A stretch of DNA of 56,519 nucleotides, from NCBI GenBank assembly GCA_018060465.1, contig JAGOVX010000001.1, positions 1 to 56,519 on the forward strand, given 5' to 3'. The position numbers and the translations under genes were made by a program. Within the stretch, counting starts at the first letter, position 1; every line of letters starts with the position of its first letter. Below, one piece after another: positions 1 through 56,519 of the stretch. The notes beneath the pieces were generated by a model. It searched no databases, was not told the DNA's origin, and was given only the letters and a program-made list of their open reading frames with translations. The DNA comes from Candidatus Saccharimonadota bacterium (lineage in GTDB: Bacteria > Patescibacteriota > Saccharimonadia > Saccharimonadales > Saccharimonadaceae).

Positions 1-205
1 AGTTAGCTGGATGCCGTGCAATATCTTTTATTCGTGGCCATACTGGTAGCTCTGAATACTGATATTCAGCCTGTGTAGCAAGCACTCTTGCATTCTCCAG
101 CTCCCATACCGTCCACTGGTTATGGTTTCCACCCTCTACCTGATGAGCTGAAGTAGCAGCCCCCCACAAGAATCGCTTTGGAAATTTGGCGTCTGCGTGT
201 ATCAT
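1..205 (-). CDS. Glycoside hydrolase family 1 (beta-glucosidase-like), N-terminal 68 aa only; the gene runs off the left edge of the window
   Basis: Not in the ORF track because it is open-ended. My translation of the minus strand from the ATG at 205..203 gives MIHADAKFPKRFLWGAATSAHQVEGGNHNQWTVWELENARVL... FLWGAATSAHQVEGG matches the GH1 N-terminal signature. Confidence 0.8.
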   Translation of the reverse strand, partial: MIHADAKFPKRFLWGAATSAHQVEGGNHNQWTVWELENARVLATQAEYQYSELPVWPRIKDIARHPAN

Positions 206-243
206 CTGTACATATTATACGACAGGAACCGTCAAAGCAGTGT

Positions 244-1770
244 TTACGAAGAAATATCTTCGCCAAAATGTTTTTGTAGTCGCATAGTTATGCTACCTTC
301 ATGTCGGCCTAGTAGCGCAGAAAGTTCTGCAATACCCTTGCCGTTCTGAAATTCCTGCGTCAGCAATGCATCTTGCTGCTTCGTCCATGGCATATAGGCG
401 TTCGGGTAGGTTTCTCGCATTTTCGCAATTTTTTCCTGCCACGCACTGCCATTTTTTGCATGTGGTTGTGGTTCTGGCATCTTGGCACGTTCATCTGCTT
501 TCGCCTTCAAATGTGCAAACGCCTGCGTGTCCCGCCGAGATTTCTGATGCAGCTGCGTATCTATATGGTAGGCATCATCACTAATAGCCAGCGCCATTTG
601 GTTGATACCTTTTAGAAATAATGTGTCCAACGTTCGTACACGACTCAGCGCCACATAGCCCATACCCTCTACAAACGCTTTACGTAAGTCAATCAGCGCC
701 GCATCCAGCGTCATACCCTGGCTTTTATGCACTGTTATTGCCCACGCCAGACGCAACGGAATTTGTGTAATACTTGCACGCTTTTTGTCGCCATCACGTA
801 GTTCCCACGTATCAGGCACAACCGTCAGTTCTTTGCCATTTGTAAACTTTATTATCGGATATTCAGTCGCCGAGTCGAAGGCAACAACCGTCCCTAGACT
901 GCCATTAAAATATTTTTTATCAGGACTATTTTTTACCGCCATCACCAGCGCGCCTTCTTTCAAGCGCAGTTCAGCCGGAGCGAGTACAGAACGCTGCAAA
1001 CTTTCCACGTAATTTGTGCTTCCGGTGGTAGTTTGGCTATACCTCATTTCATCGCCGTCAAGCTGTGCCAGCCTAGCCTCATTTTCTCTATCCACATCGA
1101 CATTGACTGTGTGCAACTCGGTATACAGCAGGCCTTCCGGCGGATCTACCTGCACGCGTGCCAGTAATGCCTCGGCATGAGACCGACGCAAATCTTGATC
1201 TCGCATTGCATGTAAAATTTCCGACAATGTGTCGTCGGTATGTCGATATTGATCTTCCAGATAGCATATGGTTGGGTCAAGTTCTTGCCATACCTGAGAA
1301 TTTACCACAAAACCACCTACCCTACCTTGATCCCTGTTCACTGGCGGCAACTGGAACAAGTCGCCACTCATAATAAGTTGAATCCCACCAAAAGGAGTAT
1401 CTGGCTGTTTTCGTACCAGCCTACATACTTCATCCACCATATCAAGCCGAAAATCATGCAGCATCGATATCTCGTCGAGTATCAGCACGTCAGTTTTTTG
1501 GATTATTTCACGACGACCCTTTGGCAAATTATCGATAAAATACGGTGGCAATTCATCGTGTATGCCAATACCACACCAGCTATGAATAGTCGTACCTCCC
1601 AGATGCGAAGCAGCCAATCCTGTTGTGGCAGTTATCGACACATGTTTGCCCTCGTGTTTGGCAAGGCGAATAAACTGATTCAGCACATAGGTTTTACCAG
1701 ATCCAGCGGGACCCGTTAAAAATACGCTTTCTCCAGACAGCAATATCTCGAGTGCAAGCTGTTGATTCAT
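244..1770 (-). CDS. SF1B Pif1/RecD-family DNA helicase with a C-terminal HTH-like tail
   Basis: Helicase motifs: GPAGSGKT (Walker A), TATTGLAA, VLILDEISM (Walker B), GDLFQLPPV, QYRH, ITVHKSQGMTLD, YVALSRVRT. The C-terminal segment WTKQQDALLTQEF..IAELSALLGRHEGSITMRLQK looks like the HTH_40-type tail of bacterial Pif1-like helicases. Its ATG shares one base with the upstream stop (TAATG, 1768..1772). Confidence 0.85.
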   Translation of the reverse strand: MNQQLALEILLSGESVFLTGPAGSGKTYVLNQFIRLAKHEGKHVSITATTGLAASHLGGTTIHSWCGIGIHDELPPYFIDNLPKGRREIIQKTDVLILDEISMLHDFRLDMVDEVCRLVRKQPDTPFGGIQLIMSGDLFQLPPVNRDQGRVGGFVVNSQVWQELDPTICYLEDQYRHTDDTLSEILHAMRDQDLRRSHAEALLARVQVDPPEGLLYTELHTVNVDVDRENEARLAQLDGDEMRYSQTTTGSTNYVESLQRSVLAPAELRLKEGALVMAVKNSPDKKYFNGSLGTVVAFDSATEYPIIKFTNGKELTVVPDTWELRDGDKKRASITQIPLRLAWAITVHKSQGMTLDAALIDLRKAFVEGMGYVALSRVRTLDTLFLKGINQMALAISDDAYHIDTQLHQKSRRDTQAFAHLKAKADERAKMPEPQPHAKNGSAWQEKIAKMRETYPNAYMPWTKQQDALLTQEFQNGKGIAELSALLGRHEGSITMRLQKHFGEDISS

Positions 1771-2741
1771 TAACCCCTCGGTGCCTCGCCGTCTGGCTCG
1801 CCCAAAAGTTTCTTACTTTTTATCTCGTATCGCCTACCTGTGACTTGGCTAGTTATATAGTCTTCATTTATCAGATTCACAAACATATCTAGGTCGTTGC
1901 CATCCATAATAATAATCTGATTCTTCTCGTCGCTCATCAGTTCCAGCTGCATTTCGTCGGCATATTCAATTGCCTGCTCTTGTGAAACTGCCCCAATCTC
2001 TAGCTTCTGTAGTTTGTTGACAACTTTTCTACGTTCACGTACCAATGTTTGCAGGTCGAGCCCCTCAGCAAAACTCAGCTTGTACGTTTTTTCGATTTCA
2101 GCCACCTTCTCGTCAGCCAGTAGTTGTTTTTTATACTCATGTTGAAATAGTTTTTCAAATTTTGACTGATGAAAGATAAAAATATCGCCGCCAATAATCA
2201 CTACTTGATTGTCTGTTGGCATTTTTACACCAATATCTGCTTTAAACGGAGCCAGCGTTCCACCATTGAGTTCCCAGCTTGTCGCACCTGCTAGCACATT
2301 GCTTTGTTGCACAGCCTTTACGATATAAAATGGTGCCGCATCTGCTTCTTTACAGCGCAGTACTACACCTTTTACACGCTTGAACTCATGGTCGGTTTCA
2401 GAAAACGACTCGATGCTGGCACGTTCTTTTTCTATCAAATGTAGTAGTGTTTCAGCACGCCCAACTTTTGCCACTTCAGTGCGTAGTAGTACATTTTCCT
2501 CAGCCTCACTACGCTCGTAGTCGCGAACCATCATACCGGTACCTGCGCCAAAATTAACAGTATTGATCGCATCGTATAAAAACATTGCTCTCAGTTGATT
2601 TTCAAGCTCGGCTGAATACTTTATATGGTATGGTGTGTAGTTTTTGTTAAACACAAATAGTTCAAGGCTGATCTCATTTTTTATTCGGTCAGTTTGGTTC
2701 GCCCACAAAAATACATCAGTCGGTTCTGGTTGATCGGTCAT
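1770..2741 (-). CDS. Hypothetical protein, KwaB/DUF4868-like (tentative)
   Basis: 323 aa, soluble, with no enzymatic motif. The length and layout match my recollection of DUF4868: a central block FYIVKAVQQSNVL, then VVIIGGDIFIFHQSKFEKLF, then a C-terminal LINEDYITSQVTGRRYEIKSKK. AAAGGA lies 5 nt upstream of the ATG. The family call rests on memory only and needs an HMM search. Confidence 0.5.
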   Translation of the reverse strand: MTDQPEPTDVFLWANQTDRIKNEISLELFVFNKNYTPYHIKYSAELENQLRAMFLYDAINTVNFGAGTGMMVRDYERSEAEENVLLRTEVAKVGRAETLLHLIEKERASIESFSETDHEFKRVKGVVLRCKEADAAPFYIVKAVQQSNVLAGATSWELNGGTLAPFKADIGVKMPTDNQVVIIGGDIFIFHQSKFEKLFQHEYKKQLLADEKVAEIEKTYKLSFAEGLDLQTLVRERRKVVNKLQKLEIGAVSQEQAIEYADEMQLELMSDEKNQIIIMDGNDLDMFVNLINEDYITSQVTGRRYEIKSKKLLGEPDGEAPRG

Positions 2742-2761
2742 GTTGTCCTTTTTACGTTATA

Positions 2762-3355
2762 TTACTTTTCGCACGCAATGCCGTCGTTGTCACGGTCTAG
2801 CTTGCCCTGGTAGCTTTCATCAGATCGCTTGATGTTAAACACACCTGCTTCAAATGCTGCGGTACAGTTCTCGAATCGACGACCTTTTGATGCCTTGCTG
2901 GTACTTTGCGCGGCAACCTTTTCTTGTGCTGCCTTTGATGCAGTATTTGCCGAGCTTGCCTTGCCGTTCACTTCACCATTTGGAGCAGTTTGAAATGGTG
3001 AGTATTTGCCGTTCACATCAGCCTGTGATGGGTTTGTAAGCACCACCCCTGCATATGCCGACCATACTACTACGAGTGCCATCAATGCCTTTGCCCAAGG
3101 GCTATTCTTGAAACCTTCTGGGTCATGCACATACCACACAGCAGCCACAACAATAGGTATGATAGGCAGCACAACAATCCACAGCAGCCAGCCTACTAGA
3201 ATTCGGCGGCTCTTTGTCCAATTTTGGTAGGAATTCCGAGTAAGCGGAAACCGACTTAGTAGCCACTCTGCTCCGCGTAGGAAAAATCCACCTTTTGCAA
3301 TCTTGGCACGCTCGTCATTTACCTTCGCTTCTTCACTTTGCTTTTTCTCAACCAT
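2762..3355 (-). CDS. Two-TM membrane protein with a C-terminal Excalibur (DxDxDGxxCE) calcium-binding domain
   Basis: Hydrophobic segments ILVGWLLWIVVLPIIPIVVAAVWYV and WAKALMALVVVWSAYAGVVLT. A low-complexity A/S/K linker follows. The C-terminus FENCTAAFEAGV...GKLDRDNDGIACEK matches the Excalibur motif. GGGGAG SD lies upstream of the ATG. Confidence 0.7.
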   Translation of the reverse strand: MVEKKQSEEAKVNDERAKIAKGGFFLRGAEWLLSRFPLTRNSYQNWTKSRRILVGWLLWIVVLPIIPIVVAAVWYVHDPEGFKNSPWAKALMALVVVWSAYAGVVLTNPSQADVNGKYSPFQTAPNGEVNGKASSANTASKAAQEKVAAQSTSKASKGRRFENCTAAFEAGVFNIKRSDESYQGKLDRDNDGIACEK

Positions 3356-3427
3356 GTTATCTCCCCTTTATACTTGTACTTATTGTAGCAAGTTTTTATG
3401 TGATTTTAGAATCTTTTTACACGCGGG

Positions 3428-3928
3428 CTAGAGATCTTGCAGCACAGACTCTTGCGGCAGTGTCGCAAGTATCGTATGGATAGATTGTGTTGGTATGAAC
3501 AATGTAGCCGTGTTTGAAATAGGGTGAAAATCCAAGTCTGGCTCATTTAGAAGTTCCGCATCAACAATTACCTTTACGTGATGTGCTGTTTCATTCAAAC
3601 AGCAAAATATACTGACAGAACCTGGTTTTACACCTAGCATTGTTTCTACTTTTTCGGGGCTGCAAAACCGTACTTTCTTCTCGCCTAAATCGTCTGCTAA
3701 TTTTCGCAGGTCAAGCCGTTTTAGCCCGGGCATCACTACTAAATACTGCCGCCTACCTTTGTCGTCCTGAATAAACAAGTTCTTTATTTCGGTTCGTCCA
3801 GGCAGCACGCGCATCGCCTCCTCTACCGTATATACAGCCTCGTGGCGTACAAGCTCGTAAGGAATTGAAAGCTGTTGCAAAAACCGTATGCAGTCATCCT
3901 CTTTTACATAGTGTGCTTCAGATGTCAT
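3428..3928 (-). CDS. YbaK/ProX-type aminoacyl-tRNA deacylase (free-standing prolyl-tRNA editing domain homologue)
   Basis: 166 aa. The pattern YELVRHEAVYTVEEA...EIKNLFIQDDKGRRQYLVVMPG..RLDLRKLA...GVKPGSVSIF...HP is typical of the YbaK/ProRS-INS superfamily. Confidence 0.7.
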   Translation of the reverse strand: MTSEAHYVKEDDCIRFLQQLSIPYELVRHEAVYTVEEAMRVLPGRTEIKNLFIQDDKGRRQYLVVMPGLKRLDLRKLADDLGEKKVRFCSPEKVETMLGVKPGSVSIFCCLNETAHHVKVIVDAELLNEPDLDFHPISNTATLFIPTQSIHTILATLPQESVLQDL

Positions 3929-3929
3929 C

Positions 3930-4928
3930 CTAGTGAATCTCGCTTATTGCACGAACTATCATGTAGATAATATACACGGCCATGCCTATCCCTACCCCAA
4001 TACTCGTACCTGTTTTTAGTCGCTGACCCAACGGCGCAACTACATTTGCTTCCCTATTACCCACTCGTTCGTCTGCATAATAACTGCCCTGCTCGGCAAT
4101 CTCGCCGCCAACTTTTTTTGCAATATCCATCAAAGCTTTTATATTCTTTTCCTTCACCAACGCGTAGTTTGTTTGTGCGTAAATATAAAATCTGTCATCT
4201 ACTACCTCCATGTCATAGGCACCCTCACTGTCCATGGCGGCCTGCATCACATCTGGCGTAAAAATATACAGGGCATCACGTGCGTATTCTTGAGGTGCAT
4301 ACAAGGTAAAATATTTGTCAAAATCTCCCTCTAGCGATAGTTTTTGTCCGTTCTTAAATTCATCCGGTAAATTTGTCACAACACTGAGAAAATTATTTTT
4401 CTTTGTATCAAGTACCATATTTGGCAAACGACGCGGCAATTTCATCATCAAAAATCCCCATATGTGAATCTGCTGGCTTTTGCCACTTCCTGTCGTGTAG
4501 CGATACTCACCTACTTCTATCCCATCAGAAAACGTAATGCCATGCTGGATTACTCGCGAGTGTCCCTTGTTAAAAATCATACCGGTATGCGGTATGTCTT
4601 TTTGTTTAAACACATAGCGTGCATGATTCATTTCGGCAAATTTATGCAGCTGTACGCGTGCCCTAGTATTCTCTACTATCGCCGAAAGTATAGCTGAAAC
4701 TACTGCCCATCCGATACCGAATACTACCCCAAATTGCACCACTATCCCTGGCATACGCAGTATAGCACCTACAATAGCCGTCACTAGTCCAGCCAATGCA
4801 GCAAGCACAGTTACCCACATGTAGGTTTCAGAAATCGTCATCCACCTGTCACCGGTTAATTTTTTGTAGGCAGCTAGATCAGCCTCAGTTATTTTCGTCG
4901 TGAGCGCGCGATAGTCCACAGCTTTCAT
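3930..4928 (-). CDS. Membrane protein, DUF3137-like (tentative)
   Basis: It has two N-terminal TM helices and one C-terminal TM. The central block LSLEGDFDKYFTLYAPQEYARDALYIFTPDVMQAAMD resembles the DUF3137 core as I recall it. Confidence 0.45.
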   Translation of the reverse strand: MKAVDYRALTTKITEADLAAYKKLTGDRWMTISETYMWVTVLAALAGLVTAIVGAILRMPGIVVQFGVVFGIGWAVVSAILSAIVENTRARVQLHKFAEMNHARYVFKQKDIPHTGMIFNKGHSRVIQHGITFSDGIEVGEYRYTTGSGKSQQIHIWGFLMMKLPRRLPNMVLDTKKNNFLSVVTNLPDEFKNGQKLSLEGDFDKYFTLYAPQEYARDALYIFTPDVMQAAMDSEGAYDMEVVDDRFYIYAQTNYALVKEKNIKALMDIAKKVGGEIAEQGSYYADERVGNREANVVAPLGQRLKTGTSIGVGIGMAVYIIYMIVRAISEIH

Positions 4929-4951
4929 ATGTTTATGGTATCACACGCACG

Positions 4952-5581
4952 TTATACTACTATCTTGCCGTCGGCAACCACCAATTTGCCATCCTTGTAC
5001 AATCTCCCGTCTGGATAAATAGTTGCATACTCTGCGTTCTTAAAACGCAGTGCCCTTACCAATATTCGTGGGTCAACGCCAGTCATATGCGCCGCCCCGC
5101 ACACGGCAGCATCACCGTGAGTAACAACCAGAACCTTTTCTACTTGGTTTTTACGTCGAGTATTTTTCAGTGCCAAACCAACCCGTCGTGCAGTTTCTTC
5201 AAGGCTCTCAGAACCATACGTACCGTCAACATAGTAAATGTCGTCAAGGCCCCGTATCAAATCCTGATCATCCACTACGGCGCGAGCATCGCTTACAAGT
5301 AACCCCTCTAGCATTCCCAAATAGCGTTCATGCAGCCCCGGAACAGTAACTGGGGCGACACCCAATACACCGCCTACAGCCCTGGCACTTTCCTCTGCAC
5401 GGTACATAGCGCTCGAAACGATCGCCGTGATTGGCGACGCATGATGCTCCGCATTCAAACGCCGCCCAGATTCTTGCACTTGGTCTACACCATCTGCAGT
5501 TAACCTATCAAATGGAGCATTCAATATGCCGCTCTTATTTCCAACTGTTTCGCCGTGACGCATTAAAATTATCTCGGTCAT
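4952..5581 (-). CDS. Histidine phosphatase family protein (phosphoglycerate-mutase-like)
   Basis: N-terminal RHGET catalytic motif (ILMRHGETVGN) and a distal VVTHG histidine motif. Confidence 0.8.
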   Translation of the reverse strand: MTEIILMRHGETVGNKSGILNAPFDRLTADGVDQVQESGRRLNAEHHASPITAIVSSAMYRAEESARAVGGVLGVAPVTVPGLHERYLGMLEGLLVSDARAVVDDQDLIRGLDDIYYVDGTYGSESLEETARRVGLALKNTRRKNQVEKVLVVTHGDAAVCGAAHMTGVDPRILVRALRFKNAEYATIYPDGRLYKDGKLVVADGKIVV

Positions 5582-5624
5582 CGTGGTGTACTCTCGATCA
5601 TATCCATTATTCTCACGCTATCTT

Positions 5625-6233
5625 CTATCGCGACTGCAGCGCATCAAGCGCAATCCCCATAGCCGCAAGCACGCGCCAATCCAGGCGTCGATATGCGTCA
5701 TCCGTCATATCCAGCGTATAGTGGTCACGAAATAACGTTACTTTCCTGTATTTTCCTACTTCAATATTGCTAGCCATATCGATAAAAATAAAGTGGTAGC
5801 GGAAAAAAAGTATTATAATTTCCAATATATCACCAAGGTACGGTATTACCCCAATATAACGACGCAAGATTGCTAGCGTCGTGTTGCTTTCTTTCACCCG
5901 AAATACATCATTGCCATTCGCATCCATCACAATCCAGCTGCTACTCACAAGACTTTTGCCAAATTCCTTGCGCAACATACCTAGCAACTGTCCTGCTGGG
6001 TCTTCTATAAAGTACCTACCATGCACATCAAGCACTTTTTCAGCCCGAAATGAAAATACAGGTGAAGTCTTTTGCTCATCCGTATAGCAAAGCACCTTTT
6101 CCTTAAAGGCCAAACGTTTCTGCTGCGCAAAGGCAGCAAGCTGCGCCTTGTTCCCTGCCTGATCAGCAGCAAACACACTATATTTGTTTACAAATGCTGT
6201 GATTTTTTGGTCTATGTATAATTGTGGTTTCAT
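5625..6233 (-). CDS. LURP-one-related / YxjI-like (tubby C-terminal-like fold) protein, tentative
   Basis: About 200 aa. The opening QKITAFVNKYSVF..., the repeated beta-strand pattern and an internal hydrophobic helix are typical of the LURP1/scramblase-like family. No catalytic motifs. Confidence 0.45.
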   Translation of the reverse strand: MKPQLYIDQKITAFVNKYSVFAADQAGNKAQLAAFAQQKRLAFKEKVLCYTDEQKTSPVFSFRAEKVLDVHGRYFIEDPAGQLLGMLRKEFGKSLVSSSWIVMDANGNDVFRVKESNTTLAILRRYIGVIPYLGDILEIIILFFRYHFIFIDMASNIEVGKYRKVTLFRDHYTLDMTDDAYRRLDWRVLAAMGIALDALQSR

Positions 6234-6278
6234 ACTTTTAGTATAGCCTAGTTGTCCGCCATAGTGTCGGTATTTTGG

Positions 6279-6698
6279 CTAGCCGTTCCTGGGGATCGCC
6301 ACCAAGTCGATATCAAACACTAAATCACTATTTGCTGGTATATTTTTAGCGGGGCTACTACTGCCATATGCCATAGCGGCAGGTATAATGAGCCGGCGTG
6401 TACCACCAACTTTCATGCCAGGCACACCCTGTGTCCAGCCCGCTATCACGCCATGTAGTGGAAATGTAATCGCCTTGTTGAAGTCATGGCTACTTTGAAA
6501 TATTATGCCATTTTTACACAGCGCACCCGTATAATGCGCCGTAATGGTCGCGTTCGGCTGCACTTCTTCACCGGTGCCTACTTCTATATCTATAATTTCC
6601 AGCTCATTCACATCTCGACGTGGTGTAAAATCCGCCAGCTTTGTACCTTCATATGTCATATCAGTTAGTATAGCAAATCTTTGCAACCACCCGATCAC
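6279..6698 (-). CDS. FKBP-type peptidyl-prolyl cis-trans isomerase
   Basis: VHYTGALCKNGIIFQSSHD...GVIAGWTQGVPGMKVGGTRRLIIPAAMAYG...LVFDIDLVAI. The GTG start at 6698 is preceded by GAGGAAG at 7-nt spacing. Confidence 0.85.
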   Translation of the reverse strand: MIGWLQRFAILTDMTYEGTKLADFTPRRDVNELEIIDIEVGTGEEVQPNATITAHYTGALCKNGIIFQSSHDFNKAITFPLHGVIAGWTQGVPGMKVGGTRRLIIPAAMAYGSSSPAKNIPANSDLVFDIDLVAIPRNG

Positions 6699-6737
6699 TC
6701 AATTTCTTCCTCGCCAACTTGTTCAAGTGCACCTATA

Positions 6738-7313
6738 TTACTTCCTGGCCAAAATTTTTCTTCGATATACCAGCATGGCAGCGAAAAGTGCATTTCCGAC
6801 AAGCCACACAATTTGCCAAGCACTCGAAAGAAATGTAAACGAGTCTAGCGCGGCAAGCCCTAATGTAAATCGAAATGTATTTGTTACATAAAACGAAAGC
6901 GTTTCTGTCTCTGGTTTATTCCACGACTTACGAACTGTCGGCACAAAAGCCAAAAGGTCTGCAATAATTGCAAAAACCAGAGCCACGACAGGTTGGTTTA
7001 CGCCAAGCCACAACCCCATTGCTATCAGTGACAGCACTGCAACTATTTTATCCGACCACGTTATATCCCGATTACCATGCTTAATACTTAGAAAAACTAC
7101 CCCGAAGCATAAAAGCCCCGCAGTAATCGTAATCCATGCACCCGGGCCTGCTCCACCTTTTATCTGCAACGCAACGAGCAGTGTTGTCAGCAACCCCCAT
7201 AATGTCCAGCTATAGGTGTGTGGACGTGTCGCGCCCCTCAATATGTCGCGATAATACGCGATATACGAGAATACCGTCAACAAGGCGGCTATACCACCAA
7301 TTATCTCTTTCAC
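6738..7313 (-). CDS. Uncharacterised 6-TM membrane protein, paralogue 1 of 3
   Basis: It shares motifs with 7317..7886 and 9711..10301: G-x3-(R/K)P-(H/N)-x3-W after TM1, and AD-x2-AF-x-PT-x-K-x-(W/Y)-x-(K/Y)-PE-(T/S)-E before TM5. Confidence 0.6.
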   Translation of the reverse strand: MKEIIGGIAALLTVFSYIAYYRDILRGATRPHTYSWTLWGLLTTLLVALQIKGGAGPGAWITITAGLLCFGVVFLSIKHGNRDITWSDKIVAVLSLIAMGLWLGVNQPVVALVFAIIADLLAFVPTVRKSWNKPETETLSFYVTNTFRFTLGLAALDSFTFLSSAWQIVWLVGNALFAAMLVYRRKILARK

Positions 7314-7316
7314 TTG

Positions 7317-7886
7317 TTAAGCAATCATAGCCAGTAGCTTCTTACGGTAGATCAACAACAGCACGAACCCGCCAGAAAGTACAAAATATATCGGGAAGAT
7401 CGTATCGACACGAAGTTCGTCTATAGCGATGATGGCGCATATCGATGCGACAACTTCGATTGCAAAAAAGTTCGGATCTTCAGACTCGGGTTTCTTCCAT
7501 GTTTTAACAAACGTAGGAATGAATGCAATTAGGTCTGCCAGTACGCCCAGCATCACTGCGAGCAAGCCACTGCCAGTTAGTACATATGAAATAACCGCCA
7601 CTACACCCATTGAAAAACATACCTTGTCGAGCTTGCTAGTACCACCTTCACCATAAATAATCGACATAACGAGCAAATAACTCGCTCTTACAAAAAATAT
7701 ACCCGCAAACATAATCCCCGAGAGATTGCTAGAACCAAGGATACCAATAATTCCCGTTACCGCCGCTAGCCAAATAACTGCACGCGTTACCCTATGCGGC
7801 TTCGCCTTGCCCTCCAGCATACTTTTTGTATAAAAAATAGGCGAAATAAGCGATAATACTAAACTAAGTAGAATCCAGATGTTCAT
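7317..7886 (-). CDS. Uncharacterised 6-TM membrane protein, paralogue 2 of 3
   Basis: EGKAKPHRVTRAVIW and ADLIAFIPTFVKTWKKPESED align with the motifs of paralogues 1 and 3. Confidence 0.6.
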   Translation of the reverse strand: MNIWILLSLVLSLISPIFYTKSMLEGKAKPHRVTRAVIWLAAVTGIIGILGSSNLSGIMFAGIFFVRASYLLVMSIIYGEGGTSKLDKVCFSMGVVAVISYVLTGSGLLAVMLGVLADLIAFIPTFVKTWKKPESEDPNFFAIEVVASICAIIAIDELRVDTIFPIYFVLSGGFVLLLIYRKKLLAMIA

Positions 7887-7889
7887 ACG

Positions 7890-8891
7890 TTAGTTATCCA
7901 AAAATTTCTGAAGCTGGCTCCACACACCGTCGGCAATCTCAATCTCACCAGATGTTTCCGCTCGCTTCGATAGCTCATCGCCATGCTCACCCGGCAAATA
8001 CAGTCTACTGCCCTTCGCCTTCCTTGCTGAGCGCATTGTCTCAATTAGCTCATCCACTCGATTATTAAAATCACCCCTACCCCCAAGTAACCCCGTATCA
8101 ATCGCCAAAACAAAGGTACCCGCACCTTCTTGACTATGATGTCCTGCAAATCCACCTTGTGTGAATGCAGCACCAAGCATTTGAACAAAAAGAGACAGTC
8201 CTGAGCCCTTAGCTCCGGCAAATGGCAGAATCGCGCCGAGCATAGCATGATCTCCCTCCATATCAATTACTTCTTCTGGCGTGGTTGTATAGTTACCATC
8301 CTTATCTAAAGCAGATGCATCAGGTATAGGTTCCCCCTTCAAATAGGCTTCGATGACACCGTAGTATGCGATTGAAGCTGTGGCAGAATCAAATACTATC
8401 TGTCCATCACTATGCGGAAACGCATACGAAAGTGGGTTGGTACCAAAAACTGGCTCTGTCAAACCATGTGGAGCTACGAGTGCAGATGCATTACCAACCG
8501 AAACAAAGCCAATATAGCCCTTCTTTGCTATTGCACGCGCAAAGTAGCCGATTGCACCAGAAGAAGAAAATGTATGATTAACGCCAACAATACCGGCACC
8601 ATGTATAGCGGCAAGCTCGACAGCTTTTTCTGCGGCTTTCATTGCACTAACCATTGAGTGTCCGCCAGAAAATAATGCGCCACACTTATTCTCTTTAACT
8701 ATCTTAAACTGTTCTATATCTGCCGCTTTAGGCACACCTCCGGTTGCAATTTTTGCAATGCCTTGATTATTCCCGCGCATTTGAGCATACAGAAGCGTAT
8801 CGGTAATGATCAGAGTGTCTTCCGCATTATACCCAAGTTTTTCTACACCCTTACGTACACTTTCTTTTAGTTCTTGCAGTGCAACTTTCAT
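7890..8891 (-). CDS. Ldh_2 family (type-2 malate/L-lactate/sulfolactate) dehydrogenase
   Basis: 333 aa with LLYAQMRGNNQGI, GVNHTFSSSGAIGYFA, GTNPLSYAFP and LPFAGAKGSGLSL, all characteristic of the Ldh_2 family. The substrate cannot be assigned. Confidence 0.75.
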   Translation of the reverse strand: MKVALQELKESVRKGVEKLGYNAEDTLIITDTLLYAQMRGNNQGIAKIATGGVPKAADIEQFKIVKENKCGALFSGGHSMVSAMKAAEKAVELAAIHGAGIVGVNHTFSSSGAIGYFARAIAKKGYIGFVSVGNASALVAPHGLTEPVFGTNPLSYAFPHSDGQIVFDSATASIAYYGVIEAYLKGEPIPDASALDKDGNYTTTPEEVIDMEGDHAMLGAILPFAGAKGSGLSLFVQMLGAAFTQGGFAGHHSQEGAGTFVLAIDTGLLGGRGDFNNRVDELIETMRSARKAKGSRLYLPGEHGDELSKRAETSGEIEIADGVWSQLQKFLDN

Positions 8892-9658
8892 TAGTGATCT
8901 CCTGACGCTATTACAGTTTTACTGTTTTTTCTTCCTTCAATTATATTCTTTACGTCGGGCAATAGTCCAGCTATGATTATTAGAATACCTCCTACAATAA
9001 CAGAAATCCCCACCGATTCACCAAACAAAACCGCACCAAATACTACTGCCCACACTACCTCACTTAAACCCATTATGCTTCCGACGCTTGCATCGACTCT
9101 TTTAAAACCTTCAAAGACCAGCAACCCTGCAACAAGTCCAACGATAGCGAATAATATCATTGCAATCCATGGCCATGAACCACTAAAGCTTGGTACTTTT
9201 TCGCCTAAAGCGAATCCAATCAGAATGTGCGAAAAGAAAATCGGCAGCCACATATAAAATGAAATCGCAATCGATGACAGCTTTGTTAGTTTTTTCGACA
9301 TAGATATCTCAAACCCACTAGCCACACCATTAAGCATTGCCATGAGCATCCCCATGAGTGAAAAAACGCCAATCGAGAGTCCAAAAATCAATGCAAGTCC
9401 ACAAAAAGCAAGTAACATAGCAATGATCTTCACGAGCGTTATCGTTTCACGCATAACCCACTTCCCAACCCAATACGAAGCAAGTGTATAGGCTGCGTAA
9501 AATAAAAGCGTAGCTGTTCCTATTTCTGTTATTAGGTAAGCATAATAAAGCGGTGCTTGCGTGAACAATGCGAAGAATCCGATGATAAGCAACCACCGTA
9601 CCTCTTGTTTGGAAAGCCGGCGAAATTCACGAAAATAGAACATAACCGGCAACAGCAT
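8891..9658 (-). CDS. DMT/EamA-like transporter (short, about 8-9 TM)
   Basis: A wholly hydrophobic 255-aa protein with the two-repeat EamA-like pattern. An in-frame stop lies 27 nt upstream of the ATG, so no longer N-terminus is available. Confidence 0.6.
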   Translation of the reverse strand: MLLPVMFYFREFRRLSKQEVRWLLIIGFFALFTQAPLYYAYLITEIGTATLLFYAAYTLASYWVGKWVMRETITLVKIIAMLLAFCGLALIFGLSIGVFSLMGMLMAMLNGVASGFEISMSKKLTKLSSIAISFYMWLPIFFSHILIGFALGEKVPSFSGSWPWIAMILFAIVGLVAGLLVFEGFKRVDASVGSIMGLSEVVWAVVFGAVLFGESVGISVIVGGILIIIAGLLPDVKNIIEGRKNSKTVIASGDH

Positions 9659-9710
9659 TATGACAATTAATCCAGCTTCTCCTTATAATGGAGATTATGG
9701 CAGATCTTGG

Positions 9711-10301
9711 CTACACCGGCGTAGGTGCATGTAAATACCGTCGAACCACAAATAGCATCGCACACACATCAGCAGTTAGTATGTAAACCGGAAAAGCAAG
9801 ATGAGTGAAATCCCATACGTCAATGATAAGTAGTGCAGTTACGGCACTAATTGCACCCAAAACGTAAAGAGTAAGCCCTTCTGTTTCTGGATATTTGTAG
9901 GCTTTTATAAGTGTTGGCAAAAATGCCATCCCGTCGGCAAAAACTGAAAAAGCAATTGCAATATTCGCATTCCCGCTCGCTTGCCATGCCACCAAACCAC
10001 CTACTGCTAGGGCGCCGCACAACATATCAAATCTTTTAAGCTTCCACGCAGCTGTCTGCGAGAAAAACGAGCAAGTAAAGATAATTAATGGGTCAATCCC
10101 CACGATCATCGTAAATAAGGACTGATGAAACGGCACATGCTGACTCGCCATCGACGCCGCAGCAATCATGGGTGCAATCGAAAGTATTCCCCATGTCATA
10201 CGGTTTGGCCGTACCGTTCCTCTCACTACTCCGTAGGCATAACTCAAATTGCCCACAAGAAGCAAGATTACGCTTAGATATATCCATCGTTCATCTATCA
10301 T
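9711..10301 (-). CDS. Uncharacterised 6-TM membrane protein, paralogue 3 of 3 (start refined to the internal Met)
   Basis: The track ORF extends to 10361. Alignment with the two paralogues places the start at MIDERWIYLSV... (ATG at 10301). Shared motifs are RGTVRPNRMTWGIL and ADGMAFLPTLIKAYKYPETE. Confidence 0.6.
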   Translation of the reverse strand: MIDERWIYLSVILLLVGNLSYAYGVVRGTVRPNRMTWGILSIAPMIAAASMASQHVPFHQSLFTMIVGIDPLIIFTCSFFSQTAAWKLKRFDMLCGALAVGGLVAWQASGNANIAIAFSVFADGMAFLPTLIKAYKYPETEGLTLYVLGAISAVTALLIIDVWDFTHLAFPVYILTADVCAMLFVVRRYLHAPTPV

Positions 10302-10321
10302 ACGGCATAGTATACTCTGCA

Positions 10322-10339
10322 TTTTTACGTATGTAAAAA
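10322..10339. promoter_or_regulatory. Perfect 7-4-7 palindrome TTTTTAC-GTAT-GTAAAAA in a divergent intergenic region (candidate operator)
   Basis: Read directly. It lies between the refined start of 9711..10301 (-) and the TrmB-like gene at 10382 (+). Confidence 0.4.
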
Positions 10340-10342
10340 AGT

Positions 10343-10360
10343 TGTCTGTACAAACAGACA
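10343..10360. promoter_or_regulatory. Perfect 7-4-7 palindrome TGTCTGT-ACAA-ACAGACA (candidate operator)
   Basis: Read directly. It sits 3 nt from the first palindrome and 21 nt upstream of the TrmB-like ATG. Confidence 0.4.
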
Positions 10361-10381
10361 TTATAGTGATATGCTTCTACT

Positions 10382-11152
10382 ATGAATGTGGAAAAACAAC
10401 AGCAGGAGAAAGTTGTCAGCTATCTCAAACAGTTAGGATTGTCGAGCGAGCAAACTCTGGCATACATTTTCCTTCTGCAGCATGGCCCACAAACCGTTTT
10501 ACAGATTAGCCGCGGACTCAACACCGGTCGCACAAAGCTCTACCCTCTACTCGAAAGTCTTGCTGATAAGCAGCTTATTACTGTACATGAGCGCCACTAT
10601 GGCACCTCGTATGAAGCTCAGAGTCTCGATAGTCTCGATTTTCTTGTCGGCGAGCACGAACGAAAAGCTACCTCACTGCGAAGTAACTTACCGGCCGCGC
10701 AACATGTATTGCAAGCATTAACGCTGCCCTCTCCTTCTGCCACTCGTGTTATAGAATACCGCGGTATCGATGGCCTCAAACAAATGAATTATAATCTTAC
10801 AAAAGCTGAAAAAGAGTTTCGTGTTTTCGAGCTCGCCGGACTCGACAAGCACCTCGGTAAAAGTTTTGCCCATAAAATGCGTCAAAGAGTTATCGAACGT
10901 GGGCTTACCACATATGACCTCACGAACAACCCTGCGCGCACTAGCGAGCCCGGTGCTGAAATGCCCAATGCCAAAATTCGCTACATTGATCCAAGTGTTT
11001 TTACAATTGAATTTGAAGCCTATGTGTACGACAATATTGTCGGCCTTATCCAATATGAATCAGATGATATATTCGGTATAGAAATCCATTCTGAAAAACT
11101 CGCCCGCCAACAACGGACTATTTTTGATATGTTGTGGAAACTAGCGCGATAA
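10382..11152 (+). CDS. TrmB-family winged-helix transcriptional regulator with a C-terminal PLD-like/TrmB_C-like domain
   Basis: The N-terminus LKQLGLSSEQTLAYIFLLQHGPQTVLQISRGLNTGRTKLYPLLESLADKQLI is typical of a TrmB HTH. Confidence 0.7.
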   Translation: MNVEKQQQEKVVSYLKQLGLSSEQTLAYIFLLQHGPQTVLQISRGLNTGRTKLYPLLESLADKQLITVHERHYGTSYEAQSLDSLDFLVGEHERKATSLRSNLPAAQHVLQALTLPSPSATRVIEYRGIDGLKQMNYNLTKAEKEFRVFELAGLDKHLGKSFAHKMRQRVIERGLTTYDLTNNPARTSEPGAEMPNAKIRYIDPSVFTIEFEAYVYDNIVGLIQYESDDIFGIEIHSEKLARQQRTIFDMLWKLAR

Positions 11153-11198
11153 GGCTAGGGCTTGTTTCTCCACGAATAGTAGCCAACACGTACGACAT

Positions 11199-11579
11199 TC
11201 AATCCTTAAAGTAGTTTTCTTCAGCCGAATTCACAAAATGCGTCAACGTAAAATGCTGCTTCATTTCTTCTGGGGTGTTTAAGCGAACAATTGTATATTT
11301 TCCGCCTGTAATTCCATGCACATAATCGTGCGTAATCTCGGTGATAAAACACAAACCCCAATACAGCCACTTGCCATCAATGTATTCTACAAGAAAGTTT
11401 CGTACAGGCGGCTGTTGATATACACGAATTTTTTCTTTAGCAGTAAACGTAAATTCTTTGCCTTCAACATCTTGCATCGTATACGGCGTCTGCAGATGCG
11501 TTTTGATATCTAAAAAGTCCGGGAACCCCTGCTCCTTTGTAATTCGCAGCGTATCGTTTAGTTCAATAAATGATCCCAT
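11199..11579 (-). CDS. Hypothetical protein (126 aa, soluble)
   Basis: An ORF with normal codon structure. I recognised no motif. Confidence 0.45.
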   Translation of the reverse strand: MGSFIELNDTLRITKEQGFPDFLDIKTHLQTPYTMQDVEGKEFTFTAKEKIRVYQQPPVRNFLVEYIDGKWLYWGLCFITEITHDYVHGITGGKYTIVRLNTPEEMKQHFTLTHFVNSAEENYFKD

Positions 11580-11632
11580 CTACTCTACCTCGCTGACGTT
11601 TTTAGGTTGTTGCTCCGTCGTATGATTGTGGT

Positions 11633-12280
11633 TCATCCTTCTACTCCTTCTCCGTTTTTTAACAGTTCAAGCTCTTTACCACTGCCCTCTAACCCTATCG
11701 ATAACCAGCGATGCGCGAGGCTATGGCCTACGTCATTCAATAACCCATTGTGTACCGGAACAAGCTTGCGAGCTTTCGCTGTCTGTGCAAACTCAATCAC
11801 TTCACTCATTTTCAACCATGGTGCTGAAATTGGCACACCAACAACCTCTACTTCATCTGGAATAACATGGAATGAATCGCCTGGATAGTAATAAAAATCC
11901 CCTACATTAATTGCAATATTCTTACACGGACTCGATTGCCATATGATTGCGTGGTCAAGCACATACAATGACACCGATACATCACCTACCGTCAGCACTC
12001 TATCGCTCTCAATAACGTGTTTGGGACATTCAACACTCGCAAGTTCAGCAATACTTTCCCCATGACCATACACCATCACCTCAGAGCTAGCAGACACAAT
12101 CTTGGCTAGTTGTGCAGCGCTCGTGTGGTCTGGATGCACGTGCGTATAGAAAACCGCATCGATATTTGATAGATCATCGGGGAGTTCAGTAAAATCACCT
12201 GGGTCAATAACAATCTTCACGCCGTCTTTTTCAATGACCACACACGCATGTCCATATTTTGTTAGTTTTGACCGACTCAT
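11633..12280 (-). CDS. MBL-fold metallo-hydrolase
   Basis: THVHPDH metal-binding motif, plus downstream His/Asp residues (VLDHAI, PVHNG). Confidence 0.75.
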   Translation of the reverse strand: MSRSKLTKYGHACVVIEKDGVKIVIDPGDFTELPDDLSNIDAVFYTHVHPDHTSAAQLAKIVSASSEVMVYGHGESIAELASVECPKHVIESDRVLTVGDVSVSLYVLDHAIIWQSSPCKNIAINVGDFYYYPGDSFHVIPDEVEVVGVPISAPWLKMSEVIEFAQTAKARKLVPVHNGLLNDVGHSLAHRWLSIGLEGSGKELELLKNGEGVEG

Positions 12281-12334
12281 GTTATCCTCCCGCGTAGTTA
12301 CTAGTAGTAATTATACTCCACTGGCATGCTACTG

Positions 12335-13126
12335 TTATTCAATAGGTGGATTTAAAATGCGAATCGCTGCGCTAAGGCCCCAATTTACACTGTAATTATT
12401 CCGAGGATCACTTTCTTTAAAAGAATTGTATATATCTTCCCACTCTGCAATTTTATTTCCATCCGCATCATACATCACAAGTGTTGTGTCGTCCAACGGA
12501 TCATCTTCTGGCATAAACTCGTAGGAGCCCACAACCGTACCATCTTGAAATAGTGTGCCATTATGGACGCCAGTCACCTTGTCTGCCGTTTCAACTTGCT
12601 TTCGACTAAACTGGCTTAAGTCTCGCCCAGGCATGCGAATAGACATCGTGCCGTCACTAGCAGTGGCAAAGCCTTTTTCGGCTAAATTAGTGGCTAGCCC
12701 AGGAGACAACGTAGCTGTTTCATGTATAAAAACCTTAGTTAGCGGAAGTACAGACCGTACACCCGAAAGCAAGCGACCAATCGCAAAGTTCGCCAACCCT
12801 TGCCCTCGATATTCTTCCCGGACAAATGCCGACATTAAATGAGCCTCAACTGCCTTTGAGCCAGCTTTTACTACTGTGATAAATGCACCGCCAACCACCG
12901 TATCGGTAGGATCGCGATTCACATCTTCAAGAACAAACCGTCGATGCATAAAAATATCTTCTGCTCGCACATCAAGATCAGCCGGCCCGTCAGCCAAGGC
13001 ACGATACTGATCAATAGTCGAACCAACGCGATTTGCATGCTCTGGTGAATCGCCCACAAACATCATGCGTGAACCCTCTGGAAAACGATCCATTGAGTCG
13101 TAAATCAACGGTCGGGCTGTTGCCAT
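12335..13126 (-). CDS. GNAT-like N-acetyltransferase domain protein with a C-terminal extension
   Basis: EEYRGQGLANFAIGRLL resembles GNAT motif A (Q/R-x-x-G-x-G/A). The rest is unassigned. Confidence 0.5.
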   Translation of the reverse strand: MATARPLIYDSMDRFPEGSRMMFVGDSPEHANRVGSTIDQYRALADGPADLDVRAEDIFMHRRFVLEDVNRDPTDTVVGGAFITVVKAGSKAVEAHLMSAFVREEYRGQGLANFAIGRLLSGVRSVLPLTKVFIHETATLSPGLATNLAEKGFATASDGTMSIRMPGRDLSQFSRKQVETADKVTGVHNGTLFQDGTVVGSYEFMPEDDPLDDTTLVMYDADGNKIAEWEDIYNSFKESDPRNNYSVNWGLSAAIRILNPPIE

Positions 13127-13131
13127 ATGAA

Positions 13132-14508
13132 CTACCGCTCTAGCTCTACAATCTCCACCCGTTTTTGCTCGGTCGTATCTCTATCACGCACCGTCACCGT
13201 GCTATCTTCTAGCGTTTGGAAGTCGATGACCACACAGTGCGGTGTACCTATTTCGTCTTGGCGGCGGTAGCGTTTACCTATATTGCCGTTGTCGTCCCAC
13301 ATCACACGGCCAGGGTTTTCTTTGCTAAGCTTGGCATACACTTCGCGCGCTTTCGCGACAAGTTCTGGCTTGTTTTTCAGCAGTGGGCTCACCGCATATT
13401 TCGCTGGCGCCAAATGTTCTGGCAGCGCCAAATACACACGTTTTTCGCCATTCTGTTCGTCTTCACGATACGCCGCTGTCAGTACGGCCATCAAGGCTCG
13501 TTCGACACCAAAGCTTGGCTCGATCACGTGTGGCACGAAGCTTTCATTGCTGCCCTTCACGCGGTATTCCATGCTTTTTTTGCTCATGTTCTGAATATTC
13601 ATCAGGTCAAAATCGGTACGATACGCCAGGCCCATGAGTTCTTCACGGCCGATCGGAAAATCAAATTCAAAATCGATAGTGCGCTTGCTGTAATGCGCCC
13701 TGTCGTTTTCTTCTACCTCTAGCTCATGCACCATTTCAGCCGGCAATCCCAACATGTCAAACCATGCCTTGCACTGCGCTACCCAATGTTCAAACACTTC
13801 TTCCCATTTTTCGGGGTGCACAAAATATTCAATTTCCATTTGTTCAAACTCGCGGCTGCGAAACACAAAATCGCGTGGGCTAATTTCGTTGCGAAATGCC
13901 TTACCTTGCTGCGCTATACCAAACGGCAAATCAGGATAAAAACTATCAACCACATTTTTGTAATTGGTAAATATACCTTGGGCAGTTTCTGGCCGAAGAT
14001 AGCTCACACTGCTTTGCTCATACGTTATGGCTTTGCGACCTTCGAGGTCGGGGCCGCCTTTTGTACCGTCCATTCGTTCGCCAATTGTGACTTCATCACC
14101 GGCATTCGGACCTACGAATGTGCGGAACATCATGTTAAAGGCGCGTTCTTTACCAAACGTACCTTCTTTGCCACAACTAGGACACTTGTTTGGGTCGTCT
14201 AGTTTATCTGCACGAAAACGCCCCTTACAATTACTACATTCCACCAATGGGTCGGTAAATGTATCAACATGCCCACTCGCCTGCCACACTTTTTGGTTCA
14301 TCAAAATTGCCGCATCCACACCGTACATGTCATCGCGCTCATCCACAAACATCTTCCACCACAAATTCATAATATTGCGCTTCAGCTGCACACCCAGTGG
14401 GCCGTAATCCCACGTACCACTCAGGCCACCGTACACTTCACTTCCCTGGTAAATAAATCCACGGCGTTTTGCAAGGCTGACAATATCTTCAAGATTCACA
14501 TTACTCAT
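13132..14508 (-). CDS. glyQS: Glycine--tRNA ligase, alpha2 (GlyQS) type
   Basis: 458 aa with LAKRRGFIYQGSEVYGGLSGTWDYGPLG, the class II motifs FRNEISPR and EFEQMEIEYF, and an anticodon-binding C-terminus. Confidence 0.95.
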   Translation of the reverse strand: MSNVNLEDIVSLAKRRGFIYQGSEVYGGLSGTWDYGPLGVQLKRNIMNLWWKMFVDERDDMYGVDAAILMNQKVWQASGHVDTFTDPLVECSNCKGRFRADKLDDPNKCPSCGKEGTFGKERAFNMMFRTFVGPNAGDEVTIGERMDGTKGGPDLEGRKAITYEQSSVSYLRPETAQGIFTNYKNVVDSFYPDLPFGIAQQGKAFRNEISPRDFVFRSREFEQMEIEYFVHPEKWEEVFEHWVAQCKAWFDMLGLPAEMVHELEVEENDRAHYSKRTIDFEFDFPIGREELMGLAYRTDFDLMNIQNMSKKSMEYRVKGSNESFVPHVIEPSFGVERALMAVLTAAYREDEQNGEKRVYLALPEHLAPAKYAVSPLLKNKPELVAKAREVYAKLSKENPGRVMWDDNGNIGKRYRRQDEIGTPHCVVIDFQTLEDSTVTVRDRDTTEQKRVEIVELER

Positions 14509-14597
14509 AGCTGTTAGTATACCAGAAGTTGCTACGGTACTATACCTCTAGCATTGCCTTGTATCCACGAAATATGCGGTTCAACAACGTTCTATTA

Positions 14598-15275
14598 CTA
14601 GTGCGGCAATGATCGTTCGGCAAGCCACAAACACTCGTCAATCAGCTCCGAAACTCCCCTCACCTGAGCTGCAATGGATGGTGCTTGCGCGCTAAGTAGT
14701 CGCAAAATTTTAATATGATCACTCGTAAAACGCCCATTTTCGTGGTATTCAAGCACTTGGTCAATCGCATTAAATTCATATCGAACATCTTCAACTAGCT
14801 TCATGCCATTGCTATCAGTTGCGACATTTAGGCCGTGGCCAAGTAGCACCGCCAGTTGCAGCCAAAACCACGCTTTCACCAAACGCAAATCTAGCGAGGT
14901 ATCATTCAGTGCGGCGAGCGCTTGATCGAGCAGCTCGAAAAATGCTGGCTCGTCTAGCATGTCAGCAGCCTTATTTATTTGCGTTATAACTTCATACCCA
15001 AATTGCAGCCGGTCATAATCAGTCAATATTTCACTGTAAAACTGCTCAAGTCGTGTACCTGTCAGCATACCCACTTCGCCCCTACCAAAACGCACCGTTA
15101 TGTCGCAGCGTGCAAATAATTCAATTCCACCAGCCAGCTTACTCTTTTCTCGACGAACGCCTTTTGCCATCACGCTTATCTTGCCGTCTGCGGGCGTCAG
15201 CAGCTGCACTATCCTATCCGCCTCACCGTAGTTTGTACGGCGCAGTACTATCGCTTTTGTTCGTAAAACTTTCAC
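14598..15275 (-). CDS. recO: DNA repair protein RecO
   Basis: AIVLRRTNYGEADRIVQLLTPADGKISVMAKGVRREKSKL is a typical RecO OB-fold N-terminus. The start overlaps the upstream stop by 4 nt. Confidence 0.85.
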   Translation of the reverse strand: MKVLRTKAIVLRRTNYGEADRIVQLLTPADGKISVMAKGVRREKSKLAGGIELFARCDITVRFGRGEVGMLTGTRLEQFYSEILTDYDRLQFGYEVITQINKAADMLDEPAFFELLDQALAALNDTSLDLRLVKAWFWLQLAVLLGHGLNVATDSNGMKLVEDVRYEFNAIDQVLEYHENGRFTSDHIKILRLLSAQAPSIAAQVRGVSELIDECLWLAERSLPH

Positions 15276-15643
15276 AGCACACTCCGTACAGCTGCTTCTA
15301 TGTCCTGAGGATGCATGGTCGCCTTGTCTAAAATGCGGCGGACGCCATAGCTTTTTACATCGTCTAGCGATATTTGATCGGCCAAGTTTGTTACTAAAAT
15401 TATAGGAATATGCGCCAAATCATTATGTGATGCCAGCTCGTGCAGCAGCGCAAGTGCCGTCGTTCCTGCGAGTAGCATATCGACAATAAGTACCATCGGT
15501 ACTACTGTATCAATCATATCGATTGCAACAATTGCGTTGGGTGCATGGTGTACTTCAAACCCAGCACGTTCTAAAGTGCGTGCATACTGCTGGGCCAACC
15601 ACGTATCGTCTTCCACAACCACGATGCGACCATGCTGACTCAT
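15272..15643 (-). CDS. Receiver-only response regulator (CheY-like, no output domain)
   Basis: 123 aa with IVVVEDD, LVIVDMLL (phospho-acceptor Asp context), ILVT and a conserved K (KSYG). Both ends overlap their neighbours by 4 nt. Confidence 0.85.
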   Translation of the reverse strand: MSQHGRIVVVEDDTWLAQQYARTLERAGFEVHHAPNAIVAIDMIDTVVPMVLIVDMLLAGTTALALLHELASHNDLAHIPIILVTNLADQISLDDVKSYGVRRILDKATMHPQDIEAAVRSVL

Positions 15644-16365
15644 AGCAACGAAAGCTGTTTAGAAATCGGCAGTTCCACATAAAATGATGCTCCGTCACGG
15701 TGACGAATTGCCCCAATACGTCCATTCATCGCATGGGCAAATTGATGTGCAATATATATTCCTAGGCCGCTACTTTGTGGCCGCGCGTGCACTGGCTTCA
15801 CAACTGATAAACTCTTGGTTAATTCACGCCAGTTTTTCATAGACACGGCAGGCCCATAATCTCGCACACCAACTCGCACCAAGCCAGCCTCGCGTAGCAA
15901 CTGCGCATGCAATTCTACAACCCCTTCTTCGTCACTGTAATGCAAGGCATTGTCGGCAAAATTCAGCAAAATACGCCGCAACAAATCACGGTTCGCAACC
16001 ACTGGTGGTAAATGACGAATTCGTGAACGCTGCAACACACGACCATGCGCCGCATACAACCGTTCTAGCTCAAACGTTACATCATCACATACGCTAATAG
16101 GATTCACAGGTTCGAGCGCAAACAATGATGTAGTAAGATTCTCGGCGCGAGTAAGATCACTCGTCAGGCGCAACGCTTTTTCACTCGTTTGCAGCAGTTG
16201 ATCCAGCACGCGCTGGCTAGCTGCAGCATCTAGCGTACCTGCCGCTAACTCCAACGATAACTGACGTAGTAGTACAAGGGGTGATTTTAGCTCATGCGCA
16301 GCCACAGACACCGATGATATATCGCCCCGCATAGCACTGTCTTGCTGCTGTTCCCTCACTTGCAT
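15640..16365 (-). CDS. Soluble histidine kinase core (HisKA + HATPase_c), with no TM or sensor domain
   Basis: H-box AAHELKSPL, N-box NFADNALHYS, G1 RDYGPA, G2 GLGIYIAHQ. Only about 20 aa precede the H-box. Confidence 0.85.
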   Translation of the reverse strand: MQVREQQQDSAMRGDISSVSVAAHELKSPLVLLRQLSLELAAGTLDAAASQRVLDQLLQTSEKALRLTSDLTRAENLTTSLFALEPVNPISVCDDVTFELERLYAAHGRVLQRSRIRHLPPVVANRDLLRRILLNFADNALHYSDEEGVVELHAQLLREAGLVRVGVRDYGPAVSMKNWRELTKSLSVVKPVHARPQSSGLGIYIAHQFAHAMNGRIGAIRHRDGASFYVELPISKQLSLL

Positions 16366-16450
16366 TTGTATCTATATTTTAGCACCTTGGCTCTCGCAGG
16401 GCCAAGCACCAGCACATTAGCTCATTGCCACACTGCGCGTGCTACGTCTG

Positions 16451-17110
16451 CTACTGAACGTATTTTACAGTTTTTACCAACGTATCAAAGTCATCTTTAA
16501 ATGTGTCTGCATCAGTTTGCAAAATTGCAGTTTTGTCACGAATCTTGAACAGTACAATAGCGCCGCGAATATCCTCAGAAAGTTTACCATCAAGACGTGT
16601 GCCAATTTGTGTGCCAAATTTTACCGACGTGCGCCGTAAATCTCCGTTGCTGACTGCATCTTGATATTCAGTAAGTACTTTTGAATATTCTTCCTGACGA
16701 ATCGTGACACGTAGTGCAAAACGCGTTGCATCATCAACCGGTGGAACGGAACGAGGGTTCATGTATGCCTGATATTCTCCACCGTCTGTCACATTGCTCG
16801 CAATATACACACTCCACGTCTTTGGATATTCAAACCCTACGCTACCGTAGTCTGATGGCCCTACAAAGTCATAGGTTGGTCGTTTTTCACGTTCGGCAAA
16901 TTTCGCTTCATCTTCTTTTCGCTGTTGGCGCTCGGCCTCAGCACTTGCTTGGGCAATTTTTCCATCTACATCCGATTTTTGGCCGTTATACAGCACCAAC
17001 GCCCATACGGCAAACACTGCAAATATTGCCGATGCCAATGAAAGTAATAATATAGCGATAAGTGAACCCGAGATAGATCCTTGCTCAAATTTGTTTCTGT
17101 GTGTCGTCAT
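16451..17110 (-). CDS. Membrane-anchored hypothetical protein
   Basis: It has one N-terminal TM (LIAILLLSLASAIFAVFAVWALVL), a charged coiled segment and a roughly 130-aa extracytoplasmic beta-rich domain. Confidence 0.5.
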   Translation of the reverse strand: MTTHRNKFEQGSISGSLIAILLLSLASAIFAVFAVWALVLYNGQKSDVDGKIAQASAEAERQQRKEDEAKFAEREKRPTYDFVGPSDYGSVGFEYPKTWSVYIASNVTDGGEYQAYMNPRSVPPVDDATRFALRVTIRQEEYSKVLTEYQDAVSNGDLRRTSVKFGTQIGTRLDGKLSEDIRGAIVLFKIRDKTAILQTDADTFKDDFDTLVKTVKYVQ

Positions 17111-17131
17111 AGTAATAATTATACGAAAGCA

Positions 17132-17629
17132 TTAGCGAAATTCATAGAGATGATGCGATTTCGAGCTTTTGATTGCCGTTTTGCCCGGTATCGAAAATCC
17201 GTAGCTGAGTAGTTTTAGTGGCCGCTTCAGCCGACGAGCCTCGGCCTGCACCTTGTTCGCGATACGCTGAATATCTCGCGACTCACTAAACACATACACC
17301 ACTGTTGTATCGGCGGGAAACGTGACACGCCAAATGTTTGCCCATCGCACGGAAACATTTTTATTTTTTCGCGACAGCAACATCGTCACCAGCACCAGCA
17401 CAGGATTTATTTCATAGCCAATAGCCCGCGCACCATACTGGCTCACAGCACGCAGCACTGTACCATCACCCGATCCAATATCTATCACCACATCGCCACG
17501 AGTGGGAGTATACACATGCGCAAGGGCATCGTGTAGATCAGTCTGCAGGCTAGGAACATACGGTGCTCCAAAAAACACCGTCAGCCCAAAAAGTGCTAGT
17601 ACCACTACTGCTGCCCACACAAATATCAT
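17132..17629 (-). CDS. Class I SAM-dependent methyltransferase with an N-terminal TM anchor
   Basis: SAM motif I VIDIGSGDGTVL, preceded by a hydrophobic N-terminus. Confidence 0.7.
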   Translation of the reverse strand: MIFVWAAVVVLALFGLTVFFGAPYVPSLQTDLHDALAHVYTPTRGDVVIDIGSGDGTVLRAVSQYGARAIGYEINPVLVLVTMLLSRKNKNVSVRWANIWRVTFPADTTVVYVFSESRDIQRIANKVQAEARRLKRPLKLLSYGFSIPGKTAIKSSKSHHLYEFR

Positions 17630-17826
17630 GCGTCAAACGATTGCTTTAATACGTTGACGTTGTTGCGCAGCTCGGTCAAGTCATGCTCGATCTCATTGGC
17701 AAGCGTGTTAGCTTCTTCAAATTTTTCCGCAGCTGCAGTCAAAGAAAAATCTTCGCTCTCGAACCATGCCGTTAGTTCACGCAGGTCATTCATTTTTTCC
17801 TCGATTGTTTTATTTTTTGCTGACAT
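17626..17826 (-). CDS. xseB: Exodeoxyribonuclease VII small subunit
   Basis: A 66-aa helical protein. It sits immediately downstream of xseA and overlaps it. Confidence 0.8.
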   Translation of the reverse strand: MSAKNKTIEEKMNDLRELTAWFESEDFSLTAAAEKFEEANTLANEIEHDLTELRNNVNVLKQSFDA

Positions 17827-18922
17827 TTTTTACCTCCGCTGTTATTACATCTTTTGCTCGTTCAATCATAATGTCCTGCCCTACACCTACTGTGCCGCGC
17901 ACCAGCGCATAGCCACGAGCCAAAACTTTTTGTGGGTCAAACTCTGCAAGAAGCCGGCGTGTATTCTGCACCTCCACATCGAATGTGTCGAGGCCAAGCT
18001 GTATAGTGCCCCAAACATTTTCTAGCTGCATGGCAACTGTATCGTGACAGCGAGTTATTTGGTGCTCCATCGCAGGGATAATGCTGCGCACCTGGTGCTG
18101 TATTGTTGCAATAATCTCACGTCGATCAGGCACGAGCAATTGGGCAGCATTGCTCGGCGTAGCCGCACGCACATCAGCCGCGAGGTCTGCCAAACTTTCA
18201 TCAATCTCGTGACCAATACCCGTCAGTACAGGAATCCGGCTACTGGCAATTTCACGCACCAGCTGCTCGTCATTGAATGCCGAAAGATCCTCTGCACTCC
18301 CGCCTCCCCGTAGCACCACCAGCACTTCGGGCATGTTTTCAGTCGTGTTGAAATAGCGAATTGCATTAATAATTTGATCTGCGGCCGTCGCACCTTGCAC
18401 CTGAACATGCGCAACATCTATCGAAATTCCGCCAAAACGATCGTTAATAATTTTTATGAAATCCGCATACCCCGCGGCTTGTGTACTACTAATCACGCCA
18501 ATATGTGATGGGATCCTGGGCAGGCTGCGCTTTCGCTCTGTCGCGAACATACCTTCCTTCTCGAGTCGAGCCTTTAACAGCTCAAAACTTTTCTTTAAAC
18601 TACCCTCGCCACTAGGTCGCAGCGTCTGTATCGTCAGGCTAAATTTCCCCCAGTTGGTGAGTTTTGGCGTGGCCGTGACAACAATCTTCATGCCATCTTC
18701 CACAGGCATCCGCAGTTGCCATACCGTCATAAAACACGCCACGCTTCCTGTTTCATCTTTTAAATCAAAAAAGACAAACTTGCCTTGGTTCACCTTAAAA
18801 CTTGCTACCTCACCTTCCACTTCAATACTCGGGTACGCATACTCGAGCGTTTGATTTGTTAGCGCAATCAATTCGCTAACTTGTAGGCGCAGCGGGATCT
18901 TTTCCATACCGTAAAAGTGCAT
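17810..18922 (-). CDS. xseA: Exodeoxyribonuclease VII large subunit (start uncertain; the alternative Met is at 18907)
   Basis: OB-fold N-terminus (VSELIALTNQTLE...IEVEGEVASFK) and catalytic core RGGGSAEDLSAFNDEQLVREI..IPVLTGIGHEIDESLADLAADVRAATPSNAA. Confidence 0.9.
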   Translation of the reverse strand: MHFYGMEKIPLRLQVSELIALTNQTLEYAYPSIEVEGEVASFKVNQGKFVFFDLKDETGSVACFMTVWQLRMPVEDGMKIVVTATPKLTNWGKFSLTIQTLRPSGEGSLKKSFELLKARLEKEGMFATERKRSLPRIPSHIGVISSTQAAGYADFIKIINDRFGGISIDVAHVQVQGATAADQIINAIRYFNTTENMPEVLVVLRGGGSAEDLSAFNDEQLVREIASSRIPVLTGIGHEIDESLADLAADVRAATPSNAAQLLVPDRREIIATIQHQVRSIIPAMEHQITRCHDTVAMQLENVWGTIQLGLDTFDVEVQNTRRLLAEFDPQKVLARGYALVRGTVGVGQDIMIERAKDVITAEVKNVSKK

Positions 18923-19919
18923 GTTGATAAAAGAAATATCCTAATCCAATCGTTGTCAGCAGTACAATAATTCGAGTAAGCAATATACCCGCAATAGCGG
19001 TTTCGGAGCTGATACCAGCCAGCGCCAAAAATGTTACCATGATTGCTTCGTACGCCCCAGCACCACCAGGAGTTACCACAATAAACCCAGCAATCGAAGC
19101 CAAAATATAGGCAATCAATATCGGAGCTGGATTCACAAAGTCACCTAGTGCAGCAAATGTCGTATAGAATAATGCACCTTCAGTAAGGGTAAACAGCAAC
19201 GCCCACCCCAGCGGCTTTAGCAGCAAACGCCAATCACGTCGTAGTTCTAGATAATCTTTGTGCATTTCGCCAAAGAAATCACGCAGCTTCTCCTCGTGCA
19301 GCACTACCCGTTTTTTGCCTCGAGTCAGCCTCCAGACAAGCCGATTTACTGCACGACTGACTGCATCTGAAAATCTATCAATCCGTTTTTTACTGCTTAC
19401 CAAATACTGAATCCCTACAGTTCCAACAATCATTGCCATCACCAAGCCTGCACTCACCAGAATGATCCAGCGGTTTATATTTCCGTCTATCGTCACGGCT
19501 AGCACCGAGAACGCTATCACTACAATAGAAGCAATAAAACCTGCCGTATAGCGCACCGCCTGAGCGGCCGTTGCCCTACCCGGGTTCACCCCATACATAC
19601 CAAGGCGCCACCCCATATACGATAACCCGCTCACGCCGCCACTCGGCAGCACGTGATTAACAAAATTCATTTCTAGCGCCATGCGCATCAGTATTCGCGG
19701 CGAGGCCGTTGTCATAGTTTGTTTACTGCGTAAATACACAAACAACGTCTCGGCGGCGGCATAATATGCGAGTAGTTGCAGCGGGAACAACAGTAGTAAT
19801 ATCCATACGTTTACCTTGCTCAGCAATTCCCACGCTTTTACGATTTCGTGTCGAGCAAAGTAAAGTACCACTACTAGAAGTACAATCGTCGCAAGACTCA
19901 ACCATTTTCGCACCGACAT
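18876..19919 (-). CDS. UPF0104 / lysylphosphatidylglycerol-synthase-TM-region (flippase-like) membrane protein
   Basis: About 8 TM. NHVLPSGGVSGLSY and VVTPGGAGAYEA resemble the conserved loops of the family. Confidence 0.55.
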   Translation of the reverse strand: MSVRKWLSLATIVLLVVVLYFARHEIVKAWELLSKVNVWILLLLFPLQLLAYYAAAETLFVYLRSKQTMTTASPRILMRMALEMNFVNHVLPSGGVSGLSYMGWRLGMYGVNPGRATAAQAVRYTAGFIASIVVIAFSVLAVTIDGNINRWIILVSAGLVMAMIVGTVGIQYLVSSKKRIDRFSDAVSRAVNRLVWRLTRGKKRVVLHEEKLRDFFGEMHKDYLELRRDWRLLLKPLGWALLFTLTEGALFYTTFAALGDFVNPAPILIAYILASIAGFIVVTPGGAGAYEAIMVTFLALAGISSETAIAGILLTRIIVLLTTIGLGYFFYQHALLRYGKDPAAPTS

Positions 19920-19972
19920 ATCATATATTATAGCGTAATTTAACGCAGAACATGTCGTATACTTAGGAAGTA

Positions 19973-21160
19973 ATGAATATATGTATTTTAGGCCGACAAA
20001 GCAAGCTCGGACTTGCCGAGCTTGAGCAACGCTATGGTTCCAAGCGAGTCCAGCCTATTGGTGACGGCTATGCCCTTGTAGATGCCGACGTGGCTATTGA
20101 TACAATTGGTGGCACCGTAAAAGTTGCCTCACTTCTGACAACTCTTGCTACCGCAAACCCTCAGAAAATTTTCGACTATTGCCGCAGAGAGCTCCCTCGC
20201 CACGCTGCCATGAAACCCGACGGAAAGATACAACTGGGCGTTAGCTTGTATGGGTTTGATTTGCCTATCGCCAAAATCACTGCCAATGTTCTTGGCCTGA
20301 AAAAAGCCATCAAGCTATCAGGCCGTTCCGTGCGAGCCATTCCAAACACCACCGCTGCCCTTTCCAGTGCCCAAACCTATCACAATCACCTTACTGGCCC
20401 AATGGGAATCGAGCTTGTATTTGTACGCAGCGGCAACAAAACCTACCTAGGCAAAGTAATAGGTGTACAAAATATTGATGCATATGCGGCACGCGACCAA
20501 GCCAGGCCAAAAACAGATGCATTCGTCGGTATGCTACCTCCAAAACTGGCGTTGATGATGCTCAATCTCTCTGGGGTAGCATCGTCTAGCACCAATACTT
20601 CAGATGTAACGGCGGGTCATACTATCCTCGACCCCTTCTGTGGTACCGGCGTCGTATTGCAGGAAGCCGCCTTGCGTGGGTTCAATGTCTACGGTACAGA
20701 CTTGTCTGAAAAAATGGTAGATTACAGCCGCATAAATCTACAATGGCTGATAGATACATTCAGTTTGAACACAAAAGTTACTATTCATCATGGCGATGCT
20801 ATCGAAACAACGTGGCAGCCACCACTGAGTGCCATAGTTGCCGAAACATACCTTGGTCAACCCTTCTCGGCACCACCCGCTGCAGATAAACTAGCAAAAG
20901 TGCGCCGTATTTGCGATGACATTATCTCTAAATTCCTACTAAATCTCGCCCCACAAATAGAAAAAGGCACCCCTTTGTGCCTCGCGGTGCCTGCGTGGCG
21001 CGATGAACGCGGCCGCGTAACCGATCTAGAACTACTCGACAACATCAAAAAACTTGGCTACGACTGGCAACCCTTGCAACACGTCAAACACAGCGATTTG
21101 CTGTACTTCCGAGACGACCAAATAGTTGCCAGGCAGCTGCTAGTGCTACGAAAACTATAG
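19973..21160 (+). CDS. SAM-dependent methyltransferase, UPF0020/Trm11-RlmL-like (putative RNA methylase)
   Basis: Motif I ILDPFCGTGVVLQEAALRG, followed by YGTDLSEKMV. The usual (D/N)PPY motif is not obvious (AETYLGQPF). Confidence 0.55.
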   Translation: MNICILGRQSKLGLAELEQRYGSKRVQPIGDGYALVDADVAIDTIGGTVKVASLLTTLATANPQKIFDYCRRELPRHAAMKPDGKIQLGVSLYGFDLPIAKITANVLGLKKAIKLSGRSVRAIPNTTAALSSAQTYHNHLTGPMGIELVFVRSGNKTYLGKVIGVQNIDAYAARDQARPKTDAFVGMLPPKLALMMLNLSGVASSSTNTSDVTAGHTILDPFCGTGVVLQEAALRGFNVYGTDLSEKMVDYSRINLQWLIDTFSLNTKVTIHHGDAIETTWQPPLSAIVAETYLGQPFSAPPAADKLAKVRRICDDIISKFLLNLAPQIEKGTPLCLAVPAWRDERGRVTDLELLDNIKKLGYDWQPLQHVKHSDLLYFRDDQIVARQLLVLRKL

Positions 21161-21271
21161 CCGCTTACGTTTTGAATTTGCCATCACATATGGTGTAATG
21201 ACTATATCAAAGGCATGTCAACCACCATTTCGTTAGCTGATAGCCAGCGACGAACCTAAAGGAGTCAAGCA

Positions 21272-21625
21272 GTGACAAAGGATGATGTCATCAATGCTTT
21301 TGTTGAATCGATTGCCCATACTCAGAATGAAATCACTAAGTGGTTCATCCAGTGTCGATTCTTCATCGGGATGCACAGAGCAGGTGTAACACCCCGTACG
21401 AACAAGACGGATCCGTACGACGGCCCCCCGTTCATTCTTCTATGCGACAAGGAGGAACGAACAAAGCTAGAGGCCCTGCTAGGTACGCGATTCAATGATG
21501 AGCAGTGGATTGCGGCCGTTCTCGACGCACTGAAGGACCTCTTTCATCACGGGCCATTTATCATCTCGCACAATCCAGAGCGCGAGATGACGTGTCTTGT
21601 GCAGCAGGATGCACCGCTGAACTAG
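21272..21625 (+). CDS. Hypothetical protein (117 aa, GTG start)
   Basis: AAGGAG lies 8 nt upstream of the GTG, and a strong hairpin terminator begins 14 nt after the stop. I recognised no family. Confidence 0.45.
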   Translation: MTKDDVINAFVESIAHTQNEITKWFIQCRFFIGMHRAGVTPRTNKTDPYDGPPFILLCDKEERTKLEALLGTRFNDEQWIAAVLDALKDLFHHGPFIISHNPEREMTCLVQQDAPLN

Positions 21626-21638
21626 CCCCACACCACAT

Positions 21639-21687
21639 GGTTTTCGAGCTCCGCTCCCGTGTGGGAGTGGGGCTCGAACCATTTTAA
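21639..21687 (+). terminator. GC-rich 18-bp-stem hairpin (GTGT tetraloop) followed by ATTTTAA; a likely intrinsic terminator
   Basis: GGTTTTCGAGCTCCGCTCCC-GTGT-GGGAGTGGGGCTCGAACC, with a 2-nt bulge and 2 G-U pairs, paired by hand. Confidence 0.5.
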
Positions 21688-21800
21688 GAGGCCATCTATT
21701 TAGTAACATTTCAGTTCCGATCGTTGCTATTTTGTTACTGTTTTTACGTTCTACTGTTGTAATCATACTAGTTGCGGCAGCGAATCTACCGCGGTACCCC

Positions 21801-21829
21801 TTGCAAATATGCCAAATGTTTAGTACAAT
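21801..21829 (+). promoter_or_regulatory. Sigma-70-type promoter for rpmA: TTGCAA-17 nt-TACAAT
   Basis: The hexamers are at 21801..21806 and 21824..21829. AAGGAG SD is at 21854..21859 and the ATG at 21865. Confidence 0.6.
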
Positions 21830-21864
21830 TACTTAGATTGTTTTATAAACTTTAAGGAGTTGCT

Positions 21865-22137
21865 ATGTCACACGTCAAAGCAGGCGGTTCATCAAAGAAC
21901 ATTCACAACAACGCTGGTCAACGTCTCGGCGTTAAACGTTTTGGTGGCCAAAAAGTAAATGAAGGCGAAGTTCTCGTGCGCCAAACTGGTAGTACCAAAA
22001 TTTCTGGTGCTGGCACATTCATGAGCAAAAACTTTACTATTCACGCAGCCAAAACTGGTATTGTTGGCTTCAAGACCATCAAAAAAGGCCGCTTTACAGG
22101 TAAAACGGCCCCTCGTACTCAAGTTGTCGTAGAATAA
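21865..22137 (+). CDS. rpmA: 50S ribosomal protein L27
   Basis: MSHVKAGGSSKN...RLGVKRFGGQKV..G.VLVRQTGSTK matches the L27 signature. No rplU lies upstream. Confidence 0.95.
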   Translation: MSHVKAGGSSKNIHNNAGQRLGVKRFGGQKVNEGEVLVRQTGSTKISGAGTFMSKNFTIHAAKTGIVGFKTIKKGRFTGKTAPRTQVVVE

Positions 22138-22139
22138 AC

Positions 22140-23234
22140 CTACCTATTCGTTGGGTTGACCAACTCTTTAATTCGCTGAATTTGATGATTCATGTTTCTT
22201 ATTACTGCTAACCTAGCATCGTAGTTGCTTCGAAGACTAGTGACGTAATGAGCCACTTCCATTGTGGTTGTTTCTGTCCCCCACTGGCTACTTCCGAGTT
22301 CATCGTGTTTTGTCTTGAGAAACGCAACCCCGACACCTTCTTCATCGTAATTCTCGGCTATTATTCTTTTTGATGTCCGCAGGTATGCAATTACCTCTGC
22401 GAGTTCAGTACGACTATTCTGTACAGCGGGCTGGTCGCTGATTTCACCAACCAGTGCATCCATGTTATTTTCAAGGTACTGGGCAATTGTTTCAGCACTT
22501 TCGGCCAAACTGAACCCATCTGCATTCTCTGTAGCACTATATTGCGTTCGATTTTCGATGAATGCTTCAAGCTTATTAATGAGCTCAGCTCCATATGAAA
22601 TTGCAGTAGAGACATCTTGTAAAACATTAATTGTAGTATTAATCTTACTGTGCAAGCCTAGAAGCGCAGTGCGTGCGTGCTCCAGTTTTTCATTTAGGTA
22701 CTTCATCAAGTCAGAATCTCGTGATTCCGTTTCTCCTGCGTGATCATCGTGAGTACCAGGCTGATCTTCGGCAACATCCGATGATGGATCGATATCACTC
22801 GACCCTTCAGGCGCGCTATCAGCACCTACTTCGGTGCCCTCGGTAACCATAATATCTTCTTCTCGAACTAACGTACCATAATCTTCAAGACTAAGATTTA
22901 TAAACATAGTCTTGCTGGTCTCATCTTCACTTGAGATCACACGAACCGCCTGGACACCATCACCAACAGGCAACTCGTTAGCCTCGAGGTATTCTGCAAG
23001 ACCGGCTTGGTAGTCTTGGTCGGTGGCACATACTACATTATTTTTCTTACAGTACGACTGGAAGTCCTCTAAGGCCGTACCTATCCTTTGAAATGTGTCT
23101 TCAGATACGGCCACCATATCTTCTGGCTTTTCTCGCTCTATCGAGAGGCTCGGTAAATTTGGGTCTGTGGTATGATCCAACCGTGTTGCGACTGGATGTG
23201 TTGGTTTTATACTGGTTGGGTCTTGGTCATACAT
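22140..23234 (-). CDS. Hypothetical highly acidic protein (364 aa, no TM or signal peptide)
   Basis: A long ORF with its own consensus promoter. D/E-rich centre (SAPEGSSDIDPSSDVAEDQPGTHDDHAGETESRDSD) and a helical C-terminal half. Confidence 0.5.
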   Translation of the reverse strand: MYDQDPTSIKPTHPVATRLDHTTDPNLPSLSIEREKPEDMVAVSEDTFQRIGTALEDFQSYCKKNNVVCATDQDYQAGLAEYLEANELPVGDGVQAVRVISSEDETSKTMFINLSLEDYGTLVREEDIMVTEGTEVGADSAPEGSSDIDPSSDVAEDQPGTHDDHAGETESRDSDLMKYLNEKLEHARTALLGLHSKINTTINVLQDVSTAISYGAELINKLEAFIENRTQYSATENADGFSLAESAETIAQYLENNMDALVGEISDQPAVQNSRTELAEVIAYLRTSKRIIAENYDEEGVGVAFLKTKHDELGSSQWGTETTTMEVAHYVTSLRSNYDARLAVIRNMNHQIQRIKELVNPTNR

Positions 23235-23276
23235 AGTTTTTTTGTTTTTTTGTTATTTAATACGTTACTAAAAACA

Positions 23277-23305
23277 ATAGTAGCAAAAAAATGCCATTTT
23301 GTCAA
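23277..23305 (-). promoter_or_regulatory. Sigma-70-type promoter TTGACA-17 nt-TACTAT driving 22140..23234
   Basis: On the minus strand, TTGACA is at 23305..23300 and TACTAT at 23282..23277. An A-rich leader without an SD follows. Confidence 0.55.
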
Positions 23306-23320
23306 TACGCCTATGGTTAG

Positions 23321-23728
23321 CTATGCAGCTGAGGTAGAGTTTTGTGCGAGCCCAAGATGATGCTTGACTCGTTCCACAACATCACCTATCACCACTTGAG
23401 ATTTTACCAAATAATCATCAACCCCTAGACTTTCGGCACGTTCTTTGTCTTTTGGCTGCGAAAGTGCGGTAAGCATAACAACTTTTATATTGGCCGTATC
23501 TGGCGTGTTGCGTAGAATATCGAGTACATCAAATCCGCTAATTTTCGGCATCATGGCATCAAGCAAGATCAAGTCCGGCCTGAAATCAAGCGCTACCGAC
23601 AGTGCGTCCTCGCCATTATTTACTTCTTTTACCTCGAAATCTTCTAGTTCGAGGCGAGCACGATACACACCCGAAAGCGCAGTGTCGTCCTCTACCAATA
23701 GAATACGTTTTTTACTACTCATATACAC
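23321..23728 (-). CDS. Receiver-only response regulator (second copy, orphan)
   Basis: ILLVEDDTAL, DLILLDAMMPKISGFDVL, VVMLTA and a conserved K. There is no output domain. Confidence 0.85.
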   Translation of the reverse strand: MYMSSKKRILLVEDDTALSGVYRARLELEDFEVKEVNNGEDALSVALDFRPDLILLDAMMPKISGFDVLDILRNTPDTANIKVVMLTALSQPKDKERAESLGVDDYLVKSQVVIGDVVERVKHHLGLAQNSTSAA

Positions 23729-23767
23729 CTATACTACCTCGATCGGGGGAAAAGCACAACCAGTGTG

Positions 23768-24946
23768 CTAGCGAAGCAGCGCTACTCCTGCCTCAAGCTG
23801 AGGATCGCGACCACTGTCGAGATCTTTTTGGGTCAATACGACATTCTTGTTCGGTTTGATGCCATGACTGGTAATATTCTTGCCTTTTGGCGTGTACCAG
23901 CGCTTGATGGTAATCTTTATCTCGGCATCATTCGCCAGCGGAAAGATCTCCTGCACCGTGCCTTTGCCAAATGTTGTTTCACCGACGAGTGTTGCCACGC
24001 CATAATCTTGCAGGGCGCCAGACACAATCTCGCTGGCACTCGCGCTACCCGCGTCCACCAATACTACTGTTTTGATACCTTTTAGAATTGGATCTCCTTC
24101 GGAAGTGAGTTCGGTCGATGAGCCTACGCTGCGTACCGACACAACCTTCTGGTTGTCGAGCCACAATCCGGCTACGCCTTGGGCTGCCTCGAGGTATCCG
24201 CCACCGTTGCCGCGCAAATCTAGTAATACCCCGCGAACGCCTCGCATTTTAAACGACTCTGCCGCCTGACGTGATAAATTAACAGTTTCACTATCAAATC
24301 GATTCAGGGTAAGTATGCCGATACCGTCCTGTACCTTACTTACTACACTTGGGTTGGTAATTTCCTCGCGAGTCATAGCAAATTGCTTTGTTTCACTGCC
24401 ACGATGTACTGTAATTTTTACGGTGGTACCTATTTCACCACGAATCAACGCAACGGTTCTGTCGGCATCGAGCCCGATTGTTGACGTTTCATTTACGGCA
24501 ACAACGCTATCGCCAGCATGCAACCCTGCCCTTTGAGCTGGATTGCCATCAAGCACGCGTAGCACCGTTGGTAACTTGTTGCGCATACCTACCTCGGCAC
24601 CCACACCGCCACCAATATTGCCGCTGAGTTCATTACCAAATTCCTTGGCTTCCTTTGCATTCATATATACGGTGTACTTATCGCCAACCGCTGCCGCCAG
24701 CCCCCGACTAGCACCTTCAATAAGTTTCGTGTCATCTAGCTTGCCATTGTAGTTGGCTTTTAGCATTTGGTAGGTAGATTGTACGCTTGAAAGATCTAGT
24801 GTAGCAGCGCTAATTTTTTGGCCCAAAAGTGGCCCGACAATGGCATATAACTCTCGGCTACGTGTTCCTGCCACAAAACCAAATGCCAGTACTAGCAAGA
24901 TTGCGGCTACCAACATCCACGATGATACTTCTATCCGTTTTTTCAC
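23768..24946 (-). CDS. S41 carboxy-terminal processing protease with a PDZ domain (GTG start)
   Basis: LDLRGNGGGYL, VVLVDAGSASASEIVSGAL, TFGKGTVQ, and the PDZ segment GNPAQRAGLHAGDSVVAVN. Confidence 0.9.
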   Translation of the reverse strand: MKKRIEVSSWMLVAAILLVLAFGFVAGTRSRELYAIVGPLLGQKISAATLDLSSVQSTYQMLKANYNGKLDDTKLIEGASRGLAAAVGDKYTVYMNAKEAKEFGNELSGNIGGGVGAEVGMRNKLPTVLRVLDGNPAQRAGLHAGDSVVAVNETSTIGLDADRTVALIRGEIGTTVKITVHRGSETKQFAMTREEITNPSVVSKVQDGIGILTLNRFDSETVNLSRQAAESFKMRGVRGVLLDLRGNGGGYLEAAQGVAGLWLDNQKVVSVRSVGSSTELTSEGDPILKGIKTVVLVDAGSASASEIVSGALQDYGVATLVGETTFGKGTVQEIFPLANDAEIKITIKRWYTPKGKNITSHGIKPNKNVVLTQKDLDSGRDPQLEAGVALLR

Positions 24947-24957
24947 TGTTACAAGTA

Positions 24958-24983
24958 TAGCGCACCACTACTATGGTGCGCTA
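24958..24983 (-). terminator. Perfect 10-bp GC-rich hairpin TAGCGCACCA-6 nt-TGGTGCGCTA between the CHAP hydrolase gene and ctp; a possible terminator or attenuator
   Basis: Read directly. The downstream tract UACUUGU is only weakly U-rich, so termination efficiency is uncertain. Confidence 0.4.
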
Positions 24984-25008
24984 GTCATAAGCGTTGTAAT
25001 AACGTCCT

Positions 25009-26208
25009 CTATGGAATGTAGATATAGGTGTCGTATGCCCAGGCGGGTACACGCATCTCGCTGTAATTACCCCAACCAGGACCACCAGCGTTGTAATAGT
25101 TGTACTGACTGATATTTATTGTATTATCGTCATTAACAGATTCTACCCACACAACATGGCCAAATACACCAGGTGTCACGACGCCAACCGAGTGTGGCTT
25201 TGGCTCGGTACCTGTGCGGTAGCCAGCGTTACGAGCACTGTTTGGCCACATGTTGGCATTTCCCCAGTATCGTGGGAAATTACCAGTACGCTGGCCTACT
25301 TTCCAGCCCGTGTAGCTTACGCACTGACGACAGCCATACCCTATAGGGTCAAAGCCGCTTGAGTAGGCGTTGGCATCTACATAACAGCCGTTATGCCATG
25401 GGTAGCCACCCTTATTTGGGTCGCCTGGCAAGAATGAACCGCCGCCGCCATTGTTGATTGCAGCCTCTATTGCAGCCTGTTGCTGACGCTGTAGCTCTAG
25501 CTGTTGACTGCGAGCTTTCGATGATAAACGCTGGAATGCACTCTCTTGGCCTTGCGTCTGAGCAACTAGCTTGTTCTTTTCAGCTTCTTTTGCTGCCAAG
25601 GCATCGCGTGCCATCTTTTGCTCGGCCAACACTTGGTCTACTGTTTTCTTTTCTTTCTCAAGTCGTGTTTTTAGCTGATTAATACGTGTGATCGTGGTAG
25701 ATAGATTTTGCTGCACGGTAGACTGGTAGGTTTGCTTGTCGAGAAAATCGCCGATATTCCTGCTACTTGCGAGCATCTCTATAGGTGAAATATGCTCGTC
25801 GAGGGCAATATTTACCATCAGCGTTCCCAGTGCTTCCCTATTCTGTGCGATCTCTAGCTCACTTTTTTTAATTTGATTGGCTAGTTTAGCAGCTTTAGCA
25901 GCATAAATGGTAATTTGCGTTTGTATTTGTGACTTTTGATTGTCGAGTTTTGCTAATTCGTTTTGCAATGTCTGACGTTTGCCTGCAAGCTTTGAAGCCT
26001 GGGAGTTGTATTGATTTATCTGCTGTTGCAAGGCGGCAATTTTTTGATCAAATTCGTCCGCTCGAACTGTCTGCGTAATAGCAATTGGCGTTGCAATTAC
26101 CATAAAAACCGAAACAACCACCGAGGCGGCCTTGGTGGCAAATGATGATCGTACCGGTGTGGTGGACATCCGTTTCATCGATTTAGATTTTAGCATAAGC
26201 ATAAACAC
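25009..26208 (-). CDS. PcsB-like coiled-coil + CHAP-domain peptidoglycan hydrolase
   Basis: It has an N-terminal signal/TM, about 230 aa of heptad-rich Q/K/L coiled coil, and a C-terminal CHAP domain (Cys in CRQCVSYTGWKV, His in GHVVWVESV). It lies directly downstream of ftsEX. Confidence 0.8.
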   Translation of the reverse strand: MFMLMLKSKSMKRMSTTPVRSSFATKAASVVVSVFMVIATPIAITQTVRADEFDQKIAALQQQINQYNSQASKLAGKRQTLQNELAKLDNQKSQIQTQITIYAAKAAKLANQIKKSELEIAQNREALGTLMVNIALDEHISPIEMLASSRNIGDFLDKQTYQSTVQQNLSTTITRINQLKTRLEKEKKTVDQVLAEQKMARDALAAKEAEKNKLVAQTQGQESAFQRLSSKARSQQLELQRQQQAAIEAAINNGGGGSFLPGDPNKGGYPWHNGCYVDANAYSSGFDPIGYGCRQCVSYTGWKVGQRTGNFPRYWGNANMWPNSARNAGYRTGTEPKPHSVGVVTPGVFGHVVWVESVNDDNTINISQYNYYNAGGPGWGNYSEMRVPAWAYDTYIYIP

Positions 26209-26233
26209 TTTGTCAACCTTGTGGTTTTTATTT

Positions 26234-27211
26234 TTATATCTTTAGATAGCGACGAGTCGCTAGCAATGATGATACAACACCTATTATAGCACCAAGTACG
26301 ATCATGCCAAGTAGCACAAACCCGATGTAGGTCGTAAGAAAATCAATAGTTGGCCCAATAGCTACGCCATAATGTACTAATGCATCCTTGGCGGACAATA
26401 TTCCCAATAAGCTCAGGCCAGTCGCCAATATAGCGGCGATAAATCCGTACACGATCGCTTCAACAATAAATGGACCCCGAATAAAGCTTTTGTCGGCACC
26501 AATAAGTTTCATCATTTCTATTTCGTCACGACGGTTAAAAATTGCCATTCGTATGGTATTGAAAACTATCAGTGAAGATAAAATGATAAATACGATACTG
26601 GCAGCCAAGCCGGCCTTATCGGCAAAATTAACAGTTCTGGCAACACCCTGTATGGCCGTCCGACGATATCCGGCAAACGACGGCTCGAAGTTTTTATCGA
26701 GGTTTTCTTGGACAGTCGTATCATTTTTTACAAAGCTCTCGAGCTCTTTTGTATTGTTGATATCCACCAGTTTGATGCGTAGCGTGCCAGGAAATTTGTT
26801 GACCGCTTCATTCAGTGCATTCAGCGTGCTGGGCTTGTTGCTATTTTCTTTGGCAAAGCTTTCACGGCCTTGCTCGGGGCTGATATATTGAACCTTCGTA
26901 ACCGACTTTAGATCCATCAAGCCTGCAGTAATTGTCTCGATTGCATCAGCAGCTACGTCTGTTTTTAGGTACACCGACATATCTACCTTGTCGCGAATAT
27001 CTTCGATAGAATTTACCAAGGTGCTTCGTGCAGCCAATGTGGCAAACACTACTAGCAATGTCACTGTCATCACCGCAGTGGCCGCAATAGTCAGCCACGC
27101 GTTGCGACTAAAATTGTTCACGCCATAGCGGCACATACGCACGAATGTCAGCCAGCGGCGGCGGTGGCGCTTGTGTTGCGCAAACGATTTGGCATCAAGT
27201 TTTCTAGCCAT
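26234..27211 (-). CDS. ftsX: Cell division ABC transporter permease FtsX
   Basis: Four TM with a large first extracytoplasmic loop. The N-terminus ...GVNNFSRNAWLTIAATAVMTVTLLV is typical. It overlaps the ftsE stop. Confidence 0.85.
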   Translation of the reverse strand: MARKLDAKSFAQHKRHRRRWLTFVRMCRYGVNNFSRNAWLTIAATAVMTVTLLVVFATLAARSTLVNSIEDIRDKVDMSVYLKTDVAADAIETITAGLMDLKSVTKVQYISPEQGRESFAKENSNKPSTLNALNEAVNKFPGTLRIKLVDINNTKELESFVKNDTTVQENLDKNFEPSFAGYRRTAIQGVARTVNFADKAGLAASIVFIILSSLIVFNTIRMAIFNRRDEIEMMKLIGADKSFIRGPFIVEAIVYGFIAAILATGLSLLGILSAKDALVHYGVAIGPTIDFLTTYIGFVLLGMIVLGAIIGVVSSLLATRRYLKI

Positions 27212-27902
27212 TCGATGTCCCCTGTCGATAACTTCCCTGCGCTTGATCGCTGGTTATTTTACCATGATCTATCGTCACAACCCGACGTTTTAGCTTGTTT
27301 ACTATTTCAACATTGTGAGTTGTCAAAAGAACAGTTGTGCCATAGTGATTGATCTTTTCCAGCAACCGCACGATATCCCAGCTATGTTTTGGATCGAGGT
27401 TTCCGGTCGGCTCATCCGCAATTAAAATTTTTGGTTGACGCACCACAGCACGAGCAATCGCCACACGCTGACGTTCACCGCCACTCAGTTGGTGAGGAAA
27501 ACTTTTTTCCTTGCCGCCCAATCCCACAAGTTCAATCACCTTTGGTACTGTGTTTTTTATTTCTCGATTGGTCATGCCGGCAATCTCTAGGGCAAATGCG
27601 ATGTTTTCATATACAGTACGTTGCGGCAATAGTTTGAAATCCTGAAATACGACACCGATTTTACGTCGCAACAAGGGTATGTGCTTGTCTTTTAACGAAT
27701 CGTAGTCGATTCCGCCAACCACAATTTTACCGCTAGTTGGCTTTTCTTCTCTGGTTAATAGCTTCAGCAATGTTGACTTTCCGGCACCGCTGGTTCCTAC
27801 AAGTATCACAAATTCTTTCGGTTTTACGTGAAGACTAATGCGACTAATCGCCGGCTTGGCCGTGTTTCCGTATGTTTTTGTTACCCTATCTAGCAGAATC
27901 AT
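27204..27902 (-). CDS. ftsE: Cell division ATP-binding protein FtsE
   Basis: Walker A GTSGAGKST, signature LSGGERQRVAIARA, Walker B ILIADEPTGNLD. Confidence 0.9.
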   Translation of the reverse strand: MILLDRVTKTYGNTAKPAISRISLHVKPKEFVILVGTSGAGKSTLLKLLTREEKPTSGKIVVGGIDYDSLKDKHIPLLRRKIGVVFQDFKLLPQRTVYENIAFALEIAGMTNREIKNTVPKVIELVGLGGKEKSFPHQLSGGERQRVAIARAVVRQPKILIADEPTGNLDPKHSWDIVRLLEKINHYGTTVLLTTHNVEIVNKLKRRVVTIDHGKITSDQAQGSYRQGTSNG

Positions 27903-27935
27903 CTAGTACTGATTATACCATATTATGCTTATGGA

Positions 27936-29102
27936 TTATTCGTAGGTGGCAAGATCGTAGCACACGCGGCCCGCAGCGTGGGAATACGTAGACGGATTGG
28001 TTGAGCGCTCTTTTCCCGAACCATCGTAGCTTGAGTTGTTCATCGATGCTTTGACATATTTCACGCAAAGCTGATACCAGTGGCCTTCAGAATCGCTGCT
28101 CGTTGCCGTACTTGAGCCACCATAGCCTTGCTCCTCATTATAGGAGCCGTATGTGTTGACGCCAACGCCAGATGTTGGCTTGGTCTGCGGTGTATATTCT
28201 ACCAATTTTTCCTTCACAAGTTGCGCGCCCTTATCATCAAGCTTACTAGTGATAGAAGCTAGATCGTGCGGCAGCGCCTTATTTTCTTGCGCGTACTGAT
28301 TTATTGCCACGCTTACCTTGCCTAGATTATCTGCAATAAGACGATCATTCCTGGATTGACGTGTGGCATTGACAGGGCCAGCAATAGCGAGTCCTACTGT
28401 TATTAGCATCAATACAAGCATTGCCAAACGAAAACGTTTCGCAGGCATCACCTTGCCACCCGACCATAGTATGCGTACCAAAAATGCGACATACAGGCCG
28501 CTACCAAACAATGACCATGCGAGCATCACGAACGGTTCCTGGGAGTCACTGATCTCACCAACTAGCATCCGTACCAATGCATACATGACGGTTATCATCG
28601 TACTAACACCGAACAATGAGAAAATAACAGCGTGAAGGACCATAATCCCCATGCTCACGCCAGTTTTGGTGGCTTCTTCGTATTTGCTGTAAAAACGATC
28701 ACATGCAAATGCAACAATAGTTAGCACCACTGTTGCCGCAAGTTCGTACACCATCAAACTGCTAAGATCAAAGAAGCTCTGTGCCTCACCCTCCAGAAAA
28801 TAACTCACCGCATACCCAAACAAGAGCATCATTGCTGCGATAGAACAACCCCAAAATGCATATGTAAGCCACTGCAAGACAAACACTCCGGGATTCGCCT
28901 TTGACGCTTCATGAACCGCTGTTTCAGTGGGCGGCACTTGCTGATACGGCTCGGTCTTTACCTGAATTTCTTGCGCTGGCTGTTGCCCGTCCAATTTTGC
29001 AGATGCTTCGGACACTTCGCTATAATCTTTCACTACGACTTCATGCGTTTCACTTATCGCAGAGTCATTTTTTTGGCTATCGGTGGTATCGTGTTCGTTC
29101 AC
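27936..29102 (-). CDS. Multi-TM hypothetical protein with an acidic N-terminus and an extracytoplasmic C-terminal domain
   Basis: About 6 hydrophobic helices. After the last one, NATRQSRNDRLIADNLGKVSVAINQYAQENKALPHDL resembles the alpha1-C region of type IV pilin/pseudopilin-like proteins. This is tentative. Confidence 0.45.
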   Translation of the reverse strand: MNEHDTTDSQKNDSAISETHEVVVKDYSEVSEASAKLDGQQPAQEIQVKTEPYQQVPPTETAVHEASKANPGVFVLQWLTYAFWGCSIAAMMLLFGYAVSYFLEGEAQSFFDLSSLMVYELAATVVLTIVAFACDRFYSKYEEATKTGVSMGIMVLHAVIFSLFGVSTMITVMYALVRMLVGEISDSQEPFVMLAWSLFGSGLYVAFLVRILWSGGKVMPAKRFRLAMLVLMLITVGLAIAGPVNATRQSRNDRLIADNLGKVSVAINQYAQENKALPHDLASITSKLDDKGAQLVKEKLVEYTPQTKPTSGVGVNTYGSYNEEQGYGGSSTATSSDSEGHWYQLCVKYVKASMNNSSYDGSGKERSTNPSTYSHAAGRVCYDLATYE

Positions 29103-29146
29103 TTGCTACCTCGCTTATGGTTTCTTTTTGTTATTATACCACCCTG

Positions 29147-30217
29147 CTATTGTTCAAGAAACTGGTCAATAAACCCGTCGAGTTTGCCATCAAGTACGCT
29201 AGCGGCATCACGATCTTCATATTTAGTACGCGTATCTTTGACGAGCGTATAGGGGTGCAGCACATAGTTGCGAATCTGGCTGCCCCAGTTGGCACTCTCG
29301 CCTGCTTGTAGGTCACTCAGTTTTTCGGCATGTTGCTCGAGTTTAAGCTGGGCGAGTTTTGAGCGCAAAATCTTTAGTGCCGTTTCTTTGTTTTGCAGTT
29401 GGCTGCGTTCGTTCTGAATTGCTACTACAATATTGGTTGGTAAATGCGTTACTCGTACGGCGCTGTCGGTAGTATTAACACTTTGGCCGCCGTGGCCGCC
29501 CGCACGGTATACGTCAACCTTTACGTCCTTTTCGTCCAGCTGTACTTCGTCTGGTGCGTCAATTTGTGGCAAAACTTCAACGAGTGCAAAGCTCGTTTGG
29601 CGCAAGTTGTCACTATTAAACGGGCTCAATCGTACAAGCCGGTGCACACCATGTTCGCCCTTTAATTTTCCATAGGCATAGGCGCCTTCGATTTCAAAAA
29701 CACTCGTTTTTATACCCGCTTCTTCACCGGTTGAGCGTTCAACATTTTTCGTTGATATGCCAGACTTCTCTGCCCAGCGCAAGTACATTCGCTCAATCAT
29801 TGCAGCCCAGTCCTGCGCATCAGTGCCACCTACGCCAGCGGTTATACGAAGGATTGCGTTATGGTCGTCAAATTCACCGGTAAACAAAAGTTGTTTTTTT
29901 AGCGCGGCGAATTCTGCTTCGAGTGCCGAAATTTGCTCATCAAACTCACGCAGCATCGTTTCATCACTCATTTCAAGAAGCTCTGCAATGTCGTGCACCT
30001 GCGCTTCAAGTGTCAGCCATGGCTCAATGAGACTCCGCACACTGGCCGCGTGCTTGCTGACGCCTTGCGCGTGCGTCGGATTATTCCAAATCTCTGGTTC
30101 GGCCAGTTCATTATCAAGCGTCGCAAGTTCGGCCTGTTTTTCAGACAGCTTAAGTCGCGCCATCGCCGCCGCACTGTCCTTGGAAAGAGTTTGTATACGT
30201 TTCATGAGAGGTTGCAT
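29147..30217 (-). CDS. prfB: Peptide chain release factor 2 (uninterrupted ORF; start refined to the ATG at 30217)
   Basis: SPF tripeptide (RLSPFNS) and GGQ (AGGHGGQSVNTTDSAVRVTHLPT). The N-terminal region is continuous, so no +1 frameshift site is needed. Confidence 0.95.
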   Translation of the reverse strand: MQPLMKRIQTLSKDSAAAMARLKLSEKQAELATLDNELAEPEIWNNPTHAQGVSKHAASVRSLIEPWLTLEAQVHDIAELLEMSDETMLREFDEQISALEAEFAALKKQLLFTGEFDDHNAILRITAGVGGTDAQDWAAMIERMYLRWAEKSGISTKNVERSTGEEAGIKTSVFEIEGAYAYGKLKGEHGVHRLVRLSPFNSDNLRQTSFALVEVLPQIDAPDEVQLDEKDVKVDVYRAGGHGGQSVNTTDSAVRVTHLPTNIVVAIQNERSQLQNKETALKILRSKLAQLKLEQHAEKLSDLQAGESANWGSQIRNYVLHPYTLVKDTRTKYEDRDAASVLDGKLDGFIDQFLEQ

Positions 30218-30261
30218 CCCCTCTATTGTACCACCCCGTCCCCGTCCCACCTTTCCCCCTT

Positions 30262-30293
30262 CACAAAAAATAACCGGCCGGACATTTTTTGTG
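30262..30293 (-). terminator. Hairpin CACAAAAAAT-(GTCCGGCCGGTT)-ATTTTTTGTG with an A/T-flanked GC core; a likely bidirectional-type intrinsic terminator after 30299..30841
   Basis: 10-bp perfect outer arms plus an inner CCGG/CCGG pairing, read directly. Confidence 0.5.
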
Positions 30294-30298
30294 AATAG

Positions 30299-30841
30299 TT
30301 ACATGATTCGGATCGATTCATACACTTGCACATACTCCTCTAGGCTGTCCTGTCGAATTGATTCAGTTAGGTACTCCAGTACGTCAAATTCTGTCTGCCA
30401 CACGCTCTGCTGCACAGGCTTAAAATATAATTCACGCAAGGTTGTTCGCAGTTTTCGCCTCAGGTGTCTGTGTGATTCTGGGATGTCGAAAATCACCAAA
30501 ATGGCCGCATTACTTTGAAGATATTTTGGCTGGTACCGATTGAGCGTTCGCACACCTTGCTCTGTTAACTGCGGCATACCCTCATCATTCTTGACTATAA
30601 GCCCATCATTTAGCGCACGATAATACGACCCGCGCACCGCCGTAACCTTGTACGATCGATCACTCAGTTTTTCAAGGTCGTTGAAAAATCTATTTGGCGA
30701 AAAGCTAAGTTTCAAGTTTGCCTCTGTATATGGCACCAGCGCGCTCAGTACATAATGAAGGCTTGAGTGATATTTGTTGTGAAGCCGTGTATGCTCGTGT
30801 GTTCTTTTACTCATACTGTTTTTATTGTACACGATATTCAC
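30299..30841 (-). CDS. PaaX-like / Cas2-fold domain protein (putative regulator), tentative
   Basis: The C-terminal block AILVIFDIPESHRHLRRKLRTTLRELYFKPVQQSVWQT has the ferredoxin-like pattern of the PaaX C-domain and Cas2. The N-terminal half could be a winged helix. Confidence 0.4.
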   Translation of the reverse strand: MNIVYNKNSMSKRTHEHTRLHNKYHSSLHYVLSALVPYTEANLKLSFSPNRFFNDLEKLSDRSYKVTAVRGSYYRALNDGLIVKNDEGMPQLTEQGVRTLNRYQPKYLQSNAAILVIFDIPESHRHLRRKLRTTLRELYFKPVQQSVWQTEFDVLEYLTESIRQDSLEEYVQVYESIRIM

Positions 30842-30893
30842 GGAACGTGTCCGGCCGGTTAAGTTTTGTGAATGATAGTGAGCGGAGTGTTGC

Positions 30894-32150
30894 TTACAAT
30901 TCGTTTACCCATGGCTGGGCTGGATGGTTTGCGTCTTTGTCAAACAAACTCTCAGGCACATCAAGCGGCAGTGCTGTGTAGCCACGAGTCAAGGCCATGC
31001 GATAGGCTGCGCGTAGTTCGTCTACTTCACCCACGCATTCAAATGGCTTCATAGCATCGTCAATCCCTAGCAGGCCTTTAAAATCATCCACTAGGTCTGG
31101 GTTGGCTAACAAATCACTGCCAAAAACATCGCGTAGTTCTGCTGGGTCGACAAATGGCGCAAACAACAAATAGCTATTGGCACATTTCGAGCACGTACCG
31201 CACCAGCCAAGAGTTGTGTTGTCGTTGCCCTGCCTATAATTACCAACATTACATGACGAGAAACTTCGGCCATACCTGCCCCATGCGTGCTGTACAAAAA
31301 GTTCTGCAATATGAAGTTCGGTAAACGACCGCAGCGGTGATCCAACGCGCATATCCGTGGCTATATAGCGCCGCACATATTCTGAAAACATCTGCTCGGC
31401 TGGCCACGTTTTTGACCATTGATGGTTAACTGCCATGTCACCCACGTATGCATGTGCTTCGGCACCTTCGTTTCCAATACCAAGGAGCACGGTGTTTTCG
31501 CCATGCAGCACCGCATCGATAATCGCAAAGCTCGTGACGATATATGTTACTGGCACATGGCCATTCAAGCCACCGTTTTCTTTGGCACGCGCTAGTTCAT
31601 CGCGGGCAATGATTCGCTTTACTACCCGCAGCGGTGTTTCAAATGTATCGAGCACACTCGGATGAACATCGGTTGAACTCACATACCACGGTGTAGATGC
31701 CGTGCCTTTTTCGCGCAGCATCGAAGCAAGCAAAAGTGAATCTTTGCCACCACTCTGCAAGCACACTATACCTTCTGCACCTAGCTCCCCTGCACTTTTG
31801 CTTTCACCAGTTGCATCAAAATACACCAGTGTATTCGGATCAAGTTTATTTTCAAATATAAATTGGCTGAGCCCATCGCGGTACACACTGTTTAAAAAGT
31901 TTGCCTGCCACTCATCAACTACAAACGGCAATTCGGCTTTAGCAGCCGGAAAACATTTATAATACGACGTTCCTACCAGCAAAAATGCCAACCGCAAGGC
32001 CGCATCGAACACTACTTGATTCACATCACCAGCCGGTGGCGCAAACGCAAGCCGCTCGGTATATACATAGTCGCGAATTTTGTACGTAAAATACGCTTCG
32101 TGCGTATCAGGCGAATAGCCATATGAATCAAATACAAAAACGTCGTTCAT
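30894..32150 (-). CDS. PP-loop (SGGxDS) ATP pyrophosphatase-superfamily protein; possible MurL-like epimerase (start refined)
   Basis: CLQSGGKDSLL is a PP-loop. A C-terminal Cys cluster is present (SSCNVGNY...WCGTCSKCANSYLL). The track start (32225) overlaps murD by 74 nt. The ATG at 32150 (MNDVFVFDSYGY) lies 1 nt after the murD stop. Confidence 0.6.
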   Translation of the reverse strand: MNDVFVFDSYGYSPDTHEAYFTYKIRDYVYTERLAFAPPAGDVNQVVFDAALRLAFLLVGTSYYKCFPAAKAELPFVVDEWQANFLNSVYRDGLSQFIFENKLDPNTLVYFDATGESKSAGELGAEGIVCLQSGGKDSLLLASMLREKGTASTPWYVSSTDVHPSVLDTFETPLRVVKRIIARDELARAKENGGLNGHVPVTYIVTSFAIIDAVLHGENTVLLGIGNEGAEAHAYVGDMAVNHQWSKTWPAEQMFSEYVRRYIATDMRVGSPLRSFTELHIAELFVQHAWGRYGRSFSSCNVGNYRQGNDNTTLGWCGTCSKCANSYLLFAPFVDPAELRDVFGSDLLANPDLVDDFKGLLGIDDAMKPFECVGEVDELRAAYRMALTRGYTALPLDVPESLFDKDANHPAQPWVNEL

Positions 32151-32151
32151 A

Positions 32152-33441
32152 CTACGATGCTTGTACAATTGCCCTAAATTGCTCACCACGATCGGTAAAG
32201 TTTTTAAACATATCAAAGCTGGCACAGCCAGGACTTAGCAGTACAACATCACCTTCTTTTGCAGCATGTTGCGCCATCAAGACGATAGGCTTCAGTGTTG
32301 TATCGTCACAGATTGTGTAGCGATCAAAATGAACCGCCACAAATGCATCACGTATCTTATCTTTTGTTTGGCCCATTACAAATATATGTTTCACAGTTGC
32401 GTCGGTTGCAACAACGCGTGCCAAATCATCATATTCCACACCTTTATCGAAGCCGCCAACTAGTAAAATCTTTGGGGCGCTAAATGATTTCAGCGCCGCT
32501 TTGGTTGCTCCAACAGCCGATGAATAGCTATCATTAATATAGGTCACGCCGTTTACTTCGCGTACAAACTCAATCCTATGTGGCAAGCCGTGAAAGTCAC
32601 GTAAACCATCTTCAAAACCAGTCGTACTACCAAGAAACGCAAACACCGCAGTCATTGCAGCGCATGCATTCTCGACATTGTGCGGACCAGGCAATTGCAG
32701 CGCATTGACTGCACACACCACCGCGCCATCAAGCACAAAATTGCCGCCATCTTCATGTACACTGCCCGGCTCGTCTACGCTAAAACGAATAACGCGTCCT
32801 TGCGTAGCCGCAGCTGCAACTTCAGCCGATACTTTGTTGTTTGGATGCACTACACATACGTCATTTGCAGTTTGAAATCGGCGAATCATTTTTTTTGCCT
32901 CTACATAGTCACCCATGTCTTGGTGTATGTCCATGTGATCAGGCTCAACCATCAGCACCACTGCTATGTGCGGACTTGTTTCGAGATCCCACAATTGAAA
33001 ACTACTCATTTCAAATACCACCACATGGTCTGACGTAATTTTTGGAAGTTCACCCAAAGCGGGTGTACCTATATTGCCAAGTAAATGTACTGTTTTGCCT
33101 GATGCGCGCAGTATGCTAGAAATTAAACTAGCGGTTGTGCCTTTGCCTTTCGTGCCAGTAACACCGATAATCGGCGCGGGGCATTTTGCAAAAAATTCAT
33201 TCGTTGCGCTCCATATCTTACCATCAGTAACAATTTTTCGCGGTGCTAAACTCGCCGTACGCACCACCATGTCGAACCCTTGCAAATTGCCAAACACATC
33301 GGCACCCGTTAGCACGCGTGCATCCGCCGGAACCTCTACGGGCATCTTTTCATCAACAATCGTCAGTTCGTTGCCGGGAGTATTCCAATATTCAAAACTC
33401 GCCCGTCCTTCTAACCCAAACCCTGCGATCGCAATCTTCAT
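32152..33441 (-). CDS. murD: UDP-N-acetylmuramoyl-L-alanine--glutamate ligase (MurD family; D- versus L-Glu specificity not decidable)
   Basis: N-terminal Rossmann IAIAGFGLEGRA, P-loop GVTGTKGKGTT, C-terminal LLSPGCASFDMFKNFTDRGEQF. Confidence 0.85.
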   Translation of the reverse strand: MKIAIAGFGLEGRASFEYWNTPGNELTIVDEKMPVEVPADARVLTGADVFGNLQGFDMVVRTASLAPRKIVTDGKIWSATNEFFAKCPAPIIGVTGTKGKGTTASLISSILRASGKTVHLLGNIGTPALGELPKITSDHVVVFEMSSFQLWDLETSPHIAVVLMVEPDHMDIHQDMGDYVEAKKMIRRFQTANDVCVVHPNNKVSAEVAAAATQGRVIRFSVDEPGSVHEDGGNFVLDGAVVCAVNALQLPGPHNVENACAAMTAVFAFLGSTTGFEDGLRDFHGLPHRIEFVREVNGVTYINDSYSSAVGATKAALKSFSAPKILLVGGFDKGVEYDDLARVVATDATVKHIFVMGQTKDKIRDAFVAVHFDRYTICDDTTLKPIVLMAQHAAKEGDVVLLSPGCASFDMFKNFTDRGEQFRAIVQAS

Positions 33442-33450
33442 AGTATTAGT

Positions 33451-34737
33451 TTACTCGTGATGGAACAACGTGTCGAGTTTGTCGCTGAGATCTACGATCG
33501 TTTCCTTGCTCCCGCTACTGACGCCTGCCAACGCCCAGGTATTGTGCGCGATGAAACTTTGAGCTGTTGAGATCATCAAGTCACGACTAGTTTTTCGAAT
33601 GGCATCAGGCACTTTTTCATAATCCTTAACCACACCATCAGCAAAATACCGGTTTGTATAAAAGTTGCTAATTTGTGCAACGGTTTGCGCACCCATTTGA
33701 TACCGACCCAATGCATAACTTTTGGCAGCCAAAAGTTCGTCTTCAGAAATTTTTCCATCAAGTACCGCGTGAATTTCACGTACGATAATATCAAATAGTG
33801 GCTTGGCAGTATCGAGGTTTACTTGGCCGCCAAAGTCCCAGCAGCTATCGTGGAATCCGACAGACGTATCAGAAAATACATGGTACGCCAGGCCCTTCGA
33901 ACGCGCTGCTCCGTATATACGCGAATGCATTGTACCCGTAAGGATGTGGTCGAGCGCATCCATGGCATCAGACTCCTCGTCACTAATTTCGCGAGGTATC
34001 ATAAGGCTAAAACCAAAAGTAAGATTGCTTGCCTCTTTACGTCGAATAAGCGTTGGATTTGCCTTTGATAACACATCACGCGGCACGCTAAATCGCTCGC
34101 CTGGTTTCAATTCCCAATCTTCCAGTTGACGAATAATCTCACTGCGCCGACCATGCAACTTTCCTGCAATAACAAAGCGCATATTGTGTGCCGTATGTGT
34201 TCGTCGGTAATGCTCTTTTATGTCTGAAAGTTTTACATTGTTGATCGTCTTGAGTCGCTGCCAATACGTCAGAGTATCCTCACCTAGTAGCTGCTGCACT
34301 TTTGGCCACAACATACGGTTGTGATTGTTCAAATAACCCGTTAGCTCACTTCGAACATTGCCTTTTTCTGCTTCTAATTCGGCTTCATTAAATCGTGGCG
34401 AACAAATAGCCAGCTGCTGTAATTTAAGAATCCTCTCCCACTCAAAATCGGCACAATCAGCCACATACACCATCGAAAGATCACTCGTAAATGCATTATG
34501 GTAGGCGCCGTTCTTGGTAAACTCCGCTTCATAATCTTGCTCATTTTTAAAACCGGCATTTCCACCAAATGCCATATGCTCCATAATATGCGCAGTTTCG
34601 TAAATGTCCTTGTGCTTCACATATCGATTGCCCGCACGGAACTGAAACTGAAAACTCATCACGGTCGCACCCGGTACATTTATCAGCAGTCCGCTTGCAC
34701 CATTTCGTAGTTTTACTTCTTGAATTGTATGATTCAT
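33451..34737 (-). CDS. M16 (pitrilysin/insulinase) family zinc peptidase
   Basis: Inverted zinc motif HxxEH (HIMEHMAFGG), about 430 aa in the two-lobe size class. Confidence 0.8.
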   Translation of the reverse strand: MNHTIQEVKLRNGASGLLINVPGATVMSFQFQFRAGNRYVKHKDIYETAHIMEHMAFGGNAGFKNEQDYEAEFTKNGAYHNAFTSDLSMVYVADCADFEWERILKLQQLAICSPRFNEAELEAEKGNVRSELTGYLNNHNRMLWPKVQQLLGEDTLTYWQRLKTINNVKLSDIKEHYRRTHTAHNMRFVIAGKLHGRRSEIIRQLEDWELKPGERFSVPRDVLSKANPTLIRRKEASNLTFGFSLMIPREISDEESDAMDALDHILTGTMHSRIYGAARSKGLAYHVFSDTSVGFHDSCWDFGGQVNLDTAKPLFDIIVREIHAVLDGKISEDELLAAKSYALGRYQMGAQTVAQISNFYTNRYFADGVVKDYEKVPDAIRKTSRDLMISTAQSFIAHNTWALAGVSSGSKETIVDLSDKLDTLFHHE

Positions 34738-34764
34738 GTGGTGTAATCTTTCTCGGCTACGATG

Positions 34765-37395
34765 TTATTTACGGCCTTTTTTACGGTTTTGTCGCTGCGT
34801 TTTCTTCTTTTTTCGTGCCGTATTCTTTACACGATTTACATCACTATTTGCTTTCATTTTTGTGACTTTAAAGTCATCATCGCGATTTGTTTCACCGCCA
34901 CCAAGTTCATTGACACCACGTTCAACAGCAGACTCTGCCAGTCGCGTTAGCTCGGTATCGTGGTCTTCATCAGCCATCGCCAACATATCACTTTTATGAA
35001 CATGCATAATTGCACGTAGAACTTCATCTCGCAGCGTTGCCTGCAATCCATCAAATAGTTTTTGTGATTCCGAACGATATTCTACCAATGGATCTCGCTG
35101 ACCAACACTACGCCAGTGAATACCATCACGTAAATGCTGCATGTTTTCTAGATGCTGCATCCACAAAGTATCGAGTACCTGCAGGTACACGTCTCGTTCT
35201 ACCTTCCGCAGAATTTCGGCGTCAATTTCTTTTTCCTTGTTCTCGTATAGTCCCTCGGCAAATTTCTTTGCTTGTTCAAAACGGGCTACGTCTTTCTTTT
35301 CTTCGCCAATTTTCTCTAGCTCTTTTCGCTCGGCTGGGAATACTGCTTCAAACGCTTCGTAAAACTTTGGGTTGTTCTTTGCTGGCAACACCGTAAGCTC
35401 ACGTACTTTTTCCATCAGCAAACGCTCTATTTCTTCTTTGATGTTTGCGCCTTCAAGAATCTTGCGGCGCATTATGTACACCACTCGTCGATGACGATTT
35501 ATCACGTTATCGTATTGCACTACGTTTTTACGTGTATCGAAATTGTAGCCTTCAACACGTTTTTGTGCAGCTTCTAGCGTCTTTGAAACCGCCTTATTTT
35601 GAATCGGCGTGTCTTCATCTACTCCCAAACGATCCATCAATCCAGCGATTCTCTCGCCTTGGAAAATGCGCATTAGATCGTCTTCGGTTGAAACAAAAAA
35701 CTGTGTTTCGCCTGGGTCACCTTGACGACCACCACGACCACGCAGCTGATTATCAATACGTCGAGATTCGTGACGCTCGGAACCTATCACTACCAAACCG
35801 CCTAGTTCTACAACACCTTTTGCCAACTTGATATCTGTACCACGACCAGCAATATTTGTGGCCAATGTTACGGCGCCTTTTTCACCTGCCTTTTCAATAA
35901 TGGCCGCTTCACGTTCATTATTTTTTGCATTCAAAATTTCGTAAGGAATTTTTTCTTTATCCAACCACTGCGCTATCAATTCGTTTTTTGCAATACTCGC
36001 CGAACCTACTAGTACCGGACGACCAGCCTTGTGATGCTCGTTTATGGCTTTTGCGACTGCTTTTAATTTGCCTTTTTCGGTTTTAAAAATCAGATCTTCT
36101 TTGTCGTTACGTACAACTGGCCGATTCGATGGAATTTGAATTACATCCAAACTATAAATCTGCTGAAATTCTTCGGCTTCTGTAAACGCAGTACCTGTCA
36201 TGCCACTTAGCTTGTTGTACAAACGGAAATAGTTCTGGAACGAAATTGTTGCAAGGGTCATGCTCTCCTCCAGCACAGCCACATTTTCCTTGGCCTCGAT
36301 AGCCTGGTGCAAGCCTTCATTGTAGCGACGCCCTTGCATCAAACGACCAGTGTGTTCGTCTACAATCACCACTTCACCTTGATTGGTAACCACGTAGTCT
36401 TTGTCGCGCTTGAAAATAGCTTGTGCCTTTAACGCTTGATCCATGTGATACACGGTACGCACGTATTCTGGAGTGAACAAGTTTTTTATGCCCAACAACT
36501 TTTGGATTTTTTCTACACCAATGTCTGACAACGCGACGCTACGCCGCTTTTCGTCCAAAATATAATCTTCCTCTACTAGCTTTGCGGCAATCTTTGCAAA
36601 CTGATAATAACTCTCTGGGTTTTCGGCAGCTGGTGCCGAGATAATAAGCGGCGTACGAGCTTCGTCAATAAGAATCGAGTCAACCTCGTCAACGATCGCA
36701 AAGTTGAGTTCACGCTGGCGTAGCAATTCAACATCATCCACCATATTGTCACGTAGGTAATCGAATCCAAATTCATTGTTCGTACCATACGTAATATCAG
36801 CCATGTAGGCTTCCTTTCGCGTACACGGACGTAGCTTGCGCATGCGTGGATCATCGTGAGCTTCATTGTCGTAATCTTTGTCATACATAAATGATGCTTC
36901 GTTAATAATACATGCCGTCGTCATGCCCAAGAAATCAAATAGCTTTCCATTCCAGCCAGTGTCGCGCTGTGCCAAGTAATCATTGACCGTTACGATATGG
37001 ACACCCTTGCCCTCGAGTGCATTCAGATATGCCGGTAATGTAGCAACCAAGGTTTTACCTTCACCGGTTTTCATTTCTGCTACATTTCCTTCGTGCAAGG
37101 CCATACCGCCAATCAGCTGTACGTCAAAATGTCGCATACCCAACACACGATCACTCGCCTCACGAACCAACGCAAAGGCGTCTGGCAATATATCATCCAG
37201 TTTCGTGCCTTTTTTCTCTAATCGTTTGCGTAGAATCTGCGTTTGTTTTGGCAAATCAGTTTTTTTGAATTTCCTGTATTTAGCTTCTAGATCGTTGACC
37301 GCTTTCACCTTTTTTTCAAGGCCCTTAACAATCCGTTTTTGCGGATCACCAAAGATTTTTGTCAAAACTTTTTGCCTGTTCAAACTAGCAGCCAT
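34765..37395 (-). CDS. secA: Preprotein translocase ATPase SecA
   Basis: 876 aa with LHEGNVAEMKTGEGKTLVA, FAIVDEVDSILIDEARTPLIIS, TNIAGRGTDIKL and RIDNQLRGRGGRQGDPG. The C-terminus is a Lys/Arg-rich tail without the CxxC zinc finger. Confidence 0.97.
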   Translation of the reverse strand: MAASLNRQKVLTKIFGDPQKRIVKGLEKKVKAVNDLEAKYRKFKKTDLPKQTQILRKRLEKKGTKLDDILPDAFALVREASDRVLGMRHFDVQLIGGMALHEGNVAEMKTGEGKTLVATLPAYLNALEGKGVHIVTVNDYLAQRDTGWNGKLFDFLGMTTACIINEASFMYDKDYDNEAHDDPRMRKLRPCTRKEAYMADITYGTNNEFGFDYLRDNMVDDVELLRQRELNFAIVDEVDSILIDEARTPLIISAPAAENPESYYQFAKIAAKLVEEDYILDEKRRSVALSDIGVEKIQKLLGIKNLFTPEYVRTVYHMDQALKAQAIFKRDKDYVVTNQGEVVIVDEHTGRLMQGRRYNEGLHQAIEAKENVAVLEESMTLATISFQNYFRLYNKLSGMTGTAFTEAEEFQQIYSLDVIQIPSNRPVVRNDKEDLIFKTEKGKLKAVAKAINEHHKAGRPVLVGSASIAKNELIAQWLDKEKIPYEILNAKNNEREAAIIEKAGEKGAVTLATNIAGRGTDIKLAKGVVELGGLVVIGSERHESRRIDNQLRGRGGRQGDPGETQFFVSTEDDLMRIFQGERIAGLMDRLGVDEDTPIQNKAVSKTLEAAQKRVEGYNFDTRKNVVQYDNVINRHRRVVYIMRRKILEGANIKEEIERLLMEKVRELTVLPAKNNPKFYEAFEAVFPAERKELEKIGEEKKDVARFEQAKKFAEGLYENKEKEIDAEILRKVERDVYLQVLDTLWMQHLENMQHLRDGIHWRSVGQRDPLVEYRSESQKLFDGLQATLRDEVLRAIMHVHKSDMLAMADEDHDTELTRLAESAVERGVNELGGGETNRDDDFKVTKMKANSDVNRVKNTARKKKKTQRQNRKKGRK

Positions 37396-37440
37396 ATTCC
37401 CTCACTATTTCTGTAATTAGTCTCTTAAAAACTTCTTACC

Positions 37441-37468
37441 ATTATACCCTTTTTTTTGAATATTAGAA
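37441..37468 (-). promoter_or_regulatory. Possible secA promoter TTCTAA-16 nt-TATAAT
   Basis: On the minus strand, the hexamers are at 37468..37463 and 37446..37441. GAGGGA SD lies just upstream of the ATG at 37395. Confidence 0.35.
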
Positions 37469-37509
37469 AGGGTTCCAAGGCGTGCTTTTGAGTATAAAAC
37501 GATTATCAA

Positions 37510-37884
37510 CTATTGTTCGCGCGCATAGCTTCGCTTGAAGCGACTCAATACCGCGCGAGTCTTGCCGACATGGCCAATGTGTGTGTCCTTGTATTTGCGT
37601 AGCTGATTCGCGAGCTTTGCCTCAACAATATCTACTGCCGCCAGTACATTCAAGGTGGAATCTTTTGCCGTCAATTGCTTTTCAGGAACATGCAGTACCA
37701 CTTCAGCTTCGTACTTATTACCATGCGAACGATTTACTTCCTTCAAGATAACCTCGGCTGTTACACTTTTACGAGCATGACGCGGTAAAAACCTATCGAG
37801 GCGTCCAATCTTTTTACGAACGTATTTTTTTGTCGTGTCATCGAGATCGAATTTGACACCCGTTACACTGATAGAATGGATCAT
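37510..37884 (-). CDS. hpf: Ribosome hibernation factor, short HPF/RaiA (S30AE) type
   Basis: 124 aa with KKYVRKKIGRLDRF...YEAEVVLHVP....AKDSTLNVLAAVDIVEAKLANQLRKYKD. Confidence 0.8.
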   Translation of the reverse strand: MIHSISVTGVKFDLDDTTKKYVRKKIGRLDRFLPRHARKSVTAEVILKEVNRSHGNKYEAEVVLHVPEKQLTAKDSTLNVLAAVDIVEAKLANQLRKYKDTHIGHVGKTRAVLSRFKRSYAREQ

Positions 37885-37933
37885 ATACCCTCCTTTTTAG
37901 GTTAGGTCTGGTACTCCTAGTATAGCATTTATG

Positions 37934-39178
37934 CTATACTTTTTCGCGACCACCCATGTATGGGCGAAGGGCTTCAGGCACCGTGAGGCTGCCGTCGTCG
38001 TTTTGGTAGTTTTCAAGAATCGTAATAAGCCCGCGCGCCAATGAAATCGCCGTCCCATTCAATGTATGCGCCACTTCTACGCTGCCGTTGTTGCGGCGAA
38101 CGCGGATGTTAAGATTACGCGCCTGAAAATCGGTGCAGTTACTGCAGCTTGTAAGCTCGCGGTACGTTTCATCAACTGGCGACCAATATTCTATATCGTA
38201 TTTTTTGGCTGCTGGTGCGCCCAAATCGCCGGCCGCGATATTGATCACGTGATACGAAATCCCCAGGCTCTGCCACAATTCTTCTTCGAGTGCCAAAATA
38301 CGTTCGTGCATATCCTTGCTGGCTTCGGGCAAGGTAAAGGCGTACATTTCGAGTTTGTTAAATTGATGTACGCGGAATAATCCACGAGTGTGTTTGCCGT
38401 AGGTGCCGGCTTCTTTTCGGTAGCATGGGCTAAGTCCTGCGTAGAGCAGCGGCAAATCTTTTTCGTCTAAAATCTCATCGGCATGATAGCCCGTAAGCGG
38501 TGCTTCGGCAGTGCCGATCATAGTAAGATCGGTATCTTCGACAAAATATTCGTTGCCGCTCGCGTCCCCCTTGGGTGCAAACCCTGCGCCTTCGGCAGTT
38601 TTTGCATTCACCATGTGTGGCACTGTCAGCAAGCGAAATCCTCGTTCGTTCACGAAATTGATACCATACTGAATCATCGCTTGTTCCAGTAGTGCAAGTT
38701 CGCCCTTTAAGAAGTAAAATTTCGCCCCAGCTACCTTGGCGCCACGTTCAAAATCTACCCAATCACGTGCCAGCGCAAAATCCAGGTGATCTTTAGCGCC
38801 GGTTTTTTGCCCACCGACTTTTTTAATCTCAACAGAATCTTCTTCGCCACCCGGTGGCACATCATCCATAGTGACATTCGGAATCACATTCAAAATCGCC
38901 ATGTACTTGCTATCAACCGATGAAAAGTCTGCTTCCAGTGCACTCAGATCTTCCTTGATCGCCTTGCCCTGCTCGATCAATTCTGGTGTTGGCTTGCCGC
39001 CCTTCATGCTCGAGGCAATCGTGTTGCGTTCTTCGCGCAAACCATCGACCTTTTGTTGCAATTCCCGCCGCTCATCGTCGAGTTTCAAAAGATCAGCTAC
39101 ACTGACAGAGTACCCTTTGCTAGTGGCTGCGGCCTGAACTTTTTCAGCATTTTCCCGAATAAAACGAATATCTAACAT
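37934..39178 (-). CDS. serS: Serine--tRNA ligase
   Basis: MLDIRFIRENAEKV, an N-terminal coiled-coil arm, and class II motifs (FRVHQFNKLEMY, GSG ... TLNGTAISLAR). Confidence 0.95.
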   Translation of the reverse strand: MLDIRFIRENAEKVQAAATSKGYSVSVADLLKLDDERRELQQKVDGLREERNTIASSMKGGKPTPELIEQGKAIKEDLSALEADFSSVDSKYMAILNVIPNVTMDDVPPGGEEDSVEIKKVGGQKTGAKDHLDFALARDWVDFERGAKVAGAKFYFLKGELALLEQAMIQYGINFVNERGFRLLTVPHMVNAKTAEGAGFAPKGDASGNEYFVEDTDLTMIGTAEAPLTGYHADEILDEKDLPLLYAGLSPCYRKEAGTYGKHTRGLFRVHQFNKLEMYAFTLPEASKDMHERILALEEELWQSLGISYHVINIAAGDLGAPAAKKYDIEYWSPVDETYRELTSCSNCTDFQARNLNIRVRRNNGSVEVAHTLNGTAISLARGLITILENYQNDDGSLTVPEALRPYMGGREKV

Positions 39179-39215
39179 ACCACTAATTATACTTGATTTC
39201 GATTGTCAGCGCGAC

Positions 39216-40595
39216 CTATTCAGTGCGTAATGCTTCAATCGGGTCAAGCTTGGCGGCTTTTCGAGCCGGAAACCAGCCTGCCAACATAGCAACAACAACA
39301 AGCGCCATGATCAACGCAGCGATTGGAAGCATCTGGAATATAAGCAAGTAATTACCATCGCCTAGGCTAAGTTGCTTCGTAATAAGCGGGTTCAACGCCG
39401 ATCCTACCAACCACGCCACCACCGCACCGATGATACCTCCTAGCAGTCCAATCCAGGCTGCCTCGAATTGGAAAAGTCTACTGACATGACGACCACGCAT
39501 ACCCAGGGCTTTCATCAAGCCAATCTCGCGCGTTCGTTCAAGTACTGAAATGTACTGCGTATTTATAATTCCAAACAAACTAGCGATCAACGCAATTACG
39601 CCAAACCCTGCGACTACTCCCTGCAATGTATTCACAATTGTAAATAGTAGCCCTTGCAAATCTTGCGCAGTTTTTGCAACGATATATTCCTTGTTGTGAT
39701 GCGCATTGTAAACTGCTTTAAACGAGTTTTTGACTGTCTCGGTTTTGTAGCCAGATGCAACTTTTACTGTTGCCGTGATGTAGTGCTGGTAATTATCTGT
39801 ACCCTTGGTAATGTAATCTGAAAGCTCCTTCGCTTTTGCTTCCGATAAGAATAAGCCGTTGCTCGCAGAAAGTGCCGTAGATGATTTTGCACTTACCGCC
39901 ACAACTTTTAGTGATATGTCCTTGGATTCGCCTGCAAATCTTCTACTAAGGCCCCCGATACCCTCAGTTTGCAGAATGGTTTGAAGCTCGGCCTGAGATG
40001 GCTGGTTTGCAGACTTGACTACATGCAAGGTTATGGTTGTACCGATCATCTTTTTAGGTGTAATCTTTAGCTGATTTGCATAACTTTCCGGCACTACCAC
40101 ACCATCGGTGGCAATTTGTGTGCCAAGTTTTGGCAATGAACCGGCCGCAGTTTCAGCACGGATACTAGGATCGTACGCTGTTACATCAGTCGTGTATTTT
40201 TTCGAATTGCCCTGAAATTGCAAATACTGCACTGGCACTATGTAAGTCGGCGTAACCGCTACGACGCCTTTTGTGCCGCGTACCAACGCCAAATCTTTTG
40301 CATTTAAACTTTTAAATGTTGCGCCACTATACTGCGTGGCTCCTGGCGAATATTCTTTCAATCCACCACTGATAGCACTGCCGAAAATGCTCGGATCTTT
40401 GGCGATAAAAATACTTTGCGGGTCAACATTACTTTGTATAAGCTTTTGTGCATACTGCCGCGCACCTTCGCCCGCAGCCAAACTTAGCGTAATAGTGAAT
40501 GCACCTACTGCGATTGCTAAGCTGGTTAAAATTGTACGCCCTTTTGAATTTTTCAGGCTTCTCCCTGCTCTTGCAAAAATATCTCGGTACTTCAT
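39216..40595 (-). CDS. MacB/FtsX-type ABC transporter permease with a large periplasmic domain
   Basis: N-terminal TM, an extracytoplasmic domain of about 280 aa, and a C-terminal FtsX 3-TM bundle (ERTREIGLMKALGMRG). Confidence 0.8.
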   Translation of the reverse strand: MKYRDIFARAGRSLKNSKGRTILTSLAIAVGAFTITLSLAAGEGARQYAQKLIQSNVDPQSIFIAKDPSIFGSAISGGLKEYSPGATQYSGATFKSLNAKDLALVRGTKGVVAVTPTYIVPVQYLQFQGNSKKYTTDVTAYDPSIRAETAAGSLPKLGTQIATDGVVVPESYANQLKITPKKMIGTTITLHVVKSANQPSQAELQTILQTEGIGGLSRRFAGESKDISLKVVAVSAKSSTALSASNGLFLSEAKAKELSDYITKGTDNYQHYITATVKVASGYKTETVKNSFKAVYNAHHNKEYIVAKTAQDLQGLLFTIVNTLQGVVAGFGVIALIASLFGIINTQYISVLERTREIGLMKALGMRGRHVSRLFQFEAAWIGLLGGIIGAVVAWLVGSALNPLITKQLSLGDGNYLLIFQMLPIAALIMALVVVAMLAGWFPARKAAKLDPIEALRTE

Positions 40596-41281
40596 GATTT
40601 TTTACCTCGCTTTGGCGCATCTACGATCTTACCGTCTTTTATATATATCTGGCGATCACACTTTGCCGCCAATTCTAGGTCATGTGTCACGATAACCAAC
40701 GTCGCACCTAGCTTTTTGTTAAACGAAAATAGCAAATCTTCTATTTTTTCACCCGTGGCACTGTCTAGGTTGCCTGTCGGTTCATCTGCAAAAATAATGC
40801 TTGGCTTGTTCACAATGGCACGAGCAATAGCAAGCCGCTGCTTTTGTCCTCCCGATAAATTCTTGGCTTTTTCATTAGCTTTTTCTGCCAAATCAACCGC
40901 TTTTAAGGCTGCTGCTATTCGCGTTCTTCGTTCGACCGTTGATACGTGTGTAATCTCAAGTGGTAAGCTAACATTCTGCGCACACGTCTCGTTTGCCTGC
41001 ACAAAAAACGACTGAAATATAAAGCCAATTTTTTCAGCCCGAAATGTATCGAGCGCCTTGTTTTTCAAACTTGAAAGGTCCAGCCCATCCACAGTAATTG
41101 ACCCACTAGTGATACGATCTAGCCCGCTCATTACGTGCATCAAGGTACTTTTACCTGAACCAGATTTACCCACAATCGCTACCGATGCGCCATCCGCAAT
41201 CTGCAAACTAACCTCATCAAGTGCCGTAAATAGTTGGTTCTTTTTGCCATATATTTTCGAAACGTGCTGTAAATCTATCAT
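40592..41281 (-). CDS. ABC transporter ATP-binding protein (MacB/LolD-like)
   Basis: GKSGSGKSTL, LSGGQKQRLAIARA, IIFADEPTGNLD. Confidence 0.9.
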   Translation of the reverse strand: MIDLQHVSKIYGKKNQLFTALDEVSLQIADGASVAIVGKSGSGKSTLMHVMSGLDRITSGSITVDGLDLSSLKNKALDTFRAEKIGFIFQSFFVQANETCAQNVSLPLEITHVSTVERRTRIAAALKAVDLAEKANEKAKNLSGGQKQRLAIARAIVNKPSIIFADEPTGNLDSATGEKIEDLLFSFNKKLGATLVIVTHDLELAAKCDRQIYIKDGKIVDAPKRGKKS

Positions 41282-42459
41282 TGTGTAACCTTCTTCTCTT
41301 TCTGAGCAATTGAAGGCGCCTTGTATGCATCCCCCGTATACAATTTTGGTACCTGTAGTATGTACATACCCACGCCGCTAAATACCATCAGAATCCACAC
41401 AACCACTCCCATAAAAGGAATAGCCAGTAATATGATGAGCAACAACGCACCAACTAATGCCCGTAGCAAGATACTAGTGCTATGCCTACCATATACTTTT
41501 GTACCTATAAAATAAGCAAATGTTGCTGGCGAAACCGCGATCAAAAGTAGCCACATCAGGAAAATGACATAGCCGACAATCGTACCAAAACCAGTAACTA
41601 GTAGCAGTATGGCGGTAATTGGTGCTACTACGATTGTTGCAAAACCAAGTGTGAGTGCAATGGCAAATTTACCCCAATTGATATCACCCGCCGCATGCAA
41701 CTGTCGAGGCATTGCAATGGCAACTACAAGTGCCACAGCAGCGACCGCCAGCAGTGCAAAAACCAAGAATCCTGAGTCGACCATCGACCGTGAAGCGCTG
41801 TTGCTCGATCCATTTTGTAACGTAAATGTAGTTTTGCCAGCCACAAGCGCCTTTGGTAATGACGCTTGTTTGGCGGCTGAATAGTGGAAGTCCCCACCTA
41901 CTCGAGATGTAGCGCCTGCATTGAATGTCTCGAAGCTTGTTTCAACATTTCGCCCAATCGTACCTTTCACTACTAGATCACCCGCAACCGCCGTCATATC
42001 ACGACCCACAGTGCCATCTATAGTCAAACTTCCTGCTGCACCCGTAAAATCACCGGCCAATTTCATATTTGCAGCAGCAACAACATCACCACCAAGGGCA
42101 GAAATAGCACCCTGTATCGTACCGCCTATCGTCACATTCGCGCCCGCTACTCGCACATTACCCTTTACGATACCGCCAATTTTTACAGTATTACCAGCGC
42201 ACAGCACGTCACCCATAATAGTTCCCTCTACACGAACAGAGTTGCCCGCGCAGTACAAGTCTCCCTTTACTGTGCCTTGTACGACAACATTATTGCCCGC
42301 TACATATGCCGATCCATCCACTACTTTGTCGCTTGCAAGCGTACTCGTAGAGCCCTCAGAGGCAATATATACCGCTCCGGCAGATGCCCGAACAGCCCAA
42401 GCCATACCAACCACAAGCACAAACACCAATGCGGCAATAAATTTCCATCGTGTCTTCAC
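41278..42459 (-). CDS. Membrane protein with an extracytoplasmic bactofilin-like (polymer-forming, beta-helical) repeat domain and about 6 C-terminal TM (GTG start)
   Basis: A tandem pattern of about 20 aa: GNNVVVQGTVKGDLYCAGNSVRVEGTIMGDVLCAGNTVKIGGIVKGNVRVAGANVTIGGTIQG... AGAGGGGGA SD lies 7 nt upstream of the GTG. Confidence 0.55.
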   Translation of the reverse strand: MKTRWKFIAALVFVLVVGMAWAVRASAGAVYIASEGSTSTLASDKVVDGSAYVAGNNVVVQGTVKGDLYCAGNSVRVEGTIMGDVLCAGNTVKIGGIVKGNVRVAGANVTIGGTIQGAISALGGDVVAAANMKLAGDFTGAAGSLTIDGTVGRDMTAVAGDLVVKGTIGRNVETSFETFNAGATSRVGGDFHYSAAKQASLPKALVAGKTTFTLQNGSSNSASRSMVDSGFLVFALLAVAAVALVVAIAMPRQLHAAGDINWGKFAIALTLGFATIVVAPITAILLLVTGFGTIVGYVIFLMWLLLIAVSPATFAYFIGTKVYGRHSTSILLRALVGALLLIILLAIPFMGVVVWILMVFSGVGMYILQVPKLYTGDAYKAPSIAQKEKKVTQ

Positions 42460-42488
42460 TGCACTATCCCCCTCTTTCTATATGGTAT

Positions 42489-42517
42489 ATTGTACGCGTC
42501 TCGAAAATAGTTTACAA
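42489..42517 (-). promoter_or_regulatory. Sigma-70-type promoter TTGTAA-17 nt-TACAAT for the 42459-39216 operon
   Basis: On the minus strand, TTGTAA is at 42517..42512 and TACAAT at 42494..42489. Confidence 0.5.
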
Positions 42518-42518
42518 A

Positions 42519-43403
42519 CTAGCACCCGAATAGGCAGGGCTGCGCTAATAACGTAAGTCCTGCCAGCCCGCATAGTGCCCCTGCTATCTTGTAGCCTAAG
42601 TTCTCCTTTTCGTGCAATATAACGTACGCGGCGATCAAAACAGTTACTGTCAGAAAATTACTCCCTGCATTCATGACTGTCGGGCTGGCAACGAGCAGTA
42701 ATGCCAATGCAAACGACACAGAACGCAGTATCCCAAAAATTCCATATCCAAAAATTGCGTTGCGATATTTTTTGCGACGCAAAAACGCCGGCACACGACG
42801 TATGTCTTTGTACGAAAATATAATCATCCATATGGCCTGTAGCCCCCATCCATACAAAAAATACGTACCAAGCTGCACTGTGTTAAGCGCAATTTTTTCA
42901 ATAAACGTCGCAAACCCTATAATCACCATTGCCATAAGTGCAATCAGTATCCCGCCTAGCTTGGCATGTTGCTTCGAGCGTATATCGGGCCATACTGCCA
43001 GCAATCCCGAAATAGCCAGCAATACTACCCCACCTAGCTGCGCCAAGCCTAGTCGCTCATCAATAACCATATACGAAATCGCCAGCGTTACAAATGCACT
43101 CATATCTGTAATCATGGATAAAATTCCAGCGTCTAGATCTTTCGAGGCACGAAATGTTGCCATGAAATACAGGGGCCATACAGCACTAACAGCCAGCAGC
43201 AGCCAAACTGCATTCCATCCCGGAAAAAACGTGTGCGGCAAACTAAGCCCAAGCACCAACGCCACGGGCAGCAAAAATACAACGTAAAACACCAGGTTTA
43301 TCAACGCATTGTCCTGGGGGATGCGCTGCGCCAAATAGCGTCGCAATAGAAAAGATGCAGTCCCAAATACAAAGAAAAATGATAACGGCACTAGCCAAGA
43401 CAT
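42519..43403 (-). CDS. DMT/EamA family transporter (10 TM)
   Basis: 294 aa, hydrophobic throughout, with the two 5-TM repeats typical of EamA. Confidence 0.65.
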   Translation of the reverse strand: MSWLVPLSFFFVFGTASFLLRRYLAQRIPQDNALINLVFYVVFLLPVALVLGLSLPHTFFPGWNAVWLLLAVSAVWPLYFMATFRASKDLDAGILSMITDMSAFVTLAISYMVIDERLGLAQLGGVVLLAISGLLAVWPDIRSKQHAKLGGILIALMAMVIIGFATFIEKIALNTVQLGTYFLYGWGLQAIWMIIFSYKDIRRVPAFLRRKKYRNAIFGYGIFGILRSVSFALALLLVASPTVMNAGSNFLTVTVLIAAYVILHEKENLGYKIAGALCGLAGLTLLAQPCLFGC

Positions 43404-43420
43404 TTCAATGTTCCTATCAT

Positions 43421-44923
43421 TTATAGCTTCAAATCAGGATAAATTGCCTTCGTCGTTTCATCAATTTCGTGCTTTAGCTGAGGGAATGGCACGCCTTCGC
43501 GAGCGGTGACGCCTTCGAAAATCCAGAACACGCGTTCGCTGTGACCCCAGCCACAAGCTGGTGGCATACCATATTCGAGCATCTCCACATAATCGATATC
43601 CAGCATCATCGCTTCGTCATCGCCGCTATCGCGCATAGTTTGCTGCTCGACAAAACGCTGCAATTGGTCGATCGGGTCGTTCAATTCACTAAAGCCGTTG
43701 CCCAGCTCGCTACCGGCAATCACTGGCTGGAAGCGTTCCACCACGTTTTCATTCTCGGGGTTAGTTTTCGCCAGAGGGGAAATAAATTTAGGCGTGTTCA
43801 CCAGCCAAACTGGCCCGGTGACATCTTTGCGAATATTCTTCCATAATTTGTCGATGCTGCGCGGAATACTATCGGCTTTTTCAACCTCGAGTCCGTGTTC
43901 TTTTAGCTTGCCAGCTACTTCTTCAATGGTCGTATTGTACACATCAACGCCGTAATGTTTTTGAATCACCTCAGCATAATCCCACACTTCCCACTCGCCT
44001 GACATATCAACGTTAAATTTGCCAAGCGTGAACTGCAATGTGCCGAAGGTTTCTTGCAAACTATATTTGTACATTTCTTCCATAAACTTGCGGCCGTCGT
44101 TCCAGTTCCAGTACGCCGCATACCATTCCATTGCCACGTGCTCGGGCAAATGTTCATCGGTATAATTTTCGTTCCGAAAGCGTGGGCCAAGGTCGTACAC
44201 CTTTTCAAAGCCAGCACCTAGCAAACGCTTGAGCGGCAATTCATGACTAATACGAAGATAAAATTGCTGGTCGTCGAGTGCGTCCATGTGTGTCACAAAT
44301 GGATTCGCATCGGCACCACCAGTAGTGTGTTCGAGCACCGGAATATTTACTTCAACAAAACCATCATCATCTAAAAATTTGCGTGTGGCTTGCCAAAACT
44401 TGCTACGTCGTACAAATCGATCGCGCACGTCTTGGTTTACGTTCATATCAACATAACGACGACGAAAACGTTCTTCTTTGTTTTCCAGCTTTTCAGGCAT
44501 CGGCCGCAAAGCTTTGGTAAGTAGCCGCAGCTCGCGCACGCCAACCGATTTTTCACCAGTTTGCGTAGTAACCATTTGGCCAGTTGCTTGCAAAAAATCA
44601 CCGGTATCAAGCAGTTTCAGCTGCTTCATGCCTAGCACGCCACGCGGCGCGTCGAGTTCGGCGACGTCATCTTTTTGCAAGTATAGTTGCACCTCGCCGC
44701 TCATGTCACGCAGTTTTATAAACGCCAATTTTCCAAAACTACGAATCGAAACAATCCGGCCAACCACGTTCACAGCCTGACCTTGCAGTTGATCAAATTC
44801 ATCAATCACTTGCTTACAGGTATGCGTTCGCTCGCTTTTCGCTGGGTATGGGTCAACGCCCAGTACTCTAAGCTCTTGTAGTTTGCGTAATCGTTCGTCT
44901 CGATAATCTTGTAGTGTAGCCAT
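43421..44923 (-). CDS. lysS: Lysine--tRNA ligase, class II
   Basis: OB-fold N-domain (VNVVGRIVSIRSFGKLAFIKLRD.SGEVQLY) and class II core (YLRISHELPLKRLL..., ELGNGFSELNDP, GWGHSERV...). Confidence 0.95.
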   Translation of the reverse strand: MATLQDYRDERLRKLQELRVLGVDPYPAKSERTHTCKQVIDEFDQLQGQAVNVVGRIVSIRSFGKLAFIKLRDMSGEVQLYLQKDDVAELDAPRGVLGMKQLKLLDTGDFLQATGQMVTTQTGEKSVGVRELRLLTKALRPMPEKLENKEERFRRRYVDMNVNQDVRDRFVRRSKFWQATRKFLDDDGFVEVNIPVLEHTTGGADANPFVTHMDALDDQQFYLRISHELPLKRLLGAGFEKVYDLGPRFRNENYTDEHLPEHVAMEWYAAYWNWNDGRKFMEEMYKYSLQETFGTLQFTLGKFNVDMSGEWEVWDYAEVIQKHYGVDVYNTTIEEVAGKLKEHGLEVEKADSIPRSIDKLWKNIRKDVTGPVWLVNTPKFISPLAKTNPENENVVERFQPVIAGSELGNGFSELNDPIDQLQRFVEQQTMRDSGDDEAMMLDIDYVEMLEYGMPPACGWGHSERVFWIFEGVTAREGVPFPQLKHEIDETTKAIYPDLKL

Positions 44924-45044
44924 AACTACTTGTTAGTATACCCTACCTCTGTAATATTTACTAGCAAAAACATCGTAAGCTACTTGTGCTTCACGAATCT
45001 AAATGGTTTAATGTATGTAATACTACAGCGTAAACAAACATATC

Positions 45045-45551
45045 ATGACAGTAACTAGTTTCGAACACCCACGACAACATAATCTACCTAGCATACTTGA
45101 CAGGCTTCGCGACCGCTTGTCTACTGTTGCTGTACGTGATAGTATCAAGCCCCCAATGAATGACAACAGCTCTCCAGCCGATACAGTATCATTTGCTACT
45201 ATCGCCGATATCACTGCTAAGCTTCGCAACGAACCAAACAGCCCCAATCTACATGAATCACTCACTACGGCAACTGAAAGTCTGGCTACACGCATTAGGA
45301 TAGAAACACCTCGTGCAGAGGCATCATCAGATCGCCAACTAGGGATTGCGCAGGTTTGGACTGCACTACACGCCTATGATGCCCACCCTACTGATGAGAC
45401 ATACGACCTAGCTCAGACAGCTGTAAATCATATGGCAGGAGAAGGACAAGCCGCACTCGCACAAGCGCTTTCTTTCGCCAGAAATAATGGCTCAACCGTT
45501 GACGAAGAACTCGACAAAATAAATCTATCAAGTCATGAGCACGTTAGCTAG
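45045..45551 (+). CDS. Hypothetical protein (168 aa)
   Basis: An ORF with no recognisable family. Its 3' end overlaps the convergent TrmB-like gene by 8 nt. Confidence 0.4.
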   Translation: MTVTSFEHPRQHNLPSILDRLRDRLSTVAVRDSIKPPMNDNSSPADTVSFATIADITAKLRNEPNSPNLHESLTTATESLATRIRIETPRAEASSDRQLGIAQVWTALHAYDAHPTDETYDLAQTAVNHMAGEGQAALAQALSFARNNGSTVDEELDKINLSSHEHVS

Positions 45552-46392
45552 GATGATGTTGTGCGAGCGTATCACTATCAATCCACTTCATCGGCTGACT
45601 TTCTGCCCAGACTTGTTCAAACAGCAACCCGAACATACGCGTTGCTGAAGCATGGCGTACTACAATCGAAACTCTGTCATCGGTGTTATCTGGGTTACTG
45701 TATGACACTACGGCCAAATCATCATCAAAAAGCATCAAATGGAATCCACGCTCTTGTTGACGTATGCGAACTTCAATACCTAGCTTTTTCCACGTATTGA
45801 GTACAAAATAGTTCGCAGCGCGACGTTCCTGCACTACATGCTGTATATGTACACCACGCATAACTGCGGCCTCTTGTGCACGCACAATTTCTTTTGAATA
45901 CGCAATACCGATAGTATATAGCTTTATCGAGCGTTTCGCGTTATCCGCCCAGATCTTGTAGTGTCTATATAGCTCATTTTTGCCAATAAGCACTTGTGGC
46001 GCGTGAGTGTTAAATGTCAAATTCACCGTTTTTAGCATCTCCTGTAATTCAGCTACATGTGTAACTTGCGCCGTGCCTAAGCCTATATCAGGGTCAACGA
46101 GCTCGATACGTCGCGGGCGTGTTCGATTAATCACGACTAGTCCAAGCTTCTCAAGTTCATATGACAGCCGGTACACTGCATTCGCAAACACCCCTAGGCA
46201 ATCAGCAGCATGCGCTGCTGTAAGTGAACCGTGATGATACACGCTCGCATACAGTCGGCGCTCATCAAGGCTTAGCCCAAGCTTCACCAAATATAACTCA
46301 ATACCTGCGGGCAATAACCCATCACATTCATCTGAGCACGGGCTGCTAACGTGGCGTATCTTCGTATCAGCTTTCATCTTCTTGCTATTCAT
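45544..46392 (-). CDS. TrmB-like transcriptional regulator with an N-terminal extension and a PLD-like C-domain
   Basis: HTH region ERRLYASVYHHGSLTAAHAADCLGVFANAVYRLSYELEKLGLVV. The C-terminal half is collinear with that of 10382..11152. GAGGTGA SD lies 5 nt upstream of the ATG. Confidence 0.55.
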   Translation of the reverse strand: MNSKKMKADTKIRHVSSPCSDECDGLLPAGIELYLVKLGLSLDERRLYASVYHHGSLTAAHAADCLGVFANAVYRLSYELEKLGLVVINRTRPRRIELVDPDIGLGTAQVTHVAELQEMLKTVNLTFNTHAPQVLIGKNELYRHYKIWADNAKRSIKLYTIGIAYSKEIVRAQEAAVMRGVHIQHVVQERRAANYFVLNTWKKLGIEVRIRQQERGFHLMLFDDDLAVVSYSNPDNTDDRVSIVVRHASATRMFGLLFEQVWAESQPMKWIDSDTLAQHHPS

Positions 46393-46405
46393 ACTATCAC
46401 CTCAC

Positions 46406-46437
46406 GTATATTTTAACAAATGAATGTTAAAATATAC
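46406..46437. promoter_or_regulatory. Perfect 13-bp inverted repeat GTATATTTTAACA-6 nt-TGTTAAAATATAC (candidate operator)
   Basis: Read and paired base by base. It lies in the 90-nt divergent intergenic region. Confidence 0.55.
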
Positions 46438-46477
46438 TATATAACTATTTATAAATATATGCAATAGTTATATAGTA
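46435..46477. promoter_or_regulatory. Perfect 15-bp inverted repeat TACTATATAACTATT-13 nt-AATAGTTATATAGTA (candidate operator or cruciform)
   Basis: Read and paired base by base. It overlaps the first repeat by 3 nt and ends 5 nt before the ATG at 46483. Confidence 0.55.
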
Positions 46478-46482
46478 GTGGC

Positions 46483-47469
46483 ATGACAACCAAATCCACA
46501 ATTTTTTCACGTCCAAAACTGTATGAAAAACTTGCTACAGAAATTGGTACTACTCCCCTGCTAGAACAGCAGCCGTTAGAAGATGTATGGACAAAATTCG
46601 AATCCGCCAATCCATCCGGGTCACATTACGACCGTGCGTATTGCGAAAACATAGCAGCACTCGAAATCGCGGGCGCAATACGTCCTGGTGACGAACTTCG
46701 CGATATATCATCAGGCAGTGCGGGCATCTCCTTGTCATATCTTGCAAGCCGACTTGAGTACAACGCCCGTATACTAGTACCTTCTGAGCTTCCCGAGGCA
46801 CGCGTGAAACCTATGCGTGATCTTGGCGCACAAGCAATCTGTACTGGTAGTGGCTACGTAGAGCAAGCGTCGAAGGTCCAACTCGATGATATGCTTCGTT
46901 TTAAGGGTGACCCCAATTACACTCGAATATTTTTTGACCGTGCTACCACTGGCATGAAAGCCGTTATTTTTGAGAATAACGAAAATGGAAAAAGGGTGTG
47001 TTTTTTGAATCACTCTGAAAATCCAGCTACAGTCGATGCGTTTACAACGATTGCTCATGAAATAATCGACGAAGCTCCTCGACCTTTCGATGCAGTTGCA
47101 CTGGCCCTTGGCAATGGTACAACTATTTGTGGCATCGCACCCGTACTGAAGCATGCGTGGCCAGATACAACAATCATTGGTTATACGGGCCGTCGCGATG
47201 AACCTATTGAAAACTTTGGTACAGCCACCGTAAACACAGATGTTCCTTTGACATATCAAAAACCAGCACTTGATCTACTAGACCAACTGGTAGAAGTAGG
47301 TGCTGATGCACGAGATACAATGCATAGCCGCATAAACAACGATCTACCTCGCGAGCAACAAATGGGACGAAGTAGTCTATTAGGGCTTGTAACCGCAGCG
47401 AAATACCAGGAAGAACACCCAGGTTCCCTTGTACTTACAATAGGCTATGACACGATGAATCGGTATTAA
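46483..47469 (+). CDS. Cysteine synthase/Trp-synthase-beta-fold (fold-type II PLP) homologue lacking the Schiff-base lysine
   Basis: Collinear with CysK: IGTTPLL, ESANPSGSHYDR (versus NPxxSxKxR), SSGSAGISL (versus TSGNTGIAL), LGNGTTICGI (versus GTGGTLTGV), and the C-terminal SSLLGLVTAA...VLTIGYD. The Lys position is Tyr49 (TAC at 46627..46629). Confidence 0.75.
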   Translation: MTTKSTIFSRPKLYEKLATEIGTTPLLEQQPLEDVWTKFESANPSGSHYDRAYCENIAALEIAGAIRPGDELRDISSGSAGISLSYLASRLEYNARILVPSELPEARVKPMRDLGAQAICTGSGYVEQASKVQLDDMLRFKGDPNYTRIFFDRATTGMKAVIFENNENGKRVCFLNHSENPATVDAFTTIAHEIIDEAPRPFDAVALALGNGTTICGIAPVLKHAWPDTTIIGYTGRRDEPIENFGTATVNTDVPLTYQKPALDLLDQLVEVGADARDTMHSRINNDLPREQQMGRSSLLGLVTAAKYQEEHPGSLVLTIGYDTMNRY

Positions 47470-47921
47470 GCAATGGCTATAACTTTGTAGTTGATCTCGC
47501 CCTTCGGCGTAGTTACGGTGGCGGTTTCGCCAACTTTTTTGCCCATCAAGGCAACACCAATCGGTGATTCGTTTGAGATTTTTCCAGATACTGGGTCGGC
47601 TTCCACTGGCCCTACAATGTGATACTCGAGTTTTTTGTTGCCATTTTTTAGCTCAACCTTGCTACCCAGGCCAATAGCTGTCTTTTTGTGACCTTTTATT
47701 AGTTCAGCATTTAGCAATATATCTTCAATCTCAGCAATCCGACTCTCTACCAAGCCTTGCTCCTCCCTTGCGGCATCATATTCAGCATTTTCAGATAAAT
47801 CACCGTAATCGCGGGCATCAGCAATTTTTTCAGCAATCGTGCCACGTCGACCTTTTAGTTTTTCGAGTTCTGCCTCGAGTTCTTTTTTTCCTTCGCTGGT
47901 AATTTGGTATATTTTTTTCAT
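47466..47921 (-). CDS. greA: Transcription elongation factor GreA
   Basis: N-terminal coiled coil (LEKLKGRRGTIAEKIADARDYGDLSENAEYDAAREEQ) plus a C-terminal FKBP-like domain. AAGGAG SD is present. Confidence 0.9.
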   Translation of the reverse strand: MKKIYQITSEGKKELEAELEKLKGRRGTIAEKIADARDYGDLSENAEYDAAREEQGLVESRIAEIEDILLNAELIKGHKKTAIGLGSKVELKNGNKKLEYHIVGPVEADPVSGKISNESPIGVALMGKKVGETATVTTPKGEINYKVIAIA

Positions 47922-47963
47922 CGCATTGGCTCCTTTCGTACTATAGCAACAGTCTTATAAAGA

Positions 47964-47980
47964 GGTGCCACTAGGGCACC
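47964..47980 (-). terminator. Short hairpin GGTGCC-5 nt-GGCACC followed by TCTTTAT downstream of proS (weak terminator candidate)
   Basis: Read directly. The stem is only 6 bp. Confidence 0.3.
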
Positions 47981-48029
47981 ACCATGATTCATATTCTGTT
48001 CGTAAACCCTCTCGCCCAAAGACTTGTGT

Positions 48030-49277
48030 TTACAATTTTTCTAGTCTATCAAACAGCTCTTGGCGTGTCAATATTTCTTGCTGTCCATTTGACCGCACGC
48101 AAAATTCGATTTTTTGCTCATCAACCAAGCGGTCGCTTACTGTTATTCGATACGGAATACCCAGTAGTTCGGCGTCGGCAAATTTAGTACCTGGGCGCTC
48201 GTCGCGGTCATCATACAGTACCTCAATACCCTTTGCGCTAAGCTCATCATACAATTTGTCAGCCTCAGCCGTGCCCTTTTCGCCGATAGAAACCAGATAT
48301 ACTTTGTACGGTGCGACGTTTTCTGGCCACACAATGCCTTTGTCATCGCTATATAACTCAGCGAGGAGCCCCATAACGCGGCTCGGGCCAATGCCATAGC
48401 TTCCCATAAATACTTTTTGACTTTCGCCGTTTTCGTCAGTGTACGTCAGATCAAGCGCATCTGAAAACTTTGTACCAAGCGTAAAAATATTGCCCACTTC
48501 AACAGCTTTTTTCTCTACGAGTTCTTCCTTTTTCACCCCTAGGTCAGCCAGCACTTCATCGTTGTAGACTTCTTCGTTAATCGCAATTCTCTTGCCCTCA
48601 TGTACGTAAATAGTATCTTCACCGACCTCGCTCAGTGTTTGAAATTCGTGGCTGTATTTACTAAAACTCCCCCCGCTCGCGAAGGTTTTATACGTGATAT
48701 CGCCAATACCCAATCGTGCATACACTCTGTCGTATGCGTCGCTAATACGTTCGTAAAATGCTTCATGTTCATCACGATCACGCGAAAACGAATACAGGTC
48801 TTTCATCCAAAATTCGCGGCCACGCATAAGCCCGCTTTTGCTGCGGAGTTCATTGCGAAACTTAATCTGAAATTGATATGGATAGACAGGCAAATCTTTG
48901 TAGCTTGCGATATGATTCTTCATAAGTTTTGTCAGCGGCTCCTCGTGGGTAGGCGCCAGGCCAAGTTCGGTTCCGTTGGCAAGTTTGGTTTTGAACCACA
49001 CGTCCATCACGTCGTCATTCCAGCGTCCACTTGCTTGCCAGGTTTCTTTTTGCTGGAGCGCCGTTAGGCTGATTTCATTACCTCCAACGCCGTCCATTTC
49101 TTCCCGAATAATCTGTATTACTTTTTCAAGCACCCGTTTGCCGAGTGGCAAATAGGTATAAACACCCGCCATTTCTTTATGTACATAACCCGCCCGAATC
49201 AAAAGCTGGGCATTCTTCGCCACTTCATCAGCAGGTGCTGTTTTACTTGTCTTGGTGAATAATTTTGATACTCTCAT
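48030..49277 (-). CDS. proS: Proline--tRNA ligase, bacterial-type but lacking the INS editing domain
   Basis: Collinear with E. coli ProRS at both ends (motifs 1-3, C-terminal anticodon-binding domain). Between motifs 2 and 3, about 180 aa of INS are replaced by about 25 aa. Total length is 415 aa. Confidence 0.95.
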   Translation of the reverse strand: MRVSKLFTKTSKTAPADEVAKNAQLLIRAGYVHKEMAGVYTYLPLGKRVLEKVIQIIREEMDGVGGNEISLTALQQKETWQASGRWNDDVMDVWFKTKLANGTELGLAPTHEEPLTKLMKNHIASYKDLPVYPYQFQIKFRNELRSKSGLMRGREFWMKDLYSFSRDRDEHEAFYERISDAYDRVYARLGIGDITYKTFASGGSFSKYSHEFQTLSEVGEDTIYVHEGKRIAINEEVYNDEVLADLGVKKEELVEKKAVEVGNIFTLGTKFSDALDLTYTDENGESQKVFMGSYGIGPSRVMGLLAELYSDDKGIVWPENVAPYKVYLVSIGEKGTAEADKLYDELSAKGIEVLYDDRDERPGTKFADAELLGIPYRITVSDRLVDEQKIEFCVRSNGQQEILTRQELFDRLEKL

Positions 49278-49280
49278 CTG

Positions 49281-50039
49281 TTATATGATACCAGCAATTG
49301 AGGTATTGATAAAGAGAAAGTAGAATGCCACCGCATTCTTCAGGCCATGCAGCAGCACGCTCGCCCAGATTGATCCGGTGTAAACACGAAGCGTACCTAG
49401 CACAATACCAAGGGCAAAGGTATCAAGTCCAACCGTCCACTGAATATGATCGGCCGGTAAATGCAAGCCTCCAAATGCCAGCGCCGTCACAACAACTGCA
49501 ACATATGCAGGCATCTTTGTCTGAAGCTTGCCCAGTAAATACCCCCGAAACAGCAACTCCTCTGCGAGCGGCGCAAGCACCACCAACGTCATAAATGCCA
49601 CCACATACTCAAACGATTGTGCCATATTATGGAACGGTATTTCTTGCGGCTGCTGGGTAGCGAAAATTTGTGGCCAAATCGCATTGGCAATATATGCAAA
49701 CATCATCGTCAAAATAATGTACGGAACTATCGAAAGCGCTGTCATGGCGATATCTTTCCAAAGTACCAGTCGTTCGACGCCCATTTCTTTTCTTGTCGTG
49801 TGTTTCTTTACAAGTTTAGGCAATAGCACAACTGCGAGCACCGCCAGCATATACGCGAGACCCGCAAATACTGTCGACAGTACTGCCTCATTCAGCAGCT
49901 TGATTACAGGAAAAATAGAGGCCATAGCACGCAGCACAAGCGACGCCACTATTTGCGCACCAATAAATGCCACGATCGCCCACACAACATAGGCTATCGT
50001 GTACCCGAATGTTTTAGCGAAGGATTTTAAATACATCAA
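49281..50039 (-). CDS. CPBP-family intramembrane glutamic endopeptidase (CAAX protease-like)
   Basis: APLAEELLFRGYLL (EExxxR motif) and distal FGGLHL / LLHGLKN His motifs. Multi-TM. Confidence 0.8.
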   Translation of the reverse strand: MMYLKSFAKTFGYTIAYVVWAIVAFIGAQIVASLVLRAMASIFPVIKLLNEAVLSTVFAGLAYMLAVLAVVLLPKLVKKHTTRKEMGVERLVLWKDIAMTALSIVPYIILTMMFAYIANAIWPQIFATQQPQEIPFHNMAQSFEYVVAFMTLVVLAPLAEELLFRGYLLGKLQTKMPAYVAVVVTALAFGGLHLPADHIQWTVGLDTFALGIVLGTLRVYTGSIWASVLLHGLKNAVAFYFLFINTSIAGII

Positions 50040-51174
50040 GAATTGTTACCACCATTACAAGCCCCATTAGTACCATGAAGCCAAATCCTTGTATTTTTTC
50101 TTCTTTTTCCTTTGTAAGTGGTTTTTTCAGCACACGAAAGATAGTCATGACAAACCAGCGACCGCCATCGAGCGCTGGGATAGGCAATATATTCATCACC
50201 GCGAGGCTCAATGAAATAATACCTGTTAGCAACAGCAGTGGCTTGATACCAGCTTGCTCCATTTGTGGGAAAATCACGCCTAGAATACCTATTGGACCAG
50301 ATACGCTGCCAGCTGCTTCATCGAGGGCTCGTTGTCCGTGTACTTGCGCGGTTTTGTCGCCACTTATTTTATTTACTACCCCGATAGCCAAATTGCCAAC
50401 CAACTTGCCGAGGCCTTTGAATGTTTCAGCCGTCAGCTGCACAGTTGTGCCCACGCCAACAATTGGCGCCGACCATGTTGCTCGTATCTCTGTACGTTCA
50501 GATGATCCAACACCTAAGTAGCCTTTGCCGTCCGCATTGCTGGCGCGCAATGTTGCCGCCGTTGTGTGTTCCTCGTGAGCTCGTGAGTACGTGATTTTTA
50601 CTGTTTTACCAGCGTTTGCTTTTGTGGTTTCCGCCAAGGCTACAGCCGTCTGAATCTCTTTTCCATCAATGAGCAGCACCTCATCCCCAATTTGTAATCC
50701 AGCTTTACTCGCCGGACTGCCATTGCCCACCGAGGCAACCTGCAAACCTGCTACGTTGATCTGCGTATCACTTGGCACGCTAAATTGGTTTGGCAATATC
50801 TTCGGCAACCCTACAATAGCCAGCAACGTAAATATCACTATCGACGCCAGCCAATTCATGGCTACGCCTGCCAGTAATATTCTTGTTTTTGGCCAGTAGC
50901 CTGCCTTTCCATAATCTCCGTGATTTTTTGCTGAATCATATTCACCTTGCAATCGTACAAAACCACCAAGCGGTAGCCAGTTCAGGCTATATTCAACATT
51001 TTTGCCCAATATACTATGTTTCACCTTCCAGGCCTTGGCACGTGGCGGAAACCCTACGCCAAATTCTTCTACTACAACTCCATTGCGCCGCGCCACAATC
51101 GCATGCCCTAGTTCGTGCACAACGACGAGCGCTACTAATATTATGAGCCCAGTTATAATGCCAAGTATCAACAT
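50014..51174 (-). CDS. rseP: RIP metalloprotease RseP (M50 site-2 protease) with a PDZ domain
   Basis: HELGHAIVA (HExxH in TM1), PDZ (GSPASKAGLQIGDEVLLIDG), NILPIPALDGG. Confidence 0.9.
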   Translation of the reverse strand: MLILGIITGLIILVALVVVHELGHAIVARRNGVVVEEFGVGFPPRAKAWKVKHSILGKNVEYSLNWLPLGGFVRLQGEYDSAKNHGDYGKAGYWPKTRILLAGVAMNWLASIVIFTLLAIVGLPKILPNQFSVPSDTQINVAGLQVASVGNGSPASKAGLQIGDEVLLIDGKEIQTAVALAETTKANAGKTVKITYSRAHEEHTTAATLRASNADGKGYLGVGSSERTEIRATWSAPIVGVGTTVQLTAETFKGLGKLVGNLAIGVVNKISGDKTAQVHGQRALDEAAGSVSGPIGILGVIFPQMEQAGIKPLLLLTGIISLSLAVMNILPIPALDGGRWFVMTIFRVLKKPLTKEKEEKIQGFGFMVLMGLVMVVTILDVFKILR

Positions 51175-51864
51175 CTATCCTCCAAATCTGCGTTGTCTAT
51201 TTGCGTATTCATCTAGTATAGCAGTCACGTCGTCTTTATTCATGTCTGGCCAGTGTTTATCCACAAAAAGTAATTCACTATAGGCAGCACGCCACAACAT
51301 AAAGTTGGACAAACGCTGTTCGCCGCTTGTACGAACTATCAAATCACAGGGTGGCACCTCTGGCGCATATATATTCTCGGCGATCAGTTCCGGTGTAATA
51401 TCCTCGAGTTGCGCACCAGATTGAACAATTTTTTTAACTGCATCCGCTATCTCTAGTTGGCCGCCGTAATTCAGACAAAGCAACAGCTCGCCACCAGTAT
51501 AGTGGGCGGTTTTCTGTTCGGCATGCTTGATAGACTCGATGATATCATCTGCAAGCCCCTCTTGTGTGCCAATAACGCGCAGCCGTACATTATTTTCTTC
51601 AAATAATTTGATGTCCTGTGCCAAAATAGTTCGTAGCATTCTCATGATACGCGCCACTTCGTCTTCCGAGCGTTTCCAATTTTCAGTACTAAATACATAT
51701 GCGCTGGCATATTTCACGCCTCGTCGCAATGTTTCCAGTAGCACATCTTGCATGGCATTATAGCCCGCTAAATGACCCTCGTACCCAGGCAAGCCGTGCT
51801 GTTTTGCCCAGCGGCGGTTGCCGTCTACTATGTAGCCTATGTGGGTGGGGATTTTTTCAGTCAT
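51175..51864 (-). CDS. uppS: Isoprenyl transferase (undecaprenyl-diphosphate synthase)
   Basis: HIGYIVDGNRRWA, FSTENWKRS, RTSGEQRLSNFMLW. Confidence 0.95.
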   Translation of the reverse strand: MTEKIPTHIGYIVDGNRRWAKQHGLPGYEGHLAGYNAMQDVLLETLRRGVKYASAYVFSTENWKRSEDEVARIMRMLRTILAQDIKLFEENNVRLRVIGTQEGLADDIIESIKHAEQKTAHYTGGELLLCLNYGGQLEIADAVKKIVQSGAQLEDITPELIAENIYAPEVPPCDLIVRTSGEQRLSNFMLWRAAYSELLFVDKHWPDMNKDDVTAILDEYANRQRRFGG

Positions 51865-51891
51865 ATCCTAGAGTTGCTATGTTCAACATTT

Positions 51892-52446
51892 TTATATCGT
51901 CAATATTTCTTTTTCTTTAGCCTTGAACGCAATATCGATCTTTTCCTGATATGTATGCATCAAGGCATCAAAGGCTTTTTCAACAGCTCGTTCATCATCT
52001 TCAGATAGCTCTTTTGCTTCTTTTTTGCGCTTGGCATCTTTCAGGGCATCCTGACGTACACCGCGCATCGCAATACGGCATTCTTCCACCTTGTCACCCA
52101 GCTGTTTTACCATCTCGCGACGGCGTTCTTCGGTGAGTGGTGGGATTGGCACGCGCACTACGCGACCATCATCGCTTGGGTTGAAGCCCAGACTTTGATC
52201 TTCGCGGATTGCTGCCGCAATCGCTTGAATATTACTTGGGTCAAATGGACTCACAAGTAGCATCTGTGGTTCTGGCGCGGTCACATTAGCCACTTGATTG
52301 AGTGGCATTTTTGCCCCATAGGCTAGTACGTGCACACTTCCTAGCATGTCTGGATGTGCCCGCCCAGTACGCACCTTCTTCAGCTCATCACCAAAATGCT
52401 CCAGTGCGTGGTCCATTTTTACTTCGTAGGGTTTTGTGTCAAACAT
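51892..52446 (-). CDS. frr: Ribosome recycling factor
   Basis: 184 aa with KVRTGRAHPDML, IPPLTEERRREMVK and the usual helical C-terminus. Confidence 0.95.
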   Translation of the reverse strand: MFDTKPYEVKMDHALEHFGDELKKVRTGRAHPDMLGSVHVLAYGAKMPLNQVANVTAPEPQMLLVSPFDPSNIQAIAAAIREDQSLGFNPSDDGRVVRVPIPPLTEERRREMVKQLGDKVEECRIAMRGVRQDALKDAKRKKEAKELSEDDERAVEKAFDALMHTYQEKIDIAFKAKEKEILTI

Positions 52447-52483
52447 TATAATAGTCCTCTTTCTCTTGAGGACTATTATAGCA
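52447..52483 (-). promoter_or_regulatory. Perfect 13-bp hairpin abutting the frr ATG that pairs the SD (GAGGA); its 5' arm also carries an extended -10 (TGCTATAAT)
   Basis: The minus strand reads TGC-TATAATAGTCCTC-AAGAGAAA-GAGGACTATTATA-ATG. Arms are at 52480..52468 and 52459..52447. Confidence 0.5.
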
Positions 52484-52513
52484 AGTTTTTACCATCTTTG
52501 CCGTACGTACGTA

Positions 52514-52996
52514 TCAATACGGCACGATATCATGTACGTCCTCAAATGGACTTTTAGGTAGCGGGCCTGTCTTGTCTTCATCAAAATAATTTACTCTTTT
52601 TAGACCCGCTACCCATTCTAAACATGCTATATTCTGGCCCGATCCAACTGCGCCGCCAATCTCTTCGACACCCAGGCGCAGAGCATACCCAGGTGTGTTT
52701 CGATCGACTACCTGGCCTCTCACAACAGTACCATCATCGTGTACATCTGAAATAACAGCTTGATCTAGTGTCATGTGAACCCGTATTCTTTGGCCATCTG
52801 GGTGTATCCCCTCCAAAACTAGCAGATGCGCTGTCTCTTGATTCAAGTACCGATTTGTAGTACCTTCAAAATCAATTATAGTGCCAGGCTTGTCAACAAC
52901 GATAGCTACTGTGCCGTCCGAAAACTCTACTTGCCTTGTAGGCATCCGTTCATCTTCATGATTAGTATGTGGTGCTATATGATCGTGATGTGTCAT
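52514..52996 (-). CDS. Hypothetical protein (160 aa, His-rich N-terminus)
   Basis: An ORF with AAGAGGT SD about 10 nt upstream. I recognised no family. It lacks the amino-acid-kinase motifs, so it is not PyrH. Confidence 0.45.
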   Translation of the reverse strand: MTHHDHIAPHTNHEDERMPTRQVEFSDGTVAIVVDKPGTIIDFEGTTNRYLNQETAHLLVLEGIHPDGQRIRVHMTLDQAVISDVHDDGTVVRGQVVDRNTPGYALRLGVEEIGGAVGSGQNIACLEWVAGLKRVNYFDEDKTGPLPKSPFEDVHDIVPY

Positions 52997-53145
52997 GTTT
53001 GATACAACCTCTTTTTATTTTTGTAGTTTTATAATATCATCTTACTCTTTTTCTCTTGATTTGTCAAGTGTGCACCCGTCAAAGTTTACTCCTCGTACCA
53101 TGTCTAAAAAGACGTACCTACACACGGGTATCGTATACTAGTACT

Positions 53146-54237
53146 ATGACGATCCGCGAGGTGCGAGTGCACAATGTGCGCAGCTACAACCTATTTTCGG
53201 CCGAGCTACACCCTGGGGTTACGCTGGTATTGGGGCACAACGGCTCTGGAAAGACCACGCTGCTAGAAGCATTGTACTTTTTATATTCTGGCACTAGTTT
53301 TCGTGGGCGTGATGCCGACATGATACAGCACGACTCATCGCAGGCCGAAGTGAAACTGATATTTGACACCAACGAATCACGTCAGGCACGCATACTGCAA
53401 ACAGCTGAAAAAATTACGAAAGAATTTGTAATAGAAGGCAAACGGTCAGCGCGAATGCCCGCAAAATTCCGCCTGCCTGTGGTGCTTTTCGAGCCAGATG
53501 AACTACGGTTTATTAGCAGCAGCCCCCAGCGACGACGCGACTTTTTCGACGGCATCTTGGGGCGTCTTTATCCCAGCTACTCTAGCCTGCTCGGTAAATA
53601 TAGCCGTACCCTTTTGCAGCGCAATGAATTGATAAAACAGCGCGATACTATGCCAGTTGATATGTGGGAAGGACAGCTATTTGTTTGGGATGTAAAATTT
53701 GCCGAACTTGCCAGCAAGATAGTTGATGCGCGTATGCAATTTGTTGATCTTTCCAATCGTCACCTCTCACGCCTCTACAGCCAGATTGCCGGTACCGACC
53801 ATACCGTAGTGGTTGCCTACCTATCCAAGAACGCGACGCCCGAAAATCCCATGCAAAAAACCTCGCTACAGCAATACCAGCAGCAGTTGTTTGCAACGCT
53901 CCAGGCATCGCACATAGCCGATTCGTATCGAGGCTACACCTCGCACGGCCCGCATCGCGACGATATCGCAATTTTACTCGATTCGCACATGGCCAGCGAA
54001 ACCGCCAGCCGCGGCGAAATGCGCTCTATTATGCTGGCATACAAGCTGCTAGAAGTTGAGCTGCAACATGAAATCACCAAAACTCCACCGCTAATTCTGA
54101 TGGACGATGTATTTTCCGAGCTAGATATAACCCGCGAACGAAAGCTTATACAGTCTCTTGAAACCTACCAAACTATTATCACAGCGACCGATCTACGCGA
54201 CGAATTAAAAACAAACGCAAAGATCATAAGCCTGTAG
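53146..54237 (+). CDS. recF: DNA replication and repair protein RecF (start refined to the ATG at 53146)
   Basis: MTIREVRVHNVRSYN..., Walker A GHNGSGKTTLLEA, signature region GEMRSIMLAYKL, Walker B LILMDDVFSELD. The TTG extension in the ORF track (53056) has no RecF homology. Confidence 0.85.
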   Translation: MTIREVRVHNVRSYNLFSAELHPGVTLVLGHNGSGKTTLLEALYFLYSGTSFRGRDADMIQHDSSQAEVKLIFDTNESRQARILQTAEKITKEFVIEGKRSARMPAKFRLPVVLFEPDELRFISSSPQRRRDFFDGILGRLYPSYSSLLGKYSRTLLQRNELIKQRDTMPVDMWEGQLFVWDVKFAELASKIVDARMQFVDLSNRHLSRLYSQIAGTDHTVVVAYLSKNATPENPMQKTSLQQYQQQLFATLQASHIADSYRGYTSHGPHRDDIAILLDSHMASETASRGEMRSIMLAYKLLEVELQHEITKTPPLILMDDVFSELDITRERKLIQSLETYQTIITATDLRDELKTNAKIISL

Positions 54238-54244
54238 TTCTTTC

Positions 54245-54273
54245 TTTACACCGGTAGCAAACTCGGGTACTAT
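54245..54273 (+). promoter_or_regulatory. Sigma-70-type promoter TTTACA-17 nt-TACTAT for the 54294-56050 unit
   Basis: The hexamers are at 54245..54250 and 54268..54273. Confidence 0.5.
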
Positions 54274-54293
54274 GAAAATGCTTACCTTTATAT

Positions 54294-55397
54294 ATGAAAA
54301 CTATTCTTTACTCCATTGCAACTAAGTATCGGCTCCACGCAGCAGTGCTTTTTATTGGTGGCTGGCTGGCGCTTGCATCAACCACAGCGTACGCAAAATG
54401 CGGCAACGTTTCTACGAGTATCATAAATTGCAGCAATCAAGATAACGGCATATGGGGACTACTTCAGATGGGTATCAATCTTTTGGGTGCAGGTGTAGGT
54501 GTAGCTGCCTTGGGTGGCTTGGTCTACGGTGCAATCCTGTATGCAAGTGCCGAAGACAAAGCCCAGCAAATTGAACAAGCAAAAGGTGTAATCACCAATG
54601 TAGTGATCGGACTCATCTTGTTTGGGTCGATGGCCGCTTTGTTGCAATTTATTATTCCCGGAGGTGTATTTGGCCGTGAGTACAAGATTCCAAAGGCCGA
54701 TGCCAACCCTGGCAAATCGCATATTGTCTCAACAAAAGATAGCACTAAAGGAAGTAGTGATAGTGGTGATGGCGGCGATGGCGGTAGTGGTGATGGCGGA
54801 AGTAGCAGCTCTGAGTCTATCAGCAGCATATCTGTAAAAAATTCGCGTGATGCGGGCGCTCTCACGGGTGCACTAAAAACTGGCACACTGTACCGCACCG
54901 CTGCCCTGACCTCTCTTAGCGATAGCGACAAAAAAACCTTATCGTCGCTACTTAGCCCAAATGGCACCATTATTGACCTACGCATACTGAATGCCGCCAA
55001 AGACGACAGTATAAGTGGTGCAGAAAATGTACGGATACCTATAGGTGGAGTGCTCGATCTAAAGCCAATGGTCTCTGATGCTACTCACGCGTCGCAAACA
55101 GTCAAAGCGCTAAAAACAGCCGCCAATGCCGATGGCCCAGTACTTATTCACTGTGCTGCCGGCAAAGATCGCACCGGATGGCTGGTTGCAATGATTATGA
55201 CAATTGCAGGCGCCAACGACCAACAGGTCATGGATGAATACTTGAAAAGCAATGATGCTAATCACGTAGAAAAAGCGTGGCTGAACAGTGGGCTTTCTGA
55301 AGCTCGCAGTAAATATGGCGGCGTCCTACCTTACTTAAAACATTTTGGCCTCACGGCAAGCGATATCAATAAACTTCGTACTAAATTCAAGGCCTAG
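54294..55397 (+). CDS. Fusion protein: N-terminal TrbC/VirB2-type (T4SS pilin-like) membrane domain + Gly/Asp/Ser linker + CX5R protein tyrosine phosphatase (Y_phosphatase3-like)
   Basis: Signal/TM with AYA, a Cys pair (KCGNVSTSIINC), and two TM around AEDKAQQIEQAKG, as in Gram-positive/CPR VirB2-like pilins. The linker is SSDSGDGGDGGSGDGGSSSS. The phosphatase part reads NSRDAG...GTLYRTAAL...TIIDLR and VLIHCAAGKDRTGW (Cys codon 55152..55154). Confidence 0.65.
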   Translation: MKTILYSIATKYRLHAAVLFIGGWLALASTTAYAKCGNVSTSIINCSNQDNGIWGLLQMGINLLGAGVGVAALGGLVYGAILYASAEDKAQQIEQAKGVITNVVIGLILFGSMAALLQFIIPGGVFGREYKIPKADANPGKSHIVSTKDSTKGSSDSGDGGDGGSGDGGSSSSESISSISVKNSRDAGALTGALKTGTLYRTAALTSLSDSDKKTLSSLLSPNGTIIDLRILNAAKDDSISGAENVRIPIGGVLDLKPMVSDATHASQTVKALKTAANADGPVLIHCAAGKDRTGWLVAMIMTIAGANDQQVMDEYLKSNDANHVEKAWLNSGLSEARSKYGGVLPYLKHFGLTASDINKLRTKFKA

Positions 55398-55399
55398 CG

Positions 55400-56050
55400 A
55401 TGCAACCAACCAACACAGCACCCGATGAAAATAACCCGCCAACCAATGACCCATCTGCGAAAGATTGGTTCAATGCCATCGAGCCCACTGTTCCTATAGA
55501 AGCCGTAATGCCCTCGAAAAAGCCGCATCGTAAGGCACTACTACTGACCATCATAGTCGTCATAGGGCTGCTGGTCGCGGTAACCGCTGCCTATGTAGTC
55601 GCACAACCCAGGCAACTCGCCTGTCTTGAAACGAGTGACTACAGTGATCTTACCGGTACTACGCAAAGCGACCCTATTATGTCTACTGTCAATTTTTACA
55701 CCCGCACAGTACGTTTCTCAGAAAATAGCTCAAGCCAACTCCTGCCTTCAGCCCAGGCTGAAACAACGGCATTTATACGTAAACTTGCCACCTTTTACAA
55801 ACAACACAGCCGCGCATCTATTGTAATAACTCTTGTCAGCAACTATACCGACACGCAAATGAACCCTATTGCAACTGCGCGCATCAACACACTGCGGCAA
55901 GATCTTGTCAGCGCTGGCATCCCCAACAGTGCAATTGTGACACAAAAGCCATTGCACGTGCAGTCAGAGGCAGATTCCCCTGTTACCGATGATGGTCAGG
56001 TATTTCTCACTGTTAGCTCTAGCCAAGGCTGCCGCGTAACGAGCCTATAA
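55400..56050 (+). CDS. Membrane-anchored protein with a degenerate OmpA/MotB C-terminal-like domain (tentative)
   Basis: Single TM (ALLLTIIVVIGLLVAVTAAYVV). VRFSENSSQLLPSAQ...IVITLVSNYTDTQMNPIATARINTLRQDLVSAGIPNSAI loosely follows the OmpA_C pattern. The start lies 2 nt after the upstream stop. Confidence 0.35.
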   Translation: MQPTNTAPDENNPPTNDPSAKDWFNAIEPTVPIEAVMPSKKPHRKALLLTIIVVIGLLVAVTAAYVVAQPRQLACLETSDYSDLTGTTQSDPIMSTVNFYTRTVRFSENSSSQLLPSAQAETTAFIRKLATFYKQHSRASIVITLVSNYTDTQMNPIATARINTLRQDLVSAGIPNSAIVTQKPLHVQSEADSPVTDDGQVFLTVSSSQGCRVTSL

Positions 56051-56083
56051 AAATAGTCCGCAGTGTACGCGGACTATTTTTTG
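56049..56083. terminator. Bidirectional intrinsic terminator: 13-bp stem AAAAATAGTCCGC / GCGGACTATTTTT, 7-nt loop, T-run
   Basis: Paired by hand. It lies between the convergent genes 55400..56050 (+) and tsf (-), with an A-run on one side and a T-run on the other. Confidence 0.75.
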
Positions 56084-56099
56084 TCGCATCAATTATTGC

Positions 56100-56519
56100 T
56101 TATTCAGTTACGCCCAGTTCGATACGGCGGAACTGCCCTACAACAATGTTCTCACCCAATTTAGCAATCGCTTCTTTGATGTGCTGTTCAATTGTCTTCG
56201 AGTCATCCAAAATATATGCCTGGCTCAGCAGTACCTTTTCGGCAAAATGCTTGCCGAGTTGGCCATCAACAATTTTTTCACGCATATCCGCTGGCTTTTT
56301 TGCCAATGCTTCACTGGCCATAAGCTCCTCTTTTACGCGAGCTTTCTCAGCCGCAGGAATATCTGCTTCACTCACATACATTGGGCTCATTGCGGCTACT
56401 TGCATACAAAGTTCATGAGCAAGCTGCTTGAAATCATCCAAACGTGCCACAAAATCAGTTTCACAGTTTAGTTCTAGTACTACGCCTATCCGGCCAGAGT
56501 GGATATAGCTATCTATAAT
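56100..56519 (-). CDS. tsf: Elongation factor Ts, C-terminal part (continues past the right edge)
   Basis: The track ORF starts at an internal GTG (56450). My in-frame translation up to 56519 gives IIDSYIHSGRIGVVLELNCETDFVARLDDF..., the classic EF-Ts core, with no stop. Confidence 0.9.
   Translation of the reverse strand: MIDSYIHSGRIGVVLELNCETDFVARLDDFKQLAHELCMQVAAMSPMYVSEADIPAAEKARVKEELMASEALAKKPADMREKIVDGQLGKHFAEKVLLSQAYILDDSKTIEQHIKEAIAKLGENIVVGQFRRIELGVTE

What the first reader, a model, noticed from the sequence alone, without database searches (positions are those of the whole stretch)
244..3355. KwaB/DUF4868-like protein coupled to a Pif1/RecD-type helicase behind a two-TM Excalibur membrane protein: candidate helicase-containing Kiwa-like defence cassette
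**Seen in the sequence**
- Three co-directional minus-strand genes sit between unrelated housekeeping genes (a GH1 glycosidase fragment and a YbaK deacylase).
- Gene 1 (2762..3355) has two TM helices and a C-terminal DRDNDGIACE Excalibur motif.
- A 20-nt gap with an AAAGGA SD follows.
- Gene 2 (1770..2741) is a 323-aa soluble protein without catalytic motifs. Its layout (FYIVK..., VVIIGGDIFIFHQSKFEKLF, ...DYITSQVTGRRYE) matches what I remember of DUF4868, the KwaB family.
- The stop of gene 2 shares a base with the ATG of gene 3 (TAATG). This implies translational coupling and fixed stoichiometry.
- Gene 3 has the full SF1B motif set plus an HTH tail.

**Established knowledge**
- Canonical Kiwa is a membrane KwaA plus KwaB and contains no helicase.
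- Defence systems often pair an uncharacterised effector or sensor with a helicase, as in Hachiman.

**Inference**
- This may be an undescribed three-gene variant in which a different membrane protein replaces KwaA and a dedicated Pif1-like helicase supplies DNA processing.
- That arrangement would suit a reduced genome that may lack RecBCD.

**Caveats**
- The DUF4868 call is from memory.
- The Excalibur gene may be an unrelated neighbour.
Basis: partly seen in the sequence, partly recalled or inferred. Interest (0 to 1): 0.8.

Follow-up and report, generated by a model that had tools for sequence, protein, structure and literature searches.

The report
Conserved KwaB-like and Pif1 gene pair
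A relative of the anti-phage DNA-binding protein KwaB sits beside a Pif1 helicase at the same chromosomal spot throughout the tiny-genome Saccharibacteria, so it is an ancient, tightly conserved pair rather than the mobile three-gene defence cassette first proposed.

Summary
The three minus-strand ORFs, the TAATG stop/start overlap and the 20-nt SD gap are all real. Gene 2 is a genuine full-length KwaB-family protein: it passes the Pfam cut-off, matches a PADLOC KwaB model end to end, and its AlphaFold model matches only solved KwaB structures. Gene 3 is a bona fide Pif1 helicase.

The "variable-island, three-gene Kiwa-like cassette" reading does not hold.
- The Excalibur gene is upstream of KwaB in only 2 of 80 species.
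- No KwaA exists in the window or in 160 related loci.
- The KwaB-like/Pif1 pair is vertically inherited across Saccharibacteria, always upstream of the GH1–CofD–dcw block.
- A Pif1 orthologue is co-directional within the flank in 138 of 160 loci. A deeper clade has the swapped order.
- dN/dS for KwaB-like is about 0.00–0.02.
- The nearest outgroups are canonical KwaA–KwaB systems and solo phage copies beside recombination genes.
- Published Tn-seq in a cultured relative shows both genes are dispensable.

Adjacency is no tighter than background synteny (GH1–Pif1 is equally tight), and opposite-strand genes split the pair in many species. Functional coupling is therefore plausible but unproven. 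I read it as a lineage-fixed, KwaA-independent KwaB derivative, probably a conditionally needed DNA-surveillance factor that may work with Pif1.

The parts
1770..2741 (-). KwaB-family protein (323 aa): N-terminal Rossmann-like domain plus C-terminal DUF4868 domain. It belongs to a KwaA-less clade conserved across Saccharibacteria.
   Evidence: Pfam PF16162 33.3 bits > GA 26.3. PADLOC KwaB PDLC00233 E 4e-10 over residues 21-311. NCBIfam KwaB equivalog only 37 bits against a cut-off of 200. AF2 model pLDDT 87.4. In Foldseek against PDB the top six hits are all KwaB, E 2.5e-12 to 2e-11 over the full length, and the next hit is E 0.12. dN/dS 0.00-0.022.
244..1770 (-). Pif1-family SF1B DNA helicase (508 aa) with a C-terminal tail of about 75 aa, possibly tri-helical and DNA-binding.
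   Evidence: Pfam PIF1 118 bits. PDB Pif1 matches: yeast 5o6b E 8e-63, human 6hpt E 3e-60, Bacteroides 5fhd E 2e-50. Motifs GPAGSGKT, DEISM, PFGGIQ...GDLFQLPPV, QYRH, TVHKSQG and YVALSRV are visible in the translation. RecD and RecD2 NCBIfam equivalogs are far below cut-off.
1768..1772 (-). TAATG stop/start overlap of the KwaB-like and Pif1 genes. It is real but specific to this lineage.
   Evidence: Sequence. No such overlap in any of 80 GTDB loci.
2742..2761 (-). 20-nt spacer with AAAGGA ahead of the KwaB-like start codon.
   Evidence: Sequence.
2762..3355 (-). Two-TM Excalibur-domain membrane protein. Examined and judged an unrelated, lineage-specific neighbour, not part of the module.
   Evidence: Pfam Excalibur E 6.5e-11 with no KwaA hit. 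No PADLOC hit. A homologue lies upstream of KwaB in only L022 and L061 of 80 species.
3930..4928 (-). DUF3137-like membrane protein (332 aa). Possible optional accessory; membership uncertain.
   Evidence: Present in 11 of 160 loci. It is immediately adjacent and co-directional in 10 of them, in three different slots. It is the only family of 107 slot-gene clusters seen in all three slots. Pfam DUF3137 is sub-threshold at 19.5 bits.

Best explanation
Gene 2 is a KwaA-independent member of the KwaB family, a two-domain dimeric DNA-binding protein best known as the effector of the Kiwa anti-phage system. Gene 3 is a Pif1 5'-3' helicase. They are not a mobile defence cassette. They are an ancient, single-copy, vertically inherited pair of neighbours fixed at one chromosomal site, just upstream of the GH1-CofD-dcw block, throughout Saccharibacteria. 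The pair is under very strong purifying selection yet dispensable for growth in phage-free laboratory co-culture. The Excalibur gene is an incidental neighbour.

Inferred mechanism (not shown): without KwaA to tether and gate it at the membrane, the KwaB-like protein acts in the cytoplasm. It binds DNA through its DUF4868 channel, on forks, ends or incoming or foreign DNA. The neighbouring Pif1 helicase probably works on the same substrates by unwinding DNA or displacing protein. Together they would form a conditionally required DNA-surveillance or DNA-processing module. This is closer in spirit to a dual-use RecBCD-like function than to an arms-race defence island.

Confidence by layer: identity and evolutionary status about 0.9, functional cooperation with Pif1 about 0.4, an immune role about 0.35.
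For: Identity:
- Pfam, PADLOC and NCBIfam all name KwaB.
- phmmer links the protein over its full length to P0196 (E 2.8e-17). P0196 sits in a canonical KwaA(PF28043)-KwaB operon.
- The AF2 model (pLDDT 87) matches only solved KwaB structures.

Vertical, fixed and conserved:
- 3172 homologues, with the top 120 at 67% identity or more.
- 361 GTDB species genomes, nearly all labelled Saccharibacteria.
- Only 199 clusters at 50% identity among 1.84 billion proteins.
- The block KwaB-Pif1-(GH1)-(CofD)-MraZ-RsmH is syntenic in all 80 GTDB loci.
- dN/dS is 0.00-0.022 for KwaB-like, against 0.016-0.077 for Pif1 and 0.06-0.16 for RsmH.

Pair linkage:
- A Pif1 orthologue is co-directional in 138 of 160 loci, within 150 bp in 73, and never on the opposite strand.
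- A deeper clade (KwaB 46-52% identical) and Southlakia epibionticum have the swapped order Pif1->KwaB and are still adjacent.
- Relatives at about 40-44% identity (L155, L175, L167) still have Pif1 78 bp, 2.0 kb and 3.2 kb downstream, while L149 and L179 show none.
- GH1 and CofD are lost or moved in many lineages while the pair persists.

No KwaA: none by Pfam in the neighbours, and none by tblastn in the window or any Saccharibacteria locus.

Dispensability: in Tn-seq, SEML1_0264 (helicase) and SEML1_0265 (DUF4868) are NE/NE/NE with flat read counts (PMC10633639 Table S1).

DNA-transaction context of solo relatives: phage copies follow exonuclease-Sak4-SSB or RecT modules.

KwaB biochemistry: a dimer with non-specific ss/dsDNA binding in a basic channel that stalls forks (bioRxiv 10.1101/2023.02.26.530102).
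Against: - Adjacency is not above background synteny. Where GH1 is present, GH1-Pif1 is as tight as KwaB-Pif1: 91% against 93% within 3 kb, and 68% against 55% within 150 bp.
- Where the two genes are more than about 400 bp apart (37 of 73 GTDB loci with Pif1) they are separated by heterogeneous genes, and many of these are on the opposite strand (pilin-like 18, prephenate dehydratase 9). Co-transcription is therefore not conserved.
- In 3 loci with at least 3 kb of flank on both sides, and in L100, no Pif1 is nearby.
- The helicase belongs to a 'core family' spread well beyond Saccharibacteria, while DUF4868 does not (Table S1). Pif1 must therefore have KwaB-independent roles.
- No KwaB-helicase fusion was seen among the listed homologues.
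- No physical-interaction test could be run.
- Conservation of the E. coli DNA-contact residues could not be established, because the sequence alignment to 9o0i is weak (E 0.51).
- Canonical and phage KwaB relatives have no Pif1 neighbour.
Confidence: 0.55

Rival explanations
1. Unrelated neighbours. The KwaB-like protein and the Pif1 helicase have independent functions, and their adjacency is a by-product of the strong gene-order conservation of Saccharibacteria genomes.
For: - GH1-Pif1 adjacency is as conserved as KwaB-Pif1 where GH1 exists.
- The pair is interrupted by opposite-strand genes in many species.
- Pif1 belongs to a widely distributed core family, and DUF4868 does not.
- Canonical and phage KwaB relatives never have a Pif1 neighbour.
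- In L041, L058, L179 and L100, KwaB is present without Pif1 nearby.
Against: - The two genes stay co-directional neighbours through an order swap in a deep clade.
- They persist where GH1 and CofD are lost or relocated.
- Half of the loci have operon-like spacing of 150 bp or less.
- Both act on DNA.
Confidence: 0.3
2. Lineage-fixed immunity. The pair is a bona fide anti-phage or anti-plasmid system that became fixed in Saccharibacteria. KwaB-like would sense or bind invading DNA without KwaA, and Pif1 would act as effector or co-factor. This overlaps with the best explanation but commits to defence as the selected function.
For: - The only known function of the KwaB family is defence.
- Insertions in both genes are neutral in phage-free culture, whereas recA and recF insertions give growth defects.
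- Phages carry solo homologues that could be decoys or exclusion factors.
- One contig carries both a canonical Kiwa and the solo type. This shows the two are not redundant.
Against: - dN/dS of about 0.02, class-wide vertical retention and a fixed non-island locus are atypical for defence genes. Kiwa itself is prone to horizontal transfer, with 53% of loci on mobile elements.
- There is no self/non-self gate once KwaA is gone.
- The NCBIfam equivalog score is far below cut-off.
Confidence: 0.35
3. One reading: a three-gene, helicase-containing Kiwa-like cassette in a variable island, in which the two-TM Excalibur protein replaces KwaA.
For: - In this genome the three genes are co-directional and tightly spaced.
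- Excalibur homologues are also upstream of KwaB in L022 and L061.
Against: - Excalibur is absent from 78 of 80 species loci.
- It gives no KwaA or PADLOC hit.
- The locus is syntenic rather than variable.
- The TAATG overlap is not conserved.
Confidence: 0.03

Closest known systems
Kiwa defence system (KwaA + KwaB; E. coli ECOR49/O55:H7; PDB 9mrx, 9mtn, 9nyu)
   Same: Gene 2 shares the full two-domain KwaB architecture (Rossmann-like N-domain plus DUF4868) by profile and by fold. The nearest relatives outside the clade are canonical KwaA-KwaB operons.
   Different: - There is no KwaA.
- It is not an NCBIfam equivalog (37 bits against 200), and identity to solved KwaB is 13-15%.
- It is vertically inherited, at a fixed locus, with dN/dS of about 0.02. 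Kiwa is prone to horizontal transfer and often sits on mobile elements.
- It neighbours a Pif1 helicase, which canonical Kiwa lacks.
Pif1-family SF1B helicases (ScPif1, hPIF1, Bacteroides BaPif1)
   Same: The full helicase core with the Pif1 signature motif, and strong PDB matches.
   Different: It has an extra C-terminal tail of about 75 aa with no Pfam family. It is also conserved next to a KwaB-like gene, which has not been reported for other bacterial Pif1 genes in the literature searched.
Helicase-plus-partner defence systems such as Hachiman (HamA/HamB) or Gabija (GajA/GajB)
   Same: The general logic of a DNA-acting protein paired with a helicase. This resemblance rests on my own knowledge.
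   Different: - There is no homology. PADLOC gives only generic P-loop-level hits to GajB, Nhi and type IV RecD.
- Those systems are sporadic and island-borne, whereas this pair is fixed in its lineage.
Phage-encoded solo KwaB-like proteins (IMG/VR contigs; P0128, P0179)
   Same: KwaA-less, full-length KwaB-like proteins that are 28-41% identical to gene 2.
   Different: They are carried on phage contigs of about 30-35 kb, directly after recombination or SSB genes, and have no Pif1 neighbour.

Membership tests
Kiwa system (KwaA+KwaB) | KwaB component with a DUF4868 domain | tested here: met
   Pfam PF16162 33.3 bits > GA 26.3. Five PADLOC KwaB models hit, best E 4e-10.
Kiwa system (KwaA+KwaB) | Full-length KwaB fold (N-terminal Rossmann-like domain plus DUF4868) | tested here: met
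   PADLOC alignment covers 21-311 of 323 residues. In Foldseek the top six hits are all KwaB over 323-336 columns, E about 1e-12, TM 0.45-0.50. The moderate TM score suggests a different domain orientation.
Kiwa system (KwaA+KwaB) | Adjacent four-TM KwaA membrane partner | tested here: not met
   No PF28043 hit in the Excalibur or DUF3137-like neighbours. tblastn with three KwaA proteins from the nearest canonical systems finds nothing in the window (best E 0.54) or in 160 Saccharibacteria loci.
Kiwa system (KwaA+KwaB) | Equivalog-level similarity to characterised anti-phage KwaB (NCBIfam NF041623) | tested here: not met
   37.2 bits against a curated cut-off of 200.
Kiwa system (KwaA+KwaB) | Anti-phage or anti-plasmid activity | not testable with these tools
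   The only indirect evidence is that insertions are neutral in phage-free co-culture.
Pif1-family SF1B helicase | SF1B motif set with the Pif1 signature motif, and Pfam PIF1 above threshold | tested here: met
   PF05970 118 bits against 25.9. PDB Pif1 hits E 8e-63. The motifs can be read in the translation.
Pif1-family SF1B helicase | 2B/SH3 insertion domain | tested here: inconclusive
   Pif1_2B_dom scores 23.8 bits against a GA of 23.9, and SH3_13 is sub-threshold. ECOD assigns SH3 to the Southlakia orthologue.
RecD / RecD2 (RecBCD or AddAB-associated) | Equivalog-level match | tested here: not met
   RecD2 81 bits against 500, and RecD 50 bits against 310.
Excalibur-domain protein (gene 1) | C-terminal Excalibur Ca-binding motif | tested here: met
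   PF05901 42.8 bits against 22.
Defence island / mobile cassette | Patchy distribution, variable genomic context, association with other defence or mobile-element genes | tested here: not met
   Fixed syntenic position in 80 of 80 GTDB loci. No match in plasmid or phage databases. By contrast, the outgroup Kiwa loci sit beside restriction-modification genes.

The most novel reading that the evidence does not exclude
The KwaB family contains a class-wide, vertically inherited, KwaA-independent branch. Together with a dedicated Pif1 helicase, and in some lineages a DUF3137-like membrane protein, this branch is the resident handler or barrier for incoming DNA in naturally competent, defence-poor Saccharibacteria. 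Their phages carry solo KwaB copies as decoys or as replication/recombination accessories.
Probability: 0.2. Interest if true: 0.75.

Novelty: new variant of a known kind. Interest (0 to 1): 0.5.

Why it matters
KwaB is known only as the membrane-tethered effector of a sporadic, horizontally transferred defence system. Here a KwaB branch has shed KwaA, become fixed in an entire class of ultra-small epibiotic bacteria, and evolves more slowly than neighbouring housekeeping genes. It stays next to a Pif1 helicase, and phages carry solo copies beside their recombination genes.

That suggests the KwaB fold has a broader DNA-transaction role than Kiwa alone reveals. It may be an example of a defence protein turned into a lineage-fixed function, or the reverse.

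It can be tested directly. Southlakia epibionticum is genetically tractable, and both genes tolerate disruption.

Tried and rejected
- Promoter and terminator scan of 1..4200: counts are at the chance level and there are no minus-strand intergenic sites, so it is uninformative.
- PDB sequence search with the clade profile: only KwaB 9o0i, at E 0.51. This is too weak for residue-level mapping of the DNA-contact residues.
- First AF2 model from a 12-sequence MSA: pLDDT 67. It was superseded by the model from a 44-sequence MSA.
- PHROGs for the KwaB-like protein: no family.
- Deposited phage genomes and PLSDB plasmids: no match.
- HTH_40 or any other Pfam family for the helicase tail: none.
- Search for a conserved third gene between KwaB and Pif1: the contents are heterogeneous.
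- Second word-indexed homologue search with distant relatives: only 5 hits.
- Literature: no paper links Kiwa, KwaB or DUF4868 with Saccharibacteria or Pif1. DUF4868 appears only as an annotation in a supplementary table.
- DUF3137 literature: nothing relevant.
Full report
**Observation.**
- The sequence shows the TAATG stop/start overlap at base 1770 and the 20-nt AAAGGA-containing spacer.
- Pfam assigns PIF1 (118 bits) to 244..1770, KwaB/PF16162 (33.3 bits, gathering cut-off 26.3) to 1770..2741, and Excalibur (E 6.5e-11) to 2762..3355.
- The neighbours are a YbaK-type editing domain and GH1.
- PADLOC matches gene 2 to five KwaB models, the best almost end to end (residues 21-311, E 4e-10). 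It gives nothing for the Excalibur protein.

**Identity of gene 2.**
- NCBIfam recognises KwaB but far below the equivalog cut-off (37 bits against 200).
- A clade profile hits solved KwaB only weakly by sequence (E 0.51).
- An AlphaFold2 model built from a 44-sequence diverse alignment is confident (pLDDT 87.4, pTM 0.73).
- Foldseek against the PDB returns six KwaB chains as the only significant matches (9mtn, 9nyu, 9mrx). They score E 2.5e-12 to 2e-11 over 323-336 columns with TM 0.45-0.50. The next hit is E 0.12.
- An exhaustive phmmer search links the protein over its full length to P0196 (E 2.8e-17). P0196 lies in a canonical KwaA(PF28043)-KwaB operon beside restriction-modification genes.

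Gene 2 is therefore a true, divergent KwaB-family protein with both KwaB domains.

**Identity of gene 3.** It matches yeast, human and Bacteroides Pif1 structures at E 8e-63 to 2e-50. It carries the SF1B and Pif1 signature motifs. It is not a RecD or RecD2 equivalog. Its C-terminal tail has no Pfam family. The only support for a helical DNA-binding tail is a weak PHROG match and a 'tri-helical' ECOD assignment for the Southlakia orthologue.

**Organism and distribution.**
- The source names on the homologues identify Candidatus Saccharibacteria.
- There are 3172 homologues, and the best 120 are all at least 67% identical and about 324 aa long.
- At least 361 GTDB species genomes encode a relative, almost all labelled Saccharibacteria or Saccharimonadales.
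- Only 199 clusters at 50% identity are found among 1.84 billion proteins.

This is a narrow, clade-specific KwaB branch.

**Context.**
- In 80 GTDB species loci, the block KwaB -> Pif1 -> (GH1) -> (CofD) -> MraZ -> RsmH is syntenic throughout. GH1 is missing in about a third of the loci, and CofD is relocated in one group, while KwaB and Pif1 persist.
- Across 160 loci (GTDB plus metagenomes), a Pif1 orthologue lies on the same strand within the fetched flank in 138. It is within 150 bp in 73 and never on the opposite strand. Only 3 loci with at least 3 kb on both sides lack it.
- A deeper clade (KwaB 46-52% identical to the window protein) has the swapped order Pif1 -> KwaB -> GH1. So does cultured Southlakia epibionticum: SEML1_0264 helicase, 0265 DUF4868, 0266 GH1.
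- Relatives at about 40-44% identity (L155, L175, L167) still have Pif1 78 bp, 2.0 kb and 3.2 kb downstream, while L149 and L179 show none.
- The upstream neighbour of KwaB varies (Excalibur, MMPL, MetK, RNase H and others).
- An Excalibur homologue is upstream in only 2 of 80 species.
- No KwaA is found in the window or in any Saccharibacteria locus.

**Selection.**

| Gene | dN/dS in unsaturated pairs |
|---|---|
| KwaB-like | 0.00-0.022 |
| Pif1 | 0.016-0.077 |
| RsmH | 0.06-0.16 |
| MraZ | about 0-0.06 |

In all 13 pairs compared, the KwaB-like dN is equal to or lower than that of Pif1, and in every pair where the gene could be scored it is lower than that of RsmH. It is below GH1 in 9 of 10 pairs; in L012-L013 it is 0.007 against 0.006. 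This is unlike arms-race defence genes. It also contrasts with canonical Kiwa, whose phylogeny is dominated by horizontal transfer and about 53% of whose loci lie on mobile elements (bioRxiv 10.1101/2023.02.26.530102).

**Experimental data from the literature.** In the S. epibionticum Tn-seq, both the helicase and the DUF4868 gene are called non-essential at all three time points. Read counts are flat: 6838, 6753, 6657 for the helicase and 2590, 2504, 2503 for DUF4868. The helicase is flagged as a 'core family' and DUF4868 is not (PMC10633639 Table S1). In the same table, recA and recF insertions give growth defects, and nothing is annotated as RecB, AddA, AddB or ExoV.

**Outgroups.**
- At 24-33% identity the relatives are canonical KwaA-KwaB pairs.
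- At 26-41% identity they are solo copies on phage or MGE-like contigs. These sit next to SSB/VRR-NUC and terminase, RecT/MazG, or FtsK/PDDEXK genes.
- 65 IMG/VR contigs carry such solo copies without Pif1 or KwaA.
- In L185 the gene follows an exonuclease VIII-like / Sak4 annealase / exonuclease / SSB module.
- One contig (L098) carries both a canonical KwaA-KwaB pair and a solo-type KwaB 5 kb away.

**Is the KwaB-Pif1 adjacency functional?**

For:
- It survives an order swap.
- It outlasts GH1 and CofD.
- Half the loci have operon-like spacing.
- Both proteins act on DNA.

Against:
- A control shows that GH1-Pif1 adjacency, where GH1 exists, is equally tight: 91% against 93% within 3 kb, and 68% against 55% within 150 bp.
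- Where the two genes are more than about 400 bp apart (37 of 73 GTDB loci with Pif1) they are separated by heterogeneous genes. Many of these are on the opposite strand: pilin-like 18, prephenate dehydratase 9.
- The TAATG overlap is not seen in any of the 80 GTDB loci.
- The helicase family is much more widespread than the KwaB-like branch.
- Kiwa in E. coli does not need RecB, so a helicase substitute is not required by the known mechanism.

I put functional cooperation at about 0.4.

**Mechanism.**
- Shown for the family: KwaB is a dimer that binds ss and dsDNA non-specifically in a basic channel and stalls forks. KwaA tethers and gates it.
- Shown here: the Saccharibacteria protein keeps the fold but has no KwaA, is fixed and highly constrained, and is dispensable in culture.
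- Inferred: it is a cytoplasmic DNA-binding factor used under particular conditions, such as phage or foreign DNA, incoming transforming DNA, or fork or end problems. Pif1 may act with it on the same substrates.

Immunity and domesticated DNA maintenance cannot be separated with these data. The constraint pattern and the phage recombination-module context lean towards a dual-use or maintenance-like role. The Tn-seq neutrality and the family history lean towards immunity.

**Verdict.** The KwaB identity and the recurrence of the Pif1 pairing are right. The three-gene cassette with Excalibur, the variable island, and conserved translational coupling are wrong.

No paper in the searchable library describes this association. 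I rate it a new variant of a known kind, of moderate interest, and directly testable in S. epibionticum.

Noticed in passing
window 3930..4928 (-); L019, L024, L163 (upstream of KwaB); L175 (between); L052, L071, L073, L077, L086, L134 (downstream of Pif1): A DUF3137-like membrane protein (Pfam sub-threshold) occurs in 11 of 160 loci. In 10 of them it is immediately adjacent to and co-directional with the KwaB/Pif1 pair, in three different slots. It is the only one of 107 slot-gene families seen in all three slots. It is a better candidate membrane accessory than Excalibur. In S. epibionticum the protein with DUF3137-like structural matches (SEML1_0901) lies elsewhere, next to LemA.
   Followed up: partly
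L020, L021, L023, L025, L027, L033, L036, L037, L046, L049, L147 and others, between KwaB and Pif1: Type IV pilin-like genes (prepilin N-methylation motif) on the opposite strand are the commonest insert between KwaB and Pif1, in 18 loci. Prephenate dehydratase is the next commonest, in 9.
   Followed up: partly
L182, L184-L247 (IMG/VR contigs); L096, L091, L094: About 65 viral contigs, mostly about 30-35 kb, with GC of about 46% like the window and several from human samples, carry a solo KwaB-like gene 28-41% identical to gene 2. In L185 it directly follows an exonuclease / Sak4 annealase / SSB module. The hosts are unknown and could be Saccharibacteria phages.
   Followed up: partly
L098 5463..6942 and 12199..12942: One contig encodes a canonical KwaA-KwaB pair and, 5 kb downstream, a solo-type KwaB with the N-terminal extension and FxWAN motif of the conserved branch. 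The two kinds therefore coexist.
   Followed up: no
L183 (IMGVR_UViG_3300008472_000016): This 'viral' contig carries a 64%-identical KwaB-like gene with Pif1 immediately downstream. It looks like a Saccharibacteria chromosomal fragment or an integrated element rather than a free phage.
   Followed up: no
L029, L033 (GTDB records): Records labelled Candidatus Parcubacteria and Verrucomicrobiia carry the Saccharibacteria-type KwaB-Pif1 locus at 68% identity. This is probably mis-binning or mislabelling. P0271, a canonical KwaB, is labelled Verrucomicrobiae on a 1.05-Mb contig.
   Followed up: no
L066, L070, L071, L073, L081-L083, L085, L087, L088: In this closely related group, with a 2-bp KwaB-Pif1 gap, CofD has moved about 4 kb upstream of KwaB and GH1 is often lost. 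The KwaB-Pif1-MraZ order is kept.
   Followed up: no
P0149 (492 aa), P0125 (419 aa), P0127 (393 aa): Some KwaB-like relatives carry N-terminal extensions of 70-180 aa of unknown nature, low-complexity in some. No KwaB-helicase fusion was seen.
   Followed up: no

Follow-up and report, generated by a model that had tools for sequence, protein, structure and literature searches.

A conserved Saccharimonadia operon that probably exposes an MptpB-type cysteine phosphatase, fused to a VirB2-like pilin module, on the outside of the cell membrane

Introduction

Cysteine phosphatases of the MptpB/ALP type, among them MptpB (Rv0153c), Lmo1800/LipA, and LM1, carry a P-loop of the form HCXXGKDR[TA]G. This ALP signature, as defined earlier, takes in three catalytic residues (Cys, Arg, and Asp) and a Lys that binds substrate, and the P-loop Lys and Asp are both required for phosphoinositide activity in MptpB, Lmo1800, and LM1 (PMC3091653). 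Described ALPs consist of the phosphatase only, without an anchor or lipid-binding module (PMC3091653). Their producers are intracellular pathogens, and MptpB is exported and acts outside the cell that makes it.

In patescibacteria, VirB2-like pilins (PF18895) are encoded in arrays such as SEML1_0014-0019. S. epibionticum, the one genetically tractable Saccharibacterium, cannot do without the T4SS and its VirB2-like pilins, though their role has been described as “completely unknown” (PMC10633639, PMC11665869). The literature on patescibacterial T4SS pilins makes no mention of enzyme fusions. According to a review, no route of lipid uptake or breakdown has been identified in Patescibacteria (PMC11665869 / PMC10633639).

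Here, we describe a locus in which these two types of protein are joined. It lies in a 56,519-nt stretch of DNA, referred to as the window, that had received a first-pass annotation from its letters alone. That annotation assumed an epibiotic, host-attached lineage, in agreement with the origin of the DNA in Saccharimonadia. The fusion belongs to a bacterial epibiont lineage and not to a pathogen that lives inside host cells. Its observation of a two-gene unit is confirmed as a whole, and its interpretation is partly supported.

The gene pair and its chromosomal slot

ORF1 (54294..55397, + strand) encodes a 367-aa fusion of a pilin module to a phosphatase, and ORF2 (55400..56050, + strand) encodes a 216-aa OmpA_C-like partner. 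Both ORFs were found as originally reported, with a gap of 2 nt between them. In the public gene call, ORF1 begins at Met59. The homolog alignment instead places its true start at 54294, since C36, T41, and C46 are invariant and lie upstream of Met59.

The transcription signals proposed for the unit fared differently. A sigma-70-like hexamer pair, TTTACA-17-TACTAT, does occur upstream of ORF1 (54245..54273, + strand; 9/12 matches), but a scan found 4 such sites against 3.8 expected in shuffled sequence, which leaves the proposed promoter at chance level. The description of the unit as self-contained is likewise not borne out because recF precedes ORF1 by 56 nt on the same strand without an intervening terminator. 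The strong bidirectional terminator placed at the downstream end is upheld by folding. Between the convergent ORF2 and tsf lies a hairpin of this type (56049..56081, assigned to neither strand) with a 13-bp stem, a 7-nt loop, an A5 run on the 5′ side, and a T6 run on the 3′ side. Its folding energy is −20.5 kcal/mol (z = −5.0), and none of 200 shuffles folds as well. A pattern scanner had overlooked the hairpin because the A/T runs lengthen the stem. No tRNA and no Rfam family was found in the window.

The full architecture is common to approximately 40 protein clusters at 35–54% identity, and the order frr-(recF)-fusion-ORF2-tsf-rpsB is kept wherever a locus includes both flanks. An ORF2 ortholog follows every fusion of the N-module to the phosphatase that was found (21 distinct Saccharimonadia contigs), and in 12 measured loci the spacing ranges from an 11-nt overlap with the fusion to a gap of 9 nt. 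Because the gene pair is conserved in both sequence and position across diverged genomes, the comparison sets the feature far beyond chance and marks the fusion and ORF2 as a conserved core operon, a syntenic family rather than a singleton. The first-pass annotation knew of no described pilin-PTP fusion, and a literature search also found no paper on one. The architecture is nevertheless no one-off, given its conservation in those clusters. In the cultured model S. epibionticum ML1 (Southlakia epibionticum), no PF13350 protein was found, and the slot between tsf and frr contains only a non-essential hypothetical gene. The family appears to be absent from cultured oral strains.

The signal peptide and the pilin module

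ORF1 begins with a Sec-type signal peptide (aa 1–34; 54294..54395, + strand) made up of a basic n-region, a hydrophobic h-region, and an A-x-A motif (AYA|K). Throughout the family, the n-region has a net charge of +2.3 and the AxA motif stands ahead of the conserved Cys. The signal peptide of ORF1 is only moderately hydrophobic, falling below the TM cut-off of 1.6, and it forms a helix at aa 2–26 in the AlphaFold2 model. A lipoprotein reading of ORF1 was considered and set aside, as the residue before the conserved Cys is K, T, or E in many orthologs.

The VirB2-like pilin module that follows (aa 35–126; 54396..54671, + strand) was recognized by a sub-threshold PF18895 match, a module HMM, AlphaFold2, and hydropathy. 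It runs from Cys36-x9-Cys46 through helix 1 (~53–85), a K-rich loop (86–98), and helix 2 (~99–125), and it is closed by an invariant PGG (122–124). In the AlphaFold2 model, the helices of the hairpin span 52–85 and 90–120 with block-mean pLDDT values of 67–91, mostly ~90. Hydropathy gives only two TM-grade peaks after the signal peptide. The signal peptide, the Cys36/Cys46 pair, and the two hydrophobic helices of the original description are therefore all present, and they are conserved in 24 aligned homologs.

The assignment of this region to T4SS_pilin by HMM stands in part. PF18895 matches ORF1 at E = 5.3e-5 with 23.7 bits, below the gathering threshold of 26.6, while relatives with the same N-module pass it (34.0 bits for P0041 and 43.4 bits for L086). 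The match is real and the homology to the array pilins holds, but the window protein itself scores under the threshold. Like a pilin, ORF1 has a signal peptide and then two hydrophobic helices with a short charged loop between them, but it does not have the small size of one, as ~240 residues come after the PGG whereas stand-alone pilin-1 ends at PGGVF(S/N).

Within the arrays, the module HMM matches the first pilin at 1e-36 to 1e-50, whereas the remaining members reach only 1e-5 to 1e-16. The N-module of ORF1 is 45–64% identical to the first pilin and has its signal peptide, C-x9-C pair, hairpin, and PGG end in common with it. On this sequence evidence, the N-module is homologous to the pilins of T4SS loci and is most like the first pilin of arrays of 5–7 genes. 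One such array adjoins VirB6 (TrbL_3), PrgI/VirB3, and VirB4-like genes. Proteins of 1114 and 1132 aa encoded beside pilin arrays gave no match in Pfam, though BLASTP relates them to the TrbL_3-annotated L087 protein (E = 1e-61). The search for T4SS genes that had been recommended thus had a divided outcome: no T4SS part was found among the ten largest ORFs of the window, but in one genome with the fusion, a VirB6-like gene adjoins the pilin array. In contrast to the array pilins, the fusion is encoded outside the T4SS locus with frr, recF, tsf, and rpsB as neighbors, bears a C-terminal enzyme extension of ~240 aa, and has an OmpA-like partner gene that is absent from the arrays.

The fusion may also have kept pace with the pilin of its own cell. 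In three of the five genomes holding both genes, the pilin core of the fusion is closest to the pilin-1 of the same genome, which ranks first of 51 at 72–73% identity against a median of 51–54%; in L008 and L014, no orthologous fusion comes as close (61–63% at best). In the other two genomes, the same pilin ranks 4 and 16. The comparison covers ~95 aligned residues and five genomes other than that of the window, as the pilin array of the window organism was not recovered in a metagenome scan. This similarity suggests that the fusion module and the pilin-1 of the same genome have been kept compatible. Recent gene conversion between the two was rejected, as they share only ~70% identity over ~230 nt, the level seen between orthologs.

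Such compatibility bears on a reading in which the fusion either joins the array pilins in a T4SS-dependent pilus or is cut at the pilin C-terminus, so that the phosphatase would be displayed along a filament or delivered to the host surface. Pilins offer precedents for both, since the two pilin termini face outward in F and T pili and RP4 TrbC is trimmed at its C-terminus. The particular likeness to pilin-1, the same-genome similarity in three of five genomes, and the essentiality of the T4SS and its pilins in S. epibionticum (PMC10633639, PMC11665869) speak for this reading, as does the end of stand-alone pilin-1 directly after PGGVF, exactly where the linker of ORF1 begins. It is weakened by the housekeeping slot of the gene outside the T4SS locus, the steric load of a ~200-aa domain on each subunit, the failure of the same-genome similarity in two of five genomes over those ~95 residues, and the lack of a gene-conversion tract at the DNA level. 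In addition, no report of a pilus formed by patescibacterial VirB2-like proteins was found in the literature. Overall, we regard an enzyme-bearing pilin as a rather unlikely alternative. It is a specific form of the idea, put forward in the first-pass annotation, that the phosphatase could be a contact-dependent effector directed at the host.

The phosphatase domain

The C-terminal part of ORF1 is an MptpB/ALP-type Cys phosphatase domain (aa 176–367; 54819..55394, + strand) by Pfam, PDB profile, Foldseek, and AlphaFold2. Y_phosphatase3 (PF13350) covers aa 180–365 at E = 5.9e-33 with 115.2 bits, well over its cut-off of 22.2, and the catalytic P-loop reads H286-C-A-A-G-K-D-R-T-G295 (55149..55178, + strand), which agrees with the ALP signature HCXXGKDR[TA]G. 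Both the domain and the loop HCAAGKDRTG had been named in the earlier description and are upheld. The 24 homologs all keep H286, C287, G290, K291, D292, R293, T294, G295, and W296, and the catalytic loop is intact.

Profile comparison with the PDB gives 8dhi (E = 1.7e-27) and 1ywf (E = 9.8e-24), while the best Foldseek matches are 1ywf (E = 2e-11), 2oz5, and 8dhi, with target-normalized TM-scores of 0.54–0.62. The model of aa 171–367 has block-mean pLDDT values of 80–98, mostly >90. The three approaches, Pfam, PDB profile, and Foldseek on the predicted model, agree that MptpB and the C. difficile PTP (8DHI) are the closest structures. ORF1 has the conserved NxRD, LYRS, DLR, and EYLxSN blocks in common with the MptpB/ALP family. 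It appears to be without the mycobacterial insertions 1 and 2 because alignment gaps fall there. What sets it apart from the described ALPs is the addition of a pilin-like hairpin and a long linker. Homologs of the phosphatase domain also occur in Propionibacteriaceae.

The phosphatase is one of several enzymes found on this module, as the same N-module also carries EEP, GDPD, and GDSL hydrolases. For the EEP domain of P0041, which might be a nuclease or a lipid phosphatase, a sequence search of the PDB returned nothing useful. Where another enzyme replaces or joins the phosphatase, an ORF2 follows in two of three checked loci (GDPD; EEP-phosphatase).

The linker and membrane topology

Hairpin and phosphatase are separated by an acidic Gly/Ser/Asp linker (aa 127–175; 54672..54818, + strand). 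The linker segment named in the earlier description, GSSDSGDGGDGGSGDGGSSSSE, is present, and aa 127–171 are disordered in the AlphaFold2 model, with pLDDT <50. Across the family, the linker varies in length and has a net charge of −3.5.

The phosphatase domain is likely to be extracytoplasmic, as originally argued, and this is sound as an inference because the membrane helices after a cleavable-type signal peptide are even in number. It is also favored by the distribution of charge and cysteines, since the segment behind the signal peptide is acidic (net −2.5), the linker is acidic, K and R are concentrated in the inter-helix loop, and an invariant Cys pair follows the signal peptide. On the same hairpin, sister pilins bear large N-terminal ectodomains that begin with a signal peptide and are rich in Cys, which argues that the C-terminus lies on the exported side. 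Counting against an outside location is the need of such an enzyme, once exported, for a catalytic Cys that stays reduced.

Cytoplasmic regulators are common among bacterial Cys phosphatases, and helix 2 of the window protein has three or four K/R residues behind it, as would suit a phosphatase that faces the cytoplasm with the hydrophobic segments as a mere anchor and acts on phosphoproteins of its own cell, in the style of a kinase/phosphatase pair for envelope synthesis. This arrangement is improbable in view of the classical signal peptide with its AxA motif and hydrophobicity below the TM cut-off, the invariant exported Cys pair, the even helix number, and the acidic Gly/Ser linker. The sister fusions, moreover, bear typical exo-enzymes, and no kinase lies nearby.

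The OmpA_C-like partner

ORF2 is predicted from its structural model to be a single-pass membrane protein with an OmpA_C-like fold. Its N-tail, disordered and cytoplasmic, contains a conserved WF(N) motif and leads into one TM helix (aa 44–67) and an OmpA_C-like ectodomain (~aa 95–210), and C75, C211, and R161 are invariant. The ORF2 of the window has no Pfam or NCBIfam match, to PF00691 or otherwise; one of 12 orthologs matches PF00691 (E = 3.5e-5). The AlphaFold2 model, built from a 3-sequence alignment, has block-mean pLDDT values of 81–96 for aa 101–190, and the top 50 Foldseek matches in the PDB are all OmpA_C-like/MotB/Pal domains (best E = 2.9e-7). Sequence matches in the PDB are all weak and all OmpA-like (Pal, YiaD, and MotY). 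Model and Foldseek together thus bear out the earlier description of a single TM segment and a degenerate OmpA_C-like domain. For ORF2, a word-indexed search returned only the protein itself and a profile search three proteins, and orthologs were gathered by their position in fusion loci.

The predicted fold of ORF2 is that of the OmpA_C domains of MotB, YiaD, and Pal, and its invariant R161 aligns with the Arg of the RA motif of Pal. In contrast to OmpA_C proteins, ORF2 does not conserve the TD...N...L part of the binding motif, and its conserved Cys pair brackets the domain. The peptidoglycan-binding Asp position, as read off the alignment, is D in ~6 of 12 orthologs and N in the window. ORF2 has the same order of cytoplasmic tail, one TM helix, and OmpA-like domain as MotB, but its TM helix is without Asp, so that it is no stator.

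A polymorphic toxin system, with a constant N-terminal trafficking module, swappable C-terminal toxins (PTP, EEP, GDPD, and GDSL), and ORF2 as the immunity protein, would resemble this locus in its constant N-module, variable enzymes, and small gene immediately downstream, and PF22785 (“polymorphic toxin system DSP-PTPase”) gives weak matches to ORF1, but this is very improbable because one ORF2 family stands beside PTP, EEP-PTP, and GDPD fusions (L046, L088) whereas immunity genes should co-vary with their toxins, the PF22785 scores are below threshold, ORF2 sits in the membrane with an ectodomain of OmpA-like type and is no typical inhibitor, and the locus is a fixed, single-copy syntenic slot of the core genome.

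Proposed function

The reading we favor, and consider probable, is that a conserved chromosomal operon of Saccharimonadia serves to expose a cysteine phosphatase of the MptpB type on the outside of the cell membrane. ORF1 would be exported by Sec and its signal peptide cut after the A-x-A motif, upon which the VirB2-like hairpin, a paralog of the first array pilin, would insert with both ends outside. The flexible acidic linker of ~45 residues would then keep the predicted-intact ALP-family domain at the cell surface or within the zone of the wall. There, the domain may hydrolyze phosphomonoesters, which by family precedent could be mono-phosphorylated inositol lipids or phosphoproteins. With a gap of only 2 nt, ORF2 is probably translationally coupled to ORF1, and the most likely task of this protein, with its extracytoplasmic OmpA-like domain, is to tether or position the fusion at the cell wall.

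If correct, the fusion would be the first T4SS-type pilin to carry an enzyme as its natural cargo, as far as the literature shows, and it would supply a built-in membrane anchor to the ALP phosphatases, which have so far been described as anchor-less. Should the hairpin serve as a membrane anchor only, the protein would still represent a new surface-enzyme architecture, and its analysis corrects a truncated public gene call. The fusion operon offers a testable lead on how these host-dependent bacteria work on the host surface. By combining a copy of the leading pilin with hydrolases of phosphoesters and lipids, the family also links the question of what the T4SS pilins do to that of how these bacteria acquire lipids.

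A broader proposal, which we hold to be speculative and unlikely as a whole, is that Saccharibacteria use the leading pilin of the essential T4SS array as a carrier for swappable phosphoesterases and lipases (ALP, EEP, GDPD, and GDSL). These would co-assemble with the array pilins, act on the envelope of the actinobacterial host, and feed the scavenging of lipid and phosphate, with ORF2 as a wall-anchored dock. Possible targets of such carriers are inositol phospholipids and the PIP intermediate, glycerophosphodiesters, and teichoic-acid-like polymers.

The two-gene unit and its borders

ORF1 (54294..55397, plus strand, 367 aa), which encodes the pilin-module/phosphatase fusion, and ORF2 (55400..56050, plus strand, 216 aa), which starts 2 nt past the ORF1 stop, form a tightly packed pair at the end of the window, with recF 56 nt upstream of ORF1 on the same strand and tsf convergent toward ORF2 from the opposite side. 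The terminator that the first-pass annotation placed at the end of the unit was recovered by folding as a hairpin with a 13-bp stem between ORF2 and tsf (56049-56081), flanked by an A-run 5′ and a T-run 3′ (-20.5 kcal/mol, z = -5.0; 0/200 shuffles as stable). The proposed promoter, TTTACA-17-TACTAT (54245-54273), is present upstream of ORF1, but promoter-type matches occur at the chance rate (4 found vs. 3.8 expected), so that no promoter of its own is established for ORF1, which may be transcribed by read-through from recF. In the public gene call (P0001, 309 aa), ORF1 begins only at Met59, which cuts off aa 1-58 (54294-54467) with signal peptide, Cys pair, and part of helix 1. Judged by the residues that are invariant upstream of Met59 in 24 homologues, the longer ORF1 is the real one and the Met59 start is wrong.

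The pilin module and its relation to T4SS arrays

In the family alignment, the N-terminus of ORF1 consists of a basic n-region (net +2.3), a hydrophobic h-region, and an A-x-A motif, followed by the invariant C36-x4-T41-x4-C46 and two long hydrophobic helices whose connecting loop averages 2.7 Lys plus Arg. The module ends at an invariant P122-G-G, past which the linker is variable, Gly/Ser/Asp-rich, and net -3.5. AlphaFold2 predicts a helical hairpin (52-85 and 90-120; block-mean pLDDT 67-91, mostly ~90) and disorder over aa 127-171. PF18895 (T4SS_pilin) matches aa 63-120 (E 5.3e-5) at 23.7 bits, just below the 26.6-bit threshold that relatives sharing the module exceed (34-43 bits).

In arrays of 5-7 tandem PF18895 genes, an HMM of the module, run over all collected loci, matched the first gene (pilin-1) at 1e-36 to 1e-50 and the remaining pilins at just 1e-5 to 1e-16. 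The pilin-like character first proposed for this N-terminus is thus upheld by the signal peptide, Cys pair, hairpin, and match to pilin-1, although the PF18895 score of the window protein itself is sub-threshold. In L087, the array directly adjoins TrbL_3/VirB6-, PrgI/VirB3-, TraC-like-, and VirB4-type genes, with hsp20 next after it, as in the published layout of the T4SS locus that is essential in S. epibionticum; in UBA2952, a fusion-bearing genome, the array has beside it a VirB6-like gene that matches the L087 protein at E 1e-61. Within their loci, the arrays start at around 3900-4000 (L025-L087) or 3000 (L090-L149); their gene order is constant, with characteristic sizes of roughly 130-300, 145, 95, 125, 130, and 140 aa. 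Pilin-1 is often lengthened by a Cys-rich N-terminal extension (as much as 619 aa in L086), and pilins 2 and 3 form a single ORF of 230-270 aa in some genomes.

The reading that we favor, and consider fairly probable, is that ORF1 would be exported by Sec and tethered by its pilin hairpin, presenting a phosphatase of the atypical lipid phosphatase (ALP) type on the outer face of the membrane, where it would work with ORF2 as an OmpA-like wall-side partner. That ORF1 becomes part of a T4SS pilus, or is set free from one, rather than being merely membrane-anchored, is a separate and rather doubtful proposal, on which a comparison of ~95 residues in five genomes with both a fusion and an array bears. 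In three of these, the pilin core of the fusion is closest to its own pilin-1 (rank 1/51, 72-73% identity vs. a median of 51-54%), and in two of the three (L008 and L014) this identity exceeds that to any orthologous fusion (61-63%); in the other two genomes, the own pilin-1 ranks 4 and 16. Such a preference is unexpected under old duplication with independent evolution, and fits compatibility selection (co-assembly) or old module exchange, though it is only a hint. Recent gene conversion between fusion and pilin-1 was rejected, as their DNA identity of just ~70% indicates no conversion tract.

Stand-alone pilin-1 proteins terminate in PGGVF(S/N), the exact position where the linker of the fusion starts, and many possess a Cys-rich N-terminal ectodomain led by a signal peptide. 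Since this ectodomain must be exported and two helices follow, a C-terminal extension should also lie on the exported side, which is the chief argument for a phosphatase outside the cytoplasm, as first suggested for ORF1. A cytoplasm-facing regulatory phosphatase is very improbable.

The phosphatase domain

The Y_phosphatase3 assignment of the first-pass annotation is confirmed by Pfam (aa 180-365, E 5.9e-33), by matches of a 24-homologue profile to the C. difficile PTP 8DHI (E 1.7e-27) and M. tuberculosis PtpB 1YWF (E 9.8e-24), and by the best PDB fold matches of the ORF1 model (1YWF, 2OZ5, and 8DHI), in which aa 171-367 have block-mean pLDDT of 80-98, mostly >90. The loop H286-CAAGKDRTG-295 fits HCXXGKDR[TA]G, which is diagnostic of ALPs (PMC3091653); its signature residues are all invariant across the family, and the catalytic Cys is the sole Cys of the domain. 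In the ALPs MptpB, Lmo1800, and LM1, the loop Asp is catalytic and the Lys is required for phosphoinositide binding, and these enzymes, having just two basic P-loop residues, prefer mono-phosphorylated inositol lipids (PMC3091653). Those ALPs are phosphatase-only proteins, whereas the ORF1 phosphatase is fused to a pilin module. The ORF1 domain also appears to lack the two mycobacteria-specific insertions of MptpB, as the alignment is gapped at both. By analogy, its substrates may, speculatively, be mono-phosphoinositides or phosphoproteins. Among bacteria, inositol lipids are largely actinobacterial, with PIP as an intermediate in their synthesis (PMC9246714), and it is on Actinobacteria that Saccharibacteria in culture grow (PMC12857230).

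Outside the Patescibacteria, the domain has its nearest relatives in genes of Propionibacteriaceae and other Actinomycetes (38-44% identity), a picture drawn from a pattern-based scan and so possibly biased. Host-epibiont transfer of the phosphatase gene is possible, Actinobacteria being the phylum of known Saccharibacteria hosts. The closest such relatives (L031, L036, L037, L047, and L054; match ~3700-4576) are 286-288-aa proteins on long contigs, with 41-44% identity over aa 175-365.

ORF2

Sequence searches with ORF2 returned almost nothing. Members of its family have in common a WF motif in the N-tail, a single TM helix, and the invariant residues C75, F99, R161, L169, G173, I179, and C211. 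The AlphaFold2 model, built on a 3-sequence alignment, has block-mean pLDDT of 81-96 over aa 101-190 and places the TM helix at 44-67, and the top 50 PDB fold matches of the domain are all OmpA_C-like (PA0833, OprF, MotB, Pal, and YfiB), in agreement with the single TM and degenerate OmpA_C-like domain originally described. All five weak PDB profile matches are likewise OmpA-like, and one orthologue matches PF00691 (E 3.5e-5). In the alignment, R161 coincides with the Arg of the RA motif of OmpA, but only about half of the orthologues keep the Asp of the binding pair, which makes peptidoglycan binding at most plausible.

An ORF2 homologue lies 3′ of every pilin-phosphatase fusion found (21 distinct contigs), starting from 11 nt overlapping to 9 nt downstream at the 12 loci measured, and also follows a pilin-GDPD fusion (L046). 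In the collected loci it never occurs beside pilin arrays or stand-alone phosphatases, and the gene downstream of a pilin fusion whose C-terminal domain has no known family (L028) is not a homologue. A constant ORF2 family alongside a changing enzyme argues that ORF2 serves the pilin module or the locus as a partner, and argues against an immunity protein. A toxin/immunity pair is very improbable. Tandem ORF2 paralogues (192 and 188 aa; L088 9877-10455 and 10463-11029) follow a pilin-EEP-phosphatase fusion (EEP, Exo_endo_phos).

Family spread and genomic slot

The full architecture occurs in ~40 clusters (90% identity) that are 35-54% identical, those named being all Saccharimonadales or Saccharibacteria, with public annotations of 'tyrosine-protein phosphatase' or 'hypothetical'. 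A module-profile search of 1.84 billion representatives matched 17,379 proteins at E ≤ 1e-3, of which 200 reached E ≤ 1e-30. Among 31 proteins with a long C-terminal extension chosen from the best 150 matches, 15 carry Y_phosphatase3, 6 Exo_endo_phos, 5 GDPD, and 2 GDSL lipase, and combined forms (pilin-EEP-phosphatase and pilin-GDSL-phosphatase) exist. GDSL-lipase genes directly after the ORF2 orthologue in L002 (9868-10518) and ~2 kb past the T4SS pilin array in L087 (13674-15275) echo the GDSL domains fused to the module. In a 1520-aa Microsaccharimonas protein (L015 74-4636) that has no pilin module, ~1000 residues without an assigned domain precede a C-terminal pairing of EEP (aa 1013-1282) with this phosphatase domain (aa 1307-1509).

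The order frr-(recF)-[fusion]-[ORF2]-tsf-rpsB is kept wherever a locus has both flanks, and the same slot holds pilin-EEP-phosphatase in L088 (7998-9875) and pilin-GDPD in L046 (3791-5092). In L020 (2441-4591), the tsf-flanked slot contains a 716-aa phosphatase protein without pilin module or ORF2, and L089 (414-2240) encodes a 608-aa pilin-phosphatase variant followed by ORF2. S. epibionticum ML1, the cultured model strain checked, encodes no PF13350 protein and has just one non-essential hypothetical gene in its tsf-frr slot; together with the synteny, this marks the family as clade-restricted and, as far as sampled, environmental. Full-text literature searches found no pilin and phosphatase combination, in keeping with the initial remark that no such fusion was known, and the literature on patescibacterial VirB2-like pilins describes arrays and no enzyme fusions. 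This conserved family is uncharacterised and bears on an open question.

Other features of the window

The minus strand carries nearly all genes of the window (1-56519), which has negative GC skew along its whole length and in whose 56.5 kb no tRNA gene or Rfam family was found. Minus-strand ORFs without an assigned family include one of 160 aa between frr and recF (52514-52996) and one of 443 aa (30894-32225; no Pfam family), which as listed overlaps the upstream Mur-ligase ORF by 74 nt. A 399-aa protein (25009-26208, minus strand) carries a C-terminal CHAP domain of the peptidoglycan hydrolase type.
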